In this document: positions 1 to 64,000 of the stretch, piece after piece
Layout of the letters: each line of letters opens with the position of its first letter
Position numbering within the stretch: the first letter of the stretch is position 1
Source: Octopus vulgaris
Lineage: Eukaryota
Length of the DNA: 64,000 nucleotides
Direction of reading: 5' to 3'
NCBI GenBank assembly: GCA_951406725.2
Contig: OX597822.1
Span: forward strand, 51,522,001-51,586,000
Notes under the pieces: model-generated
What the model was told of the DNA's origin: nothing
Database searches by the model: none
Seen by the model: only the letters and a program-made list of their open reading frames with translations
Program-made: the position numbers and the translations under genes

Positions 1-118
1 CTTCTGTTGTTCTGCTCGCTTAGCCAGCGGGGTGGCGTCATTTGAAGGCTAAAACAATGCGAACGCATTGTGACCAGCGATGTGTAGCAACATCTGATGG
101 TCTGGTCGGTCACGTGAT

Positions 119-126
<8 letters not shown>
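1..126 (+). repeat. 3' end of an interspersed repeat (probable LINE/SINE tail) ending in CACGTGATCACGTGAT and running into (TA)n
   Basis: GC-richer segment ending in a short tandem CACGTGAT tail directly before a (TA)n tract; family not established. Confidence 0.4.
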
Positions 127-151
<25 letters not shown>

Positions 152-688
152 AACGTCAGTATCTTGCACGAGGAGAGGGTCCTCAATACCGAATTGGTGT
201 ATGATATTCTTCATTTGTGTATGAGTACCATTGTTTTCATGGTACGGACGTCTTCAATACTTATAAAGCCTTTCACATGGAAAATCAGTTTTCGCCTCTA
301 TTTTGGATATGTATATATATATAAGCATATATATATACGCATGTGTGTGTGTGTGTAGAAAGAAGAAGTATATGCCTAAGCAGGTGAAAATATAGAATTT
401 GTTTTGGGAGCTGGAAAATGCACCTGAATTTGAAAAACGCCAGAAATTGCAATAAAGAACGTCATATTCTCTTCTCATTTTTTCTCTCTCTTGTTCACGT
501 ATTCTGTAAAACCACAATGCAACCAAGCATATAATAATATACATTTGTTACACTATTCGCTGAACATTTATTTTGATATTATCTAACCTTGCGAAACGCA
601 TTTAATTTTTGAGAACATTTGATCGTTTAAATATGTTTGTCCGATTTCTACTTTATAATTTTAAATTCTGTTAAAATCACCTTGTCTT

Positions 689-689
<1 letters not shown>

Positions 690-756
<67 letters not shown>

Positions 757-758
757 AT

Positions 759-792
<34 letters not shown>

Positions 793-813
793 TTATTTGT
801 TTATTTATTTATT

Positions 814-855
<42 letters not shown>
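690..855. repeat. compound (TA)n/(CA)n/(ATTT)n microsatellite
   Basis: seen directly. Confidence 0.95.
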
Positions 856-857
<2 letters not shown>

Positions 858-1154
858 ATATTTTTACCATTGATAAGCAACAAAAATAGTTTGGTATGTA
901 TGCGAATCAATCTATCTAAAAACAACTACACGTTTTTCCAACTGAAATGTATTTTCAAACCCCAAAAAAGATTCTTCTATGTATACATATATACATATAC
1001 CAGTCTTTCTTTAACGGTATAGTCCAATTTCCTTTCCATGCTGCTCATAATTACCACGAAGTGAATTTTCTGCTTTATGTACATGCAGAAGTAATTTAAA
1101 TAAACCAATAATTTATTTCCTATGTTAATACATATATATTTATTTATGTTCATA

Positions 1155-1243
1155 TGCATGCATACATGCATACGTACGTACATACATACGTACATACATA
1201 CATACATACATACATACATACATACATACATACATACATACAC
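1155..1243. repeat. (TACA)n microsatellite
   Basis: seen directly; source of the MYVC ORF artefact. Confidence 0.95.
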
Positions 1244-2373
1244 AAATACATGCTACAGAGTGAGTATTGCATAAATGCTTCACCCAGAACATATAACATC
1301 ACCAGGGAAACACGCCTGCCGTGATTATGGAACAGCCAAATGGAAAATCATGATGAGTTGACTTCATAATTGGCTATATAGAGCATGACTTCCACAGAGA
1401 AATTTTTAGGACCCTGTTTAACAAGATGTGGTGGACGCTAAGCTATTTATTTTAGATTGACTGACGTTTGCTCGGAATATTTTTATCCTTAAGAACAAAG
1501 TGACAAAACTATTAGCCTATAACATTCGTGCATGTTATGTACAAATTATGCACAGGAAAAAGGGAACATTTATGGCGAATTAATCCAGAAGTTAATGTTC
1601 TTTCACCCTGAATATAAATCTTTATTTGTATTTGTTAGCCTAGTTCGATTAGGTCATATATCTACAAATTTTACGCAAAAACTAGAAAGACCAGATTTTT
1701 CGAATAAAGAGCAAAAGAAACTGAAGTAGATTCTCAAATACGAATCGATTAATGACATGTGCAGATTTGTAAGCGATATGTCCCGCATTGTGACGACGTA
1801 TTTCGTTGTCCTAGTGAGTGACTCGTACGGCGTACCTCGCTGACTGACACTGCTTACTGTGTCTGTTCACTATGTATCAGTAGTGGAACAGCCCACTTCT
1901 CATTTGGAGGTCTCCGCCACAACAGTAAGATTTTCTAAAAATTCTCCATTCATCCTTTAGATGAATAGTTGCACAGACTCGGTCGTGTGTATGGACAATA
2001 CAAACAAAACACCAACTCAACCACATGTTTACAAACACTGGTGAACTCTCTTAACTCAATGCGTCTTGTTGCTTTGTTAGCGACCTTCTTGAACTCTATC
2101 ATCCGGTTATGGAATAGTAGTCAATATTATTTAATATCATCTGGTAATAACTTCATAACATTCATTACAAAGCTACTACACTTTTATAGGCTCTATCATT
2201 TTCTATCACACAGCAATCCGTTAGTGTACGCATAATTCATATAAGAATATAAAAAACAATATGATCCAATAAACAAGCTTTATTCACAAGTCACAACAAT
2301 TGGTTGTGTGTATTGGTAACAGCTATTCATTGCTGAGTTGTTCATATACTAGTATACATATATTACGTACATA

Positions 2374-2680
2374 GGCGCAGAGATGGTTGTGCAGGAAGAA
2401 GCTTGCTTCCTGACCACGTGGGTCCGGATTCAGCCCCACTGTGTAGTACCTTCAGCAAGTGCCTTCTACTATAGACCCGGGCCGACCAAACTTTCTGAGT
2501 GGATTTGATAAGCGGAAACTGAAAGAAGCCCGTATGTATGTGTTTTGGGGTGTTTTCGCCCACCACACATGACAATCGATTTTGGAGTGTTTACATCCCT
2601 ATAACTTAGTGTTTCGGCAAAAGGGACGGATAGAATTATATATAGGCTTACAAAGAATAAGTTCTGGAATCTTGAAGCAG
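2374..2680 (+). mobile_element. tRNA-derived SINE, family A (GGCGCAGG..GTGG head, CCTTGGGCAAGT-type core), diverged
   Basis: colinear with the well-preserved copy at 48707-49089: head, GGAAACTGAAAGAAGCCCGT, internal (TG) tract, GATAGAAT..AAGAATAAG tail. Confidence 0.85.
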
Positions 2681-3418
2681 CACGGAAAGGACCAGTATTA
2701 AGGCCAACTGTTGGTATGACATCCAAAAATACCAGAGTGTCGTGTTCTAGCACAACATCATAGAAAAAAATTAAATAAGGCTAATCTACGAATTAATGTA
2801 GTGGAGAAACCTGGTGCCCCTTTAAAATCTGCAATCCCTCTGATAAGTCCCCCTGTACGAGGTACAATTGTTTTGTATGTAGAATGAACCCACAGTTTAA
2901 ATGTAAGGTTAGGAATGCAGTACATAGCTTACGATGTAGTGACGGACGGTGCAGAAACATGATAACTATCTACTAGGAGAGACTTAACGCAGCGTAGGAG
3001 AGCGTATAGGTGACCATTGGCGAGAGTTCAAAGAAGGGATCGAGACACAGAACTGACGCACTTAGACAAATTACAGAAGCTACATACAGTACCAGACAGA
3101 CCGAGCATCCATAGAAAACATGAATGGAACAGTAATACCCACCACCACACCACATAACTAAATACAGTAGGGATGTGAAGGGAGAGGGAAGGGGGAAAAC
3201 CCGTAAATAATACACAGATATATACAGAATAATACTCACACGATAGACATATATGCACTTACCTGCGATACTTATGAGAAATAGAGATAGATGTATAAAA
3301 CATAAATAGATAAATAAATAAGTAAATAAATACATAAGTATACGAATATATAAATATATATGGCATATACCTATGATAAATGTAAGACAGAGATAGATAA
3401 AATAAATAAATAAAACTA

Positions 3419-4609
3419 TTGGGTTGGCAACTAAGTTCCCGCTGTTGTTTTAAATTTAATACTTTTAAAGGTTTAATAAAGAAATAACAACTAATTAATC
3501 AATAATGTAGTCACCCTTCTTGTTTACAACTTCTTGCCAACGTTCAACAAGATTTTCAGTACATCGTTGTTAGAAATCAACCTATTTCGACTGGAAAAAT
3601 TGATCCGACCAATCTCTCAATTCTGCATCAGTATTGAACGAAATTCGGTGCATAGCATTTCAAAGAGATCGAAAGAGGTGGAAATCCTTTGGTGCCAAAT
3701 CAGAAGAGTACGGTGCGTGTGGCACCACTTCCCAGCCATGCATTTGAATGGCTTCCTTGGTCATATTGGAGATATGAGGATGGGTGTTGTGGTGCCGCAG
3801 AAGAACTCCATGCTGCCAATTAGGTCTTTTCTCTTGAATTGCCGTGTTGAGTTATTTTATGTGTTGAACATTGAGTTCCGATTTGACCATTTGGTTCCGT
3901 TCAAGCAATTCGTAATGGATAATCCTTTACCAGTCCTACCAAACGCACAACATCGTTTTACGTGGATGAAGGTCTTGTTTCACGCGCGGTGTCACTTGTT
4001 TACCAGAGCTAAGCCATTCCTTACACTGCTTCATATTTATGTACAGGTACCATTTTTCGTCGCCAGTAACCATTCGGTAAAGAAATCGTTGCTTGTGTCC
4101 ATGAGTTGAGCGGTGACGAGCAAGCAAACCAACGGAGATAGTGGCTCGTTAATTTTTTTTTGTCACTTAAAGCATGTGGAACTCATGTTCCATACATCTG
4201 AACCTCTCCTATCGAGGGAAGATGCTTCTCTATCGCAATGTGGGAGCATTCCATTTTCTCTGCCAGTTCACTTATCGTTTAACGAGAGTTTTCGTGCAAA
4301 AGTTGGTTTAATTGCTCTTCATCGAACTCAACGGGACGGCCAGAACGAGGTGCGTCTATGAGGTCAAAATTTCCATTTTTGAACTTGGCATGCCAATCAC
4401 GAGCGGTTCTTTCAGCTATGACGCCCTCTCCATACACAATACAAATGTCGCGAGCAGTTTTTGCGGCCTTAGAACTTTGATTAAAAGCAAAAAGAAGGAG
4501 GTGTCGAAAATGCTCGCTTTTCTTAACTTGGCATTCCATTTTAATGATCTCAACATAAACAAAAATTAATTAAAATTAACTAGAAAAAAAAACTTAGTTG
4601 CCAACCCAA
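3419..4609 (-). mobile_element. mariner (DD34D) DNA transposon, mellifera-subfamily-like, decayed
   Basis: perfect 19-bp TIRs TTGGGTTGGCAACTAAGTT at 3419-3437 and 4591-4609, TA on both flanks; transposase motifs on minus strand. Confidence 0.95.
3495..4539 (-). pseudogene. mariner transposase pseudogene (stops and a frameshift)
   Basis: MECQVKKSEHFRHLLLF..., APRSGRP, *VPHAL (WVPHEL motif), MVTGDEKW, PYSSDLAPKDFHLF (YSPDLAPSD motif), ends KGDYIID*. Confidence 0.93.
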
Positions 4610-4917
4610 TATAGAAAAGACATGGATACATACAAAGCGAACCCATACTCACACACAAACACTCACACACACGTGAAACCTCATGGACAGCCATATGATG
4701 TTAATAACACAACTACGGTCAACAGCAGCAGTGGTACCGACGATGGTAATAACAACAGCAACAACTACCACGATGGCAACACCATGGATAAAAATACATG
4801 CACGGAGGAATACAGAAACTGTACCTTCCGTTTTTCTCAGGTCTTAGGACAGCAGCAACATAATGGGGTGAGAGGTTGGGGCTGAGGAGAAGGCTACATT
4901 GCTGCTAAAAACTATGA

Positions 4918-5020
4918 CACATACATACATACACACATACATACATACATACATACATACATACATACATACATACATACATACATACATACACACACAC
5001 ATATACACACACACACACAA
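4918..5020. repeat. (TACA)n/(CA)n microsatellite
   Basis: seen directly. Confidence 0.95.
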
Positions 5021-6480
5021 ACTAGGACACAAACACATGCGCACATAAGTATACAAACCTTAGAAGAACAAAATGCAGTAAGTGGAGCGAGAATACACAC
5101 GGAAACGGAAAGTGTCACTGAAGAGATTACAGATGCGTGACAAAAGATTTCCGGACAATGGACAGGCATTAAAATGATAAAATAACAGTAATAAACGGGG
5201 CAACAAAAAAAGAACCCAGTGCACATAAAAACGAACAATTACACATAACCCACAAACACAACGGCTTCTCAGTGTAAATAAAACTATTCGTACCTATATA
5301 ACAATTAAAACTCGGAAATCAATTTTGTTTATTTTCAGCCAATTGTGAAAGAACAAATAATTCAGCAGTGAAAAGTTATGGTTTATGTGGAATTATATAT
5401 ATATATATAATATTTTAATATGGAGGATAAAATCTATATATGATTTTATCATGTAGCTAGCATGTCATAAACCGGTTAAGGTAAAATTTATAAATTTATA
5501 AATTAGTATTCTGGGCAATATATAGGCTTACCTATATGGCTTAAGAAGATGCCAAATGTCTTTAAGCTACCTTGAAAGTATCACAATAAATACGCACTGA
5601 ATTCGGGCAAATATATATATGCAACTGTAGTCGAACCATCAAAATTCGCTCGGACTATTCTGACGTTTTATTGATTTCGTGTTAATATAACACTGTTTAG
5701 GAAATATGAGGTTTGAAATCTAGCGGCATGTGTGTCTTTCGGCTCCTAATCACCATACTGTTTATGCAATTATAAGCTAATAAATAAAACTTAAAACCCT
5801 CTTCGGATAATTTCTTTCATATTTGCAACAATTCAAATTAATATATATTTAATTAATTAATTTTATATTAACAATCTCCTTGAAATATTTATAATGTGAC
5901 AGATTTTTAATGTAGCATACCTGGTTATATAAAATAGTATTAAATTCCTTAAACAAAAAATGGTAGCTTTCATTTTACATTAATATTTTATGTTCCATAA
6001 TATAGAACAACATGCGATTAAAAATCATATTTTATGTCATTATATTACATAGGTCGTAGCATATATTTATATTTACTTTGACGCAAATATGCTCACCGTT
6101 GCGCTTATTGAATCTGCAATATTTCATACCGTATGATGTTGCAGCAATTTGTGTTTTGCAATGCGTTAGTGATCGGTTACAGCAACATATATATTTTACT
6201 GCATCCAGTTAACAGCATTTACATAATTTGTTGTAATAAGATAATTGCTACAAGCTTCCAGTGTCAATATTCTTTAACACATTTGTCTGTTTACCTTGGG
6301 AATTCATAACACATCCTGACATAAGTAACTTGAAGTTTCAATTCATGAGATACCTGGAGACGAAGTAAGATTTTAATAATTATTCCTAGACATATTTCTT
6401 CAAAATATCTTGTTCTTTCATTTATTGTCCCATCTTTCTACTTAGTACCCTCTCTCCATCACTATCTCCCCTTCCCTATC

Positions 6481-6515
<35 letters not shown>

Positions 6516-7129
6516 CTCCTCTTCTTGTTTCTCTCTATCTCACTCAAATCTATTTCCTCTTTTTTTGTTTAGTATTTCTTCAAATCGTCATTCTTAATCT
6601 TGCTTTTCCTCACTCAACTATGTATCCCTTTCTGTGTATCTGTCAAAAATGTCCGAATGATTTTTAAAATTGGTTTGAAATCATACGGTAACTGCACAAA
6701 GTTCTTCAGTATACATAAATTTGATGCCATTTTACTGATAAGTGACAAATATTAAAAAAGGAATGGATTTCATTGAGAAGGTCACTGCTTACCCTAATTG
6801 ATGACTGAACGATTTCCATCTAACCAAAACAAATAGAATAAATGGAAATAATGTTTTCCATGCTGTGAAAGGACATTTGTTCTTTTTGTTTTGCAAACAG
6901 GTAATTTTCTTAAAATCTTTTTGTTCTACAAATAATATAAACGTTGAATAAGAGATCATAAAAAATATTTATATTTTAGAGAAAGATTTTAGATATATAT
7001 TTGCGTCACTTATTACTGTTATATATAGTAATTCTTAAACATTTACAGATATTTTACTTGAACCGAAATGAAAGCATACTTCGGGCCATTCTACTTCAAA
7101 GGTTTGAACAGTAATAGCTTTCATTATAT

Positions 7130-7490
7130 ATGAGACATAAGAATAGTGTTTTAAAAGACAGACAACATATCAAAAAACAAATGCAATGCCTACAGAACAT
7201 GATTCTTAATAATAATGAACAAAACCTACATCGACCGTGACAAGCGATGCAACAACAAATTATTAAAGTGTTTTTTGAATTTAAGAATTCGAGAGTAAAT
7301 TTGAAATACAAAGAAAAGTTTTGGGTTATAGATAAAAAGTATAATTTGAATATATCAAACCATAGAAAGTCGGTGAAATATCTCCCACACAGATGCACTG
7401 TCATGCATGGGGTGGGGTAACCAGACAAGCATTAATTATTAGAGGGAATTTTCAAGAGCCAAGAGCAATATCACCGGAAACATTTAAAAT
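7130..7490 (+). mobile_element. possible highly decayed Tc1-like transposase remnant
   Basis: fragments KFWVIDKKYNL (cf. VIFSDEKKFNL) and AWGGVTRQALIIRGN (cf. VWGGI...LVII.GN) in the expected order; weak. Confidence 0.3.
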
Positions 7491-7577
7491 ACAGTTGTTG
7501 CAGTTGTTGTTTTTGTTGTTGTTGCTGTCGTTGTTCTTCTTATTGTTGTTGTTGCTTCGGTTGCTGTTATTATTATT

Positions 7578-8055
7578 GAGTGAGAGAGCTGTGCATGCCA
7601 TCAAAGTGACATTGGGATAAAATATACAAAGCTCAGTACACCCATCATGACTACCCGTCTGATAAGTGTACACCAGGCACATGCATCACAAAGATATGAG
7701 CGCCACGTGGTGATCGCATATCAAAAGAAACACCGCAGGGAATTGCAGATGAAGTCCAGTTAGTATTTTCGTTAGGTCGAGTAGGCCATCCCACTCAAAA
7801 GTTCCCGTGAACAAGGTTTGTTTAGAGATATTGAAAGAAACAGCCATATTTCTAGACGTGAATTATTCAAACTCCAAAGAATTCCACTCAGCACATAGCT
7901 ATAATGCTCCCCAATACTTCTGCCGTTGATCAGTGATCCACATATCGTTAGCCAATAATGGACATGCTCAACTGGTTGAGGTCAATCAACTGACAACCAA
8001 ATCTGTGGTATTCAGCAGAATATTTGTAGCCCATCTTTTATCCCAAGAGAAAACA
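7578..8055. mobile_element. non-coding (TAA)n-associated interspersed element, copy 1 (right end missing)
   Basis: colinear with 32887-33416 and 35885-36355; bounded by (ATT)n on both sides. Confidence 0.85.
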
Positions 8056-8080
8056 TTATTATTATTATTATTATCATTAC

Positions 8081-8150
<70 letters not shown>

Positions 8151-8174
8151 TATTATTATTATTATTATTATTAT

Positions 8175-8206
<32 letters not shown>

Positions 8207-8215
8207 TTATTATTA

Positions 8216-8313
<98 letters not shown>

Positions 8314-8330
8314 CATCATTATCATCATCA

Positions 8331-8398
<68 letters not shown>

Positions 8399-8410
8399 GT
8401 TATTATTATT
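8056..8410. repeat. ~355-bp (TTA)n array with interspersed TCA units
   Basis: seen directly. Confidence 0.97.
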
Positions 8411-10030
8411 TTATCACGTGTTTTCACTGCACTACCGAGTACAGCTCTATGTGGATTGGGTATTTGCTGTGGTTTGTTGTTATGCTCTTACTTTTACTGT
8501 ATCGAACGTGTTTACGTAGGATATGTGTGGTGCCTAGTAGTGCTATTTTCTGTATGCTATATATACTTGTTAGTCCTGGTGTTCTCTTATGGATTTGTCT
8601 GATTTTTTTTATCACATCTAATGCGCCTACTATGATAGGAACTGTTTCTGTTTTTTGACTCCATATTCGAGTTACCTCTATTCCAGATGTTTGTATTTTT
8701 AAAGTTTCTCCGTTTCCTTTAGAGAAATATTATCTCTTGGTTTGATACATCGATTAAAAAGCATTTTTGTCTTGGCGCTAAGATACAGTGTATAGTTGCT
8801 CTCTCATTTTCTGTGACATTTTCTGGTATGTACCTATACCATGTATTTTTTGCTGTTTTTCCAGAGTATTGATATGGCTTCCACTGTATATAGGTCCCGA
8901 CTCTGTCGTTTCTGTGAACATATTCCTTCTTGACCAGGACTGGGCAGCCAGAGACAATATGATTTATTGTTACTTCTCCATCTCCACCTATTCTGCAGTT
9001 ACTTGTAATTCTTTTCATCATATGCTTTTGGTAATATCTGATGGTAAGTATTTGATCTTGTGCTGCAATTAAAAATCCTTCAGTCTCTGCTTTGTGTCCT
9101 GAGCTTCTCAGCCATTGTTGGGATTTTGCCTTGTCTATTTATTTTCTGTTTAATTTAACCCAATATTTGCCATGTATGGACTTTTCTTGCCATCGTTTTA
9201 TCATGATCTGTTGCTGAAAGCAGTTGTTTGTTTTGTTCGTGTTTTGTGGTTATTTGCATTAGTTTTCCTTTCTTCTGAAGTAGGCATTCCTGTAGTCCTA
9301 TGGTGTTTCTTTTGTCATAGTTTTTTAGCTGCATAAAGCCTCTACAGCTTCCGATGCGTTTTATATATAACCTTGTTATATCAGATTGTGGGTGGTGTAC
9401 CCGGAATCCTGTCATTACTTCCTTGTCTTCCTCTCTATTTTGATTAGTTCGTTTGAAGTCCAGTTAAGAATTTTGTAGCTGTAATTTATAACTGGGATGG
9501 CTAGGTTGTTGATACTTACTATCTTGTTTTTCGCATTAAGCTGCTTTCAGTATTAATCTAACACGTGTATAGTATCATTTGTTATCTTCTCATTTATTTG
9601 TGCGTGTTTCTAAGTAGTTGTATGTCTGGTTTTGGTCTATTTCATTTGCTGTATTTGGTGTGATGTTGCAACTCTTAACCTGTTTTACTTTTTCCAGTGT
9701 TGATTTGGCACAATTTTCTAAGCCATATTTCATGTTGATTTCTTTAGTAAATCCATGTTTTATCTGTAGTAAAATGTTTTCAGCTGTTTGTCATTTGTAG
9801 CGTAGAGTTTTATAGCATTCACATATAAGAAGTGCCTCATTGTTTTGCCGCAACAGTTGTATCCACATCCAGTTCGCCTTAGCATGTCTGATACAGGTGT
9901 CAGTGCCAAGCAGAAAAAGGAGTGGAGAGAGCGTGTCTCCCTAGACTATTTATCTTCTCATGGGGATGAATTTGATTTTTATGAGTCCCTCTTTTGTCTG
10001 GAGCCCCAACACTGTCTGCCATCTATTCAT
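8410..10030 (-). mobile_element. R4/Dong-like non-LTR retrotransposon (RT C-terminal half, CCHC, RLE endonuclease, 3' UTR), 5'-truncated and decayed
   Basis: GDTLSPLLFCLAL (RT), RLYIKRIGSCRG, CRIGGDGEVTINHIVSGC..KKEYVHRNDRV (CCHC + RHD), KCFLIDVS, QKIALLGTTHILRK; 3' end abuts (TAA)n. Confidence 0.92.
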
Positions 10031-10034
10031 GAAA

Positions 10035-10690
10035 TGTAAATAATAACCTGAACTACTAACGAATTTATAGCTAACATCTTGTGACGTGCATTTAACTCGG
10101 ATTTTAGGACTGCTGGAACTCTCCTGTAACATTCCTTGCTGATCTTCCTGGTCAGCTCGCATTCTGAATGCCAGAGCACTTATCTATTCCGAGGAATTTG
10201 TAAGTTTGAGCCTGCTCAAATTCTTTTATAGCTGTGTCAACATCCACCACCACTAAATGTGAGGTCTTCAATTTCTCTTTATGGAAATTAGACTTGGCAC
10301 ATTTAGCAAGACCTCATTCCATCCTGATGTCATCAATGACTGCTTTCACTGTAGTAATCCTTCAAGTTCATTATCATTTTAGCCACAGAGTTTTAAATCA
10401 TTCATAGAAAGTAGATGACTTATTTTCTTGGGGTCAAATTTATACCCCTATTCTGTTCCGTTAAGTTCACTAGTAAGGGGTATTAGGGTTGTGCAAATAA
10501 TTAAAGGTGACGGGAATCAACTTGGAAACAAACTGGCGCAGTTGATATTAGTATTTTTGTGGTCAGTACTCCATTATCATGTTATAATTGGGAATTCGTA
10601 TGCCACACTATCATATCGAGTTAGAAATTACAGGAGAAATGTTGAAGGTATCCAGCAATTTCAAGATCCACGAATGCGGTTTGCTCTCAA
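10035..10690 (-). mobile_element. RT fragment of a second R4-like LINE subfamily
   Basis: HSWILKLLDTFNISP, KISHLLSMNDLKL (YMDDLKL motif), VLKSELNARHKMLAINS. Confidence 0.8.
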
Positions 10691-10699
10691 AGGGTCTTT

Positions 10700-11470
10700 T
10701 TAAAATCAATACTTACGGAAACATTACAAAATCTAGAAATTCTTGTAGTAATATTCTTATCTAGTCCCCGTATAATCGAGGGTTGATGGTTGGATACTAC
10801 CTTAATGTATGGTCATTTAGCTTATGAAATGATTGAAATAAACTATTAGCAAGGCAGAAGGTAGCGTCAGAAAAATTCACTCTACGATAATCTTTTCCCA
10901 TAGTAATCTTTAGTCTTAAATTTTTGAAAAGTCTAAAGAAATTTTTCCAATGACTTTCTAACTGTACTTCGCTTCTTCTTTTCAGAAAAATAAATAAGAC
11001 GTCATCCCTCTATAGACCTCCCTGTTACTTCCAGAAAGGAAGACTGGATTAAAGAAAGGATATATATTTTGACTAGATCATTGGTCTAAACAGAATCATA
11101 TGAGACCATTGCTATTTCAAATGCCTTCTCCCTACCTAATCTACTCCATAATCTACCACCAAAATCTACTAGAGTGGCTCGCGCGGCAAGTATAATATCT
11201 GTTTTGCGTCGGGACAGATCGGAATTTTTCATGCTAAAAATCAGTTGCAAGAATGTACTCTTCTTACTAATTTCTAGAAGCTTAAAACATGGAACCACCT
11301 ATTGGGTCTCAGACAAGAGGGCTAATCTACTTTTAGACTTAAGGACGGGTATTACGCTATCAATGATTTTTTGTTACTAATAATGCCTATGTCGGATTTA
11401 GAAGGACAATTCAATTTAACTGAGGGGTCGGTAAGAAAGTTAGGTTTATGGTCCTTAAGCACAATGCGGC
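10700..11470 (-). mobile_element. Penelope-like element reverse transcriptase fragment
   Basis: LKDHKPNFLTDPSVKLNCPSKSDIG, FEIAMVSYDS (F..MGSYD), GGL*RDD (GLYRDD), YIKVVSNHQPSII (Y....SNHPP) are typical Penelope-type RT motifs. Confidence 0.85.
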
Positions 11471-11576
11471 GTTAAATGTGCTGAAACAATTGTCGTGATT
11501 AATGATAAATTCTCGTATATTCCATCTACCGTCTTTCATTTGCCATATACATAGCGATCACTATGAATATATATAT

Positions 11577-11795
11577 GTGCGTCTGTGTTTGTTACTCACC
11601 ACCGCTTGACAATTTGTGGTGGTGTTTTTACGTTCCTGTATTCTAGCGGTGTGGCAACACAGCCCGATAGAATAAGTACATGGATTCAAAGCAAATAAGT
11701 CCTAGGGTCGATTTGTTCGACTAAATCCCTTCACGGCGGTACCCTAGCATGCTCGCAGTCAAATGACCGAAACAAGTAATCAGATAAAATGAAGA
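11577..11795 (+). mobile_element. SINE family A 3' half
   Basis: CGCTTGACAA..GATAGAATAAGTAC..GTCGATTTGTTCGACTAAA..CGCAGTCAAATGACCGAAACAAGTAA matches tails at 48470-48665 and 48920-49089. Confidence 0.85.
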
Positions 11796-11804
11796 ATAAA
11801 AAAT

Positions 11805-11836
11805 GATACACACATACGCACGCTCACACACACACT

Positions 11837-11904
<68 letters not shown>

Positions 11905-12130
11905 TATATATATATATATATATACGGAGAGAGACAGCCAGACAGACAGAAACAGAAAGTTATGAAGAACCATAGAGAGATGCTTGCATACACATATTTC
12001 ATATATATGTTTAAATGTGCTTTATGTATGTATATATGTGTGGTGTGTGTGTGTATGTGTTTGTGTGTGTTTGTGTGTGTGTGTGTATGTGTGTGTGTGC
12101 GTGTGTGTGTTTACGTGTGTACGTGTATGC
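11805..12130. repeat. (CA)n/(TA)n and (TG)n microsatellite cluster
   Basis: seen directly. Confidence 0.9.
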
Positions 12131-13049
12131 GTATTTTGAAAACAGGATTGATGAAAACTGGCAGTAACTCGTGACTTTCATTGAAAAGTTTGTATCTCAG
12201 GTCACGTCTGCAATATTCCGATTTTTGTTCACTGAAATTAAATTAGTGTAGCATTTATTCGCTGATATTGATGATCATGTAAGTTAATCAATTCCTAACT
12301 GTCCATTTGTTGCCCATTTCATTAGTGAAAATTATCTGTGTAAAACTCAAGAAAAAAACTTCCAACAGAAAAAAAGAAAAACTGCATTATAATTCAAAGC
12401 TACAAATTGGCTCACACTACTAAAATGTTTAAAAGTTATAAATGAATGAATATTTCTTAAATTGTTTTGAAACTTGTTGTCGATATTTACTTACTCGTTG
12501 GTGCGTCATTTATATTTTATGTTCAATATTTGATAACTTACTTCTTTAAATTTGAACATTTTACGTGTTCTTTAATTCTTAATAGCGTGTACTTTTGTCT
12601 CCAATATTGTGTTAACATTCATTTATGGAGTACTTAATGTACGTAGATACATTCGTTCGATTTAGCCTTTCTAATAGATTTTTGTAGCTAATAATTTTAT
12701 AGCAAAATTTGTTGTAAATTCATAGCGGACAGATGTGTTAAAACTTTTCCCCCACCCTTTCCATTTATTTCTCTGATACCGTCCTCCTCAATATAACTAT
12801 TTATATTGCTATTATTTTGTTATTTTTCATTTATCGTTCTTTAGATAACATCAAGAAATCGTCAGCGACAAGATCAACTAAAGCAATCATGAACTGTACA
12901 AACCCATAACAACCTTAATTATTGTCCCATTAATATTAACATTACCAGTACAGGCATTAAGAGAATAAGAATAATAACAAGAACATATGCATGCACACAT
13001 GCAATAACAGAAATAACACGTAGACAATATAGAATTATATCTATCTATG

Positions 13050-13215
13050 CGTATATAAAATATTTTTACAGGGTAGGGAATAATTTCAGTGTAGGGAATA
13101 ATTCGATTACATTGGTGGCAGTGTGAAATCGGTACTTGATTTATCGAGCTCGAGAGGATGAGGGGCAAAGTCTGAGCTCTCAGTTGAAAGTCGGAAGGAA
13201 TGTTGCTAACCACCT
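13050..13215 (-). mobile_element. SINE family B, strongly decayed
   Basis: TCGATTACATT..GGTACTTGATTTATCGAG..GAGGATGAGGGGCAAAGTC is the reverse complement of the family B core. Confidence 0.6.
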
Positions 13216-13255
13216 TTCACCTCTCTCTGTCTCTCTATATATATAAATATATAGC

Positions 13256-13322
<67 letters not shown>

Positions 13323-13336
13323 CATGTACGTATATA

Positions 13337-13564
13337 TGGTGGTTGTCTACTTCTTATGCAGAGTCTGAGCAACTCCTATACTTACACCTTAGATCCATCA
13401 TGACGTTTAATGAGGCTTTTTAAACCAGACTATGCATTGAGAAGTCACCGACATAGATTCCATATCTATGCAGTTAAGTTTGGATATTCGTGGATATTAA
13501 AATGTCCTATGATGTCTCCGTCAGAACTGCAGACATTATGGCATACAGGGCATTGAAAGGGGTG

Positions 13565-13645
<81 letters not shown>

Positions 13646-15750
13646 GTATATATATCTGTGTGCGTGTGTGTGTGTGTGCACTGAGAGTCACCTTCTCAAT
13701 CGCAACATTCTTTTTAAAATCTCCCTTGAGTCTTGTATGTGTTATCCTGGCCTCCTCAAACGCTTTCATTCCACTTTATATTGTTATTCACCATCCAGCT
13801 CGATCCGAAGCATGGATTTCTGTGGCCTTTGGATCCATTCCAAGTGACTTCGTGTTAGTCCTAATGCTGTCCTTAAACGTCTTTTTAGGTTTACACCGAT
13901 TGCGTTTCCCCTCTGCAAGCTAGCTATAGAAAAGCTGTTTGTTGTACGTTCATACGCCATTCGAACAATATGGCCAGACAATCCCATTTGGTTTTTCAGA
14001 ATCATTTATTTATTTAATTGAAGTGATGCCTACAGATGCAAAGACGTATATGTCTGAAGTAAAAAATAAACGTTTAATATTTAAAATGCGATGAAGGCAT
14101 TTTCGATGGAATCATTCTTACAAGTTGAAATGTCTTTCATAACACGTCCATGTTCCATAAGAATATAACAGTGATGGTAAGACAAACGATTTGTAAAGAG
14201 CCAACTTTGTGATGTTATTTATAAGTTGCTGTTGGCGTCAAACGCGTGACTCCAATCCATCAAATGCTTGTGCTTCCTTTGAATTCGCAGATGTGTCCAG
14301 ATTTTCATAATTTTGTACAGAGATCCCAAGATAAATGAAAGAGTCAACAACCTCAAGTAACTTACTCTTAACGAAATATTTAGGAGCGTTGCAAACAGCA
14401 CCATGTGCAGATTGAAACATTGCAGCTGGGGTTTTTTTCAGGTTGACGGTGAAGCCAAAATCATCACAAGCTGTGTCAAATGCAGATACAAGAGATTGCA
14501 GGCCCGTTTCAGTGTGACTGACAAGATCTCAATCGTCGGCATATAAGAGTTCTCTAATGGTTGAAGTAAAAAAAAAACTTTTGTTTTGAATTTCCGACTG
14601 ACCAGATTAAAAACATGCCCTGTTATTCGATATTTTATGTAAATATCCTCCTCCGAGTTTTGGAAAGCGTATGGCAGCACAACAGCAAAGTATGTTGCAA
14701 AAAAGGTAGGTGCATCAAGGTCACCTTGCTTTACTCCATTTTCCACGGCAAAAGATGCAGAAAGCCTACTGCCAAAAATGCCTCTAGCCTTCATATCTAG
14801 ATGCAAAGCCCTAATCATGTTAACACATTTTTCTGAGACGAATGAATATATTTAAGAGTTCAAATATTTTGTCACCCTCATATTTCAAGTTCTTTGCACA
14901 AATTCCATCGGACACAGCTAAATAACTGTCATTTAGACTTGGTTCAAATGCCATCTCCTCTATTACTGGAAGATACTCGATTTCTTCTATCATCTTCATG
15001 TCAACGGATGATGGTCAATTCAAAAGTGCAGTAAAATGCTCCCCCAACGCTTATGAATAAAAGCGATGATAGTCAAAAGCAAATGTCTATTTGGTGTTCT
15101 CACTGGTGCTATTGAAGAAACCTTTGGGACATAGACCTCCTTAAAATAAGAGTATAAACACTTGGTATCATCTCTAGCACCTGCTTCTTGCGCCTCTTTT
15201 GTTCTGTCATTCCACCATTCCTGTTTAATTTTCCTTAGAGCAGTCTGCATTTTCCGTTTCAGCTTTCTGTAAACTTCGTTTAAGTTGGGGTTCAAGAAGT
15301 GAGAAAGAAGTGCATTGCTAAGTTTTGTTTTTCTAAAATTTGATCATGTATTTCTGGTGAGATGTCTGAGAAACAGTCACTAAACTTACTCTACTTAGAT
15401 CCCTTCTGAAAACTCGCAGCCTGAAATACTTTTGTTTTGAAATCTTTTCATAGATTGTTTGGATCAAAATTGATATTTTGGAATCTTTGCAAGTCGCTTG
15501 ATAATTTAAAGTTTGTAACATTTAAGATTTTCAATACCTTAGGGCCAGACTGTCGACTTTTAAGCATTTTCGAAAAATTAATATTTTCTATGCACTAGAC
15601 GATGGTCTTTCTCGCTACTGGTAACACGTAACTCAGTATAACTTGGTCAGGTCATCGGTGACTAAACTAGCAACCCACCAAGGTTGCTTGGTGAAGAGGG
15701 TGATTCTTGATCACCGTCAAAAGGCAAAGGGTGAAGTCAACTGCCATCCA
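13337..15750 (-). mobile_element. RTE-clade (BovB-like) LINE, internally deleted and decayed
   Basis: LRKIKQEWW..EAQEA..DTKCLY, GVKQGDLDAPTFFATYF, ELLYADD, LEVVDSFIYLG, C-terminal FQCPVC..C.S....GH..IH; 5' boundary uncertain. Confidence 0.9.
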
Positions 15751-15869
15751 ATAAATAGATATTTGTGTATGGATATATATATATATATGTATGTATATAT
15801 ATGTTTGTGTATATACATATATATATACTTACACACATACATACATATATACATACATACATGCATATT

Positions 15870-16790
15870 CATCCCCAAATGCAGAACCACCCACATGGCA
15901 AAAAAATACCGGCCAATTGCATGTTAGAACTTAATGTATAAGATATATACAGCATGTTTAAACCTCTTCCTCCAAGACCATTGTGAAACCAATAACGCTA
16001 TCACAGTAGAACAAGCAGCTGGGAAGAATTGCCGAGCAATTGCCAATCAACAAAGTGTGATGTCAGAGGTGCGAGAGCATAGGATGATCCTAGTTTCAAT
16101 GTGGCTAGATAAGAAGAAAGCCTTTGATTCTGTTCCTCACTCATCGATGCTAGACGCCCTTTAACATGCTAAAGTTCCATTGAGAATAGTCAAAGCCAAT
16201 AGTCCGAAAATATCATCTACCGATGAGACGTGACTTTGTAGCTAGGACACTCTATAATGAAATCCGTCGGAAGTATGATCCCGACAACAAAGAAATAAAT
16301 ACCCACAATATGATAGAAGTCATAGCCACTTATAATGAAAAGGAATACTGGTGGAATGTACCAGTGAAGACCTTGATAAAATGTAAGCACAACAGGCCTG
16401 ATATAATGATTTGGTATAGAGAAGAAAAACCGTGCACAGTTGTAGAAATTATCTGACCAGCGGCTGTTAAGATAAAGCTGAAGATCAGGGAGAATGAGAG
16501 CACCTAAGCTGAGCTATTGAGAAATCTACAGTTACTCTATCCAGATTACAAGTTCAGGTTTATACCTGAAATTTTGGGGATCTAGGATATATAACACACT
16601 GCCTACATACCAATCTTGAGAAATTCTCAAAACCAGAAAGCAGAAAGCTAATTCGCAGGCTATAGATCCAATCCATCACTAGAAATGTAAAAGTCTGTAA
16701 AAATCTGTAAAATTTTAAATATATATGAGCATGTCTAGAAATATAACTCTATACATGAGAATACATAAACAAAACATACAAATCTGCACA
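15870..16790 (+). mobile_element. RLE-type (R4/NeSL-like) LINE remnant with large internal deletion, flanked by (TACA)n
   Basis: KKYRPIACLNLMYKIYT, WLDKKKAFDSVPHS, RRDFVAR (RHD), KHNRPDIMIW..CTVVEI (PD..E endonuclease). Confidence 0.88.
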
Positions 16791-16885
16791 TACATACATA
16801 TATGCATGCGTGCATACATACACACATAAATACATACATAAATACATACATACATACATACATACATACATACATACATACATGC

Positions 16886-16925
<40 letters not shown>
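16790..16925. repeat. (TACA)n microsatellite
   Basis: seen directly. Confidence 0.95.
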
Positions 16926-16926
<1 letters not shown>

Positions 16927-16944
16927 GACATAGTCTTGGTCATG

Positions 16945-17347
16945 TGATAGTTAGAAATTTGCCTCCAGCCACATGGTTCCTGGTTCAGTCCCATTGCATG
17001 GTACATTGGTGTTTTCTACAATAGCGTCGGGCCAACCAAGCCTTTGTAATGGATTTGATAAACGAAAAATTATGGAAGTCCGACCAGGCTCTCTGGTAAG
17101 AAATTTGCTTCCAAACCACATTGTTTCGGGTTTAGTCGCACGGTATAGGACCTTGGGCAAGTGCATTCTGTTATAACTACGAGTTTATTAATGACTTGTG
17201 CGTGAATTTTATTGATGGAAAAGGAATGAATCGTGTCGATTCAGCAAAACAGAGCGATGGAATATATACCAAGCTTAAAACAATAAATACTACGATCAAT
17301 TCATTCGACTAAAAAATTTTCAACGTAGTGCCGCAGCATGGCTTCAG
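16945..17347 (+). mobile_element. two tandem decayed SINE family A heads plus tail
   Basis: CCACATGGTTCC.GGTTCAGTCCCA (~16970) and CCACATTGTTTCGGGTTTAGTC..CCTTGGGCAAGT (~17116-17162), then ..CAGCATGGC tail. Confidence 0.75.
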
Positions 17348-17350
17348 ATA

Positions 17351-17435
<85 letters not shown>

Positions 17436-19753
17436 CGTGCGTGTGTGTGTGTATGTGTGTGTGTGTGTGTGTTTATGTATGTATGTATATATATATATTA
17501 ATGTTTAATCTTTATGTAAAAGTAATTATATAAACATTTGAATATCAAATTAGAGAATCACTCAACGCTGTGTTACTATATATATTTTTACATGAAAATG
17601 CTTGGTAGAGATATCCACATTTTCCTCCTGCACGCCGTGATCAATCTAATAATGGCCAGTACCCGATATCTGAACATCATTGTTATTCTGTGCTTTGTTC
17701 ACATCCACATACATGTAATCATTGCATATGGAATGACATAAAAATATATATGTAAACATAGGCACAAAAACTTGATATTCTAATAAAACATTTTCTTTTG
17801 CAACTCATTAATTGAATTGAGATATGGAATCCCAGCACAAAATCATTTCACACCTAGAAATAATGGTATTGAGAATATAACACAATAACCTGCACAAGCA
17901 CATAACAAAAGACACGTACGCAAATCAAACATACACACACTTACACACATTGAGGAAAAGTTAGCTCGGCATGCCAATCACACTGTAATTAAAGTAGAAA
18001 TCGTTGCTACAGCAACTTATTTCAAGTCATTAATATCATAGAAAACGCTCGCATACACTACACCATACATAAACTTGTATCTCCTCTCACAAATGATTAA
18101 ACAGATGCGCCAGTAAATTATAAGATCTATCACTAAAAACTTTTTCTATTAGTAGCCATTTATAACGAATGTTAATTTCATCTGATAAATGCATTTTCCA
18201 GTGTCATGTAAAATTCATTTATGCAGTCCATCTCTCTTTAAACGTAACTTCGTTTAACTTTTTTAGCGTTAGCATTTTATTTATTGACAACGATATTAAT
18301 GTTCTCCAATTATTTGCTTCAATAGAATAATGTTAACTAATGTAGTCATTTTCCATTCCTACTGCATTTAAAAGATCGTGGTTGTAAGAGGTTCATTATG
18401 ATTGCTCCAACATTTGTAATGAGGCTGTAACACAGTTACATCCGAATAATAAGCAGAAAGGGTAAATGAAACGTTAGGCTAAAAATGTATTGCATTGCTA
18501 GGGAATGCATTGCTATAAATAAGTCCAACATTTATTAAGCTATTAAATGCAATGTTTTTCTTACATGCAATGACACTCGATTCGGAAAATTATATCACTA
18601 TACGAACCACCTTTTGGTTTGCTACTCTATGGAGTTACTGTTTAATAAAATGCTTGTCTTTGAGAAATATTCAGTAATACATACAAGGCCAATCGTTTAA
18701 ATATGCTTAAATAGAGATATATAGCTAAAGCGAAAGAAAAAATTCTGATAATTGCAAATTAATGCCTCTTATCACCTCCCCTATCAAATATCACTATATT
18801 CATCACTGATTTCACTGGTTACATAATGCCCGTGCAAGATTGCCGTCCTTAAGGATATTATATTCACATCTGTCAGTCTGGTATACATTTTCGTTAGAAA
18901 CAATATCAGGATCGTCGTATCCGCATGTAAGGAAAACACATCAATATCTATAGAATAATTATGTTCCTAGAATTATATTTATTAGCCGGAGGAACATCCT
19001 CCTGCCACGTTCCTGAAGTCACTAAATAATATGTATTCATTTGATCAGTAATTTGGGTGATTTTTTTTTACTAATATATAACACCAAATATTCCTAGGTA
19101 TCATTTATTCGTCTAATAGTTCTCATTCAGTCAATACACAATTGCAGATGTACGGAGCTAGGAATTTTTTTTTTTTAAATTCTCATTCATCACATGAATT
19201 ACAATAAGATGAACAATGGGTTAAGGGTTCTGAGCCAAATTATCTATTGTAAATATATTGCAGATTTCATCTTATAGTCTTTATCATGTACAATAACAGC
19301 CTCCCCAATTGGTTACATTTTTTGTGGAAAAGTCCGCAAAATTAAATACTTGTAAGAAATTTATATAAGGAAATCTATATAAGAAAATTAAAAGCACTTT
19401 CTTTATTTCGCTTGCTATTTCGTCAGCAACATCCAACAAATATGAAAGGATGTTTGGAATAAACTTATAATTTAAAGAAATGTTTTCACTGATTTGTGAA
19501 AATATTAAGGCAATCCATAAAGAAAGACGTTAAAAAGTGTTATTTTACTGTGTAAGACAACTATATTTGTAATAGAATCGTGTCACTGAAATCTTTCATA
19601 ATAGTGTTAATAACCATGTTGAAAAAATATATCAAATCTGGAATTTCAACTATTTTCTGGCTAGTGCAGATTTTAATAAATACTTTTAGTAAAAGCTTTA
19701 TACTGATAACTAATTAATGGGCAGCTTTCTTTATTGTTTTATAAACACGTATA

Positions 19754-19973
19754 CGGCGAGCTGCCAGAAACTTTAGCGCGCCGGGCGAAATGCTTAGCGG
19801 TATTTCGTCTATCGTTACGTTCTGAGTTCAAATTCCGCTGAGGTCGACTTTACATTTCATCCTCTCGGGGTCGATAAATAAAGTACCAGTTTCGCACTGG
19901 GTCGATGTAATCGACTTAATCCGTTTGTCTGTTCTTGTTTGACCCCTGTATGTTTAGCTCCTTGTGGGTAATA
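19754..19973 (+). mobile_element. tRNA-derived SINE, family B (GGCGGCGAGCTGGCAGAA head)
   Basis: colinear with 52848-53078; B-box-like GAGTTCAAATTC; TTTCATCC..CGGGGTCGATAAA core; CCTTGTGGGTAATA end. Confidence 0.92.
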
Positions 19974-20104
19974 TATATATATATATATATGTGTGTTTGT
20001 GTGTGTAGAGAGAGAGAGATAGTGAGAGAGAGACACACACACACACAGCTAGAGACAGACAGACAGTCAGAAGAAGAGAGGGAGAGAGGGAGAGAGGGAA
20101 ACAG

Positions 20105-20270
20105 TGACGCCAATCTTTCAGATTCTATCAAATCCACCTAAATTGCTTTGGCTTAGTTGCAAATATAGTCGAAGACAACTGACTGCACAAGATGACGCGT
20201 TATGGGATTGAAGGCAGACGCATATGACTGAATAGCAAGCTTCTTACCAAACAGCTATACCTGCACCTAC
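20105..20270 (-). mobile_element. SINE family A head, decayed
   Basis: TTTCAG..CTATCAAATCCAC..TATAGTCGAAGACA..GCAAGCTTCTTACC..ACAGC..CCTGCACC is the reverse complement of the family A 5' half. Confidence 0.65.
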
Positions 20271-20853
20271 ATAATAACAAGCATCAAAAAAATAATTCAA
20301 TGCAATATATTACGGCAGAGACCATGAATCCACACCAGGTGCTAAAATATTAGCTGATTACATTAGGTGTGTGTGTGTGAGAGAGTTTGTGTGTCTGTGT
20401 GTGTGTGTATGTGTGTGTGTGTGTGTGTATGTTTGTGTGTGTGTGTGTGTGTGTGTATGATTACAAAAACAGTTGACGCCTAGCAATGGATGTTTTCTTA
20501 AGAGCAAAGTACAAAATCAGGAAAAATACACAGATGCAGCAGCCTAGCAATAAATTATTAACTTTATTGATTGCTGAAACTAACTTGGCATTAACGGCTA
20601 AAATATATAAATCAGGTTTAGATATTGGTTAATATAAGGTTAGGTTCAATGCAACGCAATAATAAATCCAACTCTACAGTTCCCAGCCTACATCGTGCAC
20701 CAATACTACATGTACTCACACGCGTGTATCTACGTAACTATACTATCACATATAGTCACATTTTGGCACATTGTTTTATTTATTTCAGTAATTGGATAAC
20801 GTCCATGGCTGGCACCTCCTTCAAATGTTTCCTCGAGGAAGTCAGCCCGGCAC

Positions 20854-21046
<193 letters not shown>

Positions 21047-21049
21047 ATA

Positions 21050-21490
21050 CCAAATTAATAAATAAAGCATAAACACAAAACCAAGGAACTGGACACTTTT
21101 CTTAAACAACGAAAAAATAGAGTACAGGACAAATAACACAAGGAAAATTCCCCTTCTTCTGTCGCCATGGTTTCATCTACTCTGCGTATGTATGTATGTA
21201 TGTATGTATATGACAAAATAGCTATTCCGGCTCCCCGCCGCATCAACATCACAGCTAGAATCCACATCCTTACTATGTTCCTACATAAGCTTCTCATATA
21301 TCTTCATTTATCCATGTTGGTCCTTCGCATGTTCGTACAGTACTGAGAACTGTTTTTGTCGACATTTTGTCTCAAATGTTCATTTAGTCTTTCCACAATG
21401 CTCCTCGGTGGTATACTGATGAGAACTCGATCTTTGATGACTAATAATGAGGTGGGGTTGACAAAAACTATTCTTAGTTCATACAAAATA
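21050..21490 (-). mobile_element. probable Penelope-like 3' end: GIY-YIG C-terminal remnant plus terminal-repeat-like segment
   Basis: RSIVERLNEHL and SVLYEHAKDQH resemble the R..R..EH....SA...H...H part of Penelope GIY-YIG; 21050-21187 is similar in character to the 61580-61800 segment. Confidence 0.5.
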
Positions 21491-22004
21491 TGCAGATTAA
21501 AATATACAAGAAAAATATGAGCTTATATATAATGCATAGCAATAGGAATACATAAGATGATAAATTTATTTAAAAAATACAGGAATTTTTTATGTCCAAA
21601 AGCAAATCAAACTTGAATTTAAACTGGATTGGAAACGATATTGATTTAAGAGATGGTGGTGAACTAAGGCAAAATAAAATAATAATGCAATCGAAATTAT
21701 CTACGATGAAACGTAGTGAATCGAAATATATTAATAGAAATTGGTGTTAACATGACAATGATCTAGTAGCTAAAACTCTATAAAGAAGAGTTTTAATCTT
21801 CCATACATTATGGGAAGTATGTTTTACTTTGTAGGAGGCAAGAAAAATGTTTTTCACACACACAGCAAAAAGAAGTGAATATAATACGTTTGGAGAAGAC
21901 AAAGGAAGCGATTGTTAGACATTGTAATTTGCAGATGTTCGACATCTGAAATCATAAAATTCGCAGGTGCCTTTTGGCATTACAATAAATTCTTTATAAG
22001 AAAG

Positions 22005-22200
22005 TGAGCTATCAGAATAGATAGAATGTCGGTAAATGTGCCATGCATTATTTCCTTCGGCTCTCAACAATCTGTGTTCAATTTACGCCGAGGTCAAAGT
22101 TATCTTCCCTCCCCACAGAGTAGAGAAGATGAAATTTGTCAAGTTCTTGGGTAATGTAATTGAGTAAATAACTGCCTTAAAAATTCCTGTAGCTCTGCTT
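22005..22200 (+). mobile_element. SINE family B, very old copy
   Basis: GTGAGCT..CAGAAT..TAG, CTGTGTTCAATTTACGCCGAGGTCAA recognisable. Confidence 0.55.
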
Positions 22201-22716
22201 AACTTAGTATATGTTAATTTTATGATAGTTGCGCTCATTTCAATTTCTTAACGTGTCACTCTTTTATCTTTGTTTTATCACTTCGATACATTTCCGAAAC
22301 TTTCACTAGAGCCTACATTTCCCCACTGCTGTGACGTCTATGAGGAAAATATCGATTTCACAGTTAAGGGACTTTAGAATGTCCGATCTATTACCTTCTC
22401 ATTCATACAGCTGGATGTCCAGACCAAGAGAACCACAAGATGCAGTTTATACCAAGAGTTTCCTAGGCACATTTCAACATTGTGGGTATTAGCAACCTTT
22501 GCATTGGGTGCTCATTTGGATGCAGACCCACAACGGTTTTGAGAGGAATTCATTTTATTATGTTTAAAAAGAACAATATGCTAATCCAATATTACTTGTA
22601 AATGATTTTATTTAGTAATATTAATTTGAAAACACACACACAAGTATATACACATGCCTATACTTTTGTACATACACACACTCACTCAAACATACACTCA
22701 CACACATACGCTCTCT

Positions 22717-22756
<40 letters not shown>

Positions 22757-24714
22757 AACATATATATAAAGGTATGATCAGACCTCAATGAGGGTTGTCT
22801 TGTTCTATGTCGGCAACATGTATATTATTTAGTAAAATCGATAAAAGGAGTAGAGTAAACTTGCCTGGATGATTAGAATATTTCAGTGACAGTCTTACGT
22901 TAGGAGAACATTTGAAAGGAGGAGAACATTTGAATGAGGGAAGACGAGTTTTATATCTCTAATTAATTTGCATCGTTAAAATGGTAGTTGTGAATATTAT
23001 TTCATGAAATGATCTGAAATTCAACAAAATCAAAGTATTAGAAACGCCAGCTTTCGAGGTGATTGAAACCGCCCAATAAAAAATAAAATGTGTGTATGTG
23101 TGTACGTGTGCGTGCGTGTGTGTGTGTGTATTATCTAGAAAATTATTCTAAGGATCCTGATGATGAGGTATGTTTCTCGTCTGTGTTAAATCAATAACTT
23201 GAATACATAAACTCCGCTATAACTATTGTGCGTTCAATTCCTGTGTATGTTTGATATTTACATGTTTGATAACGTCACCATTAAAACATTCGTAAAAGTA
23301 GCTCAACTTTCAGTTCATTGCTAGATATATATTTACTGGAAATTTATAGAATTACAGTAAATGAGAAATAAACATGTCTAGATGTTATCCAGTGAGGCTT
23401 ATACATAACTTTCATGAAATGATTGCTAACAGAATTTGAAAGTAATTACTGGACACGTTTCAATCTACAATCTACATATAAAAATTTGCGTTATATTTTA
23501 TTAACGTAGAAAATCAATTTCATAGTGAAAGTATATCGTCAGTTGAACATACATCACTGCATTATTGGCGTGCATATATTTTGGTGGAGACTTGGATTCA
23601 AATTAAATCCACCCTATAGAGATTTCATTAGCGAAGAGCAAACAGTTTTGTTTAATATTATAGCGATATCTTGCCACAACTAGTAATAATTTAATATAAT
23701 CATTCATGTGAAAATTATTGCAAAATTTTCATCACACACTTCTATTTCCTTGCATGCCAATATATTACATAAATATTTAATCTCACAGTCTTTTATCAAT
23801 TCTGACCATATCTTAATGAAGCCATTATAATCGTGAACGGTGGTAGCAGAATAGGAGTAGAAAACTAGATTTGTCGTTGCTTTAGCTCATAATTAAATAG
23901 AAACATAAATTTTTTAAACAACTAATAGTGTATTTTCATTGGTACCTGTTTATATTATTTTCTGAATATATAAAAGCACTCATAATTATAACAAAAACAT
24001 TAATACTGACTATTTGAAGGAAATTAATATTGACTATTTGAAGGAAAAATGCGACTTTTACATTGTGCTTCCCTATACCTAAGTCAGCAAAACGATAACA
24101 ACCGAAGAAGATCAGCGCCAAATATTTGCTCAATGAAGGAATTACACTGTCGCAATAATTTGCAACTGCGCATCAATAGCACTTGGAAATTTACGAGAAT
24201 CTCTTTAGCTAGCAGTGTTCATCATTGTTCCAGATACTTCACTGTCCTAAATATAATCTATATGAATTCGATGTTTGCAAATCGATTGTTGATTATGATC
24301 ACTGTCACTTAGGTTACAATACTATAACTCAAGTGACATCATTAAAGACGTCAATAGGGTTTCTTATGTCTTCTGGCTTTTAGACAGATATTTTCCAACC
24401 TATAACAAAGATTTTGAAAAGCGAAGTACATGATAAGAGCTTCAATTATTTAATGATTAACTCTTCAATATAAAAATAAATGACATGAACGGCTGAATAA
24501 GATAATCATCTACCATCACAGAGGAGACGATTGCTAATTTGTTATGAATTTCAATACTTTTCTGTTGTTCTGGGGCCGAGCACAGTTTCCACAGTTCAGC
24601 CTGAATAGATACCAAATTAGTTTGGAATGTAAATTCCAGTAGAATGGTATGATTTGTTAGAGAACATGTACGTATTTTTAGCTTCGTGAAATTTAAGTTA
24701 ATGCTAATATAGTT

Positions 24715-25004
24715 TGTTGTGTCTGGGGAGAGTCATTCTCTTTTAGTGCCTTATTATTTAACACACCGCTAAAATTTCCACTTATTTCTTATTTTTATAT
24801 TCTAAAATTTTCGTTGCGTGTTGCAAACTTTTCAATAGTCTTTTCAAGAGTCTAGACTATTGAAAAGGTTGCAACACGCAACGAAGATTTTAGAATATAA
24901 AAATAAGAAATAAGTGGAAATTTTACCGGTGAGTGTGTTAAATAATGAGGCACTAACACACGAACTCATATAAAGAATCTTGCAAAACAAATCCAAAAGC
25001 GAAA
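24715..25004. mobile_element. ~290-bp insertion containing a ~100-bp-arm inverted repeat, flanked by 12-bp TSD
   Basis: arms 24743-24841 and 24854-24956; GCTAATATAGTT repeated at 24703-24714 and 25005-25016; single-arm copy at 41436-41570. Confidence 0.85.
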
Positions 25005-25551
25005 GCTAATATAGTTGTTATATTGAAAACATTATAATATTACAGCATTTGACCTATGTTATCAAAATATTTTAATTGGAATATTGATAACGTTGCCAAT
25101 TTAGCTGTGTTATTAATTTTTAAACATTTAGTACGTAGTTAATTTTTTATTAAATAAAACTGAAAGTGTTGCATCACACCGATTTTTTCTGTTTGTTTTC
25201 GTTTGTTTTTTTATTTTGTATTTGCACCATTTTTCTGAACCTATTTGCATATTACTTCAGGTAAAGTCTCCCTACATACAGTATGAGACTGCTATTGGTT
25301 ATTCTAATTATCAGCATCCAGTGTTCTCTTCTTCCTCTCTCCCTCAACTGCTCTCCCTTTCTCTCTCTCTCCCTCCTTCTCTGTCCTCCTCAATCCAATG
25401 TGCATTCACTTCCCCTGTTCATATATTTAATATTCAGTAACATCTGTTACATCGATGTATATTTAACTAGTATATCCATCTGTTGACATCATACTTCTCA
25501 ATCACCTTAACACACACACACATGTGTGCGTGCGTGTATGAACATATATGA

Positions 25552-25595
<44 letters not shown>

Positions 25596-26846
25596 ATGTG
25601 TGTGTGTGTGTGTGTACGTATATACATACATATATACACATTATCTAAATGACTGAGGTGAATACTTGATCAGATTTTAATTTATGAACCTATTCGAGAT
25701 TAGAGATGAAATCGTTACAATTTATGGCAAGACGTAGCCGAATATATTTATTCACTAATATATGTTAATTTTCATTGATGAAAATGAGATCAATAGTAGA
25801 AGAATTGTTAGCTGGTAGTTAACATGTTTAACATGAATAAGAACATTGTTATAAATACGTTTATTTATCCGCTATGTATAGCGATTTATCTCTCCATAAT
25901 ATAATAATAATTGATCATATAAATAACGATCAGTCTTCCAAGATCAATATTTGAATAGCTGATTACATTTTTTATTAAATATTCTCAGGATGATACAAGT
26001 TGCATAATTATTTTCACCTTTTTATTCTCCAGTCCGTATTAATTCCCTGGATACTATATATGAATATTCAAATAATATGAAAATATTTATTGCATTCCGC
26101 TGATTAATAAGCTAATCGATATTTGACTGATTAATTACCTGCTTCCCAATCAAGGCGTGTTTTTATGTTAGAAGTTATACAATGTCTGTTCCGAATTTAT
26201 GAATATTAATAACCAGTCAAAAAATTATGCAAATTTTGAAACCATCATTAGCCTTTTAACTTTCAATTTCAATTGTTATTTGAAAGGATGCTTTTGATGC
26301 ATTTTCTAAATTTAAATATTTCTGCATAAATGGTTCGTATGCTGAAAAATATTTTTTATACTTTGGGATTAGTTTTAACATTAAGACGAATCACGGTTTT
26401 ATATTTTAAAGCATTTTGGTGTTTCTACATTAAATCACAGATGGATCTGTCTAAATACATGAACGGATAAGCTACATGCGCATTGAAATTACCCTTCCCT
26501 GGCGCCTAATCGTTAATTTTTCTTAGACGAATAATTAAACATGAGCAGAGAGGCTTCAAAAACAGTGGCAAATCGTATGAGGTGATAGGCCAGCTGTTGT
26601 GCACAGAAAATGAAGGAATATACATGGACTAGACATATACAGCTCTTATATTTAGAAAAAAAGAAATGTACTGAGACTAGATATATAGTCCTTGTATGTT
26701 CATTCTCGATGCAACTTTTGCCTTAAGTTCTTCTCTCAAGTATCATTCAGTTTGCTGTACTAAATACAAATGAAGGTAACACAAAGTGGCTGTCAGAAAA
26801 GTGAGCCGTGTAAAAGAGAGAATAGTAATGTTCGCAGCACACTATC

Positions 26847-26886
<40 letters not shown>

Positions 26887-26902
26887 AATAATAATAATAA
26901 TA

Positions 26903-27025
26903 AATATAGCATGCCCAACTGACAACAAGGTATGCGATAAGGAAGAAAGAGAAGTTGATATCTATGACAGATTAACTTGGGATGTAAAGTAATTATGATC
27001 GATGAAAAAGTCGGTAGTTGCAATC
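26903..27025 (+). mobile_element. R4-like RLE endonuclease fragment
   Basis: NIACPTDNKVCDKEEREVDIYDRLTWDVK (DIACP.D....KE.EK..KY..L) next to (ACA)n(ATA)n. Confidence 0.75.
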
Positions 27026-27960
27026 TTTTTGTGCAAGGCTCTCACATTCACTTACCAAGTGGGTTACATTTTCCATACGCTTTCCATAGAATCTGAATTT
27101 CTGGGTCCCAAAAGTTTTATAGATGTTATAAATCTCTGAAATGAAGCGAGAGCCTGGTCTTGTGCAGCAACGATCAGGCTTTCGGTGGTATGCTTCAGAT
27201 CACCTCGCTCAAGCCATGCCCACGATGTTGTATTATTCTTAACGTCTTCTGTATTACTTTCAAACTCTCCATTTCAAGAAGGTCTTCTTTTCACATCTCC
27301 TCAGCTCTTTGGTTAACTCTGCCTTGTCTATCATTACTTCTGCATTTACACACATATCTTATACGGCATATTTATGAAATATTCGACAAGCGTTCTCCTT
27401 TCGCACTTTATACAATGGTCTATACGAATTAGTGCTCTGCCACCAATCTTTCTTTTCATATAGAGTCTGTTTACGCTTGCTTTAAGGTGTATCACCCCAT
27501 GCAGCGTCATCAGCTTTCTTGTACTCCTGTACAATGTTGATATTTCCTCCTTAGTCCATTTGTAGATGGACGCATTATATCTGACTGCCGCAACTGCCTA
27601 GATATTGATTGGAGTAACAAAAGTTTTGGCATTCAGGATGGATTTCAAGACCATCTTCACCCTTTTTTGATACGCCTCGGTGATCTTGACTTCCATTTCT
27701 CTGAGTAGAATGTCATCCAGCTTCAAAATCCCTAAATATCTATACCACTACCATCGAATTCACCCATGATCTCTCCTGATGTTAACCGCAATCCTGTGCA
27801 GGCTGCTTTCTTCCCTCTTTTCTCCCTCAGTCACCTGACTTACGATGATGCTTCTACCATCTGTCAGCAGCTTTGGTTTTATAACGCCGATACATTATCC
27901 AATGTCGATATTAGCAAAATCTGCCATATCTTGATTTGCATTGTACAGGTGTTAAAATTT
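27026..27960 (-). mobile_element. R4-like RT/thumb to CCHC fragment
   Basis: YRYLGILKLD, TRKLMTLHGVIHLKASVNRLYMKRKIGGRAL, ENVTHLVSECESLAQK. Confidence 0.85.
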
Positions 27961-28510
27961 TAGACACAGATATTAGGAGGTCTACTGTTTCAATCCCATT
28001 TTGGCATTATCGGAAAATTGAGTCTACACTATTTTTCATCACTCTGGCGTTAAGCGTCTAAGATAAGGCCTTCAATCTCTGCCTTTAGCCGTGAGCGGTA
28101 TAGCCACTGATGTCTGTGCTTCAGAACCTGCGGAACATTTTATATCAACGGGTCCAATTATGGAAAAGAATTGAAAAAAATTGAAAGTGCATATTCTCTG
28201 AAAATATTCTGAATCTGCAACGCATTCAGTCCTCATGCATTTTGAGGAGATATGTGCATGTGAGCTATTAACATCACGCCCTGGAGAGATGTAAAAGATG
28301 TCAGGGGAATTTCATCATATTTACACAAAACTGATTAAATATTCTTTTTCATTTCCTTTTTGCTTGTTGCCTCGTTCAAATTTTCGATTTGAATTTCTAT
28401 AATTCTGATTTTCTATGTATTACTTTTCCTTTTGAAAAAGGGTAACTGTCGAAATATCGTTCAACCAATGAAACATCGATTGCAATCGCATCGATCGCTT
28501 CGTATTTTTA

Positions 28511-28679
<169 letters not shown>

Positions 28680-29899
28680 ATAGTTTATATCCTATCGAAA
28701 TCTATTAACTTTGCATAAAGGATGGAATACGCTTGCGTTTTAGACAGAAATATTGTGAACGATATTCGTAACTTATTTGTTCTGTTCCAATCATATTGAA
28801 ACCCTATTTTTGATATTATCTCTATTTTTGTATCTCCATAATTGCTACTTGTTTTCTATTCATATGAACTGGGCCTAGATACTGGACTATTCTGACTCTC
28901 TTCATTCTCTTGAAAATAGTTAGTTACGAGATTTTGCTAAAAGACCATCCAAGAGATATTTTACCTATAACAGATACTCTTCACTAGATTTTTTATGTAA
29001 ATAATCAATGAGATTGGCCAGGAGGTGAGGATTCTTTTTTATAGGGTACTATATATGCAATACTTGAACATTTCTTGCAATTGTTTTATCAGTTCTATGT
29101 GGTACACCCGAAGTTTATTAAATTGATTTCTTGTATGTTGCAATTGTTGTTCTTGGTCAGATACAAATCAGCTCTAATATAATGAAATGTGTAATCAAAA
29201 ACATGACATCTTTTTCTCTTTCACATGGACGAGTGGAGCACTTGAAGGGTATTTAGTAGAAATAAGTAATAGGGCTAATTATCATGTAGAGCTTAGATCG
29301 CTGGCATCTGATCATTAAAACCTGAAACTTAGTATCACCCAACGATCAGTAAACTGTTCTATTCGATGAAAGAACATAAATTTCTTACACCAGTTTTAGA
29401 ACACATCTTAAAAATAAAATCCTAAATATATGCTCACACTTCAAACACAATCAAGCACTTTTAAAAACACGTCAGATAATTAAGATAATCAAGGTAATTA
29501 GAGTTATTGGCATTTCCCAATCTAATTAGACTAATATACATGTAATTTTTATTTTTAAGCATTTGCCGCTCGATTTAGTTACTTGCATGTTTTTAATGAA
29601 TAAACACTGAAATAGCAAGAATTACAGAGAAACGTGAAGTTAAAATTAGAACTTAGACACAACCATTATAGGAATACTAGCTAGCTTCAACTTTAGAGTG
29701 TAGAACTGAAACATGTGCGGGAAAGATGATAGAGAGTAAAGGCTGGGAAATAAGGAGAAGACGACAGGATATTGTAACCATGAACATCCGCGTAAAAATA
29801 CTTCAAACCTAGATATGATACTTTGAAATACAAACAAATGCATAAATTGTATAAATATAAAAATTACCTGAAATAGAGGAGAATACAATGTGCGAACAA

Positions 29900-30120
29900 A
29901 AAACTGAAAATGTCCATTAAATGACGGATGTCATGGAAATAATAAATATACAAAACAGGTAGAGAGTTAACCAAAACATTAGGACTTAGAAATATGTACA
30001 TCGTAGAGAAAATAGCAGTTCTAGATATTGCTTATATATAACCTTGAATGTGGTCAATAAAGTGCACAATGCAACACGGAATCAAAATATTACACATACC
30101 GAAGCGTAACAGAGCTAAAG
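29900..30120 (+). mobile_element. very decayed R4/Dong-like 3' end
   Basis: TLGLRNMYIVEKIAVLDIAY resembles TPGLTSIYSIQKIALLGTTHIL of the 8410 copy; followed by trinucleotide array. Confidence 0.5.
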
Positions 30121-30137
30121 TTACCACGTCGACAATG

Positions 30138-30206
30138 CTGACGATGATGATGGTGATGATGATGATGATGATGATGATGACGACGACGACGACGACGACG
30201 ACCATG

Positions 30207-30239
<33 letters not shown>

Positions 30240-30252
30240 TATAATAATAATA

Positions 30253-30316
<64 letters not shown>

Positions 30317-30317
30317 C

Positions 30318-30374
<57 letters not shown>

Positions 30375-30378
30375 AATG

Positions 30379-30454
<76 letters not shown>

Positions 30455-30477
30455 TAATAATAATAATAATAATAATA
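30138..30477. repeat. compound trinucleotide array (GAT)(GAC)(AAC)(AAT)(GAT)(AAT)
   Basis: seen directly. Confidence 0.97.
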
Positions 30478-30479
30478 GC

Positions 30480-30765
30480 ACATTAGTGGCTGAGAGGCTC
30501 AGGACTGAAAGTAGAGACTGGAGGGTTCATATTGTTGGCACAATATCAAAGCTTGCTTACCAGAAACTACCAGGCTAACGTTCTTCAAAACGGTTCTGAT
30601 CCTAAATGCAGATTCTGCGATGAATTTGATGAAATAATACATCTCTGCTGACATCGAACGAATACAAACGTCGCAACGATTGGACAGGACAGTATTTACA
30701 TTTGAAAACACGTAAACACTAAAAGTCAGCACTGCTTACTGGTATGGGCATCATCCTGAGCTAGT
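30480..30765 (+). mobile_element. R4-like LINE fragment (pre-CCHC/CCHC region)
   Basis: WLRGSGLKVETGGFILLAQYQSLLTRNY..DPKCRFC..EYKRRND. Confidence 0.85.
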
Positions 30766-30789
30766 CGGTGAAGGTAAGAATGTCACTTT

Positions 30790-32230
30790 CCTCTGGGATT
30801 TTCCAGTCAACACTGACAGGTTAATCCACCAGACATAGTCATTAAAGACAGATGGAATTTTTTTCATGATAAAGCTAATTAATTCTCCAACGTCGACTGA
30901 AATATCGAATATTCTCAAACATTCACTTATCCATGAGAGTGGGATCATGCCATAGGCTTTCTTATAAAATATCCATGCTATTGTTAAACTTTTCTTTCTA
31001 AATTTTACTTCACAGTCTGCTTTTGCCTTTCTTCTAACCTGTTGTATCAAATCCATGTTCTGATTACTATCACATTCTTGAGTTCCACATTCATTATCCT
31101 ATTCAGTTACCCCATTACTTTCCGTGCCTTTTCCAACTTCATTCGTATACTCTTCCTCCAGTTTGGTTCTTTCTTTTCTTTTTCTTTCTTTTCTTTAATA
31201 TTCTTCCGCTTGTATCCTATTATCTCACAAAAAGCGTTAGCAGCAGCGATGGTTAGCTGGTTTGTGTCGCTAATGTTCTTTGTGTTAACCAAGTTCAAAA
31301 TGCCATTTACATTGCCTGCAGCTCTCCTTAATTTTTCTCTGTCTATATACCTTATACTTTGCGACATTTCCTTGTTCACACCACACATCACACCTTGCAA
31401 CATTTCTAGAATCTCCTTCTCTCTATCATCGAAGCCTTAGGCAATATTAATTATCAGTTGGCCAGCTAAATTACCTTCACTATTTAAACCATTAATATTC
31501 TCAGGCACATAGGGATTTCCTCGTTTTTCACTTTCTTCGTCTCTTAACCCATCATTATTATTTTCTGCTACTGTTTTTCCAAATAATTTCTGTTCCTCTT
31601 TTATTCTTCTCTGAATTCTTTGAGCTTCTAATCTTGTAATCCCATCATTTATACGAATTGCCCTTGCATGGTCCATCAATATTTTTGCAGAAGCTTCAAA
31701 GACTCCATTTTTAATCCATATTCTTTTCGTTCGTTTCAAGAAACCCCTTTTACGTGCTTCACTTCTCAGCCAACATTGAATACCAATCCTATTTTCTGCT
31801 TCTTCCCATTTCATTTTTCGCCCTCTTCACTTTTAATTTCGATTTTGGTGGTGATCAATGGCTTCATGACGACCTGCCGGAGCTTGTTTAGATGCACTTT
31901 GCTCGCCGTACACGACACCTTCCCTGTTAACAGTTCCGTTCTGGTTAACTTAGTTATGATTATTACTTGAATTTGACATCTCTCATTCTGAGGTGGCAAC
32001 AAGTTGTGCAATCACCAGTATTTTCCTTGTGACACCCTCACTAGGTAAGTTGCTAACCAAAACTCAGAGCCAACACATACTCTCATATACGCTGTTGGGT
32101 GGCCGTTGACTCCCATGAGTTCATCCGTCAAAGGACGAATCATGTTGTCCTGCAGGATGTCTAACAACCAACTTCCTCACCAACCACACTTGGTATGTTT
32201 TCCAATATAGTCTCCGACGACCTGATCATT
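30790..32230 (-). mobile_element. 5' part of an R4/Dong-like LINE (5' UTR, N-terminal domain, start of RT), internally deleted
   Basis: KWEEAEN..QCWLRS..RKRGF.KR...IW...G.F......DHARAIR (R4 N-terminal domain), KEPNWRKSI, AWIFYKKAYGMIPLSWISECL (WIDYKKAYD.VPHSW). Confidence 0.85.
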
Positions 32231-32886
32231 AGTATGTTTATTTTAAGCCTAATTACAATATATGCTAACACCGGAAGTTCGCTAGACATTCCCTCCAAAC
32301 CAATGCAATAAGACGAGTAAAAAATATACAACTGAAGTCACCACCGTGACATTTCTCACCATCGATGCTGAGTCTAAAAAATTATCTGAATATTTTATAC
32401 CAGCTCTAGTTAGAATAATTATTATTTTTACTACCACTACCAATATCACTAGCATAGCCACTATCAATTTCACCATTAGTATCACTATCACTACTGTGGC
32501 AATCTATATCAAGATATATGGTATAAGTAGAGAGGAAGAGTTTGTGTAGGAACATCGCTGAAAAGCAAGTAAATTTTCAACGTTGCAGATATTAGTAAAA
32601 CGATGGAGATCTAAACTGAAATTTATAGAGAAAAGAAAAACAAATTTTAAAAAGCGTATGTTATCATATACATGTAAAAAAAGTAAACAAAATGATTTTA
32701 TCAAGCCATTAAATTCCTGCTTGCGATTCCATTAGTACAAACTACATTCATAGCGCCAGCCAAAAGAGAAAAACGGTATATGAATATTTAAAAACCTAGT
32801 ACTATTCTCAAGTGAGGCAGGGAGATCCAACAAGACTGACAATGTTGATGAGAAAAGAAAATTGTATTATTACTATTATTATTATT

Positions 32887-33416
32887 GAGTCAGAGAGCAG
32901 TGCATGACAGCAAAGTTGCACTGGGGTAAAATATACGGATCCCGAGATACCCTTCATGGCTACCCGTCTGATGAGGGTGCACCAGGAACATGCATCACAA
33001 CTATATCTGCGCGACATTGTGATCTTATATCACGATAAACAGCGCATAACCTTTCAGGTGAGGACCATTTAGAATTTTCTTCGTGTGGTCGAGTAGCCCA
33101 TCCCACTCATCATAATGAATGAACCACCCATGTTTCCAGAGGCGAATTATTTAAACCCCAAAGAATTTTTTTCAACACATGGCTATGATGCTCCCCTACT
33201 ACTTTTGCTCATGATCAGAGATGCACATATCGCCAGCCACTAAGTGACATGCTCAACTGCTTAAGGTCAAACAACTGACAAGCAAATCTGTGTTATTGAC
33301 CAGAATATTTGCTGTAGCCCATCTTTTACACTATGACAAAACACGTACATGATGACACTTCCAATCATTTAAGATAAGAAGCAATGAGAGCCACTGCTTA
33401 GTACTGCATCAGGGCA
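32887..33416. mobile_element. non-coding (TAA)n-associated interspersed element, copy 2 (apparently full length, ~530 bp)
   Basis: begins GAGTCAGAGAGCAGTGCATG after (ATT)n and ends GTACTGCATCAGGGCA before (TTA)n. Confidence 0.88.
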
Positions 33417-33439
33417 TTTATTATTATTATTATTATTAT

Positions 33440-33504
<65 letters not shown>

Positions 33505-33506
33505 CT

Positions 33507-33702
33507 GCGAGCTAGCAGAATCGTTAGCACGCCGGACAAAATGCTTAGCAACATTTTGTCCGTCGCTACGTTCTGATTTCAAATTCCGCAGAGTTTGAGT
33601 TTGGCTTTCATCCTTTCCGGGTGGGTAACTGAATTCAGTGGTGTCGATATAATCGACTAGTCCCCTTCTCAAAATTTCGGGCCTTGAGCCTTTAGTAGAA
33701 AG
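33507..33702 (+). mobile_element. SINE family B, diverged
   Basis: GCGAGCTAGCAGAATCGTTAGCACGCCGGACAAAATGCTTAGC..GCTTTCATCCTTTCCGGG. Confidence 0.85.
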
Positions 33703-33707
33703 TTGCA

Positions 33708-34012
<305 letters not shown>

Positions 34013-34104
34013 ATTATTATTATTATTGTTAAAGTTTTTGTTGATGTTGTTGCTCTTGCTGGTATTGTTGTTATTATTATTATTATCATTATCATTATTT
34101 TCTT

Positions 34105-34840
<736 letters not shown>

Positions 34841-34844
34841 CATT

Positions 34845-35560
34845 CAGTAGTCTTTTTTTTATCACGTGCTTTCACTGCACTACCCAGCGCAGCTCTGTGA
34901 GCCTTGGGCATGTGATGTGGTTTGCTGTGATGCTCTTATGGTTACCGTATTGTAAGTGTTTTACGTAGGATTTTTGTTGATGCCTAGTAATGCTATTTTC
35001 TGTATGTTATATATAATTGTTAGTCCTGAATGTTTTTTATCATACCTAATGCGCCTGCTATGATAGAAACCTTTTTCTATTTTTAGATTCCACATTCAAG
35101 TTACCTCTATTTCCAGGCCTTTCTGTTTTAAAAGTTTCTCTATCTCTTTTAGAGAAACATTGTCATTTTTTGGTATTTGTACATCCATTAGAAAGCATTG
35201 TTTTTCTTGGTGATTTCTGACATCTATATCCGTCCTATTGGCCTTAATTTCTCTATCTGCGTGTATTGCATATCACATAGTATGGCTGCTTATTTTCTGT
35301 GACTTTTTCTGGCGTGTGTGCTTATACCATCTCCTTTTTGTTGTTATTCCATGGTGTTGGAATACATTTCAGTGTATATATATTCCAACTATGTCGTGTC
35401 TGTGAACGTATTCCTTCTCTGCCAGGACTGGGCAGCTAGAAATAACATTACATGTTTTGGGTAATTTCTGATGGCGAGGCTTTGGTCTTGTGCTGCAATT
35501 AGAAATCCTTTAGATTCTGCTTTGAGTCCTGAGTTTCTCGGCCATTGTTGAGATTTTTCT
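34845..35560 (-). mobile_element. R4/Dong-like LINE 3' portion
   Basis: same 3' UTR as the 8410 and 56307 copies (CACGTGCTTTCACTGCACTAC..GCAGCTCT); IKANRTDI, CFLMDVQIP, SSCPVLAEKEYVHRHD; trinucleotide arrays on both sides. Confidence 0.9.
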
Positions 35561-35629
35561 TTGTCTATTTCATTTATTTTGTTTTGTCTATTTTTCTTTG
35601 CTTTGTCGATTTCTTAATTTCTCTTTGTC

Positions 35630-35673
35630 TATTGTTGTTGTTGTTATTATTATTATTATTGTTATTATTATTA

Positions 35674-35761
<88 letters not shown>

Positions 35762-35770
35762 TATTGTTGA
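35630..35770. repeat. (TTG)n(TTA)n microsatellite
   Basis: seen directly. Confidence 0.95.
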
Positions 35771-35884
35771 TGTTATTTACTTTTAATCTGCATCTTTGTT
35801 GCAATCGCTTGCCAGGACACTTCCAGCGTCTTAGGACATGTGAAAGATAAGAGATGTTACATATATTTGTACATTATTATTATT

Positions 35885-36355
35885 CAATGAGAGAGCAGCA
35901 CATACAATGAAAGTGACGCTGTGGTACAAATATACGAAACCCAATAAACACATTATGACTACTTGTCGGATATGTGTACATCAGGTATATGCATTACAAC
36001 CAAATGTGCGCGGCATGATGATCTCAAACCAAGATAAACAGTGCATGCTATTGCAGGTGGGACCCAGTTAGAATATGTTTCTGGTCGAGTAATCAATCCC
36101 GCTCAAACCTCTGAGTAAGGTTTTTTTTTAATGATGAATGAAACACCCGAGGTGAATAATCTAAATTCCAAGGAATACCTCTGAACACATGGCTATGATG
36201 CTCTCTCACTACCCCTGCTCGTGATCAGAGATGAACATAAGCCACTAAGAGACATACTCAAGTTGTTAAGGTCAAGCAACTGACAAGTAAATGTGTGGCA
36301 TTGAGCAGAATATTTTCTGTAAGCCAACTTATATATCAAGACAAAACATGTACAT
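35885..36355. mobile_element. non-coding (TAA)n-associated element, copy 4
   Basis: colinear with 32887-33350; starts after ATTATTATTATT. Confidence 0.82.
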
Positions 36356-36378
36356 TCAAGCACACCTTATTACTATTT

Positions 36379-36584
36379 GGCGAGCCACCAGAACTGGTAG
36401 CACACCGAGAGAAGTGCATAGCGGTATTTCGTCTGTGGCTACGTTCTGATTTCAAATTCAGCCGAGGTCGACTTTGCTTTTCATCATTTCGGGCTCAATT
36501 AAATAAATAACAGAAAACTGATGGGGTCGATGTAATCGACTAGTCCCCTCCCCAAATTTCAGGCCTTCTCCCCATAGTAGAAAT
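36379..36584 (+). mobile_element. SINE family B, diverged
   Basis: AGCGGTATTTCGTCTG..CCGAGGTCGACTTTGCTTTTCATC..GGGGTCGATGTAATCGACT. Confidence 0.85.
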
Positions 36585-38280
36585 GATTATTATTAGTAGT
36601 AGTAGTAGTAATTGTAGTGGTGGTTTTGGTGTTGATGATGATGGTGGTGGTGGTGGTGGAGGCAGAGTTGTTGGTGTTGATGCCATTGCCATTGCTAATG
36701 TTTTATTATCTTGATTTTGTATTGGTACAAAAATGAGTGGGACCTCCTCGTTCGATCTGATTGCAGTTTTACACATTCACATTCACATGGTAACGCCTAA
36801 TAAACACTTGAAAAATTAACAATAAATCAAACGCAAACCGCAGTTCGTTTTCCTGAAATTTGTTTTTTCAATTGCAACATCTCATATGAATCACAAATTA
36901 ATTTTAGAAAAATTAATTATTTTTGGAGCAAAATTCAATTACTTGAGTAAACAGAAAAAATTAATCTAGTTCACAGTGTTTCAAATTCAAATTTCATGTA
37001 CAAAATGAATCGCATCGTAAAGATGGCAAAACATCGATGCCTTTTATCTCGTTGTCAACTGCTCCAACGTGCATGTATATAGAAATTCTATACTGTTTTC
37101 TTCCCGTATTAAATAGCTGCCGTGTTTTGAAACAATTAAAACACTTGTATTTTATGTAAAAAAATGTCTGAAAATATGACTAAATGTGTTTGTATATTCT
37201 ATTTTAAATGTATTTTAATGCGAAAGTAATTTGGTTGTTATGCATATTATTTCAGGTTTTAGAGAAGTTTTTAAATTATTTCGTTTTCCGAAAACAAAAG
37301 TTTCAGAAGAAAACAAGGTTTGCCGCACGCGTACATAAATGGACAAGCACGTGCACACATGCACATATGTACATATACACATATACGCACACACTCCGCT
37401 CATAAGGTCATTAAACATAAAATATCGAATCCTGATGAACCACACATACGCCGCACATTCAGTCACTCATTCACACTCACTCACACACTCACTTACACAA
37501 TCACACACAGAGACATATTTTAGAGGCAACGTGACAGAACCAGGTTAACAAAGGTAAATCACTGCTCAGGTCGCTAATGGAGATGAAAGGACTCTTAGAA
37601 AATATTTGAGTGACTGGTCAATCGATAACTCAAGAAACGGATTGTTTGATAACTAGTTGATTTTAATGACAAGATCACTTGAAATAGAAACGGTGAGTGG
37701 TTTTCTTATCGGCAAATTGAAATTTTGCAAAATACAACAAAATCATTTCCTTGCTATCTGTCGTAATCACTTATACAAAACAAGACTAATCGTTTCTCAT
37801 CTGGCAAGTTCAAACATAGTAATTCAGGAAATCTTTATTGTATAATCGTTTACAGTACACATGAACTATGGTGGTATGTTAATATGGCAACTCTCTCTTT
37901 TAGACATAACAACCAAATGGCGCTCAAATATTATGCTACCTTCATATTAAGATAAGCATTTTGGAAACATATGGTCTTCGATACTTTGGAACTAAAAAGA
38001 AAGTTGGAATGATTGCAAGCGTATTACATTTAACGTCGCATCTTTATCGTCATAGCTTTTTTAGCACAAGAAAAACTATTTTAGAATCGTGAATCTGATG
38101 CATATATTTTTGGTATGCAAATTGTCAATTCCATTCGTGCACCAGGGAAAAGTATCAGCTAACAAAATTGGGATAAATCTCATCCTACAAAAAATAATGT
38201 ACATATTTCATCCGCTTAGATTTTGCGACTACAAAATTTGTTTTTGAATCGATTTTCTTAGAATTACATTTATAAAAAAA

Positions 38281-38390
38281 CTACGGTCATATCACACTGA
38301 AAGCTCACGTTATCGTCTGATCACCGAAGTTAAGCGACCACTTAATATTTAGATGGGGGACCGGTTGGGAAAACTCGGTGCGGTAAGTTT
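38281..38390 (+). pseudogene. 5S rRNA-derived sequence (pseudogene or SINE3-type head)
   Basis: CTACGGTCATATCAC..TGAAA..TCGTCTGATCACCGAAGTTAAGC..GATGGGGGACCG..TGGGAA..CGGTGC.GTA is colinear with metazoan 5S rRNA, with a short internal deletion after box A. Confidence 0.9.
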
Positions 38391-38394
38391 ATCT

Positions 38395-38457
38395 CCTAAG
38401 GTGGAGCTTCAGCATGGCCGAAATCAGATGAATGAAACAATTAAGGGAGTAAAAGAG
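38395..38457 (+). mobile_element. SINE family A-type 3' tail fused behind the 5S sequence
   Basis: AAGGTGGAGCTTCAGCATGGCCGAAATCAGATGAATGAAACAATTAAGGGAGTAAAAGAG aligns with 49020-49089. Confidence 0.8.
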
Positions 38458-40219
38458 GAAACTACTTACATATTTACACACATGACTGCATAAGGTTTAT
38501 AAGTCTATAAATTAAACCTACGCATTTATGAAGAGTTCATTAATTGGAAAACAGTGTCTACAACTAAAAGGTAAATGTTAAACGCTAGCTTAAAAGCCGC
38601 ACACCGTGCGGGGTTTTAGGGTAGCTCTTGGGAAGAGATAATTGGGCCTGCGGCCCAAAACTAACGAGAGCTAAATAGCATGTCTATAATACGTCTATAA
38701 TGGCTATATGCGCCAGTGGTGTTTGATTAGAGGTTAAGGGCGGATGAAAATTAATTCTGTGATGTAATCATTGTGGTTTCGCAGTCCCAAGCTGAATTCC
38801 AACTGTTAGCCAATTTGACCCAAAGTTCTTATTTTGATGTAAAATTAACGACTAGAATGTCATTTATTTACCACTTGATCTGTGACGTCGTCTGACAAAG
38901 GCCAACCAAAATGGCGTGAATCAGCGAAGCTATATCTGCTAGAATTAGCAACCCAAATGCTTTTTATATTAGATCCCAAATGAATTGTATTTTCAATCTC
39001 GTAATCATCCTGATTCCCGAAATTTTATGTCTATGTACAGAAAATATAAACTGAAATACAGGGGTCCCAGAGGGTCATAAATAATTTCCCTTTTATTATA
39101 ATGGATACAGAGAGACTACACTGATTAAGTGTGATACAGAAATTATATGAATGTATGGTCACGTATTTACATCGGTATCTTTTAAGTAGATTTTGTTTAT
39201 GAAGAACTTTTATTTATCATATTTGCAAACACCTTTAAATACTTAACACTAGTGTTGTTATCAACTACTTATAAGAGTAATGAGTAATCAGCTGACTACT
39301 CGGAATATTAAGTAATTAACTCAATTGCCAGTGATTCATATTCTGTAACCAGTAGTACAATGGCTGCATGGTCTGCTTATGTCTTAAAGGGATATCTTAG
39401 ACTTGCAGAGAATAGGTTCGATAAATAAACTTTTTTATCGCTTTCAAAAATTAGCAACGTGACTCTCTTTAGTTCAAGATTTTTTAAGGCCAAGTAGAAA
39501 TGGATCACATTCATTCCAAATGTAGTATCTTAAAATTCATGTCAGATTAAATTCTTTGCGAAGATCAAATTTCTTCCTATTTATTTCGCTTATAGCTGAT
39601 GGATGTAATACATTCTGACCTAGTTTAAGACCTAATATTCATGATTCGAAATTCAAACTAGTAGGTCATTCTGCGTTTAATATCATGACCGATTTTATAG
39701 CCAAATCAAGTTTCTATCAATTCCTATCCTATTCTTTGCAGTCAACACTTTTCATCACCTACTCAAACGTAAAACTCTCTGAACAATTATACTTCAGTTC
39801 GCATCAAACTTTATTGGCAGCAACAACTTGAATAAAGCTGATTGGACACGTTTCAACCAGATGAACAGACTGGACGCAAATGAAAACGACATTGTGAGGT
39901 ACCAAGTTAGCAAAAGCATATGTCAGACAGAGACTTAAATTAAATATGCTGTATAAATTACAGTGAGAATAAACCCTGTGTAGATGGATTATTTTCCTTA
40001 TTTATTTGAATGGTTTATGTATATAAAAGATTAGCAGCGGCATCTTGTAAGTCCAAGCCACTCCAGACTCATAACCAGTCCCTGGATGCTGGCTTTGCTG
40101 GGTGGAGGTACTTAACACCCATGTTCGAAAACTTTTAAGGACACAGAAAGCTTGTGTCGCGTAGCCAACTAGGAACGGTGTTTCTTGGGGCTAAATAACA
40201 GTAACATTCTTCTCTTTCC

Positions 40220-40354
40220 TGGGAGCAATATATACTCATAAACATATATATACAGATATGTATACAGAAGTGGTGGTACATGTGTACATACTTGTATGCG
40301 TATGCATAAACACACATACACCGCACACACACGCGTACACGCACATACATACAT

Positions 40355-40405
<51 letters not shown>

Positions 40406-40588
40406 CATACAGAACTATACATATATAATATATATATATGTATGTATGTATGTATGCATGTATGCGCGTGTGCGTGTGCATATACAGTGTATGTGTGTTT
40501 AAGCATAAGCATGCAATTATGTACACATGTACCACCACTTATGTATACATATCTATGTATTTATGTTTATGGGTATATATTGCTCCCA
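40220..40588. repeat. ~370-bp imperfect palindrome centred on a (TA)n/(TACA)n tract
   Basis: TGGGAGCAATATATACTCATAAACATA..AAGTGGTGGTACATGTGTACATA is the reverse complement of TATGTACACATGTACCACCACTT..TATGTTTATGGGTATATATTGCTCCCA. Confidence 0.92.
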
Positions 40589-41087
40589 AATGCATATATA
40601 TAATTAGCATGTGCTACAATAGAAAGGAACATGTTACTACTAAAAACAGCGAAACGCATCTACATTATTACTTTCCTCGAGGCATTCAATATATATGTGG
40701 TGTGTGTGTGTGTGTGTGTCTGAGCTTGTGTGTATGCGTGTATGTGCAGGTGTGTGTGCATGACCTTATGTGTGTGAGAAGTGGTGTTCATGAAAAGGCA
40801 GTCTACTTTATAGCTACATTTGACCTACATTTCGAAATATATATTAGCCAAAGCACATTTCACAGAAATCGATAGAGTTTTCTATTTTATTTCCCTGTGG
40901 CAAAACAACACTTAACACACCATCTCAAATCAACACACACATGTGTACATGCATACAGGTGCATATGCTTATTTGTGTTTGTGTACGTATGTATGTATGT
41001 ATGTATGTATGTGTGTATGGGCGTAGGTATGTATAGATAGATGGAGATGACAGACAGATAGGCAGGCTGGTAGGCAGACAGGTAGAT

Positions 41088-41358
<271 letters not shown>

Positions 41359-41435
41359 TTGTCGTGTAGCACGAAGCATGCAATTCATATTTGAAGTTAA
41401 AATTGTTGAAAAGCAGACAAAATGCAAGATTCAAT

Positions 41436-41570
41436 TGTGTCTGGGGAGAGCCATTTTCTTTTTGTGCCTTATTATGTAACACACTCACCGGTAAAATTTC
41501 CACGTTCTTCTTATATTTATTGTCCTAAAATTTTCGTTGCACCTTGCAAACTTTTCAATAGTTTTGACTC
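41436..41570 (+). mobile_element. single-arm copy of the 24715 element
   Basis: TTGTGTCTGGGGAGAG..GTGCCTTATTAT.TAACACAC..AAAATTTCCAC..TTGCAAACTTTTCAATAGT. Confidence 0.85.
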
Positions 41571-44500
41571 TCCAAAAACGAAAACAAGATTCAAGTTAAC
41601 CAGTAAAAACCCGGAATAAGGAAGACGCATCAGCACTTCTCATCTAATATTTGTACATTTCTGGGTTTAATTCTGTTTCTCATGAGAGAATATAGGACTG
41701 CGTCGTTATCCTTGCATCAGCCGGGTGTTGTTTCCTCACGATGTGATCAGCCTTGTACGCATTTGATCAGGTGTCAGAGCAAGTGACCCCCACCGATCAT
41801 AAACCATCGTCATGCAAAATTCATGGTGAAGAATAACTTTTTCACAGGATAAGCTAATAACATTGGCTATTTCATACATAATCAATTGTCAGTCATCCAT
41901 CATCCTGTGGTGAGCAGAATCAATGTCTTCTTCGTTAGTGGTAGTTGCAGGATATACCGAACTTGGGTCATATTCAAGAACACTCCCTCCCGCTCCTAAA
42001 TGTGGCTGACCGCATTTGCACTGTTGATAAAGGTGAAACGTCATCACCTAATGTTCAGCTACGTTAGCATGAATGTCATTCTGGGCAAAGCCCTTTTTAT
42101 GTAGATACTTGAGAAGCCCAAGATGCTAAATTTTATCCGTTCTCAAGGAACGTCGATGCTATTTACTTTTTTAAATTTTATATATATATATACATACATA
42201 CAGGTATACATACATACAGGTATACATACATATAGACAGACAGACATGCATTACACTTGTCCCAATGATGGCTAAATCCTGTGAATAGTTCACGACTATC
42301 AAAAAGAAGCATACAACAGAATCTGAGTGATCTTAATACTAAATAGTAGTTCCGTATCCGAAGCTACATAACTCACTTCATGTGTACTTAATTCGTCTTT
42401 AGTCTTAGCTTAAAAACTATGAAGATACTGGAAGTTTCTCCCACCATTTCTCTTGCTTTATTTTCTTCACTTTCTGTTTGTATGCATATGAATATGTATA
42501 TATGTATGTATATGTGTGTGCAAGTGGAAAGAGAGCGACAGATACATAAATACATAGATACTGTTATAGATATGTATTTTGCAGGGTGACGTGAAATGTG
42601 TTAGGTTTCTGAATCGCAGTAACCCTATGTGTAAAATGAAACCTGATACAGGCTTTTGAATAACCCTTTTATTGTCAGAACCTAAGCAAAGAATCAAAAA
42701 TGTATTTATTTTGTTCTTCTTGATGGATACTTTGAGCGAGATACATATGCCCGTACAACGCTATACTCTGTAACCTAATGATTGAAAGATATCTTATGAG
42801 ATATAGTAATAACTGTTTAAAGACCGTCTAAATGTGTAAAATATAAATCTACTGAATATACACTACTGGACAATTGAAAGAGCTATACTATTGTCAAGCA
42901 AAAAATAAATTAAAAACCATAGCCATATCATGAAATATGGTCAAATGGTCAAATAGAAACCAATTGACCATTCAGAAATACTTCTACAAATAAATATGAG
43001 TAACTTGTCACTTATATTTCTTTAAGTCAGCATTCATTTTTAAGCAATCTGTAAAACAGACTTTCATCCCATGAAATGTCATACATCTCTCTTTTGAAAA
43101 GGCGGTATGATGGCTGAACAATTAGAGTGCCGAGAAATTATATCAAACCACATCCAGACCACCTTTATTTTTCACCATCCCACTTTGACGTAGATAAAAT
43201 ATAATTTTGGCCAAATTCTGTGTCAATAATATTGACTAACCCTTTTTTCATTAGGATCTCTCACCTTGCGCCTGAAATACAAAACATTATTTTCGTTTCC
43301 ATTTTCCCATCTTGCCAAACTTTGACCAAACGTTGAAAATGTATTCCAAAATTTTTGTATTCAAACATTCTCAAATATCCTCTATGTCATTCAAACCTAC
43401 TGAGTATATATTTTTTAGGAAGTATTTCTAATTAATTATGGATGATTTCGTTATAAGGGAAGTTGCATTGTGTGGTTGACAACTCCCTTTTATTTTTATT
43501 GCTCTATGAAATACGCTTAGCAGCTTGGAAAATAATTATCTTTCTACCAGTTTTAATTATACTAAGGATTTAATCGATTTCTCAAACCCTATAAATTCGC
43601 AATTGGATGCAGATGCAAATGCACATCATACAATAGGACTACTTTCTACATTTCTGAAATTTGATTAAATACATGCAGGTTACATTTTTTTTTCGTTAAT
43701 CAGGCGTAAGCCGCATTCTGGGTAATCATTATAAACCTCCAAACTTTATTCCTGATCCCAACTACATTTTAAATAATATCTAACATTTCGGACCAAAAGG
43801 GAAACTTCCCTTAGTGTTATCTCTTTGTCAACAAATTCTTCTGTATATTTTCAAGGCATCTGGTAACCTCCTCTTAATGGTGCTTCTCCAAACTGTCTCG
43901 TTTTCAGAAATTTTAAACGATCTTGACACCTATTGGAGGATCCATATTTCTTTCTTGAAGAAGTGTAAATTTCGGTCCCCTGCCAACTGTACTTCAAGTT
44001 GTTCATGAGCTTTCACGACATTTTTTACTTGCGTATAATCACTTATCTTAAAATGTAGATTTGCTTTCTTTACCGTATGTAAAGGAATATGTTCTAATTC
44101 TCTCTTTCTCCTGGTGATTATGAATATGAAATATGTTTTTCCTTCTTTAAGAAGATCAGTAATCTGATTGCTAATATCCATATCAGCATGAAATCTCTTT
44201 TTCTTTGAAGTTATATCTAACAGTAAAGAAAACATAGGTTTAATTTTGCTATTCTCGTTACAATTAGAACTATTTATGCACGCAGTTTTGGTTTAAATAT
44301 TTGAAAAAAATCGTGTTCGATTTCATTTAAATAAAAACAATATAAAAGTTCATTTCTTGTAATTTAAAATCTATTTTTTTTCAATACTTTTTCATAAAGA
44401 ATAATACAGTACAACCCTACTTTAGCATCTGTTTGCTATTTGTGGAATGCTAATCGCTTTAGTCTTAAATGAGAAATTAGCCCTTCAGCATGGAAGAAAT

Positions 44501-45685
44501 TTCGTTTTTTTTCATGAAAAAAACTTATAAGCAGCTTCTAAAACACATTTTTTTCTAAAGAAATGCGATTAAGAATGGTTTGTGGAGAGAAGTAATATTG
44601 TATTTGGAGAAAATGTTCTATTTAAATTTCAGTCTATATTACGCTTTCATGCAACAAATTTACAAGTTGGACCTACATATTCCACGGCCGTATGTTGTAT
44701 GTATATTAAATGTTGTTTTCCGAAAATGTGTTTTATTAACATTCCAACGATAGACACTGTGAATGATCAAGTACAGTCCTTCTTTGAATTTATATCCCCA
44801 TGGATGTGTATTTACATATCTAACAAAATTGTAAAATCAGCCTGTGTTATTTAATAAGATGTCTTACGTTTTGTTTAAATTTTTATAACTCCATTAACGG
44901 ACAAAAGTGTTTTTCAGTGGGAAATGTAAGCGTTTGAATGTTTCTCAACCACTGCACTACATGATATAATACAAAGTTCGAATCAATCTCGCAAGCTGCG
45001 CTAAAGATTCTTCTTTGTTAACTGTTTGCTGTTTTATCAATCATTCTTATTACTTCCTTCTTACTTCACTTCCGGCCATTGTAGTCATTTTGTATCATAT
45101 CCAATGCGTTCAGATATCGGTCTTCTATTCAACAGATCTATCCAGAGGAATTATGAGCACGAAATAGAAAATCACTATAAAATCAACGCAATTTGACATG
45201 AAAGAAACAACGGATTATTGACGTTTCATAGAATTCGTTATTTCTCAAATAGGGGGACATGAAAATATGTGCAGCAAGAAACGAAAAAGAAAAGCAGAAG
45301 AGAACCTTAAAAATTGTTAACTTCTATATTCAAACAGTAAAAAAAAGGTGTGAGAATGCTTTAAGTGATGTGCAGTTTCATGGAGCGTATAAAAGCATGT
45401 GCTTGTTCGTTAAAACTAGGAATAAAGCGAGGAAACAGGCAGAGCTAATTCTTCATGCCACATGTCGGTGCCATACTACATGAAATTCAGAACCACACGC
45501 TTGAAACGTTGTTGAGGTAGCATGAGTCACAGTATGGGTAGGTGTATGGAACGGCTGTGTCCCAGGGCAGTTAGTAGTTCAATAGAGAGTGCATTCAGAC
45601 CTTTATGTTCTGAATGCACCAATAATCGCACAATGCTGTTATGGTTTTGTTTACCACTCGGGAGCAGCGGGAAAACATAGTCACA

Positions 45686-46400
45686 TACGAGGTGCATATC
45701 GGATGGTTTAAGACATTTTTATGTAATTATAACCATTCTACATTATTGTAATTATTGTCTATTATTACTTTCCATGTAATAGGCTGATATGACAACTCTT
45801 GCTATTCCAGATTGAAAGAGAAGACTATAACAGCACTTTGAACACGCCCCACTAAACACTGCTTGTCACAGCTGACTAGTTGCATGCAGTCGGTACGGGA
45901 AGACAATCTGGAAGCTATCTGCGCAATAAATTCTTTTGTTTTCAACTGGGCAAAAATGCTACAGAAACTTATGAAACATCCTACACAGTTATGGATTAAC
46001 TTGTACAAGCTGAGCATATGTTTTTCGCAAAGGCAAAGCAAGTCCACCGAGAAGCTCGCTGTGATCCACTTTTACGATAGTGAGGGCATCAAATACATCC
46101 GTTGGCGAGAGGGTCAACTATAAGTATTGTATAGAGTTTACGATTAGGGCATTCAAGAAGCGATTTCGTCACAAAAGATCAAAGCTCCTGCACCAGAACA
46201 ATGCATCAGTCCAGAATTCCGTTACCGTGGAAAACTGCTTGACAGAGATGGGATTACAACCGTCCTTCTCTCTCCCTGCAGTCCAGCTAAAGTCCTGACA
46301 TTGCTAAATTTCCCGCAGAACAAACCTGCGAAGTATCAGATCTTTCACTTTGCGGCTGTTCACGTCATTTTCGAGAACCAAAACTGCATAGGAAGTTATT
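45686..46400 (+). mobile_element. second mariner-family remnant (TACGAGG-type terminus), heavily deleted
   Basis: TACGAGG start; FCFQLGKNATETYE, KLAVIHFYDSEGI, FKKRFRHKRSKLLHQNNA (HDNA motif). Confidence 0.75.
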
Positions 46401-46884
46401 TCACTGACCATAATGAGAGAGCTTCAGTGAAAATGAAACAAAAATGAAACTGAAATACAACAATGTAGCAGACTTTAAAACAGACTGAAAAGCCACAATA
46501 CTTTTATCACTCATCATGAGTTATATGTAATGTTATGAGACAGCGTTTATTGCTAAATTTACGTGAGACCAATGGGAAAAGATCCTTGAGCCATGACGAT
46601 TTTGCATTTGTGCATCGGAACAGGCTGTGGGTTCAAGATGGAAGGATGTGATTGAGGGGGGATATAGCTATCATGTCTAGCAGATCATGTGATGTGTGCT
46701 CCCGAACCTTATGTAATATTTGTAAAATATGAATGAATCCATCTTTTTACGTAGCTAAATAGACCACATATGTAGGAATCAAACCTTCATAATTCAAATT
46801 GAAGAAATAGTTTTACAAATACTGATCAATAGCTTCACACAGTGATTATTGCCAATATTACATACTCTACTTGACAATCTTCAA

Positions 46885-47095
46885 GGTGACTGAGCTGACA
46901 GAATCTTTAACACACCATGCAAAATGATAAGATGCATTTTGTCCATGTTTATTTGAGTTCGAATTCCGACAAAGTCGACTTTGACTTCCCTAATTCTGGG
47001 GTTGACAAAATAAGTACCAGTTGATCATTGGAGTCGATGTAATCGACTTACATGCTTTCTCAGACTTGTTTGCCTTGCGCCAAAATTTGGAACCA
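46885..47095 (+). mobile_element. SINE family B, old copy
   Basis: TGAGTTCGAATTCCGAC..GTCGACTTTG..GGGGTTGACAAAATAAGTACCAGTT..GTCGATGTAATCGACTTA. Confidence 0.8.
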
Positions 47096-47864
47096 ATATC
47101 AATGAATTTATCGAAATATTTATATTTAAATATTTTGTTTTCAATGATTTTCAGTTAATACAAAAATGTATCTACAAAATCATTGTTTTACACCATTTCA
47201 CATAAATTACATAATAATATTTTTCTCATTGAAAACATATTTTAAAATTCGAGTATCATTAATATAAAAAACAACATCAATGTTAAGTAGGAAGGAAATA
47301 ACTAACTAAATAATGTTTGACGCAATTTAAGTTGTTCTTATTTTCGCCTATAGCCCTGAATATATCGCTTAGATTAAATAACTCAAGGACGTGTTCTCTT
47401 AGCTTCTCTACAATTTCATATACTATTTTGTGTATTAGTGTCTTCTTTAAACCACAGTAGGTCGACATTTCACAGGAGATAGATCTAGTCGACTTACTCA
47501 ACAGCTGTATGTGATATGCATATGTAATATGTTTTTGTGCTAATAAAATGCAAAATCGTCGAACTCTGATTCCAAGAACGACGCATCTAGAACACGAGTC
47601 AAATATATAGCTTAGTAAAAATAGAGTTAGAAGAAAATCTTCACGAAATTTACACGATCATTTCTGTGGCAAGATAATGTTAGGCAAAGACAAATGTTGT
47701 CTTAGTGTGGTTAATAGCTTTCTGTCATTTGTTGGTTACTATTGTAAACCGGAGAGTTGCAAGTGAAGTGGTTGTCTTGAAACACCTGTCAGTGATCAAA
47801 ATGTCTTTTTCTCGAATTCTGCATAACGACTTGTTTTGTTAACTTACAGTTCCTATCAAGCTGA

Positions 47865-47970
47865 AATGATTTATGACCATAGGTATGATAATTATGATCA
47901 TGGCACATTTCCTTGTGGAGGATGTGGCCACGTTGTTCAGCAAAAACAACCACATATGATAAATGTTTTA

Positions 47971-48020
<50 letters not shown>

Positions 48021-48120
48021 TAAAACATTTATCATATGTGGTTGTTGTTTTTGCTTGGCCATATCCTCCACAAGGAAATGTGCCATGATCATAATTACGA
48101 TACCTATGGTCATAAATCAT

Positions 48121-48121
<1 letters not shown>
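47865..48121. repeat. near-perfect ~257-bp palindrome centred on (TA)n
   Basis: AATGATTTATGACCATAGGTAT..GGCACATTTCCTTGTGGAGGAT..CACATATGATAAATGTTTTATAAT-(TA)n-reverse complement; two small indels between arms. Confidence 0.96.
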
Positions 48122-48194
<73 letters not shown>

Positions 48195-48344
48195 CATGCA
48201 TACATGCATACATACATATAAGAGGGATGGCCACTAAGAGGGCATCCATTATGCTAGAAGTCGGCTTTGTGATTAATCTGTATATTTTGTGTCTTTTCAT
48301 TTGTCATGCTCGCTTACGTTCTGGCGTTTGCTGAAATTTCATCA

Positions 48345-48439
<95 letters not shown>

Positions 48440-48469
48440 CATATATATATATACATACATACATATTTA

Positions 48470-48665
48470 TTCTTTTGTTTTAGTGGGGTGGCTGCGGCCA
48501 TGCTTGAGCATCGCCTTTAGTCGAACAAATCGACCCCAAAGCGTATTCTTTGTAAGCCTAGTAATTATTCTATCGATATCTTCTACCGAACCGCTATGTT
48601 ACGGGGACGTAAACACACCAGCATCAGTTGTCAAGCGGTGCTGGGGTAAAACAGACGTACAAACA
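48470..48665 (-). mobile_element. SINE family A 3' half (host of nested insertion)
   Basis: reverse complement of family A tail (CTGCGGCCATGCT..AGTCGAACAAATCGACCCC..GGGGACGTAAACACACCAGCATC.GTTGTCAAGC). Confidence 0.9.
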
Positions 48666-48671
48666 TATATA

Positions 48672-48706
<35 letters not shown>

Positions 48707-49089
48707 GTAGGAGTGGCTGTGTGGTAAGTAGCTTGCTAACCAACCACATGGTTCCGGGTTCAGTCCCACTGCGTGGCATCTTGGGCAAGTGTCTTCTGCT
48801 ATAGCCTCGGGCCGACCAAAGCCTTGTGAGTGGATTTGGTAGACGGAAACTGAAAGAAGCCTGTCGTATATGTATATATATATATATGTGTGTATGTGTG
48901 TGTATGTGTTTGTGTGTCTGTGTTTGTCTCCCTAGCATTGCTTGACAACCGATGCTGGTGTGCTTACGTCCCCGTCACTTAGCGGTTCGGCAAAAAGAGA
49001 CCGATAGAATAAGTACTAAAAAGGCGGTGCTCCAGAATGGCCGCAGTCAAATGACTGAAACAAGTAAAAGAGTAAAAGAGAGTAAAAGA
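48707..49089 (+). mobile_element. tRNA-derived SINE family A, well-preserved copy
   Basis: A-box-like TGGCTGTGTGG, B-box-like GGTTCAGTCC, CTTGGGCAAGT CORE-like motif, internal (TA)(TG) tract, tail repeat GTAAAAGA(GA). Confidence 0.93.
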
Positions 49090-49094
49090 GTATA

Positions 49095-49228
49095 CGATGG
49101 ACTAATTCAGTTTCTGTCTACGAGAGGTCATAGTACAAAACACTTGCCCAACGTGCCACGCACTGGGACTGAACCAGAAACCATGTGGCTGGTAAGCAAG
49201 CTACTTACAACACAGCCTCTCCTGCGCC
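49095..49228 (-). mobile_element. SINE family A 5' half (host of nested insertion)
   Basis: reverse complement of GGCGCAGGAG.GGCTGTGT.GTAAGTAGCTTGCTTACCA.CCACATGG. Confidence 0.9.
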
Positions 49229-49253
49229 TATATATACATATATACATATATGT

Positions 49254-49323
<70 letters not shown>

Positions 49324-50131
49324 TTATATAGCATGATAATGTTGTTAAAAGTACTCTATTCTTGTCATGATTTGCTCATGGCAGGAAACATATGTATTTT
49401 TTCTTTAAATTGCAAAGCGAAAATTAATGTTTTTTTTATTATCTCAGAACATTCTAGAATATATTTCTAATGAAAAGAGGAAAAGTGTAACGCAAATAGC
49501 ACACAACATTACAAATGAGATGCATTTGACATTCTGAAAAGAACCTGATAGTAAATTAATAGTGTCATAAGAACAAAAAAAAATTGTTGATACCTATATT
49601 CGAAATGTACTTTTAATTTGTGAATATTTTCTGTCAATATTCTTCTAGATGAAAAACAAAATGGACTAAGAATTGAAATTATCTAATAAATATTTGATAA
49701 TTAACAGGCATTTCCCTTATCAGAATAACACAGTATCTAAATTGAAAATGAATATATTTTTGATTATTCTTACTGTTTTGTTTTGTTTATATTACAGTTA
49801 TTATTTATTCACTGTAGCATGCTGTTGACCTAAATATCTGTGTTCAACCAGCTTGGAATGAAATACAGAAAGAGACAAATTACACGTTACATATGTAATA
49901 TAAAAACACCTGAACATCATTATGTCGGAGTGATTATGGGTATGTTTATATAAACATGTATGTGTGTGGGTGTGGGTGTGTGCGTGTGTGGGTGCGTGTG
50001 GGGTGTTTTCTTTCCCTTTTTAACTCAGTGTAATTTTTGACCGGCTACCTCCATGGTAGCAAGATACTGAACAAAAGCATCTTGCTGATTTGATCATTCT
50101 TTTTAATCTTAAGAAGGTTTGTTGGCAAATA

Positions 50132-50472
<341 letters not shown>

Positions 50473-50530
50473 TAAAATCGAATAAACGTGCATTAAAAAC
50501 AAGGGAAATGCTCGTGTCAGTGTGTGTGTT

Positions 50531-50568
<38 letters not shown>

Positions 50569-51088
50569 TTTGTGTACACACACATTTGTTTCCAGTCTAA
50601 TTTTGCGTGTGGCATATTCGAAGCTGCGAGAAACCCAAAAAAACTCACACTGTATTTTTGTCATGGAGAAAATCCTCGTTGTAAGCACTCAAATTACGTT
50701 GGAGGATCCCCGTCATCCAGACTGATGGATGTATGTATTCCGGAGTATTAGACACTTGCAAGTGGAGAGCGTTGAATTGATAGCGGTAGGTTTTCCTTAA
50801 TATACGGCAGTCACACACACACACGCACAAACACACACACACACATATATCACATGATCTAACAGACTATCGGCCTTTATATCTCGCAACACCCTAACCC
50901 CTAGACCACGCACTTTCACATACACACACAAACACACACACACATGTATATATATGTCCGTGTGTGTTTGTGCCTCTGTGTGTGTGTGTGTGTGTGTGTG
51001 TGTCTAGCTCGAAGGGACAAACATCCCTCTGTGATTTGTCGAAACGCACGAAACGATGTATCGAATATTTATACGTTCCTTTCTAGAA

Positions 51089-52213
51089 TTATTAACTCCG
51101 CCAAGGAAGGAGATAATGTTTTCATCGGCGCCCATTTGTCCGTCTGCCCCTCTGTGTGCAAAATAACTCAAAAAGTTGTGAACGGTATTTAATGAAACTT
51201 GCAGCGAACTTTGGTAATGACACAAGGAACAGATGATGAAATTTTGATTGTGGTCCGGAAATTTTTATGGATTCTTGAAAGATTTTCCATTTGTTATATT
51301 TACTTTACAGCAAGTATTACAATGTTATGTTCTTTGATTATGTCCCTTGAAAACACGTCCATGGTTTTCACGTAACCTACGATAGCGTTGTTGTTTCCAA
51401 AGTTTATTTTCTTTTCTCTCTTAGTAATTTTACTCGTGTATCTATCTTACTAGAAACTGATGGATAAAGAGATCAAACTACATAAACAAACGGCGATGAA
51501 ATTATCCGCACTAGTTCATCTGTTGTTCGTGAAATGAACAGGCTTCGACAGCAAAAATCGCCTGAATCTTTGCCTTCTGCTGCTCCCGTAGTTAGTCATA
51601 GAGGACTGAAAATCCAACTGTTCAATATCAGGTCCTACTTTGAACATGAACAAGACTTGAAAGCGGGCAACACTCTTCAAAATGTTGATGTGTTTTGTTT
51701 CGTGGAAACGATTTTGAAGCAGAATCAACAAGAAGCATCCATCCTACCGCAGTCAAAAATCACTAGAGCAGACAGGCCTGTCGCACTGGGGCGTGGAGGT
51801 GGGTTGGTGACCATTGCCAAGCAGGAGATTGCCCCCATGGATATACATTTGAATGCCAGTGGCTTAGAGTACACCAATGTCGGGGTGACCATCTCGTCAA
51901 CAAAACTCAATATCATCATCATTTACTGATCTCTTTCCGCACCAGTTGCTCCTTTCCTCACCAGCCTGCATCATTTTATAAGATATTTGCCAAGGAATCA
52001 TCTGACCATCGTTCTTCGTGATTTCAACGTGGATTTCCTTTATTCCCCTAACCATTTTAATAATATGGCTGTGTTATTTTTTCTACCCCCGCCAAGGAGG
52101 TTATGTTTTTTGCCGGCGTTGGTTTGGGAAATTAGGCGATTTTCAGCATGCGTGTATATTAGTGGGAATGATGTGCTTGACGGGGTTTGCGCTCACCGAG
52201 TGCTTTTCTAATT
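51089..52213 (+). mobile_element. Helentron (Helitron2)-type rolling-circle element remnant
   Basis: 5' TTATTAACTCCGCCAAGG..ATGTTTTC terminus; 3' CTTGACGGGG (approximate inverse of CTCCGCCAAG) plus hairpin GCGCTC-ACC-GAGTGC and TTCTAATT end; internal endonuclease fragment. Confidence 0.75.
51490..52050 (+). pseudogene. end of PIF1-like helicase plus AP/EEP endonuclease fragment (Helentron RepHel-EN type)
   Basis: IIRTSSSVVREMNRLR then LKIQLFNIRS, DVFCFVET, RADR....RGGGL, IIIY, IVLRDFNVD (GDFN). Confidence 0.75.
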
Positions 52214-52847
52214 GCTATTATATTTATCCTACGTTATATCGCTATATTGATGATGCAATCCCGAAAAACTGAGTTACTATTCGGTATCATTCGACGGTAG
52301 CCAGCATAATGAAAAAGGAGCTTTATTTGCATACCCCTAACGTTAACATAAATGAATTTAAAAGATATATATATACGTTTGTTACAATTATCTATATTCA
52401 GCTATTCTAGAGAAACTCCAACTTTTTCTTGGTCAATCTTAGTACGTATTTTTACTTTGATAATTCATCTACACCATCTCCATTTGTCGCCCAAATTCAT
52501 GAGTAATAAACAAAAGATCATACATTAAATAAAACAAAAACAACAACATAAAATAATAAAGCCAACCATATACAAACATACACAGAAGCAGAAAAATTAT
52601 ACACATGCATTTTTAAAATTCATTCCAAAATTTGAACACCACACGTAGAGCTCCACATTCCATTCACAGTTGAAATTTACAACAGGGCAATATTTTCAAC
52701 ATTTATTCGTACATTTAAGTCATTCTCAATCCATATTAGAACGTGTCAATAAATGCACATTTTTGTTCCATCATAAACTTAGTTTATTCGCTATTTTGTG
52801 TCATTTTGGAATTCATGATGATTTGAAAGACGGTAACAATGAAACAA

Positions 52848-53262
52848 GGCGGCGAGCTGGCAGAATCGTTAGCACGTCGGGCGAAATGCTTAGCGGTATT
52901 TCGTCTGCCGCTACGTTGTGAGTTCAAATTCCGCCGAGGTCGACTTTGCCTTTCATCCTTTCGGGGTCGATAAATTAAGTACCAGTTACGCACTGGGGTC
53001 GATGTGATCGACTTAATACCTATGTCTGTCCTTGTTTGTCACCTCTGTGTTTAGCCCCTTGTGGGTAATAAAGAAATAGGTATTTCGGCTGCCGTTACGT
53101 TGTGAGTTCAAATTCTGCCGAGGTCGACTTTGCCTTTCATCCTTTCGGGGTCGATAAATTAAGTACCAGTTAAGCACTGGGGTCGATATAATCGACTTAA
53201 TACCTATGTCTGTCCATGTTTGTCCCCTCTATGTTTAGCCCCATGTGGGTAATAAAGAAAAA
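52848..53262 (+). mobile_element. young SINE family B copy with internal head-to-tail duplication of its 3' ~184 bp and a 16-18-bp TSD
   Basis: units 52895-53078 and 53079-53262; GGTAACAATGAAACAA(GG) at 52832 and 53263. Confidence 0.95.
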
Positions 53263-53916
53263 GGTAACAATGAAACAAGGATCATATCGAAAGAAGGAAA
53301 ATGCTTAAAGTAAACAGGAACTGCTTTATTTTCTAAATCAACCACACCACTCTATCACATGATGTGAAGAATGTTAAAAATAACTTCAGCATTGTTCAGG
53401 AATATGCAAACAAATCCCAATCAGAAGAAAAATTGAAATTCAGAAGTTAGATAAAATGATGTGTGTGCGTGCGTGTTATATGCATGTGTGTGTATGCATT
53501 ATGTACGTATGTAAAAAGAAAAAATATTTGCCAAAAGTGATTTTGCTAAACTTCCGTGATGATTGTAAAATCAATTTTTATAATTACTTACATACTTGAT
53601 GTCCATAAATCAATAACAACTTAAGGTTAGTCACAAATCTATTATCTACATGATGTGACAACAATTCATGTTAGTACTTTGCTACAGAGAAATTTCGGCT
53701 GAAATATTTTTGGAATGAAACATTTTATCGTGAATTTTCCATTAAGAATATTCGGTGTAATCACTTTCATCAGACATGTTTCATCATTGATTGGGAATCT
53801 GAAAAAATATGTTTATATTATCTACCCAACATATTCAGATAAGAGTTCTGTTTTCTCACTAAATAAAATACATTTCTATCATATCAGCGCTGTGTTACTA
53901 TTAGTCATCTACCCCA

Positions 53917-54106
53917 TGTTGTTGTTGTTGTTGTCCTTCTTCTTCTTCTTCTTCTTCTTCTTCTTCTTCTTCTTCTTCTTCTCCTCCTCCTCCTTCTGCT
54001 TCTGCTTCTTCTTTTTCCTCTCCTTCTTCTTCTTCCTCTCCTTCTTCTTCTTCTTCTTCTTCTTCTTCTTCTTCTTCTTCTTCTTCTTCTTCTTCTTCTT
54101 CTTCTT

Positions 54107-54156
<50 letters not shown>

Positions 54157-54292
54157 GCTAATTCTTCTACTTCTTCTTCTTCTTCTTCTCCTCCTCCTTC
54201 TCCTTTTTTCCTCCCTTTTTGCTGTTGTTATTGTGATTCCTCTTTTCTTCTCTCCCCATCCTTCTTCTCCTTCTGTTTCTTTTATTATTATT

Positions 54293-54326
<34 letters not shown>
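53917..54326. repeat. compound (TTG)(TTC)(TAC)(TCC)(ATT)(ATC) microsatellite
   Basis: seen directly. Confidence 0.95.
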
Positions 54327-54327
<1 letters not shown>

Positions 54328-54559
54328 TGAAAACGTCGCGCAGTATCCAATATCGTGATGTATTGGATTTATGATATTGTTTCTATCGGGGATTTGTACT
54401 GTCTGTCAAATCACAACAAGGACTTCTGACAGTACTTTATACAATAAGCGTTCAGATCCAAGTAAAACTGATTTTTGCAATACACATAGATTGCAAGATA
54501 TTTCTAAAGTTTCCAGATGTTTCTTCAGATTAGCCTGATAGTTTTTGGTAATCAAGCTT

Positions 54560-56095
54560 TGGTCTCGTGCTGCTAATATGAAACGTTCAGTGCCTTGCTT
54601 TCAGTCCCGAGCTTCTCAGCCACCGATGGCTTGTTGTTCGACGACTATCAGATCTTTGCATTTGTTAGTCGGCTGGGAATGAGAGGTGAAGTGGCAGTGC
54701 TTTTTAGGAAAGAATTGGATCTTGAGATAAAGTCGATCTTCCAGAAACCGGATGGGAAGTTGGTGGCTGTGAGCAACAGTGAAGGTAGCGCCTTTAGACT
54801 GGTGGCCGTCTACACTACCACCGGAACAAAACGGCCAGATTTCTTTAGACGTCTGGAAACCTTTCTAGGCACGTCTTGCGTTTTACTGTTTGTAGGGGAC
54901 TGGAATGGAATCTTGAATCAATGTTGGGATTGTGTGGAAGTAGCTGATAGAAGAGTGGCGTGCAAAAGCCTCAAGCACCTGATCAGCCAGTTCCAACTGT
55001 TAGATAGGTGACGACAAGATTTCCCTAATGCGCCTGTGCGGTCCTGGACCAACTGCTTAGTGTCATCTAGATCGTATATAGATAGGATTTTCACTAGAAA
55101 GATAGATAGTAACAGTGTAGGGTGTCCACGTTTTAAAACGGTCGCCTACTCAGACCATAAGTTTATAATCTATACGGACGACGTAGATAAGACGGGTAGG
55201 CTAGGATCTGGGTACTGGAAGGTGCTCATGTCGTTTCCGGCACGTAAGGCTTACCGGGACCGGGTCAGCAATTTAGTTAAGCAGAAGCTGACAGGAGGTA
55301 TCATGAACAGCATGTGATGGACGGCTCCCGAAAGAGAAATCAATATCGATAGGGTTTAGCAAATAAACAGCGTTAGGAAAAATAGAAAAGAGGAGGGGTT
55401 AGTAGCTAAACTAGACGAGGCTATTTGTAGTGGCAATGCAACAGACGTGCTAGCAGCAAGAATGGCATTAGAACTGTTCTTCAGCGCAACTCGGATGTTG
55501 CATTGCCAGAGCGAAGGGGCGTGCTCTAGGAAACGAGGGAATCAAAGCAGTTCGATGGGCCTGCGTGGCGGAGACGCAGTGTAGTAACAAAGCCACAATT
55601 CAGTCTTTGACGGACCGAGAATGACACGAGCTGAACCATTCCAGGCAGATGTGTGGCTTTTCGCCAATACTTTGCTAGGTTGTTCCGAGAGAGTGGTGGA
55701 GCGGAGATGGTGGTGAACTTCAGTTTCTATCTCGACGGCTTGCTGCATCTCTCGACGGCCGACGTTGAGAGCTGTGAAAGGCAAATAATCTCAGCCGAAA
55801 TTGAGGATGCCCTTGTCGGTTGCAGGAGGCACAAGTCACCAGGTTTACATGATCTGCCCTATGAACTTTACGTAAATATGCCGCACTTGCTCTCTGATCT
55901 CCTCGCAGCGCTCTACTCTAACTGGAAGCAGAAGGGGAGTATTCCCACTTCTGTAAGCCAGGGCGTAGTGACGCTGATAAGGAAAGACGAAAACAAGAGG
56001 GACACAGATAATTTCAGAGCCATAGCTCTGCTTGATACAGAGTTTACGATATTGGCCTAGTGGTTGGCGCTTGTCGTCGAGCACTTGGTTGTGGA
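54560..56095 (+). mobile_element. L1/Tx1-clade LINE ORF2 pseudogene (APE endonuclease to start of RT)
   Basis: FRLVAVY, VGDWNGIL, SRSYIDRIF, YSDHKF, GSGYWK, KSPGLHDLPYELY (KSPG.DG...E.Y), DNFRAIALLDTEFTILA (NYRPI.LLN.D.KILA). Confidence 0.9.
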
Positions 56096-56306
56096 TGGCT
56101 TCATTCTTCTTCCGCCCGTTTAATTTAGACATAAAGATCAACCCCTGTCTGCGCAAGTTCTCCCCCTTAAATTTTTTGTCATTTCTTTCTCCATCAAGTT
56201 ATCCATTTCCAGTAATCCCAAGTACTTATAGCCCGTCTCTTTTGTCTGCTTCATAGCCTCCCCGGTACATTCACTCTGCAATATTATCATTATTATTATT
56301 ATTATT

Positions 56307-57552
56307 CAGTAGTTTTATTTTTATAACGTGCTTTCACTTCGCTACTGGGCGCAGGTCTGCATGCTTTGGGTATGTGCTGCGGTTTGTTGTGATGATCTTA
56401 TGGTTACTGTATTGAATGTGTTTTACGTAGGATGTGTGCAGTGCCCAGTAATGCATTTTTCTATATGTTATATATATACTTGTATTTTTTATGGTGTTTT
56501 TTTATGTATTTGTCTGAATATTTTTTATTATACCTAATGCGCTCACTATGGTAGGAATTGTTTCTATTTTTAGATTAGTTACCTCTATTTCCAGGTCTTT
56601 GTATTTTGAAAGTTTCTCTATTTCTGTTAGAGAAGGGTTGTCATCTGCTGATATTGGTACATCGATTAGAAAACATTTTTTCTTCATGATCTCTGACAAC
56701 TATATCTGGCCTATTGGCCTTAATGTCTCTATCCGTGTGTATTGACAGAGTATGGTTGCTTTCTCGTTTTCTGTGACCTTTTCTAGCGTGTGTTTATACC
56801 ATCTTTTTCATGTTGTTATTCCATAGTGTTGGCATAGCTTCCAGTGTATTTAGGTCCCAACTCTGCGGTGTCTGTGAATATATTCCTTCTTAACCAAGAC
56901 TAGGCAGCCAGAGATAATATGATTTATTGTTTCTTGTTCATCTTCACATATTCAACAGTTACTTGTTATGTTTGTTTTCGTTATGTTTTTGGTAATTTCT
57001 GGTGGGGAGGTTTTGGTCTTGGGCTGCAATTAAAAATCCTTCAGTCTTTGCTTTGAGTCCTGAGCTTCTCAACCATTGCTGGTATTTTTCCTGTCTATTT
57101 CTTTTGTATTTAGTTTAGCCCAGTGTTTGCCATGAAGGGGCTCTTCTTGCCATCATTTTATGTTCCGTTGCTGTTCTAGTTTTAGTTTGGATTTCATTCA
57201 TTTAATAGCTTTTGTTTTTTCTTCTTTATATATGTTAGGTAGTGTGACTTCTTGTTTAAATACTGAAAACACTTTTTTGTTTTGCTCGTGTTATTGGCTA
57301 TTTGTATTAGTTTTCTTTGCTTTTGAAGTATGTATTTTTGCAGTACTATGGTGGTTATTTTATAATAGTTTTCCAGCTGTATAAGGCCTCTACCACCTTC
57401 AATACGTTGTATATATATAACCTTTCTATGTCAGATTTCGGTTGGTGCATCCTAGATCCTGTCATTATTTTTCTTGTCTTCCTGTCTATTTTGGTTAGTT
57501 CATTGAGTGTCCAGTAAAGGATATTGTAGCTGTAACTTATAACTGGGACGGT
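56307..57552 (-). mobile_element. R4/Dong-like LINE 3' portion, 5'-truncated, embedded in (TAA)n
   Basis: MHQPKSDIERLY, IKANRPDIVV, KCFLIDVPISADDN....EIEKLSKYKDLEIE, IPTIVSALG; (ATT)n at both flanks. Confidence 0.93.
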
Positions 57553-57583
57553 TATAATTTATAGTAATAATGATAACTTGTTG

Positions 57584-57584
<1 letters not shown>

Positions 57585-57672
<88 letters not shown>
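57585..57672. repeat. (ATT)n(AGT)n microsatellite
   Basis: seen directly. Confidence 0.95.
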
Positions 57673-57673
<1 letters not shown>

Positions 57674-59103
57674 TATTATTTATTATAAAACAAAGAAGCG
57701 TGTGAAAGATCTGAGAGGCAAACATAATTTTCACGTAAAGCGCTTTTTAAACATTTTAATCCTATGAAATTACTTTTTCCTCTTATAACTGATAATTTCC
57801 AATTATCGATTTAAAGTATAGCTTCAATTTTTTCAATGAACACCTATATTACCTACGAATCACTGACACCTGTATCTCATACTTTGCTCTGCTGGAAGCT
57901 CAAGGTTGATTACAATATAACAAGTTGTTTCATTATTTTCGTTTGCATGATTTCACAAAGAAATGACCATTCAGAGGAAATTTGTCAATCCCTCGATATA
58001 GGCATGCAATAATATTATATATAACGTGGTATTGATGTACCACGCTGGCTATTACTAAGCACATACGGATCTTTATACATCCATAAGTGGCTGAATTATC
58101 GACGTTGTACCATGTCATAGACAATGCACTACTTTGTATGTATTACACATATCTACGTGTATGCGACTACTTTTATGATCGAAAATTTAAAGAAATGAAT
58201 TGGTTGTTGAAGAGAATTGTGTGGTTTATTTCGAATACATGTCGATGTATTCAGTTTTTTTTAACGTTTATGAGAGCCTAAGATCACATATGCATACAGG
58301 CACACGTGTACCATTCATATGTATCTCATACCTGCATACATTCATACAAACATACATACATGCTTTTATAATGTGGGTGCAGGTGTGTACTTATACAGTT
58401 ATAAAAGTAATAAAGAGTATTGGGAACCAAAGAGACATAAGGTCTGATAAAATGTGTAAATTAAGCACGAATCTTAATGCAGTTAAACATATTCACATAA
58501 GGCCGTTGCTTCAATAGAACTGCTTCAGTCTCAGCTACCGTTATAAAGGTTGGTTAATCAACTTTACTTCGCAAGAACTGACGACCTACTTCAAACTTAT
58601 ATGGAACGAGCAATTTCAAATGATGTCGAGAAAAGGGTCACATTTCATCACACAGGAGAAAGACTTCATTCTTATATTCCTTGAAGTCATTCAAGCTAAT
58701 ACAATATTGATGTAAATGTCGGAATATGCAAGATTAAATAAACAATTCATTGTAGTTCACCGAATCATATAAATAAGATATTGATTTCCCACTCACAGGC
58801 TGAAAGTCCGCGAGACATTCTTTTTTTCTTCCGCAATTTCATTCTGTCTTGTTTTCTTCTATTCCTTCTGCTGTCTTTGTCTTGTGAGATGCTTTGGAAT
58901 AGCAGCCATATTTTTCTAGAGGCTGACAGTGATATACATGTGCGTATGCATGCGTGCGTGTGTATGTGTGTGTGCGTGTATGCGTGCGTGCGTATGTGAG
59001 CGTAAAAATAAATTTGTGTTTATGTACATGCTTGTGTTTGTATATATATATATATGTATATATATATAGGTAAAGTGAGAGGAAGAGAAGGATAGGGAGA
59101 CAC

Positions 59104-59198
<95 letters not shown>

Positions 59199-59207
59199 CA
59201 TATAGAC

Positions 59208-59270
<63 letters not shown>

Positions 59271-59302
59271 GAGAGTGCGTGAGAGAGAGAGAGAGAGAGA
59301 GA
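59104..59302. repeat. (GATA)n(GA)n microsatellite
   Basis: seen directly. Confidence 0.96.
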
Positions 59303-59580
59303 GATATTGAACATGCGAACCACATAAAATAATAAATCTTTGACGTTAATTGCTCAGAGACGTCTTTCAAATGACAATCGAGAGTTAAAGAAAGGTGAAC
59401 GTATGTTACAGTGCCAGCTATAGATCTAATTAGAAATACTAATTCCACACGGAGGAGTGAATGTTTAAGTCGTAGCAAATTCGTTCTATTAACTCCTACG
59501 GCAAGTGAGGGAAACAACTTGCAAGATGCTGCCTTCTTTATAAGATTTCTTCAGAGAAGCAGAGATGCTACCGTAAATGC

Positions 59581-59650
<70 letters not shown>

Positions 59651-59852
59651 AATTGTTCTGTGTGTGTTTCTGTGCGTCAGTGTGTGTAGTACGTATCCAT
59701 TTCTATATTTTCAACCGATTTTCTCCCTTTGACGACTGCAGTTTTAAAGCCATTCTCTCACTTTTGTCTCTCTATTTATCTCTTCTCTTTCTTTTTTTGA
59801 CTTTCCCTCTCTGCAATACTTCTTGTCTTTAGGTCTATGTCTCTTCCTTTCA

Positions 59853-59903
<51 letters not shown>

Positions 59904-60952
59904 TTGACTTCAATATATTTCAATTTTGTTGTGCCTTAAATATTTTTTCTTTGTGCTATTTGTATTTTCTCCCTACAAAATTACTTTAGTTATTTAAATT
60001 TGTTTGCACTCTATATATTTAAATACACTATTTACATTTCTCGAACTATCGAAAACCGTTGTGATACTGCCGATAAGACATCATTACTAACCAATGATAA
60101 TTCAACCACGCCACTGATCGCTCATGCGTTAAAAATGATATACTAAAGTGGCTGAAGTATTTTCTTCTATAGCTTTAAACGCTGAAGTAAGATTTGTAAT
60201 TTACGTCTAAAAATTGACTTTCTTGTGTGATATGGTATTATTTCACTTATTTCTTTCACTTTTGTGTGTGTGTTTGCGCGTTGAGTGTGTATATGTATCT
60301 GAGTGTATGTGTGCGGGTGTATGACAGTGCATGTCTCTATGACTGTGTGTGTTTGTTTCCGCGTTAGGTACATTATTAAACATACAAACATCTACACATA
60401 TATATATACACTTGTGATGACTGGTATGCGTGAATGTATGTCTTTATGTGTCTCTCTTACTATATTCATGTGTTGTATATGAGAGTGCATGTCTGGGTAT
60501 CGTCACCTTTTATATATGACTGAGTATGTATTTGTGTGTGTGTGTTTTCGCCCCCGATAGTACTTTAATTAAACAAACACATCCATCTATGCATACATAT
60601 ACACATGTGACGAGAACAGCTGGTGGTGAAACTCTTGACAAAAACTAATACATGGAAGGTCCAAGTTATATAAAAATACACACCAACCGTACAATTAACA
60701 GTTCATAATTATCACAGCAGTTATAAGGTTAAAAGGTTTTTATAATTTGCTTATATTTGGTTAATTTACACTGCATACAAAAATATAGACATAATACATA
60801 TATACAACTGCTTACAAAATTAATGTATATTTCTTCAACGTTCATAATTTTTTGTTTAAAATATTGAAATAATTTGCCACGAATGAAAAAAATGTAATCT
60901 CTCCAGAGACAGCAATAAAGCAAGGAGGAGTGCAGAAAAACGAAAGCAAAAG

Positions 60953-61270
60953 TCACAAGAGATAAGGGACATAAGACTTTCTCAACATCAGCAACGGCAT
61001 GCTGGACCACGTCAGAGGTAATATGAATACAGAAGAGACAGGACACTTTCCAAAGATCACCAAACGTGTGCTACAGCCCGTCAAATACAGTCTCAGGAGA
61101 GAAGGGAGAGTTGACTTTGTGAACGTGAGCAAAAGCATGGTGCCGCATGTCTGGTGGAGTACCAAGAGAGAAGGAAGAGGTGACTTTCTCAAGATCAGCA
61201 AAGGCTGCTGCAAGCACATCAGATGGAGGTTTAAGAGGGAAGGGGGACGAGACTTTCCAAAGATCAGCAC
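60953..61270 (-). CDS. candidate exon or relic encoding LRR-like 23-aa repeats
   Basis: open frame with units PSLLNLHLMC / LPSLLVLHQTC / LPSLLRLYLTGC; Leu retained through TTR-CTN swaps; TAG immediately upstream could be a splice acceptor. Confidence 0.3.
   Translation of the reverse strand: MLIFGKSRPPSLLNLHLMCLQQPLLILRKSPLPSLLVLHQTCGTMLLLTFTKSTLPSLLRLYLTGCSTRLVIFGKCPVSSVFILPLTWSSMPLLMLRKSYVPYLL
60957..61270. repeat. diverged 69-bp tandem repeat, ~4.5 units, no indels
   Basis: ACTTT anchor at 60976, 61045, 61114, 61183, 61252 (exact 69-bp spacing). Confidence 0.92.
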
Positions 61271-61579
61271 CTAATGCTGAATCATTGAAAAAAACTTTAG
61301 CACACCAGCTTATACAGAGGTCCAATAGAATAGCTCTCAGAAATAGAACATGTACAAATTCGTTCTTCACAACAGCTGGAGCTGCTTTCAGATATGATAC
61401 ATCCCATTCTTATAAAAACAATGACTCTGTCCAAATTGGTGTACTAAACTCAAATTGTCAGTGCTGCACTTTCTTATATCACCTGTTTCAACATAACTGT
61501 AATATATATATTTATGTATATAACTTACTTGGAAATGGATGCGTTGCGTTCAATCATATAATACTATAAATAATATATA

Positions 61580-61800
61580 CATATTTAAAATGTGACCGCG
61601 TGTGTACCGTTGGCGATTTCTTTTCCTCCGTCTTCCCTTCTTTGGATCTTTCCTTTTCCTATGTTTCTGACGAAGATCACCGCTCGAAACGTTAAACCCT
61701 CCTTCTTTTCTTCTTTCCTGAGCGTCCAATAATACTATACTTCTTCCATGTCCTCGCGTTGTTGTGTTTTCTCTTTGTGTTTTCATGTTTGGATTAACTA
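61580..61800 (+). mobile_element. Penelope-like terminal repeat segment carrying a hammerhead motif
   Basis: pyrimidine-rich segment around CTGACGA..CGAAACGTT abutting (TA)n; assignment rests on the known association of minimal hammerheads with Penelope-like elements. Confidence 0.55.
61663..61697 (+). ncRNA. minimal type I hammerhead ribozyme-like motif (one stem II mismatch)
   Basis: GTTT-CTGACGA-A-GATC-ACC-GCTC-GAAAC-GTT-AAAC: stem I GTTT/AAAC, core CUGANGA and GAAA, palindromic AACGTT in place of stem III. Confidence 0.65.
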
Positions 61801-61802
61801 TA

Positions 61803-61860
<58 letters not shown>

Positions 61861-62868
61861 TACGGGTGGGTGTATTAAAGAACATTAAAAAGGCTTAGTT
61901 TCTTGTTTTTCCATTATTATTTCATAGCCCTCTCTCTCTCTCTCACTCTTTCTTCTTCCCCATTTCCCCCGCATCTCTCTCTCTCGCTCTCTTTCACTTG
62001 CTGTATCTCGTTATCAATTTTTTACGCAAAGAAACTTGTTTAGAATTACGCAAACTCATCATCGAATATGTTTCAGCGTACGCAATGTTGATGAGCAATT
62101 ATATTTATATCATCTAAATTTGTTTTTCGAAAAACAAAACAATGTCATATGAATTCATTATATCAACTCTTACAAAATACTAATGAAGTCTATGATATGA
62201 TAACAATTCCTGATAACAGTTCAGAATATTTTGCGTTTAAAGGATACAAATAACCTTTCACGAAATACGCATCGTATAATTATCCTCTTCTGACTCTCAT
62301 TAAATTTCAGAATTACTCTTCAACGAAATAATAATGAATAATTGTGAATGTATTGTCATATTATATTAGCGATTTAAATACTAATTTCAACTATAAATGA
62401 AGTAAAGTTGGCTCCTTGACATGAAGCAAACCATATGTATACTGCGATCATGTGTTAGCTGGTAATAGACTAATTTGCTGGCGAGGAAAAATTTATATAA
62501 TTTCTATACGATTTCTGTTCACTCATTTTCAAACACATTTTTTTGACTGATGATGAAGCTATAGTAAAAGACACTTGCTCATGATGCCATGAATTGTGAC
62601 TGAACAAAGTATCTTATAGTTACGAAGCGAGCTTTTGTTTTTTTAAGCATGCCGACATACGGTGCCGACTTTGATATATAGCGTAAATATATAAATCACT
62701 ATCATTGTCCACAGTGAGGGTGTGATGTTGTGAGGTTGTGTAATAAACGTAACGGTCCTTCACGACTGAATACCTCGTTAAAAATACCTTCTTTATTTCA
62801 TTAATGTAAGAGTGCAGGGGTAACTGGAGTCTTTTTTGTGTATACGACAAAGTAATCGTTAGCACATA

Positions 62869-62934
<66 letters not shown>

Positions 62935-64000
62935 TGAGTGTGTGCGTCCGCGCCCGCGCATGTGTATTTGTATATATATATATATATATATATGTATAGA
63001 TATATACAAAATTATTGACAGACAGACAGCTACAAAAATAGTCATAGATACATAGATTTGCATACACACATGCATACATACCGACATATATACTAGTACA
63101 CACACAGAAATTGCTATATGTCTTATTGTAACTATTTGCAAGTTGTGATGGCTATGACCAATGAAAAACTATATAGATTGGTTGTTAGAGAGCTGATTTT
63201 CAATATTGATAGAAAATTAAAAGTCACTAACGACAGAGGAATCCCTGCTAGCTTCTCAACACAGACGACACATGCATTCAAGCTTCCATTTCGTTTTCTT
63301 CGGGACATTTTAATTAGAGTCTCTTCTGAAGTTCAATTAGTAAGATTTGTGCAAGCCTTTCAACTCAGTCACATTTAATTACATTCTGGAAAATAGATAA
63401 TTTAATAGGTTAATTGGGTTCAGTTTTCATGCCAACGTTTACAAGTTTCATTTTGGTATAATTGCATACAGGCGCTCGCTCACGTATGTAGAACTACATA
63501 CATATATATAGTTATATGAATATAATGTGTACGTATGTGTCTGTGTGTGTGTGCGCGTGTGCATGCGTCCGCGAGTATGTGCACGTGCGAGCGTGCGCGT
63601 ATGTGTATGTGTGTGTGTCTGTGTCTGTGTGCATGTGATGTGCCTTTACGTATATAAACAGCATCAATCCGGTCTAAATGGTAACGTTTGGAGCTGAAAC
63701 TAATTATTCTAAAACAGCTGCACTAATATGAGGGGTACTTCAACGGTCACAGCCGCACGATTAAGGAAGCAAGAGTAGCTAAGGTTATGTGGACAGTATG
63801 TGTATGTGTGTGCACGTGTGTGTATGTGTACGTATGTATATATGTATGCGTGTATGCAGAGAGAGAGAAAGAGTGGGAGAGATAAATTTTATATATAAAT
63901 GTTAATTTAGTCTATTGCTTTCGTAACCTATTGCTAACATGTCACAAGTAAAATTTGAAATCTATAAACTATGTAAATTTAATGATAATCGTATTTATAC

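What the first reader, a model, noticed from the sequence alone, without database searches (positions are those of the whole stretch)
38281..38457. 5S rRNA head fused directly to the 3' tail of the tRNA-SINE family: candidate SINE3
Seen: a near-full-length 5S-like sequence followed within a few bases by the same terminal ~60 nt (ending GTAAAAGAG) that ends SINE family A. Knowledge: 5S-derived SINE3 elements exist in fish and some insects, and SINEs exchange modules while keeping the LINE-recognised tail. Inference: either a 5S-headed SINE family or a one-off template-switch chimera.
Basis: partly seen in the sequence, partly recalled or inferred. Interest (0 to 1): 0.7.

Follow-up and report, generated by a model that had tools for sequence, protein, structure and literature searches.

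The report
LINE tail repeatedly captures pre-5S rRNA
This is a decayed copy of 5S ribosomal RNA joined to the last 60 bases of a jumping gene; it is not a self-copying SINE family but one of at least 90 separately joined copies in this genome, likely made when the jumping gene's copying enzyme hopped at one fixed spot onto unfinished 5S RNAs.

Summary
In detail: a decayed near-full 5S copy (Rfam 35.6 bits) is followed by a 60-nt tail 82% identical to SINE A's end. It is not a chance neighbour: 51 exact junctions occur genome-wide against 0 in the control. It is not a SINE3 family either. All 77 catalogued 5S+tail copies have different junctions, where about 35 unchanged ones would be expected from one master. 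Many junctions begin with the 3' trailers of real 5S genes (arrays on C4 and C5). One 5S gene variant is joined to six tail types. The tail is the two-hairpin 3' end of several endonuclease+RT LINEs and of SINE A. It often starts at one fixed point: alone, or behind U6 (54 exact copies) or a pre-tRNA-like head. Best reading: recurrent template jumps from the LINE tail onto U-ended Pol III precursors, like U6/L1 and U6/L2 chimeras. The focal copy is old, and its promoter boxes (recalled positions) are damaged. The scan already noted this process at other loci in this genome. This report adds the 5S-wide test, the source genes and a measured breakpoint hot spot.

The parts
38278..38284 (+). 5' copy of a 7-bp direct repeat (possible target-site duplication); its last 3 bases coincide with 5S positions 4-6
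   Evidence: read in sequence; found by the repeat test. Weak on its own: AT-rich.
38279..38390 (+). Decayed, sense, near-full-length 5S rRNA copy; similarity starts at 5S nt 4 (38282); 8-nt deletion near 38335-38339 (5S nt 58-65)
   Evidence: Rfam 35.6 bits, E 1.5e-5; alignment to a cluster gene; organism B (run X19) still has 8 bases there
38391..38397 (+). Spacer, likely a remnant of a 5S gene 3' trailer (resembles the ATCTCC-type trailers of 2 of 128 C4 genes)
   Evidence: trailer table; the match for this decayed copy is weak and inferred
38398..38399 (+). A-rich linker bases at the fixed start of the tail
   Evidence: same position in 77 5S chimeras and 54 U6 chimeras
38400..38438 (+). 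LINE/SINE 3' tail, A-type: hairpin 1 (38400-38419), hairpin 2 (38421-38434) and the following GAAAC motif; decayed in this copy
   Evidence: alignment of tail types; pair counts; this copy's own fold is no better than shuffled, z 0.02
38439..38457 (+). Terminal short repeats of the SINE A / LINE D type
38459..38465 (+). 3' copy of the 7-bp direct repeat
49021..49090 (+). Comparator: the same tail at the end of a SINE A copy elsewhere in the window

Best explanation
The element is one of many separately joined 5S-plus-tail copies, likely made when a LINE reverse transcriptase copied only the last ~55-60 bases of a LINE or SINE A RNA and then jumped onto the U-rich 3' end of an unprocessed 5S transcript. 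Shown: the tail is the 3' end of several LINE families encoding endonuclease and RT, and of SINE A. It folds as two hairpins, and many insertions begin in the unpaired A-rich linker just 5' of hairpin 1. Junctions are unique and often start with real 5S gene trailers. The same join occurs behind U6 and a pre-tRNA-like head. Inferred: the RT binds the two-hairpin tail and primes at an AT-rich target. It then stops at the linker, either at the base of an upstream stem or because the RNA ends there, adds a few untemplated bases, anneals to the oligo-U end of a Pol III precursor and copies it to its 5' end. The products are likely dead on arrival: they lack the upstream element shared by the 5S genes and often carry a T-run before the tail. 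The focal copy is an old, A-tailed example whose internal promoter has since decayed.
For: 77 of 77 5S+tail spacers distinct, 8-23 nt long, against ~35 unmutated copies expected from one master. 25 of 77 spacers share at least 6 starting bases with an extant gene trailer, against a shuffled mean of 1.4 and maximum of 5. Diagnostic head sites follow the trailer class and cross tail types. For the ATAGCAC variant, whose source genes lie at C5:16.47-16.50 Mb, 30 of 49 copies were examined: 15 have tails of 6 types with 15 distinct spacers, 3 have SINE A, 2 are the genes themselves, 10 have other sequence. Of 81 copies picked only by the TCACAC trailer, 76 were recovered, and all 76 are followed by a repeat: 53 SINE A 5' end, 14 tails, 3 SINE B, 6 other repeats. 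U6+tail: 54 exact matches, control 0. Tail B starts within -4..+5 nt of hairpin 1 in 23 of 30 copies chosen on hairpin 2 alone. The break lies in an unpaired linker in LINE B, LINE C and SINE A. Donor ORF of 1038 aa with RVT_1 and Exo_endo_phos_2. Tail donors number 1936, 1110 and 562 exact copies, which is what Kojima 2015 (PMC4494074, section 19) expects when copies arise by independent switches.
Against: Trailer class and tail type are not fully independent (chi-square p 0.013 on 47 copies, small counts). I read this as age stratification, but small masters could contribute. The expected-identity figure ignores slippage in T- and A-runs, which also makes junctions differ. TSD support is modest: direct repeats of 6 nt or more around the whole unit in 12 of 57 copies against a null mean of 4.4 (max 10), several of them in TA repeats. 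The hot spot is weak in the young LINE D (24 of 30 copies long) and moderate in LINE C (6 of 30 at the break). No LINE with exactly the A-type hairpin was found, so the focal donor may be SINE A RNA. Jumping versus RNA ligation cannot be told from DNA alone.
Confidence: 0.75

Rival explanations
1. The two RNAs are ligated first (RtcB-like): a cleaved LINE tail is joined to the 3' end of pre-5S or U6, and the fused RNA is then reverse transcribed. The copies are still independent chimeras.
For: A fixed tail start fits a cleavage site in the unpaired linker. RNA ligation is reported for U6/L1 (PMC6789731, search listing only; PMC11838501 preprint passages).
Against: The 5S side ends at many different points of the trailer, and most junctions hold a few bases that match neither partner. 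This fits untemplated RT additions better (inference). 5S is also joined to the intact 5' ends of SINE A and SINE B, which are expected to be Pol III starts and poor ligation acceptors (recalled).
Confidence: 0.1
2. A true 5S-headed SINE (SINE3) family, or several small ones, transcribed from master copies by Pol III and moved by the LINE.
For: Many copies with one architecture. Heads are nearly full length (57 of 77 start by nt 6). 55 of 77 spacers lack a T4 run. Trailer-tail association p 0.013.
Against: No two of 77 spacers are identical. The best candidate group (L002, L004, L019) dissolved: its head variant is a C5 gene variant found on six tail types. 5S+SINE A copies with the same junction are no closer than others: body distance 0.163 against 0.176, shared derived sites 0.65 against 0.60.
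Confidence: 0.05
3. Two steps: a 5S retropseudogene inserted first, and a short tail later inserted at its T-rich 3' end.
For: Solo tails are common and favour AT-rich sites.
Against: Partner-less 5S retrocopies are essentially absent (76 of 76 unselected copies have a partner). Direct repeats around the tail alone are at null level (4 against 2.5) while those around the whole unit are above it (12 against 4.4). The focal 7-bp repeat encloses both parts.
Confidence: 0.07

Closest known systems
U6/L1 and 5S/L1 chimeric retrocopies of mammals (bioRxiv 10.1101/2025.02.02.635956 = PMC11838501, passages read)
   Same: Small RNA 5' of a LINE 3' end in one insertion; each a unique event that does not self-propagate; full-length sense U6.
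   Different: There the 5S parts are often truncated and antisense. Here 5S is near full length, sense, and keeps its precursor trailer, and the LINE part has a fixed length of about 55-60 nt.
U6-L2 and U6-Mon-1 chimeras of platypus; U6-AnolisSINE2 chimeras of anole (PMC4476161, passages read)
   Same: Stringent LINEs that recognise a 3' structure; small RNAs are copied only with a LINE or SINE tail; short LINE segment; short or no TSDs.
   Different: Vertebrate, U6 only and mostly 5'-truncated. A fixed breakpoint, a solo-tail hot spot and gene-specific trailers were not in the passages I read.
SINE3 (5S-derived SINEs: zebrafish SINE3-1, HaSE3 and others; definition in PMC4494074 and PMC10886601, passages read)
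   Same: 5S-derived head plus LINE-derived tail.
   Different: SINE3 copies descend from masters. These copies have unique junctions and heads indistinguishable from 5S gene variants.
5' extensions on SINEU-2 and the 5S addition that founded OS-SINE1/AmnSINE1-type heads (PMC4494074, passages and section 19; PMC4824008, passages)
   Same: Repeated independent addition of a small RNA to the 5' end of a retroposon; the proposed route to new SINE heads. The 53 5S+SINE A fusions here have that precursor structure.
   Different: No amplified descendant was found here.

Membership tests
SINE3 (5S-derived SINE) | 5S rRNA-derived head | tested here: met
   Rfam RF00001, E 1.5e-5
SINE3 (5S-derived SINE) | LINE-derived 3' tail shared with a partner LINE | tested here: met
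   tail types B, C and D are LINE 3' ends; the A type shares hairpin 1 and the terminal repeat with LINE D
SINE3 (5S-derived SINE) | Many dispersed copies | tested here: met
   51 exact junctions; 90 distinct copies seen
SINE3 (5S-derived SINE) | Copies descend from a master: shared junction and diagnostic changes | tested here: not met
   77 of 77 spacers distinct; head variants cross tail types
SINE3 (5S-derived SINE) | Intact internal Pol III promoter and read-through into the tail | tested here: inconclusive
   Focal copy: deletion of nt 58-65 and changes at 67-71, 88, 94, which fall in box A, IE and box C by recalled coordinates. 22 of 77 spacers hold a T4 run. Young copies keep an intact head. 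Transcription was not measured.
SINE3 (5S-derived SINE) | Existing entry in Dfam, Repbase or SINEBase | not testable with these tools
   libraries not available; paper searches listed no octopus SINE3 in the listings or passages seen
Small-RNA/retroposon chimeric retrocopy (U6/L1, U6/L2 type) | Small RNA in sense, 5' of a retroposon 3' end | tested here: met
Small-RNA/retroposon chimeric retrocopy (U6/L1, U6/L2 type) | Each copy a unique joining event; donors far outnumber chimeras | tested here: met
   donors 1936, 1110 and 562 exact copies
Small-RNA/retroposon chimeric retrocopy (U6/L1, U6/L2 type) | One insertion footprint (TSD or empty site) around both parts | tested here: inconclusive
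   7-bp repeat at the focal copy; 12 of 57 against null 4.4; no empty site seen
CR1-clade LINE as donor | RT phylogeny places the ORF in the CR1 clade | not testable with these tools
   Pfam gives only endonuclease + RT; homologs carry no clade names. The C-terminal motifs look CR1-like from recall only.

The most novel reading that the evidence does not exclude
The two-hairpin LINE tail exists as a free ~55-60-nt RNA bound to the LINE protein, left by 5'-to-3' decay stalling at the hairpin or by a cut in the linker. It acts as a portable primer that inserts alone or grafts itself onto any U-ended Pol III precursor: a genome-wide SINE-prototype factory whose products also time-stamp past 5S gene variants.
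Probability: 0.25. Interest if true: 0.7.

Novelty: new variant of a known kind. Interest (0 to 1): 0.42.

Why it matters
It removes a false 'new SINE3' and replaces it with a countable example of the step thought to create SINEs: a small Pol III RNA acquiring a LINE tail. Here that step can be seen at least 90 times for 5S alone, with a sharp breakpoint, which makes the mechanism (RT stall, RNA end, or ligation) testable with one enzyme and a 60-nt RNA. The chimeras also preserve precursor 3' ends and older 5S gene variants. The 102A variant dominates the chimeras while 121 C4 genes carry 102C, and the TCACAC-trailer variant has 81 dispersed exact matches but no gene array in the stretches read. 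They thus form a fossil record of 5S rDNA turnover in a likely octopus genome.

Tried and rejected
Whole-window Rfam at gathering level and ARAGORN found nothing. Chance adjacency: rejected. A single master: rejected. The one candidate mini-family with the ATAGCAC trailer: rejected. A 5S+SINE A subfamily: same-junction pairs are no closer. A hammerhead or HDV-like ribozyme in the tail was considered by eye against recalled cores and not seen; no tool tested it beyond the Rfam scans. Clade assignment of the LINE by Pfam, Atlas and homolog search gave no clade name. Empty-site search: the focal insertion is present in runs X16, X17 and X19, and X20 did not cover it; the young copy L089 was uninformative because both flanks are repeats. 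Source genes for the TCACAC trailer were not found among the 128 C4 and 8 C5 copies read. 5 of the 81 TCACAC matches and 19 of the 49 ATAGCAC matches were not in the tallies. Paper searches that listed no report of this element. Subscription papers (for example the 1994 octopus SINE paper and the 2010 Ceph-SINE paper) and repeat libraries could not be seen, so SINE A and B are working names. No supplements were read.

Full report
Observation. Window 38279-38389 is a decayed 5S rRNA copy (Rfam 35.6 bits, E 1.5e-5). Nine bases after it a 60-nt segment begins (38398-38457) that is 49/60 identical to the end of a SINE copy at 49021-49080. A 7-bp direct repeat encloses both parts (38278-38284 and 38459-38465). 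The host genome has 2.8 Gb in 227 contigs. I take it for an octopus from size and recall; the best named homolog of its LINE protein is from Argonauta (62%), and earlier notes also say octopus.

The arrangement recurs. A search with the element gave 789 candidates, 40 of them scored, many spanning both parts. A strict junction pattern gave 51 exact matches against 0 for the control. Pooling loci from several searches (a selected set, not a census) gave 142 dispersed 5S copies: 77 with the tail, 53 joined to the 5' end of SINE A, 3 to SINE B and 9 others. Searches added 13 more tailed copies, 90 in all.

It is not one family. The 77 spacers between 5S and tail are all different, 8-23 nt long. 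At the heads' divergence (median 94.7% to a gene) one master would leave about 35 unchanged (slippage not modelled). The real 5S genes lie in an array of 128 at C4:35.21-35.33 Mb with a shared AT-rich upstream element and many different 3' trailers before the T-run, and in a decaying group of 8 at C5:16.47-16.50 Mb. 25 of 77 spacers share at least 6 starting bases with one of these trailers, against 1.4 for shuffled spacers (the first two bases belong to the mature 5S end). Diagnostic head sites (61, 73, 112) follow the trailer and cross tail types. The best candidate for a small master lineage (L002, L004, L019) failed: of 30 of 49 copies of that head variant, 15 carry six tail types with 15 distinct spacers, 3 carry SINE A, and 2 are the C5 genes. 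Among 5S+SINE A fusions, pairs with the same junction are no closer than other pairs. Against this reading, trailer and tail class are associated (p 0.013, 47 copies). The youngest heads (102C, as in 121 C4 genes) go mostly with tails B2 and D, and older heads with A, B and C, so I read the association as age layering.

What the tail is. Tail types B, C and D are the 3' ends of LINEs whose ORF ends shortly before them. One copy holds a 1038-aa ORF with endonuclease and RT domains. The clade looks like CR1 by recalled motifs and was not tested. LINE D is young and ends in the same terminal repeat as SINE A and the focal copy. Twelve hand-picked tails keep two hairpins: 96.5% of cells paired, 9 with two-sided changes, 8 of them in hairpin 2 (the structure came from folds of such tails, which favours it). 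Exact donor counts are 1936, 1110 and 562.

Fixed breakpoint. Among 30 tail-B copies chosen on hairpin 2 only, 23 begin within -4 to +5 nt of hairpin 1, one at -10, one at +14 and five run on into the LINE (nominal p about 1e-22). For LINE C, 6 of 30 break there; for LINE D, 24 of 30 are long. In LINE B, LINE C and SINE A this point is an unpaired A-rich linker between an upstream stem and hairpin 1. The same join follows U6 in 54 exact cases, control 0 (five are one tandem duplication), and a tRNA-like head that keeps its trailer and spans 113 nt (L098). Of 76 5S copies chosen by trailer alone, all 76 have a repeat directly behind them, as expected if the enzyme needs its own tail to start.

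Mechanism. Shown: unique junctions, precursor trailers, shared tail, hot spot, several donors and acceptors. Inferred: the RT primes on the tail, stops at the linker, adds a few bases and jumps to the oligo-U end of a Pol III precursor. Whether it stalls on a full-length RNA or runs off a short free tail RNA is open. RNA ligation and two-step insertion are less likely. Direct repeats of 6 nt or more surround the whole unit in 12 of 57 copies (null 4.4, max 10) and the tail alone in 4 (null 2.5); this is modest support. No empty site was seen.

The focal copy is the most diverged of the set (75%). It is present at the same site in three other organisms' contigs, including one about 11% diverged that still has the 8 bases missing here. 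So the insertion is old and the deletion came later. By recalled coordinates the deletion and substitutions hit box A, the intermediate element and box C. Its tail no longer folds better than shuffled.

Comparison. It works like U6/L1 chimeras (PMC11838501 preprint, passages) and, more closely, like the U6-L2 and U6-Mon-1 chimeras of platypus, where a stringent LINE gives small RNA plus short tail (PMC4476161, passages). By the criteria in PMC4494074 section 19 it is a sum of independent retrocopies, not a SINE. In the passages read, mammalian 5S/L1 chimeras are often truncated and antisense, unlike these. I also read passages of PMC10886601, PMC4824008, PMC4758252 and PMC5786205; none described this element. 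Searches listed no octopus SINE3, but repeat libraries and subscription papers were out of reach. Earlier notes of this scan describe the same process at other loci for 5S, U6, pre-tRNA, 5.8S and 7SL. My reading was written before that look-up, and those notes are not independent support.

Verdict. A real feature, not a SINE3: a new variant of small-RNA/LINE chimeric retrocopies, with a fixed-length tail and a record of past 5S genes. Interest 0.42.

Noticed in passing
G000:C4:35207683-35334828 (L231-L250): Array of 128 5S genes in both orientations with a shared AT-rich upstream element and many different 3' trailers.
   Followed up: yes
G000:C5:16474611-16499937 (L385, L386, L410-L412): Second, decaying group of 8 5S genes carrying the older 102A variant and the trailers found in many chimeras.
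   Followed up: yes
L038/L039 (C25:5354954-5355202): Two complete 5S copies head to tail, each with the same gene trailer, followed by non-repeat sequence: a possible double jump.
   Followed up: partly
L252-L340 (TCACAC-trailer set): 53 fusions of full 5S to the intact 5' end of SINE A, the structure proposed for the birth of 5S-tRNA composite SINE heads; no sign of amplification.
   Followed up: yes
L345-L374: LINE D: 562 exact tail matches, many near-identical long copies with open frames, clustered at C1:70.7-74.3 Mb; likely recently active.
   Followed up: partly
L370 and L192: Tail duplicated in tandem, the second copy restarting at the same fixed point.
   Followed up: no
L098:1552-1664 (-), L111: tRNA-like head spanning 113 nt (possibly with an intron), with trailer and T-run and no CCA, joined to tail B.
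   Followed up: partly
L175-L179 (C1:132.45-132.53 Mb): One U6+tail A chimera carried in five tandem ~20-kb duplicates.
   Followed up: no
dispersed 5S copies starting at nt 1: 12 of 43 are preceded by the same four bases ending in G, and many lie in TA repeats: possible target preference plus an untemplated base.
   Followed up: partly
window 48990-49025: This SINE A copy lacks the ~40 bases that normally precede the tail and resumes at the fixed tail start.
   Followed up: no
window 38585-38890 and 38486-38632: A separate repeat just downstream, abundant in other organisms' contigs; run X19 skips 38486-38632. No other copy among the 1.38 Mb held.
   Followed up: no
L251, L253, L379, L401: 5S copies joined to a different short terminal segment ending in GAT repeats, suggesting a second LINE group with its own short tail.
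   Followed up: no

What the first reader, a model, noticed from the sequence alone, without database searches (positions are those of the whole stretch)
47865..48143. Young fold-back inverted duplication primed at a (TA)n tract; recurrent pattern in this window
Seen: structure A-(TA)n-A'-(TA)n(TG)n, where A' is a nearly exact ~100-bp reverse copy of the left flank placed inside the microsatellite; no TSD or transposon termini. With 13562 and 40220 this makes three (TA)n-centred palindromes in 64 kb. Knowledge: (TA)n is self-complementary, extrudes cruciforms and is break-prone. Inference: breakage and self-priming at (TA)n copies the flank back, a microsatellite-driven generator of long hairpins that could continually supply dsRNA substrates (ADAR editing is extensive in coleoids) or new miRNA-like hairpins.
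Basis: partly seen in the sequence, partly recalled or inferred. Interest (0 to 1): 0.75.

Follow-up and report, generated by a model that had tools for sequence, protein, structure and literature searches.

The report
Single-copy fold-back beside a TA repeat
A 105-letter piece of unique DNA sits next to its own reversed copy across a TA repeat, and it likely arose by a local copying or repair slip; it is probably not recent, and such TA-centred hairpins are rare here, where most hairpins are likely ends of Penelope-like jumping genes.

Summary
The structure is real: arm A (47866-47974), (TA)21, reversed copy A' (48017-48120), then (TA)11(TG)24. The arms match at 98 of 101 aligned bases, with two indels. 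Four genome searches found only these two copies. Contigs from other studies show the A'-(TA)n junction and both arm versions in haplotypes about 1% diverged, so it is not an assembly artefact and probably not young. Of the two other cited sites, 40220 is a real fold-back and 13562 is only simple repeat.

The proposed general rule fails. In 1.6 Mb sampled, 1 of 125 local inverted repeats had a (TA)n centre. In contrast, 48 of 95 non-SINE ones had (TA)n at an outer end (1.4% expected). That is the published Penelope-like element (PLE) architecture, which earlier notes of this scan also reported in other windows of this genome. The focal hairpin lacks the PLE family, tail, hammerhead and ORF. 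It is most likely a local template-switch or break-repair fold-back (about 0.6); a PLE relic is the main rival (0.25). Transcription and editing are untested. Low interest.

The parts
47866..47974 (+). Arm A, single-copy and continuous with unique left flank; inferred template of the duplication
   Evidence: alignment; only the two arms in the genome; no repeat hits in 47201-48200 against the 1-Mb sample
47975..48016 (.). Central (TA)21, the turn of the hairpin; whether it caused the fold-back or grew afterwards is unresolved
48017..48120 (-). Arm A', reverse-complement copy of A with 3 substitutions, an 8-nt and a 3-nt indel
   Evidence: junction contig in run X5
48118..48125 (+). Return junction: the end of A' runs into (TA)n and shares ATT microhomology with the original entry into the TA tract
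   Evidence: junction, template continuation and original entry printed side by side; reading it as a return switch is inference
48121..48191 (.). (TA)11(TG)24, inferred remainder of the ancestral microsatellite
40220..40566 (.). Second real fold-back: arms of about 108 nt with 12 mismatches in low-complexity DNA around a TA tract, starting inside the end of a fragment of a PLE-type family (40082-40231)
13562..13681 (.). (CA)n(TA)n(TG)n simple repeat; not evidence of a fold-back

Best explanation
This is a single-copy inverted duplication that likely formed in place, when a DNA end in or beside a (TA)n(TG)n tract folded back or switched template, copied about 105 nt of its own left flank in reverse and rejoined the tract. 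Shown: the geometry, single-copy status, presence of both arm versions in about 1%-diverged haplotypes, ATT microhomology at the return junction, and the rarity of TA-centred hairpins in the sample. Inferred: the ancestral state flank-A-(TA)n(TG)n, the trigger (fork stall or cruciform cleavage at the TA tract), the polymerase, and neutrality. No function is indicated. It would form a long RNA duplex only if transcribed through, which is untested.
For: The arm has no other copy: DNA searches, a 24-mer at up to 1 mismatch, a 32-letter pattern at up to 3 mismatches, a translated search and blastn at word size 7 against 224 held loci. An insertion as old as the arms' 3% substitution difference should have findable siblings (inference). 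A runs into unique flank with no (TA)n within 400 nt, no hammerhead-like motif and no significant PLE ORF remnant in 44001-52000. Junction microhomology. A few other microsatellite-centred fold-backs occur in the sample, all with self-complementary centres: L053:8088, L179:664, L007:6877 (repeated fold-back) and L048:6241; the last two were picked by eye. Precedents: event type 3-2-1-4 creates an inverted repeat (PMC5453318, passages); local foldback inversions at breaks (PMC11724301, abstract); TA repeats as cruciform-forming break sites repaired by MMEJ (PMC13645644, passages).
Against: No allele lacking A' was shown, so the ancestral state is inferred. The A'|(TA)n outer junction is exactly the junction type of PLE insertions in this genome. 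One of 26 inverted copies of a hammerhead-bearing PLE-type family (L112) also has a long (TA)n at its centre. That shows both that PLE-type insertions can give this geometry and that a central TA tract could grow from a TTAT|ATAA symmetry centre after the event. The yeast foldbacks are mostly 5-34 bp, shorter than here. Enrichment of self-complementary centres is not significant (p = 0.11), and no excess of short flanking arms was seen at 175 clean TA tracts.
Confidence: 0.58

Rival explanations
1. Relic of a head-to-head Penelope-like insertion from a rare or extinct family: A plus a tail on the left, A' abutting the (TA)n target on the right, with the left target tract lost.
For: This is the commonest architecture among non-SINE hairpins in the sample: 44 of 95 have (TA)n at one outer end and 31 of those 44 have another (TA)n 30-100 nt beyond the other arm; 5 of 44 have none within 300 nt, like the focal case. 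GIY-YIG-coding loci L149 and L158 show arm|(TA)n at one end and a 34-40 nt tail at the other. L112 has the same A-(TA)n-A'-(TA)n order. Published: inverted 5'-truncated copy, 30-40 bp tail and (TA)n targets, with octopus Naiads listed as (TA)n-preferring (PMC8557442 passages and supplement).
Against: No sibling copies, whereas 40 of 48 edge-TA hairpins have relatives within only 1.6 Mb. No tail-side TA, no hammerhead-like motif (weak, since Naiads lack it and only 4 of 48 edge-TA hairpins passed the scan) and no ORF remnant.
Confidence: 0.25
2. PLE enzymes acting without their RNA: the GIY-YIG nuclease nicks the host (TA)n and the freed end is extended on the neighbouring host strand, giving a PLE-like junction on unique DNA.
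For: Abundant young PLEs (6136 GIY-YIG candidates, many in 781-aa open frames) that target (TA)n; the same outer junction type; the 40220 fold-back starts inside a PLE-family fragment. A purified PLE protein cuts both strands at AT-rich DNA with an ATT preference (PMC11167929, parts 1-2 read), and ATT is the junction microhomology here.
Against: No direct evidence. ATT is common in this AT-rich DNA. Other microsatellite-centred fold-backs (L053, L007, L048) lack an outer TA tract. Host repair explains the same product.
Confidence: 0.12
3. Arm A is a coding exon (acceptor-like site at 47849, a 40-codon frame ending in TAA just before the TA tract) and A' forms a regulatory duplex with it.
For: The frame is open in A. 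The one listed change in a diverged haplotype's arm (47922) is synonymous, and the 2-nt deletion at 47846 leaves an AG (reading by hand).
Against: No homologue among longer proteins (weak by the tool's own note), no paralogue, and only a below-cut-off Pfam hit (E 0.0012 among 150 queries). No host-gene domain passed a Pfam cut-off in the 150 frames scanned (147 of the 259 listed, plus 3 shorter ones added by hand).
Confidence: 0.04
4. Assembly artefact (fold-back chimera of a long read).
For: No laid contig spans the whole hairpin; 4 of 8 runs pass through A unbroken.
Against: The arms differ by 3 substitutions and 2 indels. Run X5 holds a contig joining (AT)n to the outer end of the arm with 2 differing letters. 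Four runs of three studies break at 47918, where the 31-mer graph must branch. Run X4 carries the A'-type inner block.
Confidence: 0.01

Closest known systems
Short template-switch mutations, four-point model, type 3-2-1-4 (Loytynoja and Goldman 2017, PMC5453318; passages read)
   Same: One reverse-complement copy of nearby sequence inserted in place, creating an inverted repeat with no element family.
   Different: Here both switch points lie in or at one microsatellite and the copied piece is about 105 nt. The ancestral allele needed to fit the model was not obtained.
Local foldback inverted duplications at double-strand breaks in yeast (Yu et al. 2024, PMC11724301; abstract read)
   Same: Foldback by microhomology next to a break, synthesis, then end joining.
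   Different: Mostly 5-34 bp, at an induced break in yeast; not described at TA tracts in the abstract.
EN+ Penelope-like element insertion unit, Naiad and Neptune types (Craig et al. 2021, PMC8557442; passages and supplementary metadata table read)
   Same: Inverted arms with one outer end abutting (TA)n. This fits the most frequent non-SINE hairpin type in the sample, including window 24743-24956 by family.
   Different: The focal arms are single-copy, with no tail-side TA, no hammerhead-like motif and no RT or GIY-YIG remnant.
ODIRA inverted triplications (Brewer et al. 2015, PMC4689423; abstract read)
   Same: Inverted centre copy with junctions at short self-complementary sequence.
   Different: ODIRA needs an origin-bearing extrachromosomal intermediate and makes large amplicons; this event is about 0.1 kb.
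Hairpins as raw material for new miRNAs: template-switch miRNAs (10.1101/2023.04.19.537475; passages) and CA/TG microsatellite miRNAs of the Sfmbt2 cluster (PMC3212979; abstract)
   Different: No expression evidence here. The 105-bp stem is longer than the 30-55 bases used as the miRNA-like criterion in the first paper.

Membership tests
Penelope-like element insertion | Inverted truncated copy adjacent to the main copy | tested here: met
   geometry only
Penelope-like element insertion | (TA)n target abutting an outer end | tested here: met
   A' runs straight into (TA)11
Penelope-like element insertion | One-sided tail followed by the other target half | tested here: not met
   no (TA)>=4 within 400 nt left of A; 31 of 44 one-edge hairpins have one at 30-100 nt
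Penelope-like element insertion | Dispersed family of related copies | tested here: not met
   only the two arms
Penelope-like element insertion | Hammerhead motif in the pLTR | tested here: not met
   own motif scan, none in the window; positive in 29 of 30 loci of the L093 family and 7 of 2000 random pieces; Naiads lack canonical ones, so not decisive
Penelope-like element insertion | RT and GIY-YIG coding remnant | tested here: not met
   tblastn with the L143 frame: best E 2.5 in 44001-52000, nothing at E 0.01 in the window; only this one PLE protein was tried
MITE or DNA transposon | Dispersed terminal inverted repeats | tested here: not met
MITE or DNA transposon | Target-site duplication | tested here: not met
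   outer ends read directly
Template-switch or foldback duplication | Inserted piece is a reverse-complement copy of adjacent single-copy DNA | tested here: met
Template-switch or foldback duplication | Microhomology at the switch points | tested here: met
   self-complementary TA at the turn and ATT at the return; short and weak
Template-switch or foldback duplication | Ancestral allele with A but without A' | tested here: inconclusive
   X2 and X3 (one sample) pass through A unbroken at depth 7 and 13, but X4 also does so while carrying A'-type letters
miRNA precursor or ADAR substrate | Transcribed through both arms; processed or edited | not testable with these tools
   only assembled contigs of DNA-type or unlabelled runs were laid; Rfam hits here are below-threshold simple-repeat matches

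The most novel reading that the evidence does not exclude
The (TA)n-targeting Penelope-like machinery that fills this genome with hairpin stubs also acts empty on host DNA, nicking TA tracts and folding unique flanks into 100-bp perfect hairpins. A retrotransposon enzyme would then be making new host hairpins (roughly 1-2.5 per Mb by the sample) without inserting any of its own sequence, in a lineage with extreme A-to-I editing.
Probability: 0.12. Interest if true: 0.6.

Novelty: new member of a known kind. Interest (0 to 1): 0.22.

Why it matters
As a single locus it matters little: one probably neutral inverted duplication. The useful result is the correction. In the 1.6-Mb sample of this likely octopus genome, hairpins are tied to (TA)n mainly because Penelope-like elements appear to insert there, not because (TA)n primes its own flanks; TA-centred host fold-backs are a small minority. 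Octopus was reported to have an exceptionally high fraction of loci able to form near-perfect dsRNA and the strongest hyper-editing signal along with frog (PMC5625713, passages). PLE stubs are therefore the first place to look for editing substrates. The minor class would become interesting only if it proved to depend on PLE enzymes.

Tried and rejected
Whole-window inverted-repeat search was swamped by trinucleotide arrays, so it was replaced by a masked self-BLAST. The first hammerhead scan was too strict: it returned 0 of 48 and missed a motif visible by eye in L093. It was relaxed. Rfam gave no hammerhead hit at E 1e-5 in 7 loci and only simple-repeat miRNA look-alikes below threshold in the window. 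One search's 'start 60-85' tally (14) mishandled minus-strand loci; counted from its table, 24 of 26 inverted partners start at 63-81 and 17 at exactly 77. The idea that the extra arm piece in L112 is captured host DNA was rejected: it is the family's own longer sequence. The L053:8088 arm proved to have 8 related matches at 2 mismatches, so it is not strictly unique DNA. L086:3175, one of two TA-centred hits, is a SINE-SINE pair. No RNA holder was listed. Parts of the stretch without contig cover in X1, X6 and X7 were not used as evidence of absence. The coding-exon reading found no support. The arm differences are not an A-to-G cluster. Look-ups of earlier notes for single-copy TA-centred fold-backs and for this place returned nothing. 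Paper searches (listings only) showed no paper on TA-centred host fold-backs in cephalopods; the library lacks most subscription papers. The random sample is 160 stretches of 10 kb, 0.06% of the genome, placed by hand at round coordinates.

Full report
1. Observation. The window lies at G000:C9:51522001-51586000 of a 2.80-Gb genome, likely an octopus (inference from genome size and repeat content; earlier notes say the same). Arm A is 47866-47974, followed by (TA)21 at 47975-48016, arm A' at 48017-48120 and (TA)11(TG)24 to 48191. The arms match at 98 of 101 aligned bases, with GA/CG at 47887-47888, G/A at 47924, an 8-nt and a 3-nt indel. The fold has z = -23.6. Of the two other sites named, 40220-40566 is a real fold-back (score 229, control maximum 101 of 1124; motif found once per strand). 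13562 is simple repeat only, and its CA-TA-TG order is not in excess (4 of 1143 tracts, about 9 expected).

2. Copy number. DNA searches with A and with 555 nt of flank plus A returned only the two arms. So did a 24-mer at 1 mismatch, a 32-letter pattern at 3 mismatches, a translated search and blastn against 224 held loci. The tool warns that DNA searches skip common words, but the pattern searches count matches directly. A is not a dispersed TIR.

3. Reality and age. Contigs of 8 runs were laid on 47200-47974. Shared 31-mers between the arms begin at 47889, so a second copy should end the left contig at 47918. It does so in 4 of 8 runs (X1, X5, X6, X7; three studies). X1 may be the source sample, and the two 2019 studies carry the same flank variants and may not be independent of each other. 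X5 also holds a 70-nt contig of (AT)n joined to 47867-47918 with 2 differing letters, which I read as the A' outer junction, and a contig with the A-type inner block. X4 carries the A'-type inner block. X5, X6 and X7 differ from the window at 7 letters and 2 gaps in 717 nt, and X4 shares those flank variants. So both arms and their differences predate haplotypes about 1% apart. Against a firm date: a second haplotype within X2 and X3 is locally more diverged (4 of 114 and 6 of 115 letters). The four runs that pass through unbroken (X2, X3, X4, X8) have depth 2-13; X2 and X3 are at most a weak hint of a one-arm allele. For scale, 15 of 48 edge-TA hairpins in the sample have arms at least 97% identical.

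4. Test of the general claim. I sampled 160 stretches of 10 kb. Among 125 local inverted repeats (at least 40 matched complex bases, at least 80% identity, spacer up to 600), 1 had a (TA)n centre. After setting aside 30 SINE-like pairs, 48 of 95 had (TA)>=4 within 10 nt of an outer end, against 281 of 20000 random segments. Of 44 with one such end, 31 had a second tract 30-100 nt beyond the other arm, and 40 of the 48 had relatives in the sample. Centre-anchored tests gave 2 of 661 TA blocks (one a SINE pair), 0 of 724 other blocks and 8 of 1983 swapped controls. With high-copy repeats masked they gave 2 of 586 self-complementary against 0 of 1165 other blocks (p = 0.11). Short arms showed no excess at 175 clean TA tracts. 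By eye there are two more microsatellite-centred cases (L007:6877, L048:6241). A minor class of about 1-2.5 per Mb may therefore exist, but it is not shown to be enriched.

5. What the common hairpins are. One family was followed (L093:5575; 1430 candidates, 30 loci). 29 of 30 loci start at a (TA)n, 26 have an inverted partner ending in (TA)n, 24 of those begin 63-81 nt in from the terminus, and 29 of 30 carry a hammerhead-like motif. No ORF was linked to this family. Separately, GIY-YIG loci include RT plus CxxC plus GIY-YIG frames, and L149 and L158 have arm|(TA)n at one end and a 34-40 nt tail at the other. This matches Craig et al. 2021 (PMC8557442; passages; supplement table listing octopus Naiads with (TA)n preference). 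The tails in the short families are longer than the published 30-40 bp. I reached this reading before opening the earlier notes, several of which say the same for other windows; they are not independent support.

6. Mechanism for the focal site. Inferred ancestor: flank-A-(TA)n(TG)n. A 3' end in the TA tract likely paired with itself or the opposite strand, copied A in reverse and returned to the tract, where the last three copied letters (ATT) match the original entry. Precedents: template-switch type 3-2-1-4 (PMC5453318, passages), foldback inversions at breaks (PMC11724301, abstract) and TA fragility with MMEJ repair (PMC13645644, passages). Two cautions apply. The outer junction is of the PLE type, and L112, a copy of the family above, has a long central (TA)n after a TTAT end. 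So PLE-type insertion can give this geometry, and a central TA tract may be a consequence of the symmetry rather than its cause. The focal site fails four PLE tests: family, tail, hammerhead and ORF. Odds: local fold-back 0.58, PLE relic 0.25, PLE enzyme acting on host DNA 0.12, coding exon with regulatory duplex 0.04, artefact 0.01.

7. Function. Nothing here shows transcription. The Pfam scan of 150 frames found transposon domains but no host-gene domain above cut-off. The idea that such events supply miRNA-like hairpins is in print for mammals (10.1101/2023.04.19.537475, passages; PMC3212979, abstract), and the high dsRNA potential of octopus is reported (PMC5625713, passages). The hammerhead core motif and the label 'Neptune-like' rest partly on recall.

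8. Verdict. A real, single-copy, probably neutral inverted duplication of a known kind. The claimed microsatellite-driven generator is not the main hairpin source in the sample. Interest 0.22.

Noticed in passing
window 24743-24956 (related copy at 41429-41574): Palindrome with arms of about 95 matched bases and no central TA.
   Followed up: partly
L112:1501-2190 (G000:C8:17921614 region): Copy of a hammerhead-bearing, TA-targeted family with about 110 nt of TA-rich repeat at the exact centre of its inverted arms; 1 of 26 such copies.
   Followed up: yes
L007:6877-7154: Repeated fold-back: a 26-nt piece occurs four times in alternating orientation around two (CA)n(TA)n tracts, inside 72-nt single-copy arms.
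   Followed up: no
L179:560-800: Miniature duplication-inversion-duplication anchored on a TA-rich tract.
   Followed up: no
L227 and L228: Longer (about 2 kb) members of the L093:5575 family with direct and inverted terminal repeats and a CA-rich interior with no long ORF; likely non-autonomous.
   Followed up: partly
L143, L148 and many other loci: Young PLE family with a 781-aa open frame (RT, CxxC, C-terminal GIY-YIG) in many near-identical copies; may be recently active.
   Followed up: no
window 47840-47973: Acceptor-like site followed by a 40-codon open frame ending just before the TA tract; no homologue found.
   Followed up: partly
window 47929-47949: The 8-nt segment present only in arm A contains GTTGTT, complementary to AACAAC about 10 nt downstream; possibly a second small template switch.
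   Followed up: no
window 3540-4592: Degraded mariner-type transposon (HTH_48 and Transposase_1 hits).
   Followed up: no
window 48467-49228: Cluster of high-copy SINE-like repeats in inverted orientation 250 nt downstream of the hairpin; also able to pair if transcribed.
   Followed up: no
window 38279-38389: 5S rRNA-like match just under Rfam's gathering score (35.6 against 38 bits), likely a pseudogene.
   Followed up: no
window 47301-47780: One sample (X2, X3) is strongly heterozygous here, and three of its second-haplotype variants are shared with the diverged runs X4-X7.
   Followed up: no
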